43,804 bases of DNA from Synechococcus sp. (lineage in GTDB: Bacteria; Cyanobacteriota; Cyanobacteriia; Thermostichales; PCC-7336), in NCBI GenBank assembly GCA_051439425.1, contig JBFRWD010000098.1, forward strand, positions 1 to 43,804. The letters are read 5' to 3'. Made by a program: the position numbers and the translations under genes. Under the pieces are notes generated by a model. That model saw only the letters and a list, made by a program, of their open reading frames with translations. It had not been told where the DNA came from and made no database searches. This document shows positions 1-43,804 of the stretch, piece after piece. Numbering within the stretch: the first letter of the stretch is position 1; each line of letters opens with the position of its first letter.

Positions 1-144
1 CCCATGCGGCAGTGGGATGTGGGTAGAGAATTTCGACTGCGGCTTAAAAAATCGTTTGACGAAGCTGGTATCACAATCCCATTCCCCCAACAATCCGTGT
101 GGATAGAGAGTGCACGACCAACTGATATTGATGAGGTCATGTAA
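1..144 (+). CDS. 3' end of MscS-family mechanosensitive channel (partial, runs off window)
   Basis: Frame 1 reads PMRQWDVGREFRLRLKKSFDEAGITIPFPQQSVWI...* (TAA at 142-144); the 'FDEAGITIPFPQ' motif is typical of MscS C-termini. Confidence 0.8.
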   Translation, partial: PMRQWDVGREFRLRLKKSFDEAGITIPFPQQSVWIESARPTDIDEVM

Positions 145-179
145 CTTCGATTCTTCCGACGCTTGCTAACAGGACAAGG

Positions 180-404
180 AAATGTTTCAAATCAATGGGT
201 CATGCTCTGAGATTTCTTTCAACCTTTGAACCGATCCAGCGACACTTCCATCCGAGACGCCACTTGATGTCCGCAAATAACTATCGAGAAACCATGCGAT
301 CTCGCTTCCAAACCTGGAACCAGATCGCCCTGACATTTTCCTCTCAGACTGCTAAGGATTCTGACAGGATTGAGTTCTCAGCAGGAGCGATCGAGTATCA
401 ATGA
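180..404 (+). pseudogene. IS6-family transposase C-terminal relic
   Basis: KCFKSMGHALRFLSTFEPIQRHFHPRRHLMSANNYRETMRSRFQTW resembles the IS6 C-terminus (FKSxGHAxRFLS...HFxPRRH...YR...FQTW); no N-terminus upstream. Confidence 0.75.
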
Positions 405-515
405 GGCTGACAGCAACGCGATATACGGCAGCGAGAGTGGCAAGCCACTAGAGTAGCCAAAAGCTGTTCCATTCGATGGCGAGTTAAGCAACTTTGCTCT
501 CGCTATTGTTTATCG

Positions 516-2987
516 TTGACGTTCGGGGATTCTCCTTTGAGAGGACAACACCGCTCTTGCATAAGACTCCTGGCCGCAACCGTTGCAATCCTGCTGGCAA
601 TCTGGGCGATCGCCGCGTCCCAGATTGCCACTTCGCAAGATGCCAACTCTCAAGGTGTAAGTTCTCAATCTGTCCTGGCCAGCCAAGCTTATATTGTCAG
701 TCCATCGATCGTCGCAATCGAAATCGATCCGCCCCCCATTTCCTACGCTCAGCAGGTGCCCTATCAGCCCTCACCTCTCGATCGCACGGTGACCGAACGT
801 CAACACAACTGGGTAATGCGTGGCCCGAACGCGATTGGCTCGCTGGTCGGCCCCAACCAAGACATTCTCTATCCTTTCGAACGCTACACCCCTTCCACTC
901 TCGACGCCGACTGGCTAGATAAGCCAAATAGCTATCGCCTGACTTCAGGAGATTCGCCCGATACTCAGTCACAAAATAGCCAGATATCAATTGCACCCAC
1001 CCATGTCTATCGAAAAACAAAGCCCGTCGATATGGCACGCGTGGGCAAAAATAGATACCTTCATCCTCAGCACCACACCCTGTATCTGCAACTGCCGTCC
1101 TCGCTAGACAGCGATCGCTCCTACACCATTCACTTTGACGACCAAGCTCAAGACATCTACCCCTCCATCTCATTCCAATACCAACCCAACAGCCAACCCA
1201 GCGAAGCAGTCCACGTCTCTCAAATCGGCTTTCGCCCAGACGATCCGGTCAAAGTGGGCTTTTTATCGACATGGATGGGAACGGGAGGAGGTCTAAGCTA
1301 CTCCGAAGGTTTGCCATTCACTCTCATTGACACCAATACCGACGAGCACATATACAGCGGGGCTTCCACCCTGCGCCAACTCCGTAATTCTGCCCCCGTC
1401 AATCAACCCAAAGCGCTAACAGACGTCTACCAGTTAGATTTCAGTCCCGTCACGCGACCGGGAACCTACCGCCTGTGCGTCGATACAATCGGGTGTTCGA
1501 TGCCGTTCGAGATAGGCGATCGCACCTGGCTCGATGCCTTTTACACCTCGGTTCGTGGCTTCTACCACCAACGCAGCGGCATCGCTCTTGGCCCTCCCTA
1601 CACCGACGTTATCCGCCCCCGTCCGTTCCACCCGGATGATGGTCTGCAGGTGTTTCAGTCCACAACTCCCCTCATGGACACCAAGAACGGGATCAACGCT
1701 AAGGGCACCGATCCCAACAACTTTACCAATCTGGTCCGAGGCAAAACCGATGATATTGTCTCCAACGCGTGGGGAGGATATTTCGATGCCGGAGACTGGG
1801 ACCGTCGCATCCAGCACCTCGACGTCGCCAGTGGGCTGCTGGAATTGCTCGAACAATTCCCCGAATCACTAGCAACGCTATCCCTAAATGTTCCCGAGTC
1901 CGGCAACACCCTCCCCGATGTGTTGGATGAAGCCCTCTGGGGGATTGATTTCTTCAAACGCCTGCAAGCCGAGGATGGGGGCATTCGCGGTGGGATTGAA
2001 TCTGAAGCCCATCCCAGGCGGGGGGAAGCCAGTTGGCAAGAATCGCTAACCGTTATGGCCTATGCCCCTGGTCCTTGGTCGAGCTACATCTATGCAGGCG
2101 TTACCGCTAGAGCAGCCCGTCTAATGCAGCAATACGCCCCCAATCGGGTTGAGGATTATCGCCAAAGTGCTTGGCAGGCGATGAACTATGCCGAACAACG
2201 CCACCAACAGGGAATTGAGGCCCTGGATGCTCCTCGTGTCGTGATCGAAGCCGAACGAGCACTAGCAGCCTTAGAGTTCTACCAACTCACTGCCGATCCA
2301 AGCTGGCACGCCTTGTTTTTGGAGGCATTGGCAGACGCTGAAAATAACCCCGCCAGAGACTTTCGTAGCGGTAGGGCGTTGAGAAATCTGGCGTTTGTAT
2401 ACGCACGCCTGCCGGATAACCGCGTAGATGTAGCCGTACAGAAACGTCTGCGAGATGGCATTGTGCGACACGCCGATCGCGTTGCCAAATATGGCTCCCA
2501 AACGGACTATGGGTGGACCCAGCTTGACCCAGGAGTCAAAGTGGGATGGAGTGGTGGACTGGGCTCTCCCAAGGTAACGACGCTCTTGCGGGCGTATTCG
2601 CTGACCGACAATCCCGAATACTTGCGATCGGCTGTCTTAGCCTGCCAGTTTTCTGCCGGGGCCAACCCAGCCAATACAACCTTCACCACTGGCTTAGGGC
2701 TGCGTCATCCGCAACACCCTTTATCTGTCGATCCGCGCATCATGGGCAAATCTCCACCACCTGGAATTACGGTGTACGGCCCCATCGATCCGAGGTCCTA
2801 CGGCAATTACTGGATGTTTGATGTCTTTCAAGACCAAGCCACGCCCCCCGCTCGTCAATGGCCCGCCGTCGAGACCTACTTTGATGTGTATCGGATTCCT
2901 GCGGTCAATGAATTCACGGTCATGCAATCCATGCTGGATGCCACATACGCATGGGGGTATTTGGGCGCTCGCGATTCACACTCGTAA
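516..2987 (+). CDS. Secreted glycoside hydrolase family 9 (endoglucanase) with Ig-like domain and long N-terminal extension
   Basis: Hydrophobic signal/anchor LLAATVAILLAIWAIAA; Ig-like start VHVSQIGFRPDDPVK; GH9 motifs FYHQRSG, GGYFDAGDWD, GANP, C-terminal NEFTV. Start codon uncertain. Confidence 0.85.
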   Translation: MTFGDSPLRGQHRSCIRLLAATVAILLAIWAIAASQIATSQDANSQGVSSQSVLASQAYIVSPSIVAIEIDPPPISYAQQVPYQPSPLDRTVTERQHNWVMRGPNAIGSLVGPNQDILYPFERYTPSTLDADWLDKPNSYRLTSGDSPDTQSQNSQISIAPTHVYRKTKPVDMARVGKNRYLHPQHHTLYLQLPSSLDSDRSYTIHFDDQAQDIYPSISFQYQPNSQPSEAVHVSQIGFRPDDPVKVGFLSTWMGTGGGLSYSEGLPFTLIDTNTDEHIYSGASTLRQLRNSAPVNQPKALTDVYQLDFSPVTRPGTYRLCVDTIGCSMPFEIGDRTWLDAFYTSVRGFYHQRSGIALGPPYTDVIRPRPFHPDDGLQVFQSTTPLMDTKNGINAKGTDPNNFTNLVRGKTDDIVSNAWGGYFDAGDWDRRIQHLDVASGLLELLEQFPESLATLSLNVPESGNTLPDVLDEALWGIDFFKRLQAEDGGIRGGIESEAHPRRGEASWQESLTVMAYAPGPWSSYIYAGVTARAARLMQQYAPNRVEDYRQSAWQAMNYAEQRHQQGIEALDAPRVVIEAERALAALEFYQLTADPSWHALFLEALADAENNPARDFRSGRALRNLAFVYARLPDNRVDVAVQKRLRDGIVRHADRVAKYGSQTDYGWTQLDPGVKVGWSGGLGSPKVTTLLRAYSLTDNPEYLRSAVLACQFSAGANPANTTFTTGLGLRHPQHPLSVDPRIMGKSPPPGITVYGPIDPRSYGNYWMFDVFQDQATPPARQWPAVETYFDVYRIPAVNEFTVMQSMLDATYAWGYLGARDSHS

Positions 2988-3092
2988 GTAGCTAGGATTT
3001 CTTTCTTGTTTTTTCTAGTTTGGATATTCTCTCGCCAATATTTCTTCAGTTTTCTTGAGAGCAAATACGTTGGGAGCAAATGCTAGTTTCTG

Positions 3093-4313
3093 CTAGCTGG
3101 GGTTCAGCAATTCTGATACTCGAATGGCCGAGACGATCGCCCCTTCGTGCAGACCATCACCCAAGTAAGCACCGACATGGTAGGTGTGATTGTCTCCATT
3201 GGTGGCAATAATGTCTTTCCGAGTCCGAAACGCGTCAACAGTATAGAGAGGGGTGCTGTGCTCTTGGATGTGAACGATCGCATCAGGAGCGATCGAGCGT
3301 TGTAGATTAAACGCCAAACTGTAGTGCGGTGGAGATTGAATATCGCACAAGTGATTTAAATAGGCGTTATATCCCCAGCCATCAAGACCTTGAAAGAAAT
3401 CAAATTCAGAGTAGGCTTGAATGCCGTAAGTCTCGTACATTGAGGTGTCGGAATGCAGAATGGTTTCAATCCGATTGTCCTGCCAGGAGCCAAACCGCCG
3501 GATTTCTGCATCGCTGGGGTCTGCGAGTAACGTTAAAACCCGATCTGGAGGGGTGGCGAAAACTACTTTATCGAAGTCAAGAGATGAACCGTCAGCCATT
3601 TGAATACGGACAGAATTGTCGAGTCTGTCGATGGCCGAAATGTTAGCGTTGAGATGAATCGTGCCGCTAAATCGTTGCACAATTTTTTCGATATAGGTAT
3701 AGACTCCTCCGTTAACCCTGACCCACTTCGCAAATATATAATCCTTCAGGGCTGGAATGACTAATTCAGCCGGGCAGCGATCGATGGATTCAAACGCCAT
3801 CGAGTAGCTATACATCGCTAGTAATTTAATCCAACAATTCCGAATACAACGACGGCTCAAGTAATCAGACAGGGGGCGATTGTGTAACCCTTCTGTATGC
3901 ATAAATCGGCTGCGGAGCCAAAAGCCAGCCGAACGAGCATAAACGGTATCGAGCCTGAGATATTCGAAGAGTCTTTTCATCCCCGAGAAATTGCGTTGGA
4001 TGGAGCGGGTGGAGAGAATGTAGCGACCGTCTTTCAAAAAGACTCCGGAACCAATCTTGACGGGTTCGACCTCCACCTCCAAGTCTTGCATTAGTGCTAA
4101 GAAGTTTCGGAAGGCAACCGGAAATTCCAAGACACCATTTTCCAAGATCGCACTGGAGTTAGCCCGATTGGGCCGCACGTTTTTATTCAAGGTGCGAATG
4201 TGACCGCCTAGTACCGGCTCCCGTTCAAATACCGTCACACCATGCCCCTGGCGATCGAGCAGGTACGCAGCGACCATCCCACTGGCTCCACCTCCAACAA
4301 TTGCGATACGCAT
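3093..4313 (-). CDS. FAD-dependent oxidoreductase (amine oxidase-like NAD/FAD-binding family)
   Basis: MRIAIVGGGASG dinucleotide fold, FERxxxLGGH, FDKVVFATPPD, GAYLGDGLHEGAI. Confidence 0.85.
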   Translation of the reverse strand: MRIAIVGGGASGMVAAYLLDRQGHGVTVFEREPVLGGHIRTLNKNVRPNRANSSAILENGVLEFPVAFRNFLALMQDLEVEVEPVKIGSGVFLKDGRYILSTRSIQRNFSGMKRLFEYLRLDTVYARSAGFWLRSRFMHTEGLHNRPLSDYLSRRCIRNCWIKLLAMYSYSMAFESIDRCPAELVIPALKDYIFAKWVRVNGGVYTYIEKIVQRFSGTIHLNANISAIDRLDNSVRIQMADGSSLDFDKVVFATPPDRVLTLLADPSDAEIRRFGSWQDNRIETILHSDTSMYETYGIQAYSEFDFFQGLDGWGYNAYLNHLCDIQSPPHYSLAFNLQRSIAPDAIVHIQEHSTPLYTVDAFRTRKDIIATNGDNHTYHVGAYLGDGLHEGAIVSAIRVSELLNPS

Positions 4314-4366
4314 GCATTCCCATCTAACTCATCGGTTTCAAGGGTAAGAAGTACGTCAAAAACATC

Positions 4367-5947
4367 TCAGCCTAACAGTGCATCTCCAGACAGCCGCTGA
4401 TACAGTAGAGCACCCGTCCAAAACGTTGCTGCAAAACCAGGGTAACCAGACGAAGCATTGCAGAAATAAAAGTTCTCAAGTGAGGATTGGTGGTTCAGAC
4501 GGCCCAGTCCCATATTACGAGGGGTCAGGCTGGAACCATACGAATTTCCGCTCGGACACCAGCAAAAGCGCTCATTTGTGGTTGGGGTGCCGGAAATGGC
4601 AAACACTAAATGCTCTCTAAGTCCGGGAATGTATTGCTGTTCGACCGTATCGAGGATTGAATTTAGAATCTCTTCCTTCTTCTGGTTGTATTCTTTACGA
4701 CTCGTTTCTAGAAGCTGTTTGAAGTACTTGTAGTTCGCGACCGTGAGAAATTCAATAATTTGGCAATCTTCCGGGCAATCTCGAACGGAATCTGTCAATA
4801 GCGTTGGAGTTGTAATGGCAAAGCTAGGATTCGAATAATCAGCGTCCTCATACATTGCTGCGAATGCTTGATTTAAGTCGGGGTGGCCCGAGTGAAACAG
4901 ATTGGTCTTGCCAAATCCATAGTCCCTTAGATCTAAATCTTTGACGACACAGTAAGCCATAAAATTAGACGGGGAGTAATCATAATCGAGTTTTTTGCGA
5001 ACTGCTGGAGAAAAGCGATCGCGCCCAATCAATTGGGCCGCCTTCTGGGGATCCATGTTGCAAATAATGGTTTCCCCCACAAATTGTTGAGGTTCGTTCG
5101 ATCGCACATCTCGTGCCATCACTCCAATGACTCGCCGCCCCTCAACATAAAATTCCGTGACTTCATGATTGAGGATGACTGTTCCCCCATGTTTCTCAAT
5201 GACCTCAACAAGTGAGTCGATAACAAAATCAAAGTGTTTGGTGGGATAAAAAGCTCCCTCTTGATACCCCGTAAACAAAATCACCCAAGCATAGAATGAC
5301 AGTTGGTCGGGTGGGAGCATAAAATCAGGCCACTGCAAAGCTAGGAGTGTTTGGGCTGGGAGCGGCAACTGAAATTTATCGAAGACCTGCTGCAGCGTAC
5401 TGTTGAGATATTGAATTGTACTCAGAACGATAGGCAACTGTCGCAATAGCTTGACTGGTGAAATCGGGGGAGCCAATATCTTGAGCCCCTGCCGCACCCG
5501 TTGCACCTCAAGAACGAAATCTCGGAGGCGATCGCTACTGTCAGGAAATAGTTCGGTCAACCGTCGAATTAACTCTTGAGAATCGGAGGGGATATCGAGC
5601 GAGTATCCCGGCATTCGCATGCGATCGAAGCCAATGGGATCGTATCGTTCAAATGTGACAGCGTCCTCCAAGTTCAGCTTTTTTAAGACTCGGTTGACAG
5701 TATTTCCTTCACCGCAGTCCCAAACATAATGCAATTGAGCATTGAACGTATACTTCTTCGCCATCGTAAATGAATGACCGAAGCCCCCGACATGTTCGTG
5801 AGCTTCCAAGATTTGTACGGTTTTGCCCGCCTGAGCCATCAGCGCTCCAAAGACAAGTGCTGATAGTCCGCTGCCAACGATCAGATAGTCGGGATTCCTA
5901 AGCTCAGAGGGTAGGTTGGTATCTAATGGAGTTTCAATTTGAAGCAT
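4367..5947 (-). CDS. Phytoene desaturase / retinol saturase-like FAD oxidoreductase
   Basis: LIVGSGLSAL, LEAHEHVGG, GTPTTNERF...GNSYG, LENFYFCNASSGYPG pattern of the CrtI/RetSat-like family. Confidence 0.8.
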   Translation of the reverse strand: MLQIETPLDTNLPSELRNPDYLIVGSGLSALVFGALMAQAGKTVQILEAHEHVGGFGHSFTMAKKYTFNAQLHYVWDCGEGNTVNRVLKKLNLEDAVTFERYDPIGFDRMRMPGYSLDIPSDSQELIRRLTELFPDSSDRLRDFVLEVQRVRQGLKILAPPISPVKLLRQLPIVLSTIQYLNSTLQQVFDKFQLPLPAQTLLALQWPDFMLPPDQLSFYAWVILFTGYQEGAFYPTKHFDFVIDSLVEVIEKHGGTVILNHEVTEFYVEGRRVIGVMARDVRSNEPQQFVGETIICNMDPQKAAQLIGRDRFSPAVRKKLDYDYSPSNFMAYCVVKDLDLRDYGFGKTNLFHSGHPDLNQAFAAMYEDADYSNPSFAITTPTLLTDSVRDCPEDCQIIEFLTVANYKYFKQLLETSRKEYNQKKEEILNSILDTVEQQYIPGLREHLVFAISGTPTTNERFCWCPSGNSYGSSLTPRNMGLGRLNHQSSLENFYFCNASSGYPGFAATFWTGALLYQRLSGDALLG

Positions 5948-6124
5948 GGGTTGAATCTATACATAAACTATTTCTTGAACTTCAAATCAGATCGAGAGTA
6001 AGATTCTTTTCCCTAATTTAGTCATTTTACTTTTTTTACACCTCTTCATTTGTCTATGGATTATCGAAGTTGATGTAACTCAAACGTTCTAGACTTTAAT
6101 ACAAGGGGGAGTTTACGAGCAAAG

Positions 6125-6358
6125 TTAAATATTGCCTTTGGAAGAGGGTGAGATTTCAATTCCTTCAGACCTTCTAAAAACGTTCAGATCGCGAATATCG
6201 ACTCTAGCCTCTTGACACGCACCTAATAAAGCAGATGTGAAGGCTTCAACATTCGATTGATACCCACATTGATAGGTTGTAGTCTGCAACCCATTTTCCA
6301 GATTTGCTTCAGCACAATCAATCAATAAAATTCCCTTGAGGGGCTTAAGTGATGCCAT
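6125..6358 (-). CDS. Small conserved cyanobacterial hypothetical protein
   Basis: MASLKPLKGILLIDCAEAN...QCGY...F...L..AC pattern recalls a family of ~80-aa cyanobacterial hypotheticals; ATG at 6358. Confidence 0.6.
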   Translation of the reverse strand: MASLKPLKGILLIDCAEANLENGLQTTTYQCGYQSNVEAFTSALLGACQEARVDIRDLNVFRRSEGIEISPSSKGNI

Positions 6359-6532
6359 AATTAGCACCCAAGTGACTTTATCGTTAATATATCCTAACTA
6401 TTTGAGGTTCTCATGAGGCTGAAAAAAAGAGTCTTTCCAATATTATTTTTGGCTTCTACCCCATTAGAATTATCTTTTTACAAGATTAAAGATTCTTAGT
6501 ATTTCCCATCGGTTTGATTGCATACATGCTGC

Positions 6533-6721
6533 CGAAATCAATATCATTCAGAACTGTGATGTTATGGAAACAGTAGGCTTGCTTGGGTGGGGGAAAAATT
6601 GCCCTAGCGCCCAAGTCTCCCCTGGAGGGAGGGTGACATGGAGATCGGATTGCGCTCGAATTACCCAGGACCAACCTTGATGACAAAACCAACGAATCAA
6701 AGCGTCATGCTCAAAGCCTAA
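6533..6721 (-). pseudogene. Frameshifted DDE transposase fragment (IS4-like)
   Basis: GFEHDALIRWFCHQGWSWVIRAQSDLHVTL resembles the (D)RGF...W...IR.K segment after the second Asp of IS4-like transposases; it continues in another frame as IFPPPKQAYCFHNITVL. Confidence 0.5.
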
Positions 6722-6944
6722 ACGCACAAGGTCTGGAGTTAAAGCCATTTAGCCTGTCTAAAAACAAAATACTGTCAGAGGAATCGCTCGGACTGCTTGC
6801 ATCGCTTTACAGCTTTGCGTCCGAGAAAATACTCGTTCTGGTGCCAAACAGTGCGTAGAGTAGAATCGCATCTGGAGCACAACGGCCTGCCAGAAGGGGA
6901 TAAAGCTCTCTAAAGTTGATAGCACTATTGCCAGTCAAACACCG

Positions 6945-7490
6945 ATGCGTAAACGTCGTGGAGCAATCTCTATTCTGTTTGGCGTATCGAGCGTCCTAGC
7001 GACTCTCTGGTTGGGGGGATCGCTTTACGAACGGCTCGATGCCACACCTAGCGACACCAGAGTTGTTGCGGCACAAATGAATTTGTCGAAACTTGCGCTG
7101 GAGATGGTTAACACAGACCGCGATCGCCAAGGGCTCACCCCTCTGGCAGCCCATCCAATTTTGATGCAAGTGGCACAGCTACATGCCGAAGACATGCTGG
7201 AGCGGGGATATTTTAGCCACTCCAACCCCGACGGAGCGCTGCCCGGATATCGAGTGGAAATTGCCGGTGGGTCCTTTATCGCAATAGCAGAAAATATTTT
7301 TACGGTCAGCGGTCCGAACGCTAATGTGTCCCCGGAAATCGTGCAACAATTCCAAGCCGGATGGATGGACAGTCCCAATCATCGCACTAACATTCTTTCG
7401 GCCAATTACACTCACTTTGGCTACGGAATTGTGGCCGCAGGTGGGCAAGCCTACGGTGTCCAGTTGTTTGGACAGCCGATGGCAAAGTAG
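6945..7490 (+). CDS. CAP/SCP domain-containing exported protein
   Basis: N-terminal TM/signal; VNTDR...GL, AQLHAEDM, YFSHSNPDG, AENI, WMDSPNHRTNIL. Confidence 0.9.
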   Translation: MRKRRGAISILFGVSSVLATLWLGGSLYERLDATPSDTRVVAAQMNLSKLALEMVNTDRDRQGLTPLAAHPILMQVAQLHAEDMLERGYFSHSNPDGALPGYRVEIAGGSFIAIAENIFTVSGPNANVSPEIVQQFQAGWMDSPNHRTNILSANYTHFGYGIVAAGGQAYGVQLFGQPMAK

Positions 7491-7575
7491 ACAGCGAAAA
7501 ACTGAGCGACATCAAACCGAATGGAGCCAAGCCAAGCCGAACCCAGCTCAACGACACTCTGAGCAAAACAACACT

Positions 7576-9213
7576 CTACGTAAATCGCTTTTCCAAGAGA
7601 TGGGCCGACAGGCGGTAACCAAACTGCTGTTCGAAGACGAGCTTTTTAAAATCCAATGCCCACAACTCCAAACTGCAATCATCGTTGCGTTTGATCGGAG
7701 TAAGGTCCAAATAAACTGTCTTAGCCTTTCTATCAATTTCAACGTTGACTGATGCGATCGCCGGGATGGGACGGCGGTGCAGGGCTGTCGCCAAGCGGAG
7801 AAACGTGCTGAGTTCGGCCACCATTTTTCGATAATTGTCGTCCGGTAGATTTTGAAATCCTTCGTGTTTCTTTTTAGGAGCGGATTTGCGGTGGTAGCGA
7901 GCAATATTAGCGATCGCCTCGATTTCTTCTTCGCTAAATCCCAACAATTCTCCATTGCGAATCAAATAATAGCTGTGCTTGTGGTGGGCAGAGTGACTGA
8001 CAAAGTGACCGCTGTTATGCAAGATAGTTGCGGCCCACAGCAGCTCCCGTTCTCGATCGCCCCACTGGTGCAGGATTGATTGAGTGCGATCGAACAAGCA
8101 GGTGGCAAAATCCGCCACCCGTTCGGAAAAGGGGATGTCTACCTTAAACTTTTTGGCCATGCGGTAGACGTGACGTCGTCGCACCTGCGACTGAAACCGC
8201 AGCCGATCTTCAATCAGGTTCTGGGTCAACATCCAATTGACCACCAACCCTTCTCGCAACGCCCGCTCGCACACCGAAATTTCGGTCGCGCCTAATGACT
8301 TAAGCACCTCCTGCAAAATGGCTGCCCCCGCCACAATAATCTCTGCCCGCCGCTCGTTCATTCCGGGAATCTTGGCCCGTTCGGCTGCTGTCATGCCGAG
8401 CATGCGATCGATCAGCTTGCGCAGTCCATTCGTGTCAAACGTGTAGCCGTGCAAATTCGATGGCTCTTCACCGCGAATGTGAGCATCTGCAGCGGCAAGA
8501 GCCTCAATCGTCCCCGATGTGCCTATAACGCGAATCGGAACATTCGGCTCCAGTCCGGACAACAGTGAGGCAATCTGCTCGGTAGGCCGCTCCACCATAC
8601 CGTTGATGTAATTTTGCAGTCGCTTGAATTCTTTACTAGCAGGAGGATCGCAGGTCAAGAATTGACGAGTCAGCCGTACCGCGCCCACCTTAACGCTGCG
8701 CAGAAATAGAGCCTCTTCTCCCGTCCCTAAAATCAATTCGGTAGACCCACCTCCAATGTCGATAATGACGTGGGGTTTCCCTTCCAGCGGCACAGCCGAT
8801 AGAACGCCAAGATAAATTCGACGGGCTTCTTCTTGTCCGGAAATCAGATCGATTTCTAGCCCTAACTGCTGCTGAATGCGTTCTAAGAATGCCTGACCGT
8901 TAGGAGCTTCGCGGGTGGCGCTAGTCGCAGCAGCAACGATCGCCTCTGCTTGATAAGACTCTGCTAAGGCAATTGCCCGTTCCAAAGCAGCAATCGTCCG
9001 ATCCATTCCCTCTGTGGTCAGCCAACCTCGCCCGTCAGTTTCCCCTAGCCGAACGGTCGCTTTCTCCCGAGCAATCACATTAAAGCTCGGAGTTGCCGGG
9101 TCTACTTCCACAATCACGGTGTGTAGGGAATTGGTTCCCATGTCGATGGCCGCAATGATCCGCGGCCGGTTGAGCGTAGATGTATGGCGAGAGGTAGGGG
9201 CAGTCAGGGGCAT
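7576..9213 (-). CDS. ppx: Exopolyphosphatase Ppx/GppA
   Basis: AAIDMGTNS, ATSATREAPN, ISGQEEAR, DIGGGSTE, ALREG, plus C-terminal HD-like domain (HHKHSYYLI). Confidence 0.92.
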   Translation of the reverse strand: MPLTAPTSRHTSTLNRPRIIAAIDMGTNSLHTVIVEVDPATPSFNVIAREKATVRLGETDGRGWLTTEGMDRTIAALERAIALAESYQAEAIVAAATSATREAPNGQAFLERIQQQLGLEIDLISGQEEARRIYLGVLSAVPLEGKPHVIIDIGGGSTELILGTGEEALFLRSVKVGAVRLTRQFLTCDPPASKEFKRLQNYINGMVERPTEQIASLLSGLEPNVPIRVIGTSGTIEALAAADAHIRGEEPSNLHGYTFDTNGLRKLIDRMLGMTAAERAKIPGMNERRAEIIVAGAAILQEVLKSLGATEISVCERALREGLVVNWMLTQNLIEDRLRFQSQVRRRHVYRMAKKFKVDIPFSERVADFATCLFDRTQSILHQWGDRERELLWAATILHNSGHFVSHSAHHKHSYYLIRNGELLGFSEEEIEAIANIARYHRKSAPKKKHEGFQNLPDDNYRKMVAELSTFLRLATALHRRPIPAIASVNVEIDRKAKTVYLDLTPIKRNDDCSLELWALDFKKLVFEQQFGYRLSAHLLEKRFT

Positions 9214-9554
9214 AAATCGCTAACAGAATTTGAAATGGTAAAGACCGCGATTAGAAAATCTTATCTTGGATACGGAAAACCCCAGCATCTTACCTAGAAA
9301 ATGTGTCCCCGAAGCTTGTTTATACTGAGTTCGCGTGTTGCAAACGGAGGGGATCGCTCCACTGGGTTGTCACAAACAGGCAGAACTGGCGTAGAGAGTC
9401 TCTAGTCTTTGAGAGCAAACTAGACGAGATTGCTATGCAACCCTATCCGAACAATCAGGTTATGTGCGAAGTTGATCGGTAGGCCACAGATGAATTGTTG
9501 AATCATTGCAACAGTTGACGGGCCATTTAATTTTCTTCAGCAGTAAGGTTTGCG

Positions 9555-10877
9555 GTGGTTGTAGATGTGGTGAACTGGCCCATTCTAGGAAACTGGTTGG
9601 CGATCGCCGGCTGGGTGTTGGGCTCTGTTTTGTGGGCGGAAGTGGTGCGAGACTGCTACCACGCTCTCTCCCATCAATGGCCGTGGCTGTATCGCCACCA
9701 TGCTTGGCACCACCGAGTCTTTCGCCGCGATCTGACATTCGCCAACCCCGAAGTGTATCGACAGGCGCAGTGGCATAACGACTTTCCAGAATGCTTGGTC
9801 ATGTTGGGGCTGGCGATCGCATTTTGGTTAGTTGCTTCGTTGCTCGATCCTGTCCGAGCCAATTGGACAATCCTCGGTATCGTCTATGTTTTGAGCTTTC
9901 TTGCTAGTTGCATCGCGCGCGGCAGCGGCAGCGAGTGGGCCCGAGAACTGACCGACCTGACCCACATGCCGGGTCCATTTCAGTCTGTTCCCACTCAATG
10001 GTGGGTGAATCGTCCCTATCATTGGCGACATCATTTTGATGACGATAGCGCCTACTATTGCAGTACGTTGACGTTGGTGGACAAGCTGATGGGTACGGCT
10101 TTGTCGCTGAAGGGGAAAAAGATTGCCGTCACAGGAGCCAGCGGTACGTTGGGACGGGCGCTGTTGGCCGAACTGCACAAGGCTGGGGCCAAGCCGGTTG
10201 CACTGACATCGAAAGCTGAACCGGTATCGGTTGATGTAGATGGCGAGAGGATCGAGTTTAAGACGGTGACCTGGGCCGTAGGTCGCGAGCAAGAATTAAT
10301 CGAAACGCTGCGCAAGATCGATATCTTAGTCATCAATCACGGCATTAACTGTCACGGAGACCGCACTCCCGCAGCGATCGCTAAGTCTTACGAGATCAAC
10401 ACGTTTTCTAGCCTGAGGCTACTCGATACATTTCTCGATCTTGTGGACAGCAATGCGGATATCGCCACCAAAGAAGTGTGGGTGAATACGTCCGAGGCTG
10501 AAGTCTTACCTGCAGTCAGTCCGCTGTACGAGCTATCAAAGCGGGCATTGGGAGATTTGGTGACGCTACGTCGTCTGGATGCCCCATGCATTGTGCGCAA
10601 GCTGATTCTGGGGCCGTTTAAGAGCAATCTCAACCCCATTGGGGTGATGTCAGGCAACGGGGTAGCCCGCCGCATTGTGAAAGCAGCCAAGAGCGATCGC
10701 CGCAACATTATTGTCACAATCAACCCGCTTACCTACCTTCTATTTCCTCTGAAAGAGTTCGTTCAATCGCTCTATTTCCGATGGTTTAGCAAACCTGCTG
10801 TGGCCGTTGAGAAGGCATCCGATTCGGTTGGCACCGTGTCGGCGAATGCTTCAGATAGCGCTGCATCAAACAGCTAG
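9555..10877 (+). CDS. mgdE: Sterol desaturase-like/SDR fusion; monoglucosyldiacylglycerol epimerase type
   Basis: N-terminal His boxes (HAWHH, HWRHH) fused to a Rossmann domain (VTGASGTLG, YELSK, LILGPFKSNLNP); the architecture of cyanobacterial MgdE. Confidence 0.78.
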   Translation: MVVDVVNWPILGNWLAIAGWVLGSVLWAEVVRDCYHALSHQWPWLYRHHAWHHRVFRRDLTFANPEVYRQAQWHNDFPECLVMLGLAIAFWLVASLLDPVRANWTILGIVYVLSFLASCIARGSGSEWARELTDLTHMPGPFQSVPTQWWVNRPYHWRHHFDDDSAYYCSTLTLVDKLMGTALSLKGKKIAVTGASGTLGRALLAELHKAGAKPVALTSKAEPVSVDVDGERIEFKTVTWAVGREQELIETLRKIDILVINHGINCHGDRTPAAIAKSYEINTFSSLRLLDTFLDLVDSNADIATKEVWVNTSEAEVLPAVSPLYELSKRALGDLVTLRRLDAPCIVRKLILGPFKSNLNPIGVMSGNGVARRIVKAAKSDRRNIIVTINPLTYLLFPLKEFVQSLYFRWFSKPAVAVEKASDSVGTVSANASDSAASNS

Positions 10878-10901
10878 AGGAATCGCAACGGGAGTTCAAT
10901 C

Positions 10902-11159
10902 ATGGCAGAGCAACTGTTCGAACAAAATCATTACGTTCTGCTAATGCCGGGAGCTGCTGAGGAATTTCTGAGCGCCTCCGAACTTGCCGAGTTTTTGCAG
11001 CGATTGCTGGAAGCATATCCCGACGCAGCAGACGCCGATATCCAGCAATTCGGTACCGTTACCGAACAGGCCCAACGACTCATCGAAACCACCTGCGAGC
11101 TACCGATCGCCCCCGGTCAGACAGTTGAGTGGTACGCCGTACGTCTGAATAAAAAGTAG
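10902..11159 (+). CDS. crr7: Chlororespiratory reduction protein 7 (NDH-1 assembly)
   Basis: HYVLLMPG..EEFLSASEL...LIETTCEL.I.PGQTVEWYAVRL. Confidence 0.8.
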   Translation: MAEQLFEQNHYVLLMPGAAEEFLSASELAEFLQRLLEAYPDAADADIQQFGTVTEQAQRLIETTCELPIAPGQTVEWYAVRLNKK

Positions 11160-11300
11160 TTCCTAAGCCAATTTAGACGTCCTGGGCCAAAGCAAGAACC
11201 TGATTGAAGATCGCCCAACCTCCTGCAAAGTCGCGGGATGTGATTGGCCCAGGTGGATATGATAGTGAAGCCAAAATTTAAACGGGTAGCTTGAATCTTG

Positions 11301-12461
11301 ATGGGCCATCTCGATCCCGCCTTGTATTTCGATCACAGCGCCACCACACCTCCACGACCGGAAGTATTAGCCGCATTTCAGCAGGCGGCCACTGAATCGT
11401 GGGGGAATCCCTCCAGCTTGCATAGCTGGGGGCAGCGGGCGGCGATCGCGGTAGAAATTGCCCGTCAACAAGTGGCAACATCAATCGGTGCAGCCCCCGA
11501 GCGTATTGTGTTCACCTCTGGCGGCACCGAGTCAGACAACCTTGCTCTGTTAGGAATCGCGCGCCAATTTGACAGCCCTCAACACCTGATTATCTCCAGC
11601 GTGGAACATGCCGCGATCGCCAAACCTGCCCTCTATCTGGAATCGCAAGGGTGGCAAGTGACACGCTTGCCAGTGAACGAACAGGGACAAGTTTCCCCCT
11701 TTGTGCTGGCAGATGCCATCCAGCCCGATACCATCCTCGTCTCGGTCATTCACGGCCAGAGCGAAGTGGGTACCATCCAGCCGATCGCCGATATGGCAGA
11801 AGTGTGCCGCGAAGCTGGAGTATTGCTACACAGCGATTGCGTGCAGACAGCAGGGCGGCTGCCGATCGACATTGACGAGCTAGGGGTGGATTTACTATCG
11901 ATGTCCAGCCACAAGCTATACGGCCCCCAAGGAGTAGGGGCACTGTACGTGCGAGAAGGAGTCAACATTGCTCCGCTGGCCTTGGGAGGAAAGCAGGAGG
12001 ATAAGCTGAGAGCCGGTACCCAAGCAGTACCTGCGATCGCGGGCTTTGGTGTGGCGGCCGAACTCGCCCAACAAGAGCTGCAGGACGAAACCCAGCGACT
12101 GCGTAGTTTGCAAGCCCAACTAGCAGAGGCGATCGCCGCTATTGATGGCCTTGTTGCCACTGGCCCCACAGACATAAATGAACGCCTACCCCATCACCTC
12201 AGCTACTGCACCGATCGCCACACCGGCACTTGGCTAGTCACGCAACTCAACTTAGCCGGGTTCGCCGTCAGCGCCGGCTCGGCATGCAGCAGTGGAGAAT
12301 TACAGCCCAACCCCACCCTGCTGGCGTCTGGGTTCTCGGAACAGCAAGCACTTGGGGCGATTCGCATCACGATGGGCAAAGCCACAACGGAAGTGTCGAT
12401 TGCGCACTTGGCCGACACTCTCAAGGCCGTGATGGCCAGTGCGCCCATTTCGGTTGTTTAG
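11301..12461 (+). CDS. Cysteine desulfurase (IscS/NifS family)
   Basis: YFDHSATT, GNPSSLH, FTSGGTESDN, SSHKLYGPQG (PLP lysine), SAGSACSS (catalytic Cys). Confidence 0.92.
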   Translation: MGHLDPALYFDHSATTPPRPEVLAAFQQAATESWGNPSSLHSWGQRAAIAVEIARQQVATSIGAAPERIVFTSGGTESDNLALLGIARQFDSPQHLIISSVEHAAIAKPALYLESQGWQVTRLPVNEQGQVSPFVLADAIQPDTILVSVIHGQSEVGTIQPIADMAEVCREAGVLLHSDCVQTAGRLPIDIDELGVDLLSMSSHKLYGPQGVGALYVREGVNIAPLALGGKQEDKLRAGTQAVPAIAGFGVAAELAQQELQDETQRLRSLQAQLAEAIAAIDGLVATGPTDINERLPHHLSYCTDRHTGTWLVTQLNLAGFAVSAGSACSSGELQPNPTLLASGFSEQQALGAIRITMGKATTEVSIAHLADTLKAVMASAPISVV

Positions 12462-12483
12462 TGGATTGAAATTCAATGCTTGC

Positions 12484-13062
12484 TCATGCGCTTTGACTGC
12501 TAACCTGCCGCTTCCAAATAAAACCAGACAGGATGTTGGCAACCAAATGGGCAATCCCCGGAACCAGCAGGTTTCCCGTGAACAACAGACTAAAGCCGAA
12601 GATGGCCCCGATCGCCATCGCCCACATCCCATAAGGCCATTGTTTTAGATCCATAAGATGTAAGCTACCAAAGGCAATGCTGGTGGCAGCGATCGCCAGC
12701 GGGGTTAGCCCCAAAGCCCCTAAGGCTACTCCGCGAAATAGCAGTTCTTCACTCATGCTGGGCAGCAGCCCCAACCAAATCAGGTCGGGCCACTCTAGCG
12801 GGGCCACGATGGTGGTCATATACTGCTCGGCACAGGCTCTGTATTGGGGCCACAAAAAGTACAACCCCCGACTGAGAACAACCACAATCAAACCGAGCGC
12901 CACACCTTGGAGGGCATCTATGGTGTCCCAACGGGCGTTAATCAGAGCAAAGTTGCCCAGCCACAACCATAATTTGGAGACCACTCCCAATAGCAGTGCC
13001 GTCACGCCCATAGCAATTAAGACTTGTTGACGTGATAACTCGAGAGGGTCGGGGGAATTCAT
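12484..13062 (-). CDS. CPBP/CAAX intramembrane metalloprotease
   Basis: EELLFRG, FGSLH, HLVAN motifs and several TM helices; probable ATG at 13062. Confidence 0.88.
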   Translation of the reverse strand: MNSPDPLELSRQQVLIAMGVTALLLGVVSKLWLWLGNFALINARWDTIDALQGVALGLIVVVLSRGLYFLWPQYRACAEQYMTTIVAPLEWPDLIWLGLLPSMSEELLFRGVALGALGLTPLAIAATSIAFGSLHLMDLKQWPYGMWAMAIGAIFGFSLLFTGNLLVPGIAHLVANILSGFIWKRQVSSQSA

Positions 13063-13422
13063 ACGAAGTTGGTTTGTAGATGGGCTGGGCCTACGAAATT
13101 GTATCAACGGACTCTACAAACGCTCGATCGATCGGTGTGACTTTCTAGAGAATCTAGGCCTTGGGGACACTTCCTCCAAATATCTGGACAAATTCCTTCC
13201 CAATGGCAATAGCTCGATCCAGGGTATTTGATTGCGATCCAATCTAGAGCAACGATCGCACAATCCCGAGGCTGGCCTCTTTCAATTTCGTAGGCTACAA
13301 ATGCAAAACTTGCCAAGGTAAGACATGGTGAGAATTCTTATCGCCAGCCATGCAGCTGCTTGTGGGCACAATGGCAACGCACCCAGACATATCCACATCT
13401 TAGATAGATAGCGATCCCCCCT

Positions 13423-14580
13423 ATGCTCTCCAATATTTCGACTAAAAATTTGATCTTTGGCATCTTGTTGTTGTTCGTTCCTGCCTCCCTAGCTGCCAAC
13501 TATCTGGAGTGGGGTTCGCTAGCGATCTTTATTACTGCCGGGCTGGCGATCCTGCCACTGGCGGGGTTTATGGGGACAGCGACGGAGGAAATCGCGATCG
13601 CGGCTGGCCCGTTGCTGGGCGGCCTGTTGAATGCCACGTTTGGCAACGCGACGGAACTGATTATTGCGGTTTTTGCCCTGCGGGCTGGCTTGGTGGATGT
13701 GGTCAAAGCCAGTATCACCGGATCGATGATCGGCAATCTCCTACTAGTGATGGGCTTAGCCATGCTGTTGGGGGGCATCCGATTTAAAGAACAAAGGTTT
13801 CAGCCCACCATTGCCCGCATTAATGCCTCTGCCATGACCCTGGCTGTGATCGCGATCTTGGTCCCCACAGCGGTGAATGCCACCTCGGTGGGACTGGAGT
13901 TGCCGGTGATGGAGCAACTATCGGTGGATGTGGCGATCGTTCTGATGGGGGTCTATGTGATGACACTGCTGTTCTCCATGAAGACCCACAGCTATCTCTA
14001 CGATTTGAATGTCGAGGATAGCGGGGCAGCCTCAGATAGCGTTGTGACTAACGCTGAATCTGCAGACGCAAAAGTTACTAAGCATGAGGAGCATCACGGG
14101 CCGGTCAACGTCAAATTATGGATAGGGGTTTTATTCGCTTGCACGCTAGCAGTAGCAATTGAGTCAGAGCTGTTGGTGTCAAGCTTGGAACCTGCAACAG
14201 AAATGCTGGGGCTGACTTCGCTGTTTACTGGGGTGATTGTGTTGCCCATCATTGGTAATGCTGCCGAACACGCAACGGCAGTGGCGGTGGCAATGAAAAA
14301 CAAGATGGAATTATCTATTTCGGTTGCTGTAGGCTCTACGTTGCAAATTGCTTTGTTTGTTGGCCCTCTTCTCGTCATTCTGGGTCAACTTATGGGCCAG
14401 CCAATGGATTTGGATTTCAATTTGTTTGAGCTAGTGTCGGTAGCTGTAGCAGTGGCGATCGCCAATTCAATCAGTTCTGATGGCCGTTCCAATTGGCTAG
14501 AAGGCATTTTACTGATTAGCACCTATCTAGTTCTGGGCCTCTCCTTCTTCTTCCATCCCGAAATTACGGCATTGGGGTGA
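13423..14580 (+). CDS. Calcium/proton antiporter (CaCA family)
   Basis: GGLLNATFGNATELII and PIIGNAAEH alpha repeats, SNWLEG. Confidence 0.93.
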   Translation: MLSNISTKNLIFGILLLFVPASLAANYLEWGSLAIFITAGLAILPLAGFMGTATEEIAIAAGPLLGGLLNATFGNATELIIAVFALRAGLVDVVKASITGSMIGNLLLVMGLAMLLGGIRFKEQRFQPTIARINASAMTLAVIAILVPTAVNATSVGLELPVMEQLSVDVAIVLMGVYVMTLLFSMKTHSYLYDLNVEDSGAASDSVVTNAESADAKVTKHEEHHGPVNVKLWIGVLFACTLAVAIESELLVSSLEPATEMLGLTSLFTGVIVLPIIGNAAEHATAVAVAMKNKMELSISVAVGSTLQIALFVGPLLVILGQLMGQPMDLDFNLFELVSVAVAVAIANSISSDGRSNWLEGILLISTYLVLGLSFFFHPEITALG

Positions 14581-14858
14581 TTTACACGACGGTAGAAGCT
14601 TGCGGAATGAGCAGAGGTACTGGCCAGAGGGTATGCGCTCTCTACTTTCGTCCGATTGACGAACCCTAATATTTAGCCTACTTTCTGCTGCCAGTGTTAC
14701 CAAATATCAAATCCTTTTGAGCAGACCCTAGAGATCGTTTCTCCTTATAGAACCAAGTTAATGTAGCGCTTTTCGAATTTTCATTTTTGGGCAGGAATTC
14801 CCAGTTTTGTATAAAACACCCGATTTTGAGCGACCCCAACGCCTCAACCTTCTATCAA

Positions 14859-15560
14859 TTAGCCAATGTCAATTGTAAGATTAATTGCCTCTTGTCGATA
14901 TTTAGTGATATAGAACATCAGGCTGTAGATAAAGATTAACAATCCAGTGATCTCCATCATTTCTTCAAGACTAACTATTAATGCATAAACAAGATTTTTC
15001 TGGCTTCCAGCTATTCTTATCCACGATCCTCCGATCATCTCTATTCCTAATGCTCCGCCTACGTAGAAAAAAGCAGACAGCAGAATCAAGCTCTTTATTC
15101 TTGTCGGCAAGTTTAAAATAAACCTGGAAAAATAAAATCCAAGAATGGCTAATGCAATTCCATAAGGAATAACCCAAGGAAAATGGAAGATGCCAGGCAA
15201 TTGCTTGGCGACTTGCGGAAAGAGCATAAAAATGCCATGAATTTGGAATGCTTCATCGAGAGCCAGAAATATGAATATATAGTGTAAAATCTTCCAATGC
15301 TTAACAAATGCTTCTTGGCGATTGTTCTCCATGACTGCTATTCGTTTGAGCAAGAATGCACAGATAAGCAACAATATTACAGAAAAGAACGTAGGAAAAT
15401 TATACTCTTCATCTATGTTAAAGACGTACATCCAATCTTCTCGATAGTCGTATCCATATTTTGCTATTTGGACGAACAGATTTAATATGCTAAGAACGAC
15501 AAACGTTGACGTTAAAACCTTGATGATCTGTACGGGAGATGAGTTTAATTTGATGTTCAT
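14859..15560 (-). CDS. Hypothetical multi-pass membrane protein
   Basis: About 6 hydrophobic segments; motifs E.NFPTFFS, LALDE...IH, GGALGIEM, EEMME; AT-rich. Confidence 0.7.
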   Translation of the reverse strand: MNIKLNSSPVQIIKVLTSTFVVLSILNLFVQIAKYGYDYREDWMYVFNIDEEYNFPTFFSVILLLICAFLLKRIAVMENNRQEAFVKHWKILHYIFIFLALDEAFQIHGIFMLFPQVAKQLPGIFHFPWVIPYGIALAILGFYFSRFILNLPTRIKSLILLSAFFYVGGALGIEMIGGSWIRIAGSQKNLVYALIVSLEEMMEITGLLIFIYSLMFYITKYRQEAINLTIDIG

Positions 15561-16020
15561 TCGCGATATAACAATCTACTTGGCTGACAAAGCGTATTGA
15601 GAGTGGTAGACAATCAAAGCATAAAAAAATGAACTCATTTTCGTCAGGTGGTCAAGCCCGACTGAATAGCGATGACAGACACCTCTCGACTAAATGATGA
15701 ACGATGTTGATTGTGAGGTCAATCCGAATAGAAGGATTTCCACCAATTATTAGCGTTATAAACGGCTTTGGAATTGCAGGAGCGGAATACATCAGCATGA
15801 GTCAATAGGACATATTCATAATGCAGCCAGCTTATCTATCAGAGTGTATGAGACATCAAATCTATACTTGATGATCGCGAATAAGAACTAAATATATACT
15901 GGCCAAACAAAAAGTGCTTCTCGTTCGAGAAAAATCTAGAGTTGCGAATAACTGCCGATTTTATAGCTTGAAATGTCTCTATGATAAAATCGTACTTGTT
16001 GAATTAGCATTTATAGTGTA

Positions 16021-16716
16021 ATGCAATCTAAGCGCCAATCGAATTGGTCATTTCTCATTCGTGTTGTTGGCAAATATAATTTTATTTTTTTGATAACTAT
16101 ACTTACTCCATTGATCGTCCTTTGTAAGCAGATTTATACTAAAAACTATCCAGAATTTGATGCTAGCTTCATGCTCTGGTTGCAGCAGAATACTTCTCCT
16201 GAGTCGGGGTCTTTTATTAAGATATTTTATCTTCTCGGCGGAACGGAGTGCGCAGCATTAGTCGTGCTTATCGGCTTAGGGATATTGGCCTGGAAGCGCT
16301 ATTGGCAAGAAGCCACAACGTTAGCTTTTGGATCTTTAGGTGTTTTGATCCTAGTTGATGAGATTCTCAAACCATTACTGGGGCGCCGACGTCCAGATGA
16401 CCGGCTAGTCGAAGTGTCTGGAAGTAAAAGTTTTCCTAGCGGACACGCTACAGGCAATCTATTTCTATACTTCTACCTTTCCTACTTGATTGCAGCTCGT
16501 TTTCCCAAGCTGACTCCGTATATTTATATCGTAGCCTCTATCTTTTTAGTTATGATGGGATTCAGCAGTGTCTACGTCAGAGCACACTGGCCTACAGATA
16601 TCATTGCTGGCTATGGAATTGGCTATATTTGGCTAACTATTGCATTAATTTGCCTGAAAATATCGAAGAGAAATAAATCGATTTCGTCTGAGGTTCCATC
16701 AAAAAAAAATATATGA
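16021..16716 (+). CDS. PAP2-family phosphatase (undecaprenyl-PP / lipid phosphatase-like)
   Basis: K...GRRRP, SFPSGH, SVYVRAHWPTD. The third motif has S-S where S-R is usual. Confidence 0.88.
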   Translation: MQSKRQSNWSFLIRVVGKYNFIFLITILTPLIVLCKQIYTKNYPEFDASFMLWLQQNTSPESGSFIKIFYLLGGTECAALVVLIGLGILAWKRYWQEATTLAFGSLGVLILVDEILKPLLGRRRPDDRLVEVSGSKSFPSGHATGNLFLYFYLSYLIAARFPKLTPYIYIVASIFLVMMGFSSVYVRAHWPTDIIAGYGIGYIWLTIALICLKISKRNKSISSEVPSKKNI

Positions 16717-18167
16717 AATTGAAACTCATGAGTCCCTGGCATAAATATGTATATTCAATTATCCTTGGGACAACCTTATTTCGAGTCCTGGCTTTGGGCG
16801 CATATCCACTAGCAGATAGAACTGAGTCTCGCTATGGAGAAATTGCTCGTAAAATGCTGGAAACAGGTGACTGGATTACGCCACAGATTGACTATGGCGT
16901 GCCATTTTGGGGTAAACCGCCTCTCTCTACATGGCTGACTGCCGGATCTTTTCAGCTATTTGGTGTGAATGAATTCTCTGCTCGATTTTCTTCTTTCATA
17001 TTGATATTCCTTTCAGTGTGCTTGGTTTATGCGATTGCCAGAGAACGTGGAGCCAACTACTCTATCTTAGGTGCGATGGTAGCTGCCACTACAGCTGGTT
17101 TTTTTGTTAGCAGCGGAACGGTAATGACCGATCCAGCTTTGGTGTTCGGTATAACTTTATCGATGGTTGGATTTTGGCAGTCCGTAAAATCTACTTCTCT
17201 TACTCGTTTGTGGGGCTATTCATTCTTCATTGGTATTGCTATTGCTGTACTTGCTAAGGGGCCAGTAGGAATTGTTCTGATATTTTTCCCAATTATTGTT
17301 TGGTCGATTTGGCAGAAAAAGCTTAATGATGTTTGGCAGCGTATTCCTTGGTTCAGTGGTACGATTTTATTGCTATTGATTGCTTTGCCTTGGTATGTGC
17401 TGGCAGAAGTAAAAACGCCAGGGTTTATTGACTACTTCCTAGTTGGCGAACACTGGAAGAGGTTTACTGAAAGCGGTTGGACGGGTGACTTGTACGGTAG
17501 TGGCCACGCACATCCTCATGGCACAATTTGGCTGTACTGGTTGCTGGCAGCCTTTCCGTGGTCCTTTCTCGGTCTAGGTTTAATCGCGAAAATGGTCCTA
17601 GGCCGCTCCCGTCAGCATGTGTCAAATTTGGTTCAAAACCATAGAGAATGGATAACATACCTCCTTCTATGGGCCATTACTCCGATGCTCGTCTTTACTT
17701 TCGCGAGCAATATTCTTTGGACTTATGTCTTACCTGGATTGCCTGCCTTTGCATTGTTAATGTCCGAACTCTTATTGCCTTGGCCGGCTATGTATAAGAA
17801 AAGTATGTTGTATTCATCTATAGGCTTAGTTGTGCCTTTGGTGTTTCTGCTGGCGTTTCCCGTTGTTGTCAATGTAGCGAATCAAAACTCTCATAAAAAT
17901 ATCGTCAGCTCTTATCACGAGTCATGCAATCTTTCTGCTTGTCAGCTGGTGTATATGTTTGGAATGCCTTACTCTGCAGAATTCTATTCAAGAGGTAAAG
18001 CTATTGAAGTAGATGATGTTGAGCAAGCGATTCAACTGCTTGAAGAAAAGGAAGAAACTTACTTTGTCGTGAAAAGCAGAAAGATAGACGAATTGCCAGA
18101 AGAATTCACTACTAGGATTGAGAACGTTGCAGCCCATAGTGGCATTACACTATTTCGAGCGGTATAG
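16713..18167 (+). CDS. ArnT/PMT-family (GT-C) lipid-carrier-dependent glycosyltransferase
   Basis: ESRYGEIARKM..GDWITP, FWGKPPL..W, FGVNEFSAR, LAKGPVG, LPWY; ATGA overlap with the PAP2 gene. Confidence 0.88.
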   Translation: MKLKLMSPWHKYVYSIILGTTLFRVLALGAYPLADRTESRYGEIARKMLETGDWITPQIDYGVPFWGKPPLSTWLTAGSFQLFGVNEFSARFSSFILIFLSVCLVYAIARERGANYSILGAMVAATTAGFFVSSGTVMTDPALVFGITLSMVGFWQSVKSTSLTRLWGYSFFIGIAIAVLAKGPVGIVLIFFPIIVWSIWQKKLNDVWQRIPWFSGTILLLLIALPWYVLAEVKTPGFIDYFLVGEHWKRFTESGWTGDLYGSGHAHPHGTIWLYWLLAAFPWSFLGLGLIAKMVLGRSRQHVSNLVQNHREWITYLLLWAITPMLVFTFASNILWTYVLPGLPAFALLMSELLLPWPAMYKKSMLYSSIGLVVPLVFLLAFPVVVNVANQNSHKNIVSSYHESCNLSACQLVYMFGMPYSAEFYSRGKAIEVDDVEQAIQLLEEKEETYFVVKSRKIDELPEEFTTRIENVAAHSGITLFRAV

Positions 18168-18213
18168 CGTTCCCAAAACTTTCTGCCATGGATTCTGTTC
18201 GATCTGGGCTCTT

Positions 18214-18360
18214 AGCATCGTCAACTATCTCATCAGCGTTGTGGCCAAGTCTATGTATGGCTTAGGAGATGGGCATAAGTTCCAAGCGTCATCGCTTTGC
18301 TGCCGGGCTCATTTCCCACTGCGTCTGGCTGGCGATGCCTGCTGACAGGTTAAGTTGTTC
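18214..18360 (+). mobile_element. Miniature IS6-family relic (N-terminal transposase fragment between degenerate ends)
   Basis: AGCATCGTCAACT end-like motif at 18214-18226; SKRHRFAAGLISHCVWL matches the IS6 N-terminus; GTTAAGTTGT end-like motif at 18349-18358; the leader is homologous to that of the relic ending at 29555. Confidence 0.7.
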
Positions 18361-18590
18361 CTATGTTGGATTTACTACATGTATCTGCACATCACGAGAG
18401 TGGCGAGGGATAATGCCTGGAGGTAGCCTGCACGAGAAACAGGCGATTCTGTGGTTACACAGGTTTGAACTTGCTTGAATAGACGATGTTGGGGCCATAC
18501 TTATAGCCAAATTTTTTTCGAGTCTTACTCAAAGTCGAAACGACTCTGATATCCTGTCAACTGTCAAGAATTTTTCGAGGAACATGCTCC

Positions 18591-19190
18591 ATGAGCGAGG
18601 TCACCACTGTAAAGGTCGGCGCTCCTGCACCAGACTTTGAAGCTACAGCTGTTGTCGATGGAGACTTCGAGACGGTCAAGCTGTCGCAGTACCGCGGCAA
18701 GTATGTCGTTCTGTTCTTTTACCCCCTCGACTTCACGTTCGTTTGCCCGACCGAAATTACCGCATTCAGCGATCGCGCTAGCGAGTTTACAGCTCTCAAT
18801 ACCCAAATCTTGGGTGTTTCCGTTGATAGCGAATTCTCTCATCTGGCCTGGACGCAGACTGCCCGCAACCAAGGTGGCGTTGGCGATGTCGCTTATCCTC
18901 TGGTTTCCGATATCAAGAAAGAAATTAGCGCAGCGTACGATGTTCTAACCGATGCAGGTGTTGCCCTGCGTGGCCTGTTCATCATCGACCCTGAAGGTGC
19001 TGTTCAGTACGCCACCGTCAACAACTTAGGCTTTGGTCGTAGTGTTGACGAGACCAAGCGCGTTCTACAAGCGATTCAGTACATCCAGAGCAACCCTGAC
19101 GAAGTTTGCCCTGCTAATTGGCAGCCCGGAGACGCCACCATGAAGCCTTCTCCCACCGAGTCCAAAGAGTACTTTGCGACTGTCGGCTAA
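18591..19190 (+). CDS. 2-Cys peroxiredoxin (AhpC/TSA)
   Basis: [24 protein letters not shown] and C-terminal YF motifs. Confidence 0.95.
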
Positions 19191-19216
19191 CACCCGACTA
19201 TCGTGTTGACTTGACA

Positions 19217-19248
19217 CAAAAAAGGGCGACCCTAGGGCCGCCCTTTTG
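19217..19248. terminator. Bidirectional intrinsic terminator
   Basis: CAAAAAAGGGCGACCCTAGGGCCGCCCTTTTG: GC hairpin with A/T tails between convergent genes. Confidence 0.75.
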
Positions 19249-19357
19249 ACTAATTCAACAGTTCCCGACTCTTTGTGGCGTGTAAGCAAACTGTTAGACA
19301 AGTTGGGCTTCCATATCTGCAAGCTCCCTCGAACTTAGACCAATTTGCTATGAGTCG

Positions 19358-20011
19358 TTAAGGGTCAATCTTTTGCATCAAACGTTCCATAGGGTCAAAG
19401 TCTGGAGAGAATTGGGTGGCGTCATCGTAGTTGGCACTGAACAAATCTGCCCCTTGGAAGTTGACATCAACCAGATTTGCCCCTCTAAAGTCCGTATCGA
19501 TCGCCTTCACTCCGGTTAAGTCAGCGTTGTTTAAGTTGGCTCCACTAAAGTTGGCATGGGTTAAGTTCAAGCGAAAGACATTCCCCGAAAGATCGGCCTC
19601 GATTAAGTTCGCATCGGTGAAATCTGTCCTGAATAGATACGCTCCATCCAGCTTGGCCTTGAGTAAATTAGCCCCTTCTAAGCTGGCATTAGCGAAGTTA
19701 GCATGACTGAGATTGGCTTGGCGCAGGTTGGCATCATCCAAGCCTGCCCCAATCAGGTTTGCATGGGCAAGGCTGGCTCCAATCAAAATGGTGCCACCCA
19801 GATTGGCACGGGTGAGTTGAGCGCCGCGCAAGCGGGCTCCAGTCAAGTCCATCCCGCTCAAATCGGCTTCTACCAAGTTGCAACGTTCGCAAGAGCCGGT
19901 TTCTTTTAGTCGTTGTAAATCTCTTTCGCTGTAGGCGCGAGCTTCGGGTGCAAGCCCAGCAGTTGCCAGTGCTGCAATTCCAACTATTCCCAGAGTCAAT
20001 GCTAGTTTCAT
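19358..20011 (-). CDS. Exported pentapeptide repeat protein
   Basis: Signal peptide MKLALTLGIVGIAALA...ARA; L.RL..TGSCERCNL..ADL followed by A(N/D)LXX repeats. Confidence 0.9.
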   Translation of the reverse strand: MKLALTLGIVGIAALATAGLAPEARAYSERDLQRLKETGSCERCNLVEADLSGMDLTGARLRGAQLTRANLGGTILIGASLAHANLIGAGLDDANLRQANLSHANFANASLEGANLLKAKLDGAYLFRTDFTDANLIEADLSGNVFRLNLTHANFSGANLNNADLTGVKAIDTDFRGANLVDVNFQGADLFSANYDDATQFSPDFDPMERLMQKIDP

Positions 20012-20266
20012 ATCGATCTCCCCATCATGCCGCAACTGTACAGGGACGTATCTGCAGGGCAATTGTGGTGAATGCGGAGAGATGCTGATACTTTTTTGAC
20101 CTACGCTAGATGGCGGCAATCGTCCCTCAACAAACGTTCACAAGTCCTACATCTAGCGATCGCAGGACTTGCAAAGAAACATATTGTTTTGTGTTTGTTC
20201 GAGTCGGAGAGCGGTGAGGAAAGGGGGGCTGCTCGATCAAAAATGTAGTGCCCATCTATGAAACCG

Positions 20267-21040
20267 CTACTTGCCCATCACTTTGACCAGCACGATACCC
20301 GCAAAGTATAGAAACGTAACGGCCCCAGCCAGCAAGCTTTGGGTGAGGGGGTCGGTGGAGGGGGTAAGGATCGCTCCAGCAACCACAGAACCGAAGATGA
20401 CAAGCCGCCAAGCCTTCAGCATCTGAGTGGAGTTCACTAACCCGGCCGCCCCCAGAATGCCCTGCAAAATGGGTACTTGAAACGCCAGGCCGGTACTAAA
20501 CAGGAGTAGCAGGACGAATTCAAAGTAGCGATCGATCGACCAGGCTTGATCGACAATGCCCTCACCGTAATGGATGAAGAAATTCAGGGCGGCAGGGATG
20601 AGTAATTGGTGGGCAAACACCAATCCGCCCGCAAATAAGACTCCCGACCCCAAGACAATTGGCCCCAAGATGCGACGTTCCCCTACGGTCAGCCCCGGCA
20701 AGACAAACTTGGCGATCTGATAGAGCAAAAAGGGAGTTGCCAGCAATAGTCCGGAGTAGGCGGCCACTTTCATGGAGACGAAGAAATATTCTCCAGGCGC
20801 AAGCTGTAGAAAGGTAACACCGTGGGCGGGCATCTCCAAAATCGCCACGATGTTTTTGACGACAGCGAAGCAAGCGATGATGCAAACAACAACGGCAATA
20901 ACGCTGGCAAACAGCCGAGACCTCAGCTCTTCTAGGTGCTCGAACAACGACATTTCCACTTCATCGGGAAGCTCGTTGCGCGGATCGGGAGACTGCTCTG
21001 GTTCGAGGGAATTACCTTGTTGCTCCGCAGCAATGGTCAT
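20267..21040 (-). CDS. tatC: Twin-arginine translocase TatC
   Basis: EMSLFEHLEELRSR, FVLPGLT..E, AFQVP, LTPSTDP. Confidence 0.95.
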   Translation of the reverse strand: MTIAAEQQGNSLEPEQSPDPRNELPDEVEMSLFEHLEELRSRLFASVIAVVVCIIACFAVVKNIVAILEMPAHGVTFLQLAPGEYFFVSMKVAAYSGLLLATPFLLYQIAKFVLPGLTVGERRILGPIVLGSGVLFAGGLVFAHQLLIPAALNFFIHYGEGIVDQAWSIDRYFEFVLLLLFSTGLAFQVPILQGILGAAGLVNSTQMLKAWRLVIFGSVVAGAILTPSTDPLTQSLLAGAVTFLYFAGIVLVKVMGK

Positions 21041-21188
21041 GGGTGCCAGTGGTCTCTAGAAACGTTGGCTTATTCTAACCCGTGACTTTCCGTGCAGGCT
21101 GCTCTGAATGGAAGATAGCGTTGCAATGCGATGGAAGCAATGGGTCTTCTATTCCCTCGACCTCAAGCCCAAGCAATAGGGTACTGCG

Positions 21189-21644
21189 ATGAAACAGATC
21201 CTCTATTTCGATATGGATAATGTTCTGGTGGACTTTCCATCGGCGTTGACTCAGCTTGATGAGCAAACGCTCCGCGAATTTGCAGGTCGATTGGATGAAG
21301 TGCCTGGAATTTTTTCGTTGATGAAGCCCCTGTCTGGGGCCCTCGAAGCATACTCCGAGCTTGTGACTCTCTTCGATACGTATATCCTGTCTACGGCTCC
21401 CTGGCAGAATCCATCTGCTTGGGCCGATAAGCTGCTGTGGGTACAACACTATCTCGGCAAACCAGCCCACAAGCGACTCATCCTCTCCCACAACAAGCAC
21501 CTCAATCTGGGTGACTATTTAATCGATGACCGGACAAAAAATGGTGCCGATCGCTTTCCTGGCGAGCACATCCACTTCGGCACTGAAAGGTTTCCTGATT
21601 GGGACACGGTTCGAACCTATCTGGTTGCCAAAGCAGCCGAATAG
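21189..21644 (+). CDS. 5'(3')-deoxyribonucleotidase (NT5C, HAD family)
   Basis: YFDMDNVLVDF, YILSTAPW, K..W, GDYLIDDR, FPDW. Confidence 0.85.
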   Translation: MKQILYFDMDNVLVDFPSALTQLDEQTLREFAGRLDEVPGIFSLMKPLSGALEAYSELVTLFDTYILSTAPWQNPSAWADKLLWVQHYLGKPAHKRLILSHNKHLNLGDYLIDDRTKNGADRFPGEHIHFGTERFPDWDTVRTYLVAKAAE

Positions 21645-21679
21645 ACTAACAATGCAATCCGGGATTGATATCGAATCGT

Positions 21680-22264
21680 ATGGTTCTGAAGTGGGATCTG
21701 AACAGCATTGTCCGTGGATACAGCCACGGTTTTTTTCTGATGGATGATGGTCTCGGTCACCTCAACTGGTACGGTACGCCGGAAGAGCGCACACTCATCC
21801 CTCTGGACGATCGCTTTCGCTATCCTCGCTCTCTACGCCGTATCCTCAACCGCGATCGATTCAGCGTTCGCATTAACAGTGCCTTCGATCGCGTAGTGGC
21901 AGGGTGCGCCGATCGTGACGAGACCTGGATTAGCACCGAACTGGGGCAGATTTACAAAATACTGCACGACGCAGGTTGGGCACACAGCTTTGAAACTTGG
22001 GAGGGAGATCGCTTGGCAGGAGGAGTCTTGGGGATAGCGATCGGTGGAGCATTTATTGGGGAATCGATGTTTTTTGCCATTCCCGATGGGTCTAAAGTGG
22101 CGATGGTCAAGCTGGTGGAACATTTACGCGAGCGAAATTTTCAGCTCTTCGACGCCCAACTGAGCAATCCCCACCTCAGTCGATTCGGCTCCGTATCTGT
22201 TTCTTCAGACGATTACACGAAAAACCTGCAGGAGGCCATCCAACTCCCCTGCAGGTTTAATTAA
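21680..22264 (+). CDS. aat: Leucyl/phenylalanyl-tRNA-protein transferase
   Basis: [42 protein letters not shown]. Confidence 0.92.
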
Positions 22265-22305
22265 TAGTCTAAGATTTCGGTCGGCGAGTCTTGCGATACC
22301 AGTTC

Positions 22306-22866
22306 TCAGTCTTCAGCTTGCTGCTGTCGTTTCTGTTGACCAAACTCTCGCCACTGCTGAAACAGGACTTTGACATTGAAGCGGAATTCAGACAATCCTA
22401 TCAGTCCACCCTCTCGTTCGGGCTCCCACGAAGCCGACAATACTCCGTAGGTCAGTCCTACAAAACCCATGCCAAACAAGGCAAGGGTTTCAGAGTAGGT
22501 GAACCAGGTGGGCAGCTCAAAAATGTGATTGACCAGCAGGTAGTAGTTGATGAAGAAAGCGCTCATCCCCAATGTTGTGGGCACACCCGCCAACCAACTG
22601 GCCCTGCGAATCATCCGCTTGCTGACGTCTTCCGGTATGAAGTTGGAGGGCAGTTCGCGATCGCTAGTGCTTGCGTTTTGGGCCGCTGCTTTCACCGTAG
22701 ATTTAGCCTCTCCCTCGGCCGCAGGGCCGCTGGATTGCTGACTCACATCAAACGGTAATGGCTTGGCATTTCCTGCACCCGACTTGCTGGAGCGAGAATT
22801 TCTAGCTCCAGAAGAGCCGGAGTTCTTCGACCGTTTGGAGTTTTTCTTGGATTTACGCCGAGCCAT
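22306..22866 (-). CDS. PAM68-family photosystem II assembly protein
   Basis: IPEDVSKRMIRR...GVPT, GLTYGVLSASWEPEREG.LIG.SEF. Confidence 0.88.
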   Translation of the reverse strand: MARRKSKKNSKRSKNSGSSGARNSRSSKSGAGNAKPLPFDVSQQSSGPAAEGEAKSTVKAAAQNASTSDRELPSNFIPEDVSKRMIRRASWLAGVPTTLGMSAFFINYYLLVNHIFELPTWFTYSETLALFGMGFVGLTYGVLSASWEPEREGGLIGLSEFRFNVKVLFQQWREFGQQKRQQQAED

Positions 22867-22869
22867 AAA

Positions 22870-23145
22870 TTATTTGCGGACGCGGATATTTAGGCGCTTG
22901 GTGATGTCGAAGAAGCGCTCGGGGCTTTCGTTTTGGATGAAGCCTAGCAGGCGCTTGCGCTTACCGATGATGGTCATTAGGCCACGGCGGGAGGCGTAGT
23001 CTTTGGGGTTAGCTTGTAGGTGCTTGGTGAGCTGGGTGATGCGCTCGGTCAGCATGGCCACTTGTACTTCGGCAGACCCCGTATCGGTTTCGTGCTTCTG
23101 GTACTCGGAAATCAGTTCTTGCTTGCGCTCTTGCAACAATGCCAT
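22870..23145 (-). CDS. rpsO: 30S ribosomal protein S15
   Basis: HETDTGSAEVQVAMLT.RI..L..HL, D..SRRGL. Confidence 0.97.
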   Translation of the reverse strand: MALLQERKQELISEYQKHETDTGSAEVQVAMLTERITQLTKHLQANPKDYASRRGLMTIIGKRKRLLGFIQNESPERFFDITKRLNIRVRK

Positions 23146-23306
23146 GTGCGTTCTGTCGGTTTTAATGCAAGGACTATGCTATCACTCTCATCCAAATATT
23201 TTGCAACGAATTGTCGGGATAACAGAAATTCCCCTGCCCTGCGTTACTCTCTCTGTACGGCATTCTCTCCATCATTACTGAAGGGTCTCAATACTGTCGA
23301 AGTATT

Positions 23307-24023
23307 TCAGTACTGCCGATCTTCTACCCACACCCCGACTAGAGCAGAGTTGCCTCGGCGATCGACCTTGACTTCCACTAAGGTGTCCACGCGATGCTCG
23401 CGAATATCGTCTTCAAGGTCATCCCCAATCGTCTCGGGAATAAAGTAACTATCTAGCCCCAGGTCGATCGCAACATGCCCAACGTTATGAGGGGCTACCT
23501 TCAACTCAGCGGCTAGTATCTGTTGGCCCTGCTCCAGCTCTACGGGCAGACGATAGGTGATTTCGACGGCTTTCCATGCAATCACTGGGTTAGGTTCTAT
23601 GGATTCAGATGGTCCGGACTCAGATGAGCTGGATTCAAGCGCTGTAGAGTCTTGGGGCTCCATGATGAAGGAGATGCGATCGGGCATCTGCTCAAAGGTT
23701 GCTTCCATCTGGTCTACCGACAGATAACCTGGGAGGGTCTCAATAGACGGTGGATCTTCAAGAAAGTAGTCGAGGGTAACGTAGCGACCTCGCAGCGGGT
23801 CGTAGGGATCGATGGGGCGAGTTTCCAGAAAAATGCTGGTGCCGGTAGCCAGAGTCAGTGCTTTGGGAATGGGAATTGCCAGTACAATGCCCACCTGCGC
23901 CACAACAGCGAGGGCAAAGGCCCACGACCAGCGATTGCGAGAAAGAGGAGCGTTCACAAGCGGTCTCCAATAGGTATCTAATTCATATGGTCTGTCCGAG
24001 TCGGCTATCGGTTGGCCTCTCAA
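23307..24023 (-). CDS. GDYXXLXY-domain membrane-anchored protein
   Basis: N-terminal TM; LETRPIDPYDPLRGRYVTLDY; GLDSYFIPE; overlaps the upstream DUF2157 gene. Confidence 0.82.
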   Translation of the reverse strand: MRGQPIADSDRPYELDTYWRPLVNAPLSRNRWSWAFALAVVAQVGIVLAIPIPKALTLATGTSIFLETRPIDPYDPLRGRYVTLDYFLEDPPSIETLPGYLSVDQMEATFEQMPDRISFIMEPQDSTALESSSSESGPSESIEPNPVIAWKAVEITYRLPVELEQGQQILAAELKVAPHNVGHVAIDLGLDSYFIPETIGDDLEDDIREHRVDTLVEVKVDRRGNSALVGVWVEDRQY

Positions 24024-25495
24024 CGCTCTAAGCGGGACGGTTGCTGCAATCGGCGCTCAAAGCTCATCCCCGCCGCGATCGTTCCGATGCCGCAGACGAT
24101 TAAGACGATTGACTTGAGTAGTAGACCGGTGTCGTATTCAAAAAAGCGGCTGAGAATTTGTAGGGTAACCGCCAGCAATCCCGCCCAGTAATACCAGCGA
24201 GTTCCCATTTGCAGGCCTGCCCAAATCAGCGTGCAAGCCAAGCCAAACAACAGCAAATTAAAGATCCACGAGGTGTACGACCACGGTATTCCCAGATTAA
24301 TTAGCAGCACCGTTGCCACACTGACCATCCCCACAGCCGCATCGAGAGTGATCGTAGTTCGAGTGATCGTAGTTCGAGTCGCCGTAGTTCGAGTGACCGT
24401 TGTTCGAGTCGCCCTTGACTGGCGATCGCGAATCATCCACACCCACAACACGGAGGAGAGTCCCACCAATCCCCAAATCGTCCCTGTCAAGATCGGGGCT
24501 TTACCAACCAATTCCCCCCAGTTCGGTCGCAGCCAGCCTTCTGACCACATGTACAACTGACCAATACTGAGAATGGAAAACGCCCCCAACAGTCCAAACA
24601 TGCTGAGAATGCGGGCAAACGGAGCAAACTCTAAACTCTGAGATTGGTTCGCCTCCAATGGATTTGGATCGGAATCAGTCTCACGATCCAACGAGCATTC
24701 CGGTAGCCATTGCACGATATCTGGAACCATTCGCTGGTGAACTGTGCCATACGCCCACCACATCGACGTCAAGCCAATGTAGACCAGCCAGAACAAGTAC
24801 GTTTCGGTTGCCGAATGTAGCCCAACATTGTTAAACACTGCCCACACTGCAGAAACATTGGTCGCCAACACCACAGCCGCGAATACCCAGCGAGAGCGAC
24901 ACCAATAGGCCAGCGGCAATCCAGTAGCCAGAACCATCAGCGGAGCCAGGGCAGTCGGTTCTTCCGACCAGGTCAGTTGAAACAACACCATAGCCAAAAC
25001 ACCACTCAGGTTATGGCGTGCCGTCACCGCAACCCCGAATACTCCCAGCCCCCACCAGAAGTACAGTCCAGCAGGCGAGCCACCCACTTGAAACCACTGA
25101 GCCATCAGTCCAAGGCTGGCCCCCAACATGAGTTGCCCCACTAGCAATAGCGCACTGCCCAGTCGCCGATAGTTCTTGGATTGTCCCGAGCCTCTCAATA
25201 GCCAGTAGCCAGTTGTATCGAAGCACACCATTAGAGCGAGCACGCCGATCGCACGCACGCTGGGCAGCAGGCGATCCCAGTTGGCTGCCACAAATGAAAT
25301 AGCGCCCAAACCAATCAGGAGGGCTCCGATTGTCAGAAGAACAGTGGTAAATCGACTATTGGCTTCGCGGGCGAGCCGATCAAGTTGGTAGTACTGCCGA
25401 AAGCGATCTCGTTGGTCTTCTGCGATCAAGCCATTGGCGATCCACTCATCCAGCGATTGTGCGACCTGACGACGAAAGCGTGTGTCTGCTGTCAT
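24020..25495 (-). CDS. DUF2157-family membrane protein
   Basis: W...GLI...Q, IGALLIGLGAISFVAANW, GASLGLMAQWFQ; many TM helices; usual partner of GDYXXLXY proteins. Confidence 0.82.
   Translation of the reverse strand: MTADTRFRRQVAQSLDEWIANGLIAEDQRDRFRQYYQLDRLAREANSRFTTVLLTIGALLIGLGAISFVAANWDRLLPSVRAIGVLALMVCFDTTGYWLLRGSGQSKNYRRLGSALLLVGQLMLGASLGLMAQWFQVGGSPAGLYFWWGLGVFGVAVTARHNLSGVLAMVLFQLTWSEEPTALAPLMVLATGLPLAYWCRSRWVFAAVVLATNVSAVWAVFNNVGLHSATETYLFWLVYIGLTSMWWAYGTVHQRMVPDIVQWLPECSLDRETDSDPNPLEANQSQSLEFAPFARILSMFGLLGAFSILSIGQLYMWSEGWLRPNWGELVGKAPILTGTIWGLVGLSSVLWVWMIRDRQSRATRTTVTRTTATRTTITRTTITLDAAVGMVSVATVLLINLGIPWSYTSWIFNLLLFGLACTLIWAGLQMGTRWYYWAGLLAVTLQILSRFFEYDTGLLLKSIVLIVCGIGTIAAGMSFERRLQQPSRLER
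24346..24413. repeat. Intragenic 15-bp tandem repeat (about 4.5 copies)
   Basis: GAGTGATCGTAGTTC x2, GAGTCGCCGTAGTTC, GAGTGACCGTTGTTC, GAGTCGCC; encodes (A/V/I)TRTT units. Confidence 0.9.
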
Positions 25496-25679
25496 GAATG
25501 CGTTCCACTCCCAGCGTTAGAGGCTGAATATTCCTATTCTGGAAGGACTTTTGGGGTGGTGTCAGCAGGATTGGTGCCAGTTCGACGATTGGTTGCCTGG
25601 AAGAGATCGGCAACATGCGATCGCTGTCACTGTTGCGCCAGTGTTGTTCCGGTCCATTCCACAGTGCGAGATGTGTCAA

Positions 25680-26054
25680 TTAGAGCAACTTTTCAAACCG
25701 CTTGCGTAAGGCGTCCAGGTCATCATCGCTAATTTCAGTTTCTTGAGCTCGCGGCGGTTCGCTATCCAATTCTGACTCGTATCCCGGCACGTTGGACTCG
25801 GGGGGAACCATAAAATCTTCGGCGGTCACAAGTTTGTAGGAATAACCCGCTCCATCACAAAATTCCTTGATGACCGAGTCATCTATTTCCTCAACCGTCA
25901 GGGGAGGACCATCCTGAGCTTCCAGCAAAACCCCGAATCGAGTGGCATCATCCTGCTGCTCGAACATCAGCACCGTGCATTTATCGCCAGTACTTAAGGT
26001 GTGAATTCCCTCGTTATCGGTACCGGCATTGAACAGTAGCACGAAAATTTTCAT
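25680..26054 (-). CDS. DUF3110-family protein
   Basis: FVLLFNAGTDNEGIH, VLMFE..DDA.RF..LLEAQD, PPE.N, LDALRKRFEKLL. Confidence 0.85.
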   Translation of the reverse strand: MKIFVLLFNAGTDNEGIHTLSTGDKCTVLMFEQQDDATRFGVLLEAQDGPPLTVEEIDDSVIKEFCDGAGYSYKLVTAEDFMVPPESNVPGYESELDSEPPRAQETEISDDDLDALRKRFEKLL

Positions 26055-26174
26055 AACTCTGTCGGGATAGACACCATTGGTTTGCATTGTACGGACATGG
26101 TTTGCCTGGGGCTAGATGTACGTATGTGGGGGGCGGACGACAGCCATTACGTTTGATGACTGTGCACGCCGCCT

Positions 26175-26939
26175 TTACAGTTGGATGGCTTCCAGCCAAT
26201 TGGGGTGGGTGGGGTGCGGCAGCAGTTGACTTTTGAAGCGAGTGACGTCGTACTTGGGAGGATCGCTCTGGGGGGTGGTGAAGGTTGGAGGAGCTAGCTC
26301 TAAAGCTTGGCAAGCAGCGGTGTAGTACTGCTGCCGGGTGGGGGATGGCAGGGTGAGGCCGATGTAGGTGGAATCAGGGTGGGGCAGTTCGAGGGCTGTA
26401 GTGGTGGCGACCGCTGCGTCGTCGTAGTGAATCAATGCTAGCAATTTGTTTGGCGGGCCAGCGGGGGCAGTACCGCGGCGGGCTAATGGGGTAATGGGGC
26501 CCCGACCGGGGCGATACAGTCCGCCAAAGCGAATGACAATCCCAGCCTCTCCTGCCCATGTTCGAAACGCGTGTTCGGTGGCGGCAATGTATTGGGGGCG
26601 CTCTTCGGGACCCGGAGGAGTTTCGGTGGTGATGAGACCGCTGGCGTTGGAACCGTAGTAGCCTGTGGAGCTAATCAGGACGGCTCTTTGGGGAGGTGGG
26701 GTTTGGGACAATTGGGAGATCGCTTCCCCTTGAGCGGCATAACCGGGAATTGCCAGTAATAGCGTGTCGTCTGGTTTCAGAATATCGGCTGCACTACCGA
26801 CTCGGGCTTCTACTCCCATTGCCTGCAATGTGGAATGTCGGTTGAGGGTCTTGGTAATGCCGACAACTGAGCCGTTTTTCCAGAGCTGTGCTACCCGACC
26901 ACCAAGTTCTCCGGCTCCCCAAATTACCAATCGACCCAT
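26175..26939 (-). CDS. NAD(P)-binding Rossmann protein (atypical SDR/epimerase-like)
   Basis: LVIWGAGELG, LISSTGYYG, RFGGLYRPGR, IHYDDAA. Confidence 0.78.
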   Translation of the reverse strand: MGRLVIWGAGELGGRVAQLWKNGSVVGITKTLNRHSTLQAMGVEARVGSAADILKPDDTLLLAIPGYAAQGEAISQLSQTPPPQRAVLISSTGYYGSNASGLITTETPPGPEERPQYIAATEHAFRTWAGEAGIVIRFGGLYRPGRGPITPLARRGTAPAGPPNKLLALIHYDDAAVATTTALELPHPDSTYIGLTLPSPTRQQYYTAACQALELAPPTFTTPQSDPPKYDVTRFKSQLLPHPTHPNWLEAIQL

Positions 26940-27036
26940 GCGTTGTTCCACGACTATCGGCATTCAGGCTACATCGGCATTCGATCTCGCACAATCATTG
27001 ATTTTGTTTTTCACTTGTTTGTCTTTCGTCGATATT

Positions 27037-27726
27037 TTATGGCTTCACATGTGTGACGGTACCGAGCCAGCGATCGCAACTCATCTTCCGTGCCTGTAAA
27101 CCAAAGACGGTTTCGAAGGACTGAATGATGAGTGGTTGTACGTCTTCCATCGAGATGCCGGGAACGAATTGCTCCAGGCTGCCGACTGGGCGATCGCCAA
27201 TGCCGCATGGGACGATGCGGGAGAAGTCTTCTAAGTTTGGGCAAACGTTAAACGAGAACCCGTGCCAGGTAATCCACTTCGTTGCCCGGATTCCAATCGC
27301 CCCCAGTTTGGCTCCTTCGACCCACACTCCAGTCAATCCATCGATCCGCTCGCCAAGAATGTCGAATGTAGCCAATACATTAATCAAGACTTGTTCCAGT
27401 TGCCGCATGTACCAGTGCAAGTCTTGTTGGTGGCGGCGCAAATTGAGTAGGGGATAACCCACCCACTGTCCTGGTCCGTGATACGTGACTTCCCCACCTC
27501 GTTCGACTCGATGAACTTCGTAATGGGTGGTGTCGGGATCGAATTTGAGAAAGTCGGGGGTGGCTCCTTGGCCGAGAGTGTAAACGGGGGGATGGGAGAG
27601 GAGCAGGAGGGCATCGGGGCGATTGCTGGTTTGCATGCTAGCCAGGCGTTGTTTTTGCCAAGCCCAAGCAGTGGTGTAAGGGACGTTGCCAGGCAAGCAG
27701 AGATCGAGGAAGTGCGGGGCAGTCAT
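27037..27726 (-). CDS. lipB: Lipoyl(octanoyl) transferase
   Basis: [38 protein letters not shown]. Confidence 0.95.
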
Positions 27727-27971
27727 GAATAAATATCGAGTAGACCGCTAGCAATTGGCTAGCGAAGGGGATTGTGAAAAAGTCCAAATCGCCCAGATAG
27801 AGAATTTATGTCTCTCAGATGCAGTTGGGCGGACTGATGTAGACAGAGACAGAGTTGTTAAGATTTGCCACATCTAGGGACTACGGATGTGGGTCTAATC
27901 GACGCGAACAACTCATTCCTCAAATTCTATTTGGAGGTTTCAGGCCTGAGAGATTCAATTATCGACGCTAG

Positions 27972-28174
27972 GGACATTGTCAACTAAAGTCGGAAGCATC
28001 CAAATTGAGCACTACATTGTATCGGCGACACGTCGATCCCGACGGCTTTGCATCAAGATGTTGATGACTTGCCCGTTCTTGTCGATCGCACGTCAGATAT
28101 AGCACTGCTTGCCCTCGATCTTGAGCTGTGCATCATCCTGCCATTTATCAGCAGCCGTTAAGTTGTCAATGACC
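27972..28174 (-). mobile_element. Internally deleted IS6-family element (about 200 bp, both inverted ends retained)
   Basis: Imperfect inverted ends GGACATTGTCAACT (27972-27985) and AGTTGTCAATGACC (28161-28174); minus strand reads DKWQDDAQLKIEGKQCYI*RAIDKNGQVINILMQSRRDRRVA, the IS6 catalytic core with a stop codon. Confidence 0.8.
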
Positions 28175-28268
28175 TGTAACGATTGGATGGCTCTCATTGG
28201 CGAAGTCCTTCTCTGAGTGTGCGCAACAAACCGTTACAGTATTAGTGATTTCTTGAGAGATTCAGTCC

Positions 28269-29183
28269 ATGGCCGATTCGGACGCGACCCCGACCCCTAC
28301 TCCCCTATCCGTTGCACTGCTGGGGGAAGCAATTGACAGTGGGGATGTTGCTAAGCCGGATTTAGAGGCGGCGATCGCCGATAGTCCGTTAGTTGGCCTG
28401 GCCCAGTCTGAAGAGGCGGCTGATATTCGGGTGGTAGCTCAGCCCAATTCTATTTTTCGGCTGTATCCCAAAGACAGTTCTGTCGCTTTGGCTGCGTTTC
28501 GGATTCCAGTCAAAAAGGTGCGATCGCTGCAACGCAAGATGCGAAGTATTTTGGAGCAAATCGCGGCATTCCGAAATCTCTCGACAATTGAGGCGCCTGA
28601 GTCATATATCGAGGGGACTATCAAGGTTGATTTTGTACAGTTGTTGGAGCCTGCCACTCGGGGAAGTTTGAAGGAACCGGCGGCGGCTCCGCTACGGACA
28701 AATGAGTCGGGTGAGTACCTGCTGGGTAGCGGTAAGAATTTAGCGATTACATTCGAGCACAGCTCTCCCAATCCGCTCTACCTCTATGTGGTGTCGCTCG
28801 ATCGCCGCTTGCAAAGTTCGGGGTTGATTTATCCCTACAAGGAGGAATTTTCAGCTCGGGTGAAGGGGGACGATCCGGTGCTGTTGGTGGGGGCTGGCCC
28901 GGATTACTTGCTGGAGATGCAGGTGCCGGAGGGGTACAGCGACGGGCTGGATGTGTTCAAGATTTTTGTCAGTCAGTCGGCGATCGAGCCAGATATTTTC
29001 CGATTGCCGAATCTGGGAACTCGTAAGGAGAGTCCTTCAGATTATTACGGGTCTGGGGCTCGGTTAGATCGCGATCTACGTAGTGTGATGTTGGGGGAGA
29101 CGGGGACGGCTCCTATTCCTCAGTTTGGAACAGACCCTTGGTGGTGTACCGAGCGATTGGTGCGAGTGGTACGAGAAAACTAG
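28269..29183 (+). CDS. Hypothetical protein resembling the non-catalytic C-terminal (DUF4384-like) part of cyanobacterial caspase-family proteins
   Basis: LEQIAAFRNL, G.NLAITF...SPNPLYLYVVSLD...IYP, PEG...GLDVFKIFVS, terminal W; no caspase HG/DAC motifs seen. Confidence 0.5.
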   Translation: MADSDATPTPTPLSVALLGEAIDSGDVAKPDLEAAIADSPLVGLAQSEEAADIRVVAQPNSIFRLYPKDSSVALAAFRIPVKKVRSLQRKMRSILEQIAAFRNLSTIEAPESYIEGTIKVDFVQLLEPATRGSLKEPAAAPLRTNESGEYLLGSGKNLAITFEHSSPNPLYLYVVSLDRRLQSSGLIYPYKEEFSARVKGDDPVLLVGAGPDYLLEMQVPEGYSDGLDVFKIFVSQSAIEPDIFRLPNLGTRKESPSDYYGSGARLDRDLRSVMLGETGTAPIPQFGTDPWWCTERLVRVVREN

Positions 29184-29184
29184 A

Positions 29185-29555
29185 GAACAGCTTCTCGGTA
29201 TTTCCGACTGAGAGCGGAATATACTCATGGACTTCGGGAGATTTACAGCGACCCATCCGCCTTTCCCTAACCCTTGTGGGTCGATGCGATTTTTCCACTA
29301 GATTGTTCAACCCTTTATGCTGCCTGTGGTCTACCTACCCCCTGAGGATATGTTTCATCATGGCAACGTAGCTTCTGAGCGGCTTTGCAGCAATATCTTC
29401 TCGATATCCCGCAAGTTCAGAGGAAAGGAATAACACAGCCAGACGCAATAGGTGACGATCTCGCCGGGGAAATGATGCCGCTTGTAACTGGTACTCATTC
29501 CCTAAGCCTTCCATCGTCTTGGGTTTATTGCTAGAGCGGTTAAGTTGTCAATGTC
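29185..29555 (-). mobile_element. Deleted IS6-family element (left end plus N- and C-terminal transposase pieces)
   Basis: End GACATTGACAACTTAAC (29555-29539); ATG at 29498 gives MSTSYKRHHFPGEIVTYCVWL...LRDIEK, jumping to ILLQSR, then LRSY...HRQHKGLNNLVEKSHRPTRVRERRMGRCKSP. Confidence 0.85.
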
Positions 29556-29606
29556 AGCCTGGAGATTTCACAGATGCCAGGGGACTATAAAAATTATTCC
29601 GCTTTC

Positions 29607-29770
29607 AGTCCAATTCGTTGTTCAGGCTCGCCATGAGAGGTGCCATCAAACTACGAATGCATGGCAGCAAGCCTGCGGAAGAGCGATTCTCTATCACTTC
29701 TACGCTGACACAACACTATGATGGATATCTCAGAACTCAACCGGCTGGCTGAACGGGAGCGGGAGTGGCG
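29607..29770 (+). repeat. Direct-repeat copy of the hoxE-hoxF spacer and first ~16 hoxF codons (partner 36423-36583)
   Basis: By-eye alignment gives 12 substitutions and one 3-nt insertion over ~160 nt; translates [15 protein letters not shown] versus Hox[16 protein letters not shown]. Confidence 0.95.
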
Positions 29771-30402
29771 GTGTTCAAGAGCTGCTGGACTTCCGCATCG
29801 GAGGTTTGACCGAAATCCTCGTACCACTGGCCGATCGCAAAGAAAGGTTCGGGAGTGGCAAGACAGACAACTCGATCGACATCCGCTTCCAACTCTTCGC
29901 AGATAGATAGAGGTGCTACCGGAGTTGCCACCACAATCCGATTGGGTCGGTGCTGCCGCAATGTAGAAATAGCAGCTCTGAGAGTCGCTCCGGTTGCAAT
30001 GCCGTCATCCACCAGCACGACTACTTTTCCCTTCAAGTTAGGTGCCGGGCGGCCGCGACGGTAGAGGAGATCGCGCCTCTCTAATTCGTGTTGTTCTTCC
30101 GCAAGAACCCGATCGATCTCGGATTGAGAAACTCTACAAGACTCAAGCACATCCGGGTTCATTACCACTACGCCACCCATGCCGATTGCCCCCATGGCCA
30201 GCTCTCTGCGACCCGGAACTCCTAACTTGCGCACAACACAAACATCTAGAGGAGCATGGAGCGATTGAGCGACCTCAAATGCTACAGGTACACCCCCTCG
30301 GGGTAATCCCAATACCACCACATCGCCTCGGTTTGCGTAGGCTTTGAGTCGGGAGGCTAGGTGTTTTCCCGCTTCGACTCGATTGGAAAATGGCACTAAC
30401 AT
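29737..30402 (-). CDS. Type I phosphoribosyltransferase
   Basis: F.NR..AG..LA, LGLPRGGVPVA, VRKLGVPG..ELAMGA, VVLVDDGIATGAT PRPP loop; GGAGG RBS before ATG 30402. Confidence 0.9.
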   Translation of the reverse strand: MLVPFSNRVEAGKHLASRLKAYANRGDVVVLGLPRGGVPVAFEVAQSLHAPLDVCVVRKLGVPGRRELAMGAIGMGGVVVMNPDVLESCRVSQSEIDRVLAEEQHELERRDLLYRRGRPAPNLKGKVVVLVDDGIATGATLRAAISTLRQHRPNRIVVATPVAPLSICEELEADVDRVVCLATPEPFFAIGQWYEDFGQTSDAEVQQLLNTATPAPVQPAG

Positions 30403-31024
30403 TCGTTCCTCCATCGAACGCACTGGAAACGCGCTCGAAACGGAAGGACAAGCAAAATCGGAATGACGAAATCCCTTCAATCTAATTGTTTCGACACTCG
30501 CTTCTGTCCCTATCCTTATCCTAAGGAATCTCAAGCATAGATTGCGATACTTTAATCTACTGAAATCAAAACAGGGTTTAGTCTGACTGCCGATCTCACC
30601 AATCACTAAAATGTTTCGACCTCAACATCTTGAAAACTCAATTGCATGCGATCGCTGCAGGGCTGGGCCTTTTACTGAAGAGCTTCGAGGTTTACCTGAG
30701 GTATGAGTGGCAGAGATGACAGTAGAGAAGCTGCTAGAGCTCGACGTTAGCAGGATGCCAAGTGGATAAATAGTTGCCGTAAGTAACTTGGTCGAATTAA
30801 TCGTAAAACCAATGTCCCAGAAGCCACACAGAAGTGGCTACTCCTCCAAAATTGATTAGAACAACCTACTTACGCTGGCGCATACTGCTTCATTACCGAT
30901 GACCCGCTATCGACTACATAGCAATACTTTGCAATAGTTCTGTCTAGCATCTATTCCCAATTAGACTAAAGGTAGGAGCGATGCAAGGTAATTATTTCAG
31001 TCCATTTTTTCGGCAAAACTAGTG

Positions 31025-31399
31025 ATGTATGTCGATCGCAAAGAACATCTAAGCCAATGCGAGCCACTACCGATTGAGTTGGCTGAATTTTGGCGGCAAA
31101 TTGAAGAAGATGCCGTCGATCGTATCCTGGCCCTTCCCCATGGTCCGTCTCGGGAGTTTTGGGAAGAGCGATTTAAAGCCGCCTACTCGAACTGTAACGA
31201 GCTAAATATGCCTGAATCGCATTTAACGGCTTGCACGACCAAGCATTTTTGGAAAGACTTGGTTCACCTTGCCTACGACGAACTACATCTGCTTAGTGAC
31301 AAATCTAAAAGAAAATACTGGTCATCTATTTTAGCTTACGCACATAATCAGATGCTATGGAAAGGTAAGTCTAGAAGCCCTGCTGAAAAGTTAGATTAG
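31025..31399 (+). CDS. Hypothetical helical protein with an internal duplication
   Basis: 124 codons; two copies of FWxx(I/L)xxxAxDx(I/L)xxLxxxxxRx(F/Y)W. Confidence 0.6.
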   Translation: MYVDRKEHLSQCEPLPIELAEFWRQIEEDAVDRILALPHGPSREFWEERFKAAYSNCNELNMPESHLTACTTKHFWKDLVHLAYDELHLLSDKSKRKYWSSILAYAHNQMLWKGKSRSPAEKLD

Positions 31400-31436
31400 C
31401 AACCTATTTGCAGGCAATATTGCGCACGTTTAACCT

Positions 31437-31919
31437 TTATTGTTTGTACCCTAACTGACGCAGTAACTCGTGGCGTGCGTTTACATCGTCTGGGCCCTCC
31501 ACCCCTTTTGGAGAGAATCCATCAATTACTCCTAAAATCCCGCGTCCTTGAGCAGATTCAGCCACAATCACCTCAACTGGGTTAGCCGTTGCACAATAGA
31601 TACTGCAAACCTCCGGGCAATGTTTAACGGCATTGAGGACATTTAGCGGATAGACCTCTTTCATCAGAATGATGAAGCTATGTCCGGCAGCGATCGCTTC
31701 GGCATTCGAGATTGCAGCATTTTGCAGCGCTTCGTCATTACCTGCAGATCGAATTAAGCAGGGACCGGATGCTTCGCAAAACGCAATCCCAAACTGAGCT
31801 GAGGGGGCAGATCCCACCATGATTTCGTATAGATCTTCAACCGTTTTAATGAAGTGAGTTTGACCCAAAATCAAATTGCTTCCTTCGGGTAGATCGAGGG
31901 CAACTGTCTTAAGTTCCAT
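31437..31919 (-). CDS. Adenosine-specific kinase family (DUF355)
   Basis: NLILGQTHFIKTVEDL, FGIAFCEASG, AAGHSF, ATANP, GRGILGVIDG. Confidence 0.9.
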   Translation of the reverse strand: MELKTVALDLPEGSNLILGQTHFIKTVEDLYEIMVGSAPSAQFGIAFCEASGPCLIRSAGNDEALQNAAISNAEAIAAGHSFIILMKEVYPLNVLNAVKHCPEVCSIYCATANPVEVIVAESAQGRGILGVIDGFSPKGVEGPDDVNARHELLRQLGYKQ

Positions 31920-31975
31920 CGTGTTCTCCTAGTGAAGTGGAACGTTGCAATGCGGAAGAGATGTGGCTAGGACTG

Positions 31976-33007
31976 CTAGTAGACGCTGCGCGATCCTAAC
32001 GGTAAGTTCTTCTGAAGCAAGCGGAGCAAAGGCACTTGGGAAGAGGACGCCGTCAGGTTGAGAGCAGGGACGCCTGTCAGCTTTTCGACCAATCGAATTC
32101 CGGCGGTAGTGTTCGTGGTGATGCCACCGACTAAATCGGGTTGCAATCCAAAACTTTGGCTGACTCCCAACACTGCATAGGGATCGGAGGCGCACAGCAC
32201 CGTAAAACAAATCTGGTCTTTGAGTTCTTGCAGCACAATATCCCCGTTATAGGGCTCGAAGGGAGATGCTCCTGCTTCTACCACCACCACATCCGGTTCT
32301 TTGGCGGCAATGAGCGAGAGCATTTGACGAACCGAATGCCGGAAGTCCTCTGGCGGACAAATCGAAGACGGTAGCCCTACATCCACAAAATCTAGAATGC
32401 CATCAGCCCCCGCATCTTTCATCGCGAGAATATCTCGATAGCGCCCTGCCCCTGTTAGCTTGGCTCCCACCACGGTTAACCCGGCTTGCTTGAGCAAATG
32501 GATAATGACTCGGGCAGACGTTGTTTTGCCGGACGACATGGACGTTCCGATGATTAACACCGTTGGGATCCGGTAGTCACGCATCTGAATTGACGATGCA
32601 AAATCTTTCATGACGACCTTGTGTCCGTCCCGCACCACATGGCCGCAATAACGCAACGATGCTCGAGACGAAATTAATGGCGAAATGGACGTCACTCGCC
32701 CTATCATCCCGGCAGGCGTTAGAGCATTCATCTCTCCATCGGAACCAATCGACTGCCAATCCCCAACCGCTTCCAATGTGGCTTGCCGAATCCCGAACGC
32801 CCCCACGATGGCATCCCCTTCCAATACCTCGGCCATGCGTCCGTTCGTCAACTCCGCCTTGGCACTGGGTGGGACGGGAGAGGTGACAACACCGACCACG
32901 TAATCACCTGTGGCCCACCGATCGCGCGGTAGCTCTTGCAGATCGAAATTTCCGACTTTCAAATCCGAAATGCGAGTCAGTGTTGTGAAGAAATATCGGC
33001 CAGCCAT
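31976..33007 (-). CDS. DUF1611-related P-loop protein
   Basis: Walker A-like IGTSMSSGKTT, AKLTGAGRYRD, DAGA...DF.D.G.PS, VVVEAG; probable ATG at 33007 with an upstream purine-rich RBS. Confidence 0.7.
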   Translation of the reverse strand: MAGRYFFTTLTRISDLKVGNFDLQELPRDRWATGDYVVGVVTSPVPPSAKAELTNGRMAEVLEGDAIVGAFGIRQATLEAVGDWQSIGSDGEMNALTPAGMIGRVTSISPLISSRASLRYCGHVVRDGHKVVMKDFASSIQMRDYRIPTVLIIGTSMSSGKTTSARVIIHLLKQAGLTVVGAKLTGAGRYRDILAMKDAGADGILDFVDVGLPSSICPPEDFRHSVRQMLSLIAAKEPDVVVVEAGASPFEPYNGDIVLQELKDQICFTVLCASDPYAVLGVSQSFGLQPDLVGGITTNTTAGIRLVEKLTGVPALNLTASSSQVPLLRLLQKNLPLGSRSVY

Positions 33008-33089
33008 ACTCTTTCCCTCGCTTGTTGTCCTGTTGTTGGATGGCAACTCTTGGATAGAAATTCCCTCCCAAACAGCAACAACAGTAAAT

Positions 33090-34289
33090 TCAGTGCCCGC
33101 TCCTCAATGGTGGCTCGAGCAACAATCGGGCTAACAGAGCTGTGCGCTCGCTCAGGTGTTCGCGTACGATACATTCCCCGACGGCATGAGCAGAATCCCC
33201 AACCGCTCCCAGGCCATCCAACGTTGGTGTGTAGAGACTGGTTGTATTTCCATCCGATCCACCGCCAGCTGTGGCTTCATCAATCTCCAACCCCAATTCG
33301 GAGGCCGCGATTTGTGCCCGCTCCCACAACAACCGATTGCCGGGGGTATGCTCCATTGGCGGCCGCCCGATACGCCCGTTCACCTCCAGGCGCGTGCCGG
33401 GGGTCGTTGGTTGCAACCCACGAATAGCCGTTTCGATGTAGGGAACGTCCTCTTGATGCAAAATGCGGACGTCTACTTCTGCAATACTTTCGGGGGCAAT
33501 CACGTTCGGTCGGATGCCGCCGTCAATCGTGCCCACATTGACGGTAATTCCTCGGGACGGATCGTTGAGGGCAAACAGTTGCTGAATGATATGGGATAGC
33601 TCCAGAATGGCGCTCGCTCCTTTTTCGGGGTCTAAGCCTGCATGAGCGGCACGACCGAGAATTCGAATGGAAAACTTCCCCACCCCCTTGCGTCCGGTTT
33701 TCAATTTGCCATTCGGGCCGAGGGATGGCTCCATCACAAAGGCGCGATCGGCAATCCGAGCCAAGCGGCGGATGTGCGGTGTTGATTCGCGACTGCCAAT
33801 CTCCTCATCGGAATTCACAAATAGAACTGGTTTTACTGGGATATCGGCGCTTTGTATTTCAGCAATCTCCCGAGCGGCTTCCGTCGCAAAAATGGCCATC
33901 ACCAATCCTGCTTTCATGTCGTAAACCCCTGGACCGTATAGCTTTCCCTGCGCTGGAACCAAGGGCATTGTCTGCAGGGTTCCGAGGGGCCAGACGGTAT
34001 CGCAATGGCCGAGCAATAATTGGAACGCCTGCTTAGGCTGGCGATCGCGGGGAACTGCCAACAAATGCCCCCCTGTGTGACGCCCCGATAAGTGCCGGAC
34101 GCGAAATCCTCTACCAACCAGCTCAGCTCGCAAAATTGACTGAACCGCTTGTTGCGCTGCAGGAATTGTGGACGGCGATTCTGCCAGAACGAGTTTCTCC
34201 AGTAGGTTCTCCATCTCCTCTTGGTGAGAGCGAAGGTACTGCAGCAATCGCTCGGCCGTGGACGTAGTCATGGAGGAAAGGAATGCCAT
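33090..34289 (-). CDS. M20 metallopeptidase (glutamate carboxypeptidase G2-like)
   Basis: LGHCDTVWP, GPGVYDMKAG, NSDEEIGS, MEP, GRAAHAG, GGGSDGN, SAHAVGE. Confidence 0.9.
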   Translation of the reverse strand: MAFLSSMTTSTAERLLQYLRSHQEEMENLLEKLVLAESPSTIPAAQQAVQSILRAELVGRGFRVRHLSGRHTGGHLLAVPRDRQPKQAFQLLLGHCDTVWPLGTLQTMPLVPAQGKLYGPGVYDMKAGLVMAIFATEAAREIAEIQSADIPVKPVLFVNSDEEIGSRESTPHIRRLARIADRAFVMEPSLGPNGKLKTGRKGVGKFSIRILGRAAHAGLDPEKGASAILELSHIIQQLFALNDPSRGITVNVGTIDGGIRPNVIAPESIAEVDVRILHQEDVPYIETAIRGLQPTTPGTRLEVNGRIGRPPMEHTPGNRLLWERAQIAASELGLEIDEATAGGGSDGNTTSLYTPTLDGLGAVGDSAHAVGECIVREHLSERTALLARLLLEPPLRSGH

Positions 34290-34897
34290 TAGCGATGAAA
34301 CCCAACATGAAATGGAAACGAAAAACTCCGATCGATACGGGTAAAGCGGTTGGGGGGAAGGTAAGCAAGGAGAGGCTGGCTAGCGATTAATTCGGTGTCA
34401 TCACGATCGCGCGATCGCAAAGATTCTGCTTGTACCCGTGCGGCGACAATTTTTCCGGCGATTAAACTGTTATCTCCAAACCCATCCACAACCGTTTCCA
34501 ACTGGCATTCCAGACATAGGCGGCTGTCTTGCAGGAACACTCCATCGATCGCTGTTGCAGGAACGGTGGGCAAGGCGGTTAGTGAAGGCTTATCGCCCTG
34601 TTGGTCGCGAGGAGCAGCAGACAAGCTGGCTAAGACGACCTGTTCGGGGTTGGGAAAGCTAACCGTGAAATAGCCTTCGCGACGTGTATTTGTATAGGTA
34701 CGATGACGGGGAGTACAGATAAAACCGAAGTAGTTTTCCCAGCCCAAAGGCATCGCCATGTGCTTCGGCGCGAGATCGTAGTTGCCATCGGGTTCGCGCG
34801 TACCAACAACAATCAGCGGTGCAACGGAGAAAAACCGCTCCCAGATGGGCTGGCTCGTGTCTAATTCAACAAACGAGGTGCTTGAAGTATCGGGCAT
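34289..34897 (-). CDS. Flavin reductase-like (FMN-binding split barrel) protein
   Basis: PLIVVGT...G.YDLAP, HRTYTN....YFTVSFP, LECQL, GDNSLIAGKIV; TAATG overlap with the M20 gene. Confidence 0.8.
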   Translation of the reverse strand: MPDTSSTSFVELDTSQPIWERFFSVAPLIVVGTREPDGNYDLAPKHMAMPLGWENYFGFICTPRHRTYTNTRREGYFTVSFPNPEQVVLASLSAAPRDQQGDKPSLTALPTVPATAIDGVFLQDSRLCLECQLETVVDGFGDNSLIAGKIVAARVQAESLRSRDRDDTELIASQPLLAYLPPNRFTRIDRSFSFPFHVGFHR

Positions 34898-34938
34898 TTT
34901 CTCAACCCTATCGATCGTTGCGCGACAAACTTTATGTG

Positions 34939-35523
34939 TTAAGAGCCGCTGTTGCAGGATGAAAATTGTTGCATCTGACTGCCAGATGATATCGTTTCCC
35001 GTTTGAACTCTCGCAAGTTGGATTCTCCGACTTCACGATTTTCGGACGGTAGCCCAAGCACCAACACCGCACAATTGGCGTGGTGAGTCACGTAGTTGCT
35101 GACACTACCCATTAGCAGCTCATCCAGTCCAAGCCGTCCGTGACGCCCCATGACAATTAAGTCAGCTTCCCAAGCACCAGCAATGTCGCAAATCATTCGT
35201 CCAGCAGAGCCAGCTTGCTGGGTGCATTCCACATCCACTCCCTTCGACTTTGCATATTCTGCATACTGCTTGAGTCGATCCAGACAGGCAGTCTCGTACT
35301 GAGTCCAACATTCGCGAAAAGCAGAGAGAAGATCGGTGCTGGGATACATCTGTTCCATACCGACACTGATAGACGTCGCTTGAGGAGACCCTTCCTCCTC
35401 GCTTGACAGAACGTGTACTAGTAAAACTTCACTACTAGTGGCACGTGCCAGATCGATGGCTTCATTCAAAATACGTTCTGCTAGAGGCGAGCAATCTAAC
35501 GCAACGAGGAGCCGGTGAAACAT
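34939..35523 (-). CDS. Universal stress protein (USP)
   Basis: MFHRLLVALDCS, ADLIVMGRHGRLGLDELLMGSVSNYVTHHANCAVLV. Confidence 0.92.
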   Translation of the reverse strand: MFHRLLVALDCSPLAERILNEAIDLARATSSEVLLVHVLSSEEEGSPQATSISVGMEQMYPSTDLLSAFRECWTQYETACLDRLKQYAEYAKSKGVDVECTQQAGSAGRMICDIAGAWEADLIVMGRHGRLGLDELLMGSVSNYVTHHANCAVLVLGLPSENREVGESNLREFKRETISSGSQMQQFSSCNSGS

Positions 35524-35882
35524 AATGTCCTCATGTCCAATTGAAACATTGGTGGTCAGCAGAAATGGGGCGCACCGCGGGGCAAGTTCCCAAACGAGAA
35601 TCAACATTTAGTGCTTCCAACTTCTCTTATGGATGAAGAACTTGAGGATTATATGATTCTGTCAACGACAGGTATCTATATTGGCTACGTTCGACATGTT
35701 CCTCCAGTCCAGCTCATAGTTTCCACACAGGTTTTACCTACGCTATTGATAGATTTAGCGCATGCGATCCGGTAGGGATGGAGGTAAAGAGAAACGTTAA
35801 GCTTGAGTGTTGCAATCCATTCAGAAATCGCACCATTATTACTTTCAGCGCCACCCCTGAAGTTGTTCGGAGCTGGAATCCA

Positions 35883-36416
35883 ATGTCTACTGAGAGCGCA
35901 CCAACACGACCCGATCGCTTGGAAGGCGATCGCTGCGATCGCCGCTACAAAACCTTAGATATTGCATTGAAACGGAATCACTACCAGCCCGATGCGCTGA
36001 TTGAAATCCTCCACAAAGCGCAAGAATCATTTGGCTATTTGGATAAAAGCGTTCTACTTTATATTGCTCGGCAACTAAAACTGCCGCTCAGCCGCGTATA
36101 TGGAGTGGCGTCCTTCTATCACCTGTTCCATTTGGAGCCTGGTGGACAACATCGCTGTGTAGTGTGTTTAGGAACCGCTTGTTATGTCAAAGGCGCTAGT
36201 CAAATCTTGGATAAACTGGAACGTCATCTCGATATTGAGGTAGGTGAGACAACACCAGACGGTCAAGTTTCGCTGTTATCTGCTCGCTGTTTGGGAGCCT
36301 GCGGCATTGCCCCTACTGTGGTGTTGGACGGCCAGATTTTCGGAAACCAAACTCCCGAAGCCACTGTGGACGCAGTGCGTAGCTGGACGTTATCCCCTGC
36401 GACAGTCGACAAGTAG
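35883..36416 (+). CDS. hoxE: Bidirectional hydrogenase diaphorase subunit HoxE
   Basis: LIEILHKAQESFGYL, VYGVASFYH, CVVCLGTAC and RCLGACGIAP (2Fe-2S ligands). Confidence 0.93.
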   Translation: MSTESAPTRPDRLEGDRCDRRYKTLDIALKRNHYQPDALIEILHKAQESFGYLDKSVLLYIARQLKLPLSRVYGVASFYHLFHLEPGGQHRCVVCLGTACYVKGASQILDKLERHLDIEVGETTPDGQVSLLSARCLGACGIAPTVVLDGQIFGNQTPEATVDAVRSWTLSPATVDK

Positions 36417-36533
36417 AGGCTAAGTCCTATTCGTTGTTCAAGCTCGCCATGAAAGGTGTCATCAAACGACGAATGCATGGCAGCAAGCCTGCGGAAGAGC
36501 CATCTTCTATCACTTCTACGCTGACACAACACT

Positions 36534-38153
36534 ATGGATATCTCAGAACTCTACCGGCTAGCCGAACGGGAGCGGGAGCGGCGCAAGCCCTTTCGCATTC
36601 GCTGCTGTATGGCGGCAGGTTGCCAATCGTCGGGTGCGAGGACGGTCAAGGACACCATTGAGGACGCGATCTCGAAGTCTGGCTTGGCGGATCGGGTAGA
36701 AGTGTGTGGTGTGGGTTGCCTGCGTTTTTGCGGCCACGGGCCAATGGTGGCAACCGATCCCGATGGAGAGTTGTACGAGCAAGTATCGGTTGAGACGGCG
36801 GCCTCTATGCCAAAAGATCTGATCGCAGGAACGGAGATCCCCCAGTGCTGCGATCGCGATCGACCCTTTTTTGCTCGGCAATTGTCCATCGTATTGGAGC
36901 ACAGCGGCTTCATTGACCCAGAACGGATTGAGGATTACATCGCTGTTGGAGGATACGAATCTCTATACAAAGTTCTGTACGACATGACGGCAGAAGGTGT
37001 GGTGGCGGAGATTACCCAAAGCGGTTTGCGGGGACGTGGTGGAGCTGGCTATCCGACGGGATTAAAGTGGGCCACAGTGGCCAAAATGCCAGGGGATCAA
37101 AAATACGTCATTTGCAATGGTGATGAAGGAGATCCCGGGGCGTTTATGGATCGCAGCGTGCTAGAGAGCGATCCCCATCGGGTGTTAGAGGGCATGGCGA
37201 TCGCGGGGTATGCAGTCGGGGCCAATCACGGGTTTATCTACATTCGGGCCGAATATCCACTGGCCATTCAGCGGTTGGAGCGGGCGATTAAACAAGCGAA
37301 ACGATACGGGCTATTAGGCAGTCAGATATTCGAGTCAGGATTTGACTTCAAGATTGACATTCGCATCGGAGCGGGAGCCTTTGTGTGCGGAGAAGAAACC
37401 GCATTGATTCACTCGATCGAAGGGGGGCGAGGCAATCCGCGCGCACGTCCTCCGTATCCTGCCGAGTTGGGATTGAGGGGATGTCCCACCCTAATCAACA
37501 ATGTTGAAACTTACGCCAATGTCGTCCCGATTGTTCGCAACGGAGCGGCTTGGTTCAGCAGTATTGGCACGGAAACGAGTAAAGGGACGAAAGTTTTTGC
37601 CTTAACGGGGAAGGTGCAGAATACGGGGCTGTTGGAAGTTCCGATGGGCACCACTCTGCATCAAATCGTCATGGAGATGGGCGAGGGGGCAGTCGATGGG
37701 CACGTAAAGGCCGTTCAAACCGGCGGGCCTTCAGGGGGGTGCGTTCCTGCTGAACGGTTCGATACTCCTGTAGATTACGAATCGCTGCAGCAGCTCGGCA
37801 CCATCATGGGATCGGGTGGCACGATTGTTATTGACGATGCCACCAGTATGGTGGAACTCGCTCAGTTCTACATGGACTTTTGCCGGAATGAAAGCTGCGG
37901 CAAATGTGTCCCCTGTCGAGCAGGTACCGTACAGCTCCACGAAATCCTCAAAAAAATTACCGATTATGGAGCTACGGCAGATGATTTAGAACAATTGGAA
38001 TCTCTCTGTCACATGGTGAAGGAGATGAGTTTGTGTGGGTTGGGCCAATCGGCCCCGAATCCAGTGTTGAGTACCTTGCGGTATTTCCGCGATGAATATC
38101 TGGAAAGGCTACAGCCTGTATCGGAACAGGAAGGGAGCGATCGTGTCTGTTAG
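36534..38153 (+). CDS. hoxF: Bidirectional hydrogenase diaphorase subunit HoxF
   Basis: [56 protein letters not shown]. Confidence 0.95.
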
Positions 38154-38859
38154 AACCCTCAAAATTGATGGAACGGATGTTGCTGTTGAAGAAGGGGCCA
38201 CTATCCTGCAAGCCGCTCGGGACGCTGATATTCATATTCCGACCCTGTGCCATTTGGAGGGTGTGTCCCCGGCAACAGCTTGCCGTATGTGTCTGGTTGA
38301 GGTTGAGGGCAGTCACAAGCTCCTGCCTGCCTGTCATACAGAAGTGACGGAGGGCATGGAAGTCAGCACCAACACACCGAAGTTGCAGGCCTATCGCCGC
38401 ATGAATGTGGAGCTGCTGTTTGCGGAGGGTAATCACGTCTGTGCTGTCTGCGTGGCGAACGGAAATTGCGAATTGCAGGATCTGGCTGTCGAACTGGGCA
38501 TGGATCATTCCCGATTTGACTATCAGTTTCCGAAGCGACCGGTGGATCTATCTCATCCCCAATTCGGCATCGACCACAACCGCTGCATTCTTTGCACCCG
38601 CTGCGTGCGGGTGTGTGACGAAATTGAAGGAGCGCACGTGTGGGATGTCGGTCGGCGGGGGGAACACAGCTGTATTGTGTCGGGATTAAATCAACCGTGG
38701 GGAGAGGTGGATGCCTGTACCTCCTGCGGCAAGTGTGTGGATGCCTGTCCGACAGGGGCCATTTTTCACAAGGAAAGTACGATCGCAGAACGAGAACGCG
38801 ATCGCGACAAACTCTCGTTTTTAGTCACGGCTCGGGAAAAACACCAATGGACGAGATAA
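38143..38859 (+). CDS. hoxU: Bidirectional hydrogenase subunit HoxU
   Basis: GTG start; [52 protein letters not shown]. Confidence 0.95.
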
Positions 38860-39413
38860 GCCCAACTCCCAAAATTCGATTCGCGACCGTCTGGCTGGCG
38901 GGCTGTTCCGGCTGTCACATGTCGTTCTTGGATTTGGATGAATGGTTGATCGAGCTGGCTCAATATGTCGATGTAGTCTATAGCCCGGTCGCCTCGGATA
39001 TTAAAGAGTATCCAGAGAATGTAGATGTGTGTTTGGTGGAAGGGGGGGTGGCCAATGAAGAGAATTTGGCGTTGATCGAGCAGGTGCGAGATCGCACCAA
39101 AACTCTGATTTCCTTTGGTGATTGTGCGGTCACCGCCAACGTTCCGGCGATGCGCAACATGTTGGGTGGGGCAGAACCGGTCTTAAAACGCGCGTATCTG
39201 GACTTGGCAGATAATTCCCCACAGTTACCACATGCGCCGGGCATCGTACCGGAATTGCTGGATCGAGTATTGCCCGTCCATCAAGTAGTACCGGTGGATA
39301 TTTACATGCCAGGGTGCCCGCCGGATGCCGATCGCATTCGGGCCACGTTGGAACCGCTGTTGATGGGAGAACAACCCGTGATGGCAGGGCGCGACATGAT
39401 TAAGTTCGGCTAG
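38847..39413 (+). CDS. hoxY: NiFe hydrogenase small subunit HoxY
   Basis: [26 protein letters not shown]. Confidence 0.95.
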
Positions 39414-39423
39414 GGGGGAGACG

Positions 39424-40848
39424 ATGGGACGAACCATTACGATCGATCCAGTCACTCGCATTGAGGGGCATGCCAAGATTTCCATTCACCTAAATGATGC
39501 GGGAGAGGTGGACGATGCTCGTTTTCATGTAGTGGAGTATCGCGGGTTTGAGAAGTTCTGCGAGGGGCGACCGTTTACGGAGATGGCCGGAATTACGGCT
39601 CGAATCTGCGGCATTTGTCCGGTCAGTCACTTGCTGGCATCCGCCAAAACTGGCGACAAGATTTTAGCGGTCAAGATTCCGCCTGCGGCTGAGAAATTGC
39701 GGCGGATGATGAACCTAGCTCAGATTATTCAGTCTCACGCGTTGTCGTTTTTTCACCTCAGCACCCCCGATTTTTTGTTGGGCTGGGATAGCGATCCGGC
39801 CCAGCGCAACGTATTTGGGCTGATTGCCGCCAATCCCGATCTGGCGCGGGCGGGTATTCGCCTGCGCCAGTTTGGGCAGACGGTGATTGAGAAGCTAGGG
39901 GCTCGCAAGATTCATGCCGCTTGGACAGTGCCGGGCGGGGTGCGATCGCCCCTTTCAGCAGACAGTCGCCAGTGGATTATCGATCGCCTGCCGGAAGCCT
40001 TCGGGACAGTGCGGCTGGCTCTCGACCTGTTTAAGGGAATGTTGGACGATCGCCTGCAAGCTGAAATCGGTATTTTCGGGCAGTTCCCCAGCTTGTATAT
40101 GGGCTTGGTTGGCCCGGATGGGGAATGGGAGCATTACGACGGTCGGCTGCGGTTTGCGGACAGCGAAGGCACGATTGTTGCAGACGGGTTGAGGGAGGAT
40201 GACTATCGTGACTTCTTGGGAGAAGCCGTCGAGCCTTGGTCGTATCTCAAGTTCCCCTATTTCCGGCCTTGGGGCTATCCGGATGGGATGTATCGGGTGG
40301 GGCCGCTGGCTCGGCTGAATATTTGCAGTTGTATCGGTACCGAGGCTGCCGATCTTGAATTGCTAGAGTTGCGAGATCGGGCGGGTGGCATACCAACCTC
40401 GTCCTTTCTGTACCACTACGCCAGACTGATTGAGATTCTGGCCTGTTTGGAGAAGCTAGACATTTTGCTGGACGATCCCGATATTCTGTCCGATCGCTGT
40501 CGGGCTAGAGGAGGGGTGAATCAATTGGACGCGGTGGGGGTGAGCGAAGCACCACGCGGGACGCTATTTCACCATTACCGCGTGGATGAACACGGCCTAA
40601 TCGAACGGGTGAATCTGATTATTGCCACCGGGCAAAACAATCTGGCCATGAACAAGACTGTGGCCCAAATTGCCAAGCATTACATTCACGGCGACAGGAT
40701 TCCCGAAGGAATGTTGAATCGCGTCGAGGCCGGGATTCGCTGTTTCGATCCGTGTCTGTCTTGCTCAACTCATGCCGCCGGACAGATGCCCTTGCACCTG
40801 CAGTTGCTAGCTGCAGACGGTCGCGTTCTAGATGAGGTATTCCGATGA
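39424..40848 (+). CDS. hoxH: NiFe hydrogenase large subunit HoxH
   Basis: PVTRIEGH, L1 [11 protein letters not shown]2 [10 protein letters not shown] with a cleavable C-terminal tail. Confidence 0.96.
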
Positions 40849-41303
40849 AGGTATTAGCGATTGGTTATGGAAACCGGCTGCGGGGGGACGATGGCGTCGG
40901 TCCCGCGGTGGTCGAGCGGGTGGACAGACTGTTTGCATCAAAACGGAAAAAACTCTTGCGAACGCTCGCGGTACATCAGCTCACCCCGGAATTAGCTGCC
41001 GAGATTGCCCGATCGGATGTGGTCTGGTTTGTGGATGCTTGGGCAAACGGTCGCGGGCTGATGGTCGAGAAAGTTTTGGTCGACTCCTCGGCTCCATCCT
41101 CAGACCACGGTTGGAATCCCGGGGTTCTGCTCTATCTGGCTAAATCCCTCTACGGTGCCGATCCAATCGCATACCATCTATTGATCCCGGCAACTCAGTT
41201 CGATTACGGCGAAACGTTCTCCGAGATGGCCTGCAGTGGTGTCAAGTGGGCGATCCGGGCGATCGCGGCTTCGGTGGAGGAGGATGTCTACGGCCATGCA
41301 TGA
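40845..41303 (+). CDS. hoxW: Hydrogenase maturation protease
   Basis: [26 protein letters not shown]; directly follows hoxH. Confidence 0.88.
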
Positions 41304-41637
41304 GGTGGGGCTGATGGAAAATGCGCTGGCGATCGCGTTGGAGTATGCGGCGCGGGAACGGGCCGAGCGGATCGAGACGCTATCTCTGCGGGTGGGGACG
41401 CTGTCTGGGGTGGAGCCGGATGCGTTGCGCTTTGCCTTCGACATCGTTACCCAAAACACGATCGCCGAAGGAGCCCAATTGAACATTCAATCTTGCCCGA
41501 CTCGTTGCTATTGCGAGGTTTGTCAACGAGAGTTCGAGCCGGCGGAGATGGGTTACGACTGTCCTGTCTGTGACACCTGGAGCCAGTCGATTGTGCAGGG
41601 TAAAGAGCTGGAACTAGCCTCGTTGGAGGTGTCCTGA
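41296..41637 (+). CDS. hypA: Hydrogenase nickel metallochaperone HypA
   Basis: MHEVG, G.LSGVEPDAL.FAF, two CxxC motifs, GKELEL. Confidence 0.94.
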   Translation: MHEVGLMENALAIALEYAARERAERIETLSLRVGTLSGVEPDALRFAFDIVTQNTIAEGAQLNIQSCPTRCYCEVCQREFEPAEMGYDCPVCDTWSQSIVQGKELELASLEVS

Positions 41638-42422
41638 TGTGTAGCGATTGCGGCTGTAGCGATGTCAAATCTGTAGAGCTGGAGGGGACAACGATCGCGC
41701 TGGAATCCCCCGACCGTTCCCCTCGCACCCTCGACATTCACCAGCGTTTGCTGTCGAAGAACGATCGCTTTGCCCAACACAACCGCGATCGCCTGCAATC
41801 GTTGGGGTTGCTATCCCTAAACATCATGTCGTCACCTGGTTCCGGGAAGACGGCTTTGATTGAACGGACTGCCGAGATGTTGGCCCGAGAGGGCAAGCGG
41901 GTGGGGGCGATTGTAGGAGATTTGGCGACGGAGAACGATGCGCGGCGGTTGAGGGCGGCGGGGGCAGAGGCGGTGCAGATTACGACGGGGACGGCTTGCC
42001 ATTTGGAGGCGGAGGCGATCGGTCATGCGATGGATCGTTTGCCTCTGGAGACGCTGGATGTGTTGGCGATCGAGAATGTGGGGAACTTAGTTTGTCCGGC
42101 GGCTTACGACTTGGGGGAATCGCTGCGGGTGGTGCTGCTATCGGTGACGGAGGGGGAGGATAAGCCGTTGAAGTATCCGACGGCGTTTGAGGCGGCGGAT
42201 GTGGTGGTGCTAACAAAGGTGGATATTGCGGAGGCGCTGGGGTTCGAACGGGAAGAGGCCCTGGGGAATATTCGGCGGATGGCTCCACAGGCAGAGGTAA
42301 TTGAAGTTTCGGCGCGATCGGGGGGGGGGATGGATGAGTGGGTTGCCTATTTGCAAAGCAATAAGTCGAGCAGCAAGGATTCAAGCTTGACTGAACTATC
42401 ACTGACAAGGGACAGGCATTGA
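41637..42422 (+). CDS. hypB: Hydrogenase nickel incorporation GTPase HypB
   Basis: N-terminal CSDCGC, SSPGSGKT, TGTACHL, ENVGNLVCPA, EGEDKPLKYP. Confidence 0.95.
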   Translation: MCSDCGCSDVKSVELEGTTIALESPDRSPRTLDIHQRLLSKNDRFAQHNRDRLQSLGLLSLNIMSSPGSGKTALIERTAEMLAREGKRVGAIVGDLATENDARRLRAAGAEAVQITTGTACHLEAEAIGHAMDRLPLETLDVLAIENVGNLVCPAAYDLGESLRVVLLSVTEGEDKPLKYPTAFEAADVVVLTKVDIAEALGFEREEALGNIRRMAPQAEVIEVSARSGGGMDEWVAYLQSNKSSSKDSSLTELSLTRDRH

Positions 42423-42470
42423 AATCAGATAAAGAGAAGATTTTTCGGTGAAATGCGGGTAACACGCACG

Positions 42471-42499
42471 TGCATTGCTCACTCAATGCAAGAATTTTT
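42471..42499 (+). terminator. Possible terminator after hypB
   Basis: TGCATTG-ctcact-CAATGCA hairpin followed by AGAATTTTT. Confidence 0.35.
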
Positions 42500-42600
42500 A
42501 GGTGGCTGGGCGATCGCTTGTTTGGTTCAATCCGACTAATGTCTTGTTTCGGTATGCTATCCGGGCAAAACGCTAGTTTCAGGCCGAAGAAAAACCGGAA

Positions 42601-42749
42601 GTTTCCGCCTAAACACCCATTTCGAGGATATTATCCGGAAAACCCTTTCTATTAGACACCTGATTTGAGGTGTTATGCGAAATGTTTCCTCCTAATCCAA
42701 CCATAGAGGCTTATTCGGCGGCATAAGTCCGTCTAATCAATAGTTAGCC
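42601..42749. repeat. About 3.5 degenerate ~42-bp palindromic repeats ending in a GTTAG core (attI-like / recombinase-site array)
   Basis: Left arms at ~42602, 42646, 42685, 42727 (TTCCGCCTAA, TTCTATTAGA, TTCCTCCTAA, GTCCGTCTAA); GAGG at 42624, 42667, 42706; right arms TTATCCGGAA (42631), TTATGCGAAA (42673), TTATTCGGCG (42711). Confidence 0.6.
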
Positions 42750-43684
42750 ATCCAATATCGATGACAGATATCGCATCAACTTCGCCCCGGCCGTTCTGCT
42801 TTGTGCTTATGCCGTTCAGCACGGACTTCGACGACATCTATCAAATTGGCATCAAGGAAGCATGTGACGCCGCAGGCGCCTATTGCGAGCGCGTTGATGA
42901 ACAGATTTTCCACGAATCGATTCTCGAGCGTGTGTACAATCAAATCGCCAAGGCCGATTTGTTGATCGCGGACATGACTGGTCGGAATCCGAATGTATTT
43001 TACGAAGTCGGTTACGCACACGCTTTGTCGAAGCGAACGATTCTGCTCACACAAAACGCGGATGACATTCCGTTCGATTTGAAACACTTCCCCCATATCG
43101 TGTATGGCAATCGTCTGGTGGCACTTCGTGGCGACTTGAAGACTCGCATCGAATACTTCATCAAAAACCCGGTCGAGAAAATCAGCGGCAGCACGATTGA
43201 CATCGATCTGTTTTCGGGCAAACAAAACCTGTCAGCTGGCAATGCTGTCGGGCAGTTTCTGGCGAGCGAAGTCCCGAACGTAAAGATCACAGTGCATAAT
43301 GCGTCCGCCGAGACATTTTCACCCGGTGACTTCAAAATTGGTGCAATAACTGACAGCGATTTTCCAAAATTCCATGGCAAGAGCGTCCGCACGACGCCGA
43401 TGCCGGATGGCCATTTCCTTCACATGCTGCCCGATTTTGAACCCCTGTTTCCGAACGCGTTTGCCTCCTTTCATTTCATCCTGGAGCATAGCCATAACTC
43501 GCAATTCCTCGCGGAGATCGAGATCGATGTGACATTCCGTGTCTTTACGGCGTTAGGGACACGAGACTATCCAATCACTCTACGCAAGGTGAAAAGATAT
43601 TACTAACAATTTCGTGAACCGGAACGGCGAATCAGGGCGAAATAGAATGGAAAGCTTAACGTCGCCGCCCGGTTACGCTAGGCG
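42744..43684 (+). mobile_element. Integron gene cassette (single promoterless ORF plus attC)
   Basis: Starts at G|TTAGCC (42743-42749), 18 nt before the ATG; ends at G|TTAGGT (43684-43690); the ORF stop lies inside the attC R'' box, whose CTAAC complements the 5' GTTAG. Confidence 0.8.
42761..43606 (+). CDS. Nucleoside 2-deoxyribosyltransferase/TIR-like domain protein with unknown C-terminal domain
   Basis: CFVLMPFS...DDIY, RVDE, I.KADLLIADMTGRNPNVFYEVGYAHAL.K.TILL, DIPFDL in the N-terminal ~135 aa; the C-terminal ~140 aa look beta-rich and were not recognised. Confidence 0.75.
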   Translation: MTDIASTSPRPFCFVLMPFSTDFDDIYQIGIKEACDAAGAYCERVDEQIFHESILERVYNQIAKADLLIADMTGRNPNVFYEVGYAHALSKRTILLTQNADDIPFDLKHFPHIVYGNRLVALRGDLKTRIEYFIKNPVEKISGSTIDIDLFSGKQNLSAGNAVGQFLASEVPNVKITVHNASAETFSPGDFKIGAITDSDFPKFHGKSVRTTPMPDGHFLHMLPDFEPLFPNAFASFHFILEHSHNSQFLAEIEIDVTFRVFTALGTRDYPITLRKVKRYY

Positions 43685-43690
43685 TTAGGT
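43601..43690 (+). other. attC recombination site (90 bp)
   Basis: R'' TACTAAC (43601-07), 5-nt spacer, L'' CGTGAACC (43613-20); L' GGTTACG (43671-77), 6-nt spacer, R' GTTAGGT (43684-90). Stem CGT[G]AACCGG[A]ACGGCGA pairs with TCGCCGCCCGGTTACG, leaving two extrahelical bases on the left arm. Confidence 0.85.
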
Positions 43691-43804
43691 TTCTGCTGTC
43701 CTCAAGATGAAATTGGGGGCGCTAGCCTGCAATCTCGATAAGACTCTGACGTATTTCTTGATGCCTGCACATAGCATTTTCCTTGGAGTGAATGCATCTG
43801 CAAC

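Follow-up and report, generated by a model that had tools for sequence, protein, structure and literature searches.

The window analysed here, that is, the whole stretch of 43,804 nucleotides, is the entire contig C98 (JBFRWD010000098.1) of a 182-contig draft genome of Synechococcus sp. (4.8 Mb, 96.17% complete, 1.12% contaminated; G000 hereafter, with other genomes and contigs designated by G and C numbers, respectively). It carries hox and hyp genes and many GCGATCGC motifs. Near the right end of the window, a 338-bp gap between hypB and an open reading frame (ORF) of 281 amino acids, both on the forward strand, houses an array of imperfect repeats. The GC content is 0.57-0.61 in the hyp genes and falls to 0.44-0.51 in the segment that comprises the array, interpreted below as a relic of an integron attI site, and the gene cassette that follows. 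The features discussed here are:

41637..42422, + strand: hypB (ORF), which flanks the site on its integrase side.
42419..42500, - strand: probable 5' remnant of a gene for an integron integrase (intI), about the first 30 codons, presumed from two collinear DNA blocks; decayed, frameshifted and shortened.
42524-42749, + strand: the whole predicted attI region, a member of a ~230-bp family; similarity among copies extends from ~42524 to 42747.
42528..42567, + strand: unit 0, a degenerate palindrome beside the former intI start, with the left arm TCCGACTAA at 42531-42539; aligned with TCCGACTAA...TTAGGCAGA of the copy on contig C172 and with other copies.
42601..42641, + strand: unit 1, left arm TCCGCCTAA, right arm TTATCCGGA (1 mismatch to TTATGCGGA).
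about 42644..42683, + strand: unit 2, left arm TTTCTATTAG, right arm TTATGCGAA (1 mismatch).
about 42684..42722, + strand: unit 3, left arm TCCTCCTAA, right arm eroded, TTATTCGGCGG.
42727..42749, + strand: core (simple) site, L arm GTCCGTCTAA (42727-42736), spacer TCAATAG, R arm TTAGCC, with GTT at 42743-42745.
42744..43684, + strand: predicted integron gene cassette of 941 bp, bounded by G/TTAGCC and G/TTAGGT, with a lower GC content than the hyp genes.
42761..43606, + strand: cassette ORF, 281 aa, TIR-like / nucleoside 2-deoxyribosyltransferase-like.
43601..43690, + strand: attC site of the cassette, called by eye; R'' TACTAAC (overlapping the stop codon), L'' CGTGAACCGG, L' CCGGTTACG with an unpaired G, R' GTTAGGT.
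43685..43804, + strand: beginning of a further cassette-like element, which is truncated where the contig ends.

The array had been described in the earlier note as three degenerate units plus a fourth left arm that precede a foreign cassette, and this description agrees well with the sequence: the quoted strings occupy exactly the positions given for them (unit 1 at 42601-42641, unit 2 at 42645-42682, unit 3 at 42684-42721, then the left arm GTCCGTCTAA, TCAATA and GTT), the upstream gene is hypB, no integrase gene adjoins the site, and the site ends at the GTT crossover, immediately followed by the cassette. The extent of the array had to be revised, in that the three units and the left arm stand, whereas the array starts further left, at ~42524, with a unit (unit 0) that had been overlooked. 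Each unit consists of an inverted pair of ~9-10-bp arms, a left one of the TTCCGCCTAA type and a right one of the TTAKGCGGA type, and the four units are imperfect palindromes. Relative to G42743, the left arms are located at -212, -139, about -98, -56 and -15, and the right arms at -112, -70 and about -29; units 1 to 3 and the core follow each other at 41-42 bp, and unit 0 precedes unit 1 by 73 bp. The core shows the organization by which an attI core is recognized, with two inverted arms, a 6-8-bp spacer and GTT at the crossover. The crossover is predicted to lie between G42743 and T42744 because the 15-mer at 42733-42747 is identical in five copies of the family and the sequence diverges after GTTAG in every copy.

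The arms appear to be conserved as sequence and not as structure. Across 32 units from 25 loci plus the window, 71.9% of the palindrome positions pair compared to 68.5% in column shuffles, so that the pairing is almost fully explained by the composition of the columns; the covariation of the units is weakly above that of the shuffles (0.179 vs. 0.134, a value reached by 2 of 500 shuffles). The inner stem of unit 2, ACACCT/AGGTGT, has a fold z-score of -3.45. Judging from these alignments, the conservation of the arms fits binding of a protein to duplex DNA, as is the case for attI, and does not fit an attC-like hairpin. The reverse-oriented, attC-like hairpin that had been proposed for the last ~60 bp did not withstand comparison with shuffled sequences (z-scores of -0.26 and -0.21; 75 and 74 of 200 shuffles, respectively, fold at least as well). 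The possibility that the ~40-bp units themselves are attC sites was considered and found to be poorly supported: they are too short, their pairing is largely compositional, and shuffled sequences fold at least as well as the last 66 nt. Likewise, the 11-mer TTATGCGAAAT (42673-42683), previously taken for a Xer-type half-site, is the right arm of unit 2, which reads TTAKGCGGA in other copies, and has no partner arm at a 6-8-bp spacing.

The repeats belong to a family that is dispersed over the genome. The 15-mer CTAATCAATAGTTAG (42733-42747) occurs exactly five times in the 4.8-Mb assembly, namely in the window and on contigs C33, C153, C172 and C175; a sixth copy, on C77, differs from it by 1 mismatch (the reversed control pattern gave 1 match in this genome), and a seventh, degraded copy was identified by a profile search (C174:13680-13832, E = 1.6e-9). 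A nhmmer profile built without the window copy recovers the window with E = 6.3e-22, and one built without this copy and its two closest relatives still recovers it with E = 2.8e-15; in a BLAST search of the gap between hypB and the ORF against the genome, the copy on C172 was found as well (C172:10995-11217, 66% identity over 227 nt, E = 0.009). The arms alone are specific when paired: exact TTAKGCGGA occurs 47 times in the genome, and exact-arm pairs within 130 nt on one strand are found at five attI loci and nowhere else in the 4.8 Mb, always at a spacing of 40-42 nt.

The seven copies lie on seven contigs, beside unrelated genes that include hypB, lepA, a ChlD-like gene, an acyltransferase gene and eCIS genes. 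They are always oriented towards a cassette and away from the intI stub where one is present, and the homology between copies has varying endpoints on the intI side and the same G/TT endpoint on the other side: all aligned copies diverge directly after G/TTAG, and each continues differently. An insertion sequence (IS) or a MITE is bracketed by terminal inverted repeats and a target-site duplication; attempts to find terminal inverted repeats bracketing a unit-length element around this region yielded only short, low-identity pairs, and the hypothesis that the site is the end of an IS or a MITE was abandoned on this ground; a Xer/dif site was rejected because there is no partner arm and the family has seven copies. 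The expectation that the motif would recur at cassette boundaries elsewhere was borne out by the genome search, and the motif is neither single-copy nor an attC/REP-type repeat nor an IS end.

The core is identical in five of the seven copies although their flanks are only about 50-85% alike, a pattern that pure neutral decay would not predict. In the alignment of the copies on C172, C153 and C77, the identity was seen to rise towards the core, from ~70% in unit 1 to 80-85% in unit 2 and near-identity in unit 3 and the core; computed over segments, it is 82-86% for units 1-3 together and 96% for the core. These three copies sit beside different genes despite the rising identity near the core, and all have GTTAGGC, a perfect GTTRRRY box, as the right arm of unit 3. 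Such a gradient could result from graded constraint or from gene conversion with its anchor at the crossover site. Among the six copies compared, the one in the window is the most eroded in its accessory arms: it retains no exact accessory arm, compared to two or three in each of the other five, its three best arms being TTATCCGGA, TTATGCGAA and TTATTCGGCGG; its units are 43-57% identical to those of the other copies, and its core is 72-96% identical to theirs.

The key to the nature of the family is what adjoins the other copies. A search of the genome with the TIGR02249 model produced a single partial match of the integron integrase type (C172:11251-11523, interrupted by 4 stop codons; 87 bits over model positions 1-91, the cut-off being 265). 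This pseudogene lies ~34 bp from the attI copy of C172 on the opposite strand, in divergent orientation, which is the arrangement classically seen for intI and attI, and our own IntI profile, built from ten intact relatives, covers positions 1-97 of it (97 codons, E = 3.8e-40). With the same profile, an intI stub of ~43 codons is detectable beside the C174 copy (positions 3-45, E = 6e-7); beside the C153 copy there are 17 recognizable codons, MQKGPKRLLERMQDSLRL, a similarity that is not significant alone. The same layout is found beside an intact intI in genome G256 (locus L075; 574 bits, positions 2-320, no stops), where the arms TTATGCGGA and TTAGGCGGA (twice) are spaced at ~41 bp and the core, ...CCAATAAATAGTT, lies about 270 bp from the intI start. 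By eye, the arrangement of units and core was also recognized next to intI in G049 and G023, where the matching part has no stops, and in G001, where the gene carries one TAA stop; a further copy, in G002, adjoins an intI stub, and the number and order of the units beside intI are conserved across genera. Accordingly, the earlier identification of the site as attI-like is strengthened by its homology to the DNA beside intI in C172 and beside the intact intI in G256. The proposed free-standing design fared worse: given the intI 5' stubs of different lengths next to the copies on C172, C174 and C153, the copies look like complete integrons each of which lost its integrase gene.

In the window itself, the trace of intI is marginal. 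Between hypB and unit 0, two blocks, at about 42478-42491 and 42419-42440, align with the parts of the intI stubs of C172 and G002 that encode LLDxVRD and RRFILFH, but each is marginal (104 and 34 of 1000 shuffles, respectively, score as high, p about 0.03-0.1), for which reason the segment 42419-42500 can be considered only a probable, heavily decayed relic of the intI 5' end. The IntI profile gave no protein-level match between hypB and unit 0, and TIGR02249 gave none in contig C98. Thus, the case for loss of the integrase gene at this locus comes mainly from the paralogues. Neither was an integrase that could act in trans, as had been suggested, found in G000: no intI scores over the TIGR02249 cut-off in this draft, whose missing part could hold an intact gene, and the two other weak matches correspond to a Xer-like recombinase gene on C64.

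The ORF in the cassette of the window matches Pfam PF05014 (E = 8.4e-6, 26.3 bits, under the 28.8-bit cut-off) and the PADLOC model PDLC00733 'Effector TIR' (E = 6e-11), with no match to NCBIfam, and its product is a candidate defence effector. The attC at 43601-43690 was missed by a crude attC scan and is a call by eye; with it included, attC-like sites follow the core in four of the six copies scanned. It is 78% identical over 87 nt (E = 1e-13) to the attC that follows the C33 copy. Its central stem forms, and the overall fold (z = -1.1) is not exceptional. Downstream of the C33 copy, there is one ORF and then an attC with the R'' box GACTAAC, which complements the 5' end of the cassette, GTTAGTC, exactly (7/7); the same holds for GCCTAAC and GTTAGGC in C153 (7/7). 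Such exact complementarity between R'' and the 5' end of the cassette is the signature of attI x attC insertion; in the window, R'' TACTAAC and the 5' end GTTAGCC are complementary at 5/7 positions. The C172 copy is followed by at least four attC-like sites, and five local attCs align well only at their R boxes. The element that starts after the attC of the window resembles, over its first ~60 nt, a repeated element without an ORF that is located after GTTAGG in G002, in which an Rfam search detected nothing; Rfam also gave nothing meaningful for 42300-43804 (two matches, both with E >1).

The region downstream of hypB is not shared with genome G001. The orthologous hyp cluster of the same-genus genome G001 aligns with that of the window at 77% identity over 2196 nt, with the DNA homology ending at ~42316; the HypB orthologue is 79% identical, the last ~35 codons of hypB in the window have no counterpart in it, and neither attI nor a cassette was found downstream of hypB in G001. 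By this comparison, the attI element, or the rearrangement that brought it, appears to be specific to the G000 lineage. The DNA that follows hypB in G001 maps in G000 to C164:1694-2194; no join of C98 and C164 can be inferred because the start of C164, upon inspection, contains no obvious cassette or attC. The G002 copy that is closest to that in the window is not beside hypB, and a copy in G003 (C61) shares only 284 bp with C172, with different flanks; examination of the synteny of the G002 and G003 copies yielded no orthologous orphan pair by which the loss of the integrase could be dated relative to changes of the cassette. The contigs of metagenome run X1, which holds the locus and may be its source, show no alternative joints at the core or the attC (contigs would hide rare variants); the X1 contig extends only 22 nt beyond the window end, and two sister runs hold next to none of the locus. 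A metagenome scan with a 22-mer spanning the core of the window returned 0 matches. A simple sigma-70 promoter scan of 42380-42800 found 0 sites; retention of the relic as a promoter or 5' region is unsupported. A hairpin resembling a terminator is present at 42471-42490.

Relics of this kind also occur in other genomes. Among the 61 nearest genomes, 27 contain an intI match over the cut-off, many of them several, and many of the matches are fragmentary; in genomes of the same genus, intI is mostly broken, with five fragments in G002 and one gene with a TAA stop in G001. A search of 401 genomes of the class for the two-arm pattern at the family spacing gave 33 places in 24 genomes, whereas the reversed control pattern matched 9 places in 8 genomes. 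There are 25 loci outside G000, of which 19 have a core recognizable by eye or an IntI trace and the other six may be chance matches. Next to these 19 loci, intI is intact in one case (G256), fragmentary in nine and missing in eight, with the flank too short in the remaining one; genome G057 has an orphan attI with arms of this type and, at another location, an intact intI. Thus, for this type of attI, relics far outnumber complete integrons.

Taken together, these observations make it likely that the segment 42524-42749 represents the attI of a chromosomal integron from which the integrase gene was lost. That the site is a genuine attI is indicated by the C172 copy, which abuts an intI pseudogene on the opposite strand, and by the same layout abutting an intact intI in G256; being an attI without an integrase and one of seven relics in the genome, the locus would be a known system in a state of decay, not a system of a new kind. 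Under this scenario, the tyrosine recombinase IntI would have bound the arms, with the accessory units, by analogy with attI1, serving as extra integrase-binding sites. Recombination by IntI between the core, in double-stranded form, and the folded attC of a circular cassette, with cleavage between G42743 and T42744, would then have inserted the 941-bp TIR-like cassette. Subsequent deletion of intI, down to a decayed trace of ~80 bp that now abuts hypB, would have left the site in place, probably surviving owing to its position just upstream of the retained cassette gene. As the genome contains six more such relics but lacks an intact intI, the site is most likely inert for recombination today.

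The main competing interpretation, a modification of that in the earlier note, is that the orphan copies are selected, working landing pads and that the integrase is encoded elsewhere, be it in an unassembled region, on a plasmid or phage, or in a transient visitor. The attI sites of this clade would then outlive their integrases, and one, possibly transient or horizontally acquired, IntI would serve many dispersed one-cassette sites beside core genes, mainly stocking defence genes, as a distributed integron. Mobilization of CALIN cassettes in trans has already been raised by Cury et al. (PMC4889954). If this interpretation were correct, the identity of the core in five of seven copies and the intact intI at a single one of the 19 loci would be the marks of one shared integrase. 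We consider it unlikely. The dispersal of seven copies beside unrelated genes, the coexistence of an orphan attI and a distant intact intI in G057, the rarity of an adjoining intact intI among the loci of this arm type (in the 401 genomes, with the cores judged by eye) and the identical 15-bp core with diverging flanks, in contrast to the differing cores of relatives, are all compatible with it. Against it stand the lack of any intI over the cut-off in G000, the mostly broken intI genes of the same genus, the stubs of differing length, by which the copies began as complete integrons, and the absence of alternative joints in the X1 contigs, with the same reservation as to rare variants; moreover, the complete loss of exact accessory arms from the window copy resembles erosion rather than maintenance.

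The other alternatives are considerably less plausible than that. The three to four units could be perceived as a run of very short, degenerate, ORF-less attC sites, i.e., empty cassettes ahead of the first real one, given that their outer arms resemble R''/R' boxes (GCCTAA...TTAGGC), that unit 3 ends with the perfect GTTRRRY box in C172, C153 and C77, and that there is some covariation above shuffles. This seems quite improbable: attC sites are composed of R''-L''...L'-R' boxes with AAC/GTT ends and are about 57-141 nt long, whereas the units are ~40 nt, most of them lack AAC/GTT ends, their arms are conserved as sequence with little pairing beyond that in shuffles, and their number and order are conserved beside intI across genera. 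Even less probable is the view that the repeats are unrelated to integrons and that the cassette simply entered at an ordinary secondary site (attG, consensus GWT) after hypB. The junction does contain GTT, and isolated cassettes (SALINs) can arise this way experimentally, as described in 10.1101/2022.09.11.507474, but the 230 bp upstream of the junction are homologous to intI-flanking DNA in C172, G002 and G256, and the same 15-mer precedes other cassettes. Finally, a REP/MITE-type dispersed repeat, an IS end or a Xer/dif site can be discounted almost completely, even though the family is a multi-copy, dispersed repeat made of palindromes and one 11-mer resembles the XerD arm consensus. Xer/dif sites consist of two ~11-bp inverted arms separated by a 6-8-bp spacer, normally with one site per replicon, whereas the 11-mer is a mutated family arm that has no partner at this distance; furthermore, no terminal inverted repeats bracket a unit-length element, there is no Rfam match, and the copies always face a cassette and point away from the intI stub.

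With the decayed integron retained as the best explanation, the locus can be compared to the characterized systems. The attI1 site of class 1 integrons consists of a simple site and the upstream integrase-binding repeats DR1 and DR2. The family described here resembles attI1 in its location between intI and the first cassette, as seen at the copies that adjoin intI or a stub of it, in the two inverted core arms with a ~7-bp spacer and a predicted G/TT crossover, in the presence of further copies of the arm motif upstream of the core, and in the cassette joining exactly at GTT. It differs in that the accessory sites, which are putative binding sites, are three to four inverted pairs with a ~41-bp period instead of two direct repeats, in the sequence of the arms and, at the window locus, in having no adjacent integrase gene. 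With the complete integron of G256, the window copy shares the arm motif, the ~41-bp spacing and the core; unlike G256, where the integrase and exact arms are present, it has lost the integrase and every exact arm.

Loci with attC sites but no integron integrase are classified as CALINs or SALINs (Cury et al. 2016, PMC4889954; Loot et al., preprint, 10.1101/2022.09.11.507474); according to these papers, no intI pseudogene can be recognized near 95% of CALINs, and the attI of most integrons is unknown. Loss of intI is among the origins of CALINs listed in PMC4889954. The present locus is similar in having a cassette with an attC (called by eye), no intI within reach and a genome without an intact intI, and IntegronFinder would presumably label it as SALIN or CALIN. 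Unlike in most such cases, the attI is recognizable and the paralogues keep intI stubs, so that origin by integrase loss can be read directly, with no need to assume insertion at attG. A parallel is provided by the decayed chromosomal integrons of Xanthomonas, in which, according to 10.1101/2025.06.18.660453, intI was inactivated by stops, frameshifts or deletions and the arrays are frozen; according to Nemergut et al. 2008 (PMC2426708), pseudogenes account for about one third of intI genes. In Xanthomonas as in G000, a chromosomal integron platform had its intI destroyed and kept its cassettes, but Xanthomonas has a single ancestral locus, located after ilvD, whereas the relics in G000 are dispersed and number seven, most with one or a few cassettes, and in these relics deletion removed nearly all of intI.

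As noted in PMC4889954, attI is known in sequence for few integron classes and cannot be searched for with the available tools, which leaves most integrase-less cassette clusters without a traceable origin. In a limited literature search, neither this attI architecture nor orphan attI sites were found to have been described. A recognizable attI family, with tandem palindromes, TCCGCCTAA / TTAKGCGGA arms and a ...AATAGTTAG core, offers a search handle for such relics, suggests that at least some SALIN and CALIN loci are integrons that lost intI and not secondary-site insertions, and provides a concrete substrate for asking whether an integrase uses orphan attI sites in trans. The decay of intI, the origin of CALINs and the existence of frozen integrons are all covered by the known framework, and what the locus adds to it is that the attI itself can be recognized.

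In the window, the final ~35 codons of hypB (42317-42422) have no counterpart in the orthologue from the same-genus genome G001, and the stop codon of the gene lies at the border of the putative intI relic. The junction may have remodelled the 3' end of hypB. Within this putative relic, there is a terminator-like hairpin with a T-run (42471-42490, + strand) that may now end the hyp transcript. In G001, an intI gene and a paralogue of hypB lie on one contig (C7), with about 3.8 kb between them:
G001:C7, 4-771: intI, covering positions 59-314 and cut off by the contig start
G001:C7, 4548-5177: hypB paralogue
This is a second intI-hypB neighbourhood, which may be a coincidence.

Three of the attI copies in the genome under study, those on contigs C172, C153 and C77, show mutual identity that climbs towards the core despite their different loci (alignment A1). 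Such a gradient across separate loci suggests either gene conversion or graded constraint. Orphan attI copies may be common in other attI families as well, judging from G034, another genome of the same class, for which six loci were examined (L020, L028, L032, L034, L041 and L042). This genome contains five CTAATTAATAGTTAG sites, two of which (L020 and L028) have upstream sequence in common with the attI regions, different in appearance, that adjoin its own intI genes.

At attI and attC junctions of a further same-genus genome, G002, GTTAGG is followed by a repeat devoid of ORFs that conforms to the pattern TTAGGTTTCTGCTGTCCTTAAG...AATTGGGAGGTGCTAGCCTGCGATCGCC...AAACCTAAC and is present in at least five copies in that genome. 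The stretches concerned are:
window, 43685-43804: diverged copy, beginning past the attC and truncated by the contig end
L036, L037 and L052: G002 stretches with the repeat
The repeat has no match in Rfam and may be a non-coding cassette.

The cassettes at the attI relics of the genome under study are rich in defence-type genes:
window, 42761-43606: ORF matching a PADLOC TIR effector (E 6e-11)
L063, 1588-2301: defence-type ORF
L061, 4963-5496: defence-type ORF
L062 (C33:51000-60600), 6991-8031: defence-type ORF
Three of these four are first cassettes, namely those in the window, on C153 (TIR_2 domain, PDC-S66/ThsB-like) and on C33 (RelA/SpoT domain, PDC-S33); the remaining one is the fourth large ORF past the C172 core, which likewise carries a TIR_2 domain. 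On C33, where the RelA/SpoT cassette is the only one, a T4 gp19-like tail tube gene is located upstream of the attI relic and a gene with an eCIS core domain downstream of relic and cassette, so that this integron relic is embedded within a contractile-injection-system locus. Integron cassettes have recently been reported to serve as stores of phage-defence genes (10.1101/2024.07.02.601686), and the defence-type genes at these attI relics agree with this.

Follow-up and report, generated by a model that had tools for sequence, protein, structure and literature searches.

We show here that positions 42744-43684 of a cyanobacterial contig are a real integron gene cassette. The window, that is the whole stretch of 43,804 nt under analysis, corresponds to the complete contig C98 and contains hox/hyp hydrogenase genes together with 42 HIP1 sites. 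Most probably (we put this at about 85%), the cassette is the first one of a degenerate chromosomal integron that lacks an integrase. Its 5' boundary is the GTTAG at 42743-42747, and it carries a single open reading frame in cassette orientation, whose ATG (42761) lies 18 nt past the G and whose stop codon is located inside the R'' box of an attC site. The size is in the usual range of gene cassettes. The original prediction had described this arrangement, including the attC geometry, the complementarity of GTTAG and CTAAC and a length of about 941 bp, and both the sequence and the folds bear it out. It had also pointed to the lack of HIP1 past 42517. The final HIP1 site of the contig is indeed at 42510-42517, however the HIP1-free stretch is not significant, because about 1.1 sites are expected per 1.3 kb at a density of 0.85 per kb. 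A terminator-like site found after hypB can only serve as a positional marker, because the count of such sites (one) is within the 1.5 expected by chance. The features of the element are compiled in Table 1.

Table 1. Features of the cassette, its attI-like leader and their flanks (window coordinates; a slash marks the putative crossover)
Feature	Position	Strand	Basis or remark
hypB, left chromosomal flank of the element	41637..42422	+	ORF list
Terminator-like hairpin with T-run, after hypB and just upstream of the leader	42471..42490	+	consensus scan
attI-like leader, putative former intI-attI intergenic region, ends CTAATCAATA-G/TTAG	42531..42748	+	alignment to C172, nhmmer, relatives
Degenerate TTAGGCGGA-like core repeats in the leader	~42606-42623 (inverted), 42670-42689, 42711-42730		alignment
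GTT crossover of the attI-like site	42743..42745	+	homology among seven leaders ends right after GTTAG
Gene cassette, 941 bp	42744..43684	+	ends set by two GTT sites (first T to G of R')
Cargo ORF, 281 aa, intact	42761..43606	+	N-terminal nucleoside deoxyribosyltransferase/TIR-like fold; C-terminal beta-rich domain without known family
attC, 90 nt; recombining strand is the bottom (-) strand	43601..43690	+	folds, model R2 and 78% identity to the C33 attC
Parts of attC	R'' 43601-43607, L'' arm 43613-43630, loop 43631-43661, L' arm 43662-43677, R' 43684-43690	+	
Probable start of a second cassette, cut by the contig end	43685..43804	+	homology to G002 mini-cassettes

The attC site has a perfect R' box (GTTAGGT, 43684-43690; seven of seven positions of GTTRRRY) and an R'' box (TACTAAC, 43601-43607) that agrees with RYYYAAC in five of seven positions, the first two being deviant, and that contains the TAA stop codon (43604-43606). 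R'' and R' pair over just 5 bp (CTAAC/GTTAG). In the top-strand fold these pairs are followed by five unpaired nt, the stem, six unpaired nt and R'; the stem itself is formed by CGT-(G)-AACCGG-(AA)-CGGCGA pairing with TCGCCG-(C)-CCGGTTACG. On the bottom strand the A.C mismatch becomes G.T, and the fold has 16 contiguous pairs with two single-base bulges, both in the '' arm, so that the two extrahelical bases and the wobble that had been foreseen are seen in the fold. Eight further sites of the genome share this bottom-strand architecture. The bulged base beside the L box of the bottom strand is C in nine sites of the genome; the textbook attC has G or T at this position. Hairpin stability is not above that of shuffled sequences (z -0.67 for the + and -0.81 for the - strand; 55 and 40 of 200 shuffles, respectively, fold at least as well).

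Recognition of the site relies on covariance models. There is no attC family in Rfam, and a scan of 42400-43804 returned two chance-level matches (E 1.6 and 3). A heuristic scan that demanded six of seven R''/R' pairs gave 7171 candidates and missed the window site, because five of seven pairs are present there; it was replaced by covariance models. Model R2 was made here from 15 attC sites adjoining intI in relatives (G001, G009, G011, G023, G034, G035 and G039) and contains no sequence of the window's genome. It is not fully independent, because its training sites were chosen from matches of model R1, and the window site is one of the nine R1 training rows. In the R2 alignment 85.7% of paired cells are paired, compared to 69.2% in shuffles, and 13 of 20 pairs vary on both sides, which none of 500 shuffles reaches; as the model had itself been used to fit the alignment, these values lean towards structure. 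R2 matches the window at 43598-43693 on the - strand, that is the bottom strand of attC, with 42.7 bits and E 4.1e-9. This is the sole match in 43.8 kb, and a check by covariance model, as had been proposed, is thereby positive. Over 125,653 bases R2 yields 11 matches, and the other ten sit in cassette stretches after attI-like leaders on C172, C33 and C77. In relatives, model matches are found upstream of intI and on the strand of intI (e.g., G001:C88, G009:C1, G011:C1, G023:C9 and C38, G034:C5, G035:C1, G039:C47). A whole-genome run of R2 is unusable as a genome-wide false-positive count, because only 150 of 1711 first-look candidates were scored, and the window site is absent from its list.

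Integron recombination falls between G and TT. The GTTAG at the 5' end is, judged by alignment, the crossover of an attI-like leader of about 220 bp (42531-42748). On C172, the stretch that separates an intI fragment from the first cassette aligns with the leader, the two having an identical 15-mer where the cassette begins, and the genome holds seven full-length copies of the leader (nhmmer, E 1e-74 to 2.5e-18). Six of them share an identical AATCAATAGTTAG at the junction, C174 has a degenerate version. Neither the leader upstream of the cassette nor the six further leader loci, of which four carry detectable cassettes with attC, had been noticed in the original prediction. The TTAGGCGGA-like repeats are, as we assume by analogy with attI1, putative integrase-binding sites. 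In G001:C88, G039:C47 and G035 the leader profile has a match that lies immediately upstream of intI and faces away from the gene, and matches with this same arrangement are present in G002 (4251 kb), G006, G018, G023 and G039. Following five of the seven leaders we could attribute attC sites (seven on C172, two on C33 and one each on C98, C153 and C77), and none were detected after the leaders of C175 and C174. Genomes of the same genus have six to seven leader loci each.

The window, and with it the whole contig, has no integron integrase and no match to TIGR02249, in agreement with the predicted absence of an adjacent integrase. The sole intI-like piece of the genome (C172:11251-11523) covers TIGR02249 positions 1-91 with 87 bits, compared to a cut-off of 265, and has four stops. 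The assembled genome contains no intact intI. Among 41 genomes, namely the window's own (G000) and 40 relatives, 20 have integron integrases above the curated cut-off and G000 itself is below it; thus, no foreign machinery is needed to explain the cassette. Decay can be followed at the lepA locus, where the C172 copy is orthologous to a G001 locus that keeps a different piece of intI (positions 228-314). Upstream of the leaders of C172, C153, C174, C33 and perhaps C98, pieces of the intI 5' end have persisted that differ in length. Decaying integron platforms are numerous in the genus.

We therefore favour a degenerate integron as the origin of the element. The leader after hypB would be the remainder of an intI-attI region that had lost intI by deletion, and the cassette, a promoterless reading frame followed by attC, would sit at its G/TT crossover. 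Extrapolating from the established integron mechanism, an integrase would have bound the folded bottom strand of attC on the circular cassette via the two extrahelical bases and the R and L boxes, and this strand would then have recombined with double-stranded attI between G and TT. The integrase responsible was probably cyanobacterial, because the attC is of the type that adjoins cyanobacterial intI and the attI regions of relatives show homology to the leader. As no intact intI is assembled, the cassette is probably frozen as long as no integrase acts on it in trans. The leader is also the presumed place where its transcription starts. A scan of 42300-43804 for the sigma-70 promoter consensus gave no match, the leader included (1.5 expected by chance); promoters of cyanobacteria may not fit this consensus. 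None of the public runs carrying the stretch is recorded as RNA.

The number of leaders also invites other explanations. One of them, which we regard as rather unlikely, is a distributed integron, in which the dispersed attI leaders with their short cassette sets are not debris of seven integrons and are instead maintained for the landing and expression of cassettes, with a single integrase, possibly transient or horizontally supplied, acting on them in trans. If this were true, the leader next to hypB would be an active docking site and its first cassette could turn over between strains. In a search of an open-access library, we encountered no report of orphan attI sites scattered over cyanobacterial genomes, which is not proof of absence. 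Less probable still is a mobile or duplicating module made of leader and cassette. Such a module might account for six to seven copies per genome better than many independent losses of intI, given seven leaders in G000 and six to seven distinct loci in each same-genus genome. It would also fit with the hyp region of the same-genus genome G001, which is 78% identical over 41000-42316 of the window and has no leader there, and with the junction motif (ACTAATCAnnAGTT), which in the alignment recurs as a direct repeat close to the left end in most leaders. However, the left ends are not fixed, the intI 5' remnants of differing length persist, and the leaders are just about 65-80% alike, hence no recent copying is evident.

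The single attC in the window is explained by the contig, which stops 114 nt later. A search downstream for more attC sites or intI, as suggested in the original prediction, finds none before the contig end. Integron arrays of the same-genus genome G002 contain repeated mini-cassettes of about 180 bp, and over its first ~60 nt the tail shows homology to their 5' part. It matches six places of G002 with 75-80% identity; four of these lie inside integron arrays (L120, L125), and the other two are close to a further attC hit. This similarity to cassette starts of G002 makes a second cassette downstream probable. No partner contig emerged when the last 114 nt were compared with the own genome by BLAST. 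A contig of 2387 nt from a public run spans 42300-43804 without differences; this support for contiguity is not independent, because the run may be the source sample. The public-run contigs extend just 22 nt past the contig end. In the contigs of three public runs, two of which have no match at all, no joints, no empty site and none of the excised form that had been anticipated are present, and rare circles are invisible in contigs. In run X1, a sequence similar to the 3' half of the attC lies on another contig and is flanked differently.

The cargo gene belongs to a family with 3351 relatives, the best non-self one being 65% identical, and PF05014 is precomputed in most of them. The cargo itself reaches 26.3 bits with PF05014 and thus stays below the gathering threshold of 28.8; the PADLOC model 'TIR effector' matches residues 51-113 (E 6e-11). 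An AlphaFold model has a pLDDT of 89. When the N-domain is aligned alone (VIA-align), residues 8-142 resemble nucleoside 2-deoxyribosyltransferase, MilB and TIR-like N-glycosidases (PF05014; PDB 4ohr, 6evs, 4c6t) at Z 13-14.5 (MilB 14.5, TIR domain 13.9, nucleoside deoxyribosyltransferase 13.4). The conserved acidic motif NVFYEVG does not vary among 36 aligned relatives. Different from these enzymes, the cargo has an extra C-terminal domain of about 135 residues. This beta-rich domain has no family match, and its best ESM Atlas value, 0.79, is at a level that shuffles often exceed. A similarity of the whole model to GH3 glycosidases (Foldseek against PDB; TM ~0.3, rmsd ~14-16 A) was discarded as an artefact of two-domain topology. 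The modelled fold and the invariant NVFYEVGYAHAL motif tentatively suggest that the product is most likely an N-glycosidase acting on nucleotide or NAD, and possibly it is a defence effector. Integrons have been reported to stockpile anti-phage genes. Several sister cassettes of the genome resemble defence genes (TIR-like, RelA/SpoT-like), which would fit with such stockpiling.

The distribution of the cargo family bears on a claim of the original prediction, namely that the attC stem recalls Planctomycetes, which would imply capture across phyla. The corresponding scenario, in which the whole cassette including attC formed in an integron of Planctomycetes, is in our view very improbable, even though the best named genome homologue (60% identity) comes from an uncultured Planctomycetaceae MAG (L038), where an attC match lies 7 nt past the gene. 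Full-length relatives are absent from 400 sampled cyanobacterial genomes, in which only the N-domain is matched at 32-43% identity, and no full-length homologue was found at the DNA level in three same-genus genomes. Similarly, none of the best 80 genome loci of cargo homologues is labelled cyanobacterial. Against this origin speaks the attC itself. Its only sequence-level relative in the genome, 78% identical over 87 nt (E 1e-13), follows an unrelated gene on C33. It fits the cyanobacterial model and does not align with the Planctomycetaceae attC or with three other homologue attCs that were compared. Moreover, a protein identity of 60-65% names no donor, and the GC content of the cassette (50.1%) is close to that of the genome (51.4%). 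Consistently, attC sites were found to be taxon-specific by Ghaly 2021 (PMC8352920), where Cyanobacteria have a type and model of their own, distinct from that of Planctomycetes. The indirect evidence thus points away from a Planctomycetes-type attC. The idea of crossing phyla survives in spirit for the cargo, which lacks a full-length cyanobacterial relative in this sample and occurs as a cassette in other phyla: attC matches (R2, E <= 0.01) abut the homologue in five of the best 80 loci, and all 23 R2 matches around homologues in other phyla share the orientation relative to the gene.

Even less credit is due to an insertion at a secondary GTT site outside attI by an integrase acting in trans, with the upstream similarity being coincidental. 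Although no intI is adjacent and this is a documented route to integrase-less cassettes, according to Cury 2016 (PMC4889954), homology to six other leaders extends over the ~220 nt upstream, every leader ends at the same junction, and the same leader sequence adjoins intI in relatives. The least plausible reading is a mere terminator or chance palindrome unrelated to integrons, which would suit the unexceptional folding energy and the position directly after a stop codon, but no T-run follows the hairpin, the covariance-model match has the right strand asymmetry and bulges, the C33 cassette likewise has its stop inside R'', an attI-like leader lies at the opposite end, and homologues in other phyla are located in attC arrays.

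Among known systems, degenerate integrons are found in Xanthomonas and Treponema. The element in the window resembles sedentary chromosomal integrons with a decayed intI in being a vertically inherited chromosomal platform with intI in fragments. It differs from them in that the window's copy is without any intI, and that the 4.8-Mb genome has seven platforms, mostly with one or two cassettes. Compared to a complete integron, intI is absent and attI at the array head is recognized by homology only. A cassette with attC and without intI nearby also resembles CALIN elements and single attC sites without integrase. As defined in Cury 2016 (PMC4889954), CALIN require at least two attC within 4 kb and no intI, and an attC that stands alone is usually dropped because it may be a false positive. 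The element deviates from this category by having one attC before the contig end, short of the two-site rule, and by keeping the attI-like leader, which an attC-based category does not record. The same paper names loss of intI from a once complete integron as one origin of integrase-less cassettes and reports intI pseudogenes near 15 of 279 CALIN (Cury 2016, PMC4889954). The attC is akin to the Cyanobacteria type (Ghaly 2021, PMC8352920), in that it fits our own model built from attCs adjoining cyanobacterial intI.

Cyanobacteria encode integrons, as reported in Cury 2016 (PMC4889954), and both integrons and integrase-less cassette arrays have already been reported in this phylum. The finding leaves existing knowledge of the integron mechanism unchanged; what is unusual is that orphan attI platforms are so many and so dispersed. 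Standard pipelines discard a lone attC at the edge of a contig as a possible false positive, but such a site can be validated via an attI-like leader in combination with a lineage-specific attC model. The cargo adds a two-domain, nucleoside deoxyribosyltransferase/TIR-like family whose members are found repeatedly as cassettes in several phyla. With six to seven platforms per genome in the genus, and intI broken or absent among those examined at these loci, these bacteria thus offer a natural system for integron decay and for the usability in trans of orphan attI sites.

We conclude here that the right end of the window holds a real cassette, which lies at an orphan attI left by a cyanobacterial integron in decay. 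The host genome (G000) is a 4.8-Mb draft of 182 contigs with a completeness of 96% and a contamination of 1.1%; the window comprises its contig C98 in full. Directly 5' of the element, at 39424-42422, are genes for a bidirectional hydrogenase and its maturation (hoxH-like large subunit, hoxW-like protease, hypA, hypB), and the window contains 42 HIP1 sites (genome density 0.85 per kb), so that "cyanobacterial chromosome" is a fair description. A ten-G run in the 3' part of hypB (42321-42330), which codes for the glycines of SARSGGGMDEW, could be prone to slippage or be a spot sensitive to sequencing. The HIP1-free end of the window, cited in the original prediction, does exist (the rightmost site is at 42510-17), but is a weak cue, because gaps of 1.3 kb are to be expected in roughly one case out of three.

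The predicted anatomy of the cassette was confirmed from sequence and folds, including the attC geometry, the stop within R'', the position of the ATG and the pairing of GTTAG with CTAAC. On the top strand this pairing is followed by five unpaired nucleotides, a stem in which CGT-(G)-AACCGG-(AA)-CGGCGA pairs with TCGCCG-(C)-CCGGTTACG, and six unpaired nucleotides. In the bottom-strand fold G.T takes the place of the A.C mismatch, as foreseen, so that 16 pairs run without interruption and two bulges of a single base remain, both on the '' arm. The hairpin is not more stable than shuffled sequences (z -0.67 and -0.81), hence stability is a cue of little weight.

Coordinates of the cassette and of related loci (window positions unless a contig or locus is named)
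Feature	Position	Remark
5' GTTAG	42743-47	
Cargo start ATG	42761	
R'' TACTAAC	43601-07	
Cargo stop TAA	43604-06	inside R''
R' GTTAGGT	43684-90	
Cassette	T42744 to G43684	941 bp
Degenerate integron beside lepA	C172 4476-11523 (locus L005)	intI fragment (residues 1-91, 4 stops), leader, seven attCs
Leader and two cassettes	C33 57100-59290 (locus L006 9103-11290)	directly after phage-tail-like (contractile injection system) cluster
Leaders, no downstream attC detected	C175 16715-16930; C174 13679-13895	
Tandem attC matches about 180 bp apart, genome G002	L124 7215-7848; L125 9337-9788; L120 5306-5580	repeated mini-cassettes

Since Rfam has no attC family, two covariance models were built. R1, trained on nine attC sites of G000 including that of the window, detected additional G000 sites as well as arrays in relatives, with a match at E <= 0.001 in 29 of 41 genomes (G000 counted). 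In relatives, R1 matches occur upstream of the integrase gene intI and on its strand (G001:C88, G009:C1, G011:C1, G023:C9 and C38, G034:C5, G035:C1, G039:C47). R2 was trained on 15 intI-adjacent sites with those of G000 excluded. Its alignment pairs in 85.7% of cells vs 69.2% in shuffles and has both-side changes at 13 of 20 pairs, reached in 0 of 500 shuffles, statistics that are biased towards structure by the fitting of the alignment to the model. The predicted attC is recognized by R2 (43598-43693, bottom strand, 42.7 bits, E 4e-9; the sole match in the window), a model whose training sites were picked among matches of R1, which had included this site. Over 125,653 bases R2 gave 11 matches, the other ten within the stretches of cassettes that follow the leaders of C172, C33 and C77; the listing of a whole-genome run, with 150 of 1711 candidates scored, does not contain the window's site.

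No integrase lies beside the cassette, as predicted. The only intI-like piece of the genome is on another contig (C172:11251-11523; profile TIGR02249 positions 1-91, 87 bits, four stops) and adjoins lepA; upstream of it, cassettes on the opposite strand have attC ends at about 9983, 9256, 8606, 7649, 6809, 5737 and 4553. The stretch between this fragment and the first cassette aligns with window 42485-42750, and the two share the 15-mer CTAATCAATAGTTAG at the junction. A profile of this leader found seven full-length copies in G000 (C172, C98, C33, C153, C77, C175, C174; E 1e-74 to 2.5e-18), all losing homology directly 3' of GTTAG, five followed by attributed attCs and several preceded by remnants of the intI 5' end of differing lengths. 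The profile also matches directly upstream of intI, oriented away from it, in G001:C88, G039:C47 and G035, and a sequence-only leader model does likewise in G002, G006, G018, G023 and G039. The alignment at C172 and this placement in relatives identify the leader as the attI/intI-proximal region. Judged by sequence, the window thus carries an attI-like site that has lost its intI, as only about 100 nt, including a terminator-like hairpin, separate leader and hypB stop. Direct and inverted TTAGGCGGA-like repeats in the leader resemble the core site; by analogy with attI1, we take them to be putative integrase-binding sites.

The original prediction also proposed a Planctomycetes-type attC and thus cross-phylum capture. 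For the attC this is not supported. Its only relative in G000 is on C33 (78% over 87 nt, E 1e-13), after an unrelated cargo, a 347-aa RelA/SpoT-like protein (PADLOC PDC-S33, E 3e-21) in the first cassette, whose stop also lies within R''. The window's attC did not align with any of the four attCs compared from cassettes that carry homologues of the cargo in other phyla. Integrons are reported from Cyanobacteria (Cury 2016, PMC4889954; Nemergut 2008), and taxon-specific attC models include separate ones for Cyanobacteria and Planctomycetes (Ghaly 2021, PMC8352920). Together, these points indicate that the attC is of a local type. In the metagenome run X1, another contig of 9472 nt (record 3) carries an attC 3' half near-identical to window 43657-43688, with different flanks and an ATG-led ORF after it; it is the third attC of this subtype in that sample.

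For the cargo there are 3351 relatives, with 65% identity to the best one other than itself. The 80 best genome loci include none with a cyanobacterial label, and those with names are headed by Planctomycetaceae (60%), Acidobacteriota (57%) and Pyrinomonadaceae (56%); 400 sampled cyanobacterial genomes gave N-domain matches only (32-43%). Around these 80 loci R2 has 23 matches, uniformly oriented relative to the gene, and at E <= 0.01 it adjoins the homologue at five (L061, L044, L038, L087, L070). Genes of this family thus recur as cassette cargo in different phyla; from sequence comparison at such identities, a donor cannot be named. The cargo scores slightly under the PF05014 threshold, has a PADLOC "TIR effector" match (residues 51-113), and its AlphaFold model (pLDDT 89) matches the folds of MilB, TIR and NDT over residues 8-142 (Z 13-14.5). 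The motif NVFYEVGYAHAL is invariant in 36 relatives, and comparisons of the C-terminal beta-rich domain gave no match. We tentatively guess that the product is an N-glycosidase acting on a nucleotide or NAD, possibly in defence. Other cassette genes of G000 include TIR-like and bleomycin-binding/glyoxalase-like ones, both on C172, and the RelA/SpoT-like gene.

Integron integrases score above the curated cut-off in 20 of the 41 genomes (G000 falls below it), and intI fragments are present in many. Each same-genus genome has 6-7 distinct loci with a leader. G002, whose genome is closed, has 0-5 attCs after its leaders, and two of its loci with a broken intI stand at the head of arrays that comprise at least 9 and 14 attCs. 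G001 has an orthologue of the integron next to lepA, in which a different intI piece is kept (positions 228-314); a leader sought at the G001 hypB locus was not found, thus the hypB-side platform is not common to the whole genus. For the roughly 60 nt after the window's R', G002 has six matching places (75-80% identity), of which four lie within fetched integron arrays, where these nucleotides form the head of mini-cassettes of about 180 bp. Their non-attC part of about 85 nt has a HIP1 site, and the same element opens what is probably a truncated second cassette after the window's attC. Repeated cassettes are a plausible cause of the contig break. Two attC-like sites lie distant from any detected leader, at C46 43964-44060 (R1 E 0.00125) and at C181 92-162 (found by heuristic scan only), and could each represent a lone cassette at a secondary site. 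The C175 and C174 leaders, the latter with a degenerate junction (CAATCAAAAATTAG), may be the most decayed platforms. Cassettes at decayed integrons are a kind already known, and the window adds one more case. Of more interest is whether the orphan leaders, numerous as they are, amount to debris or to live docking sites that are served in trans.
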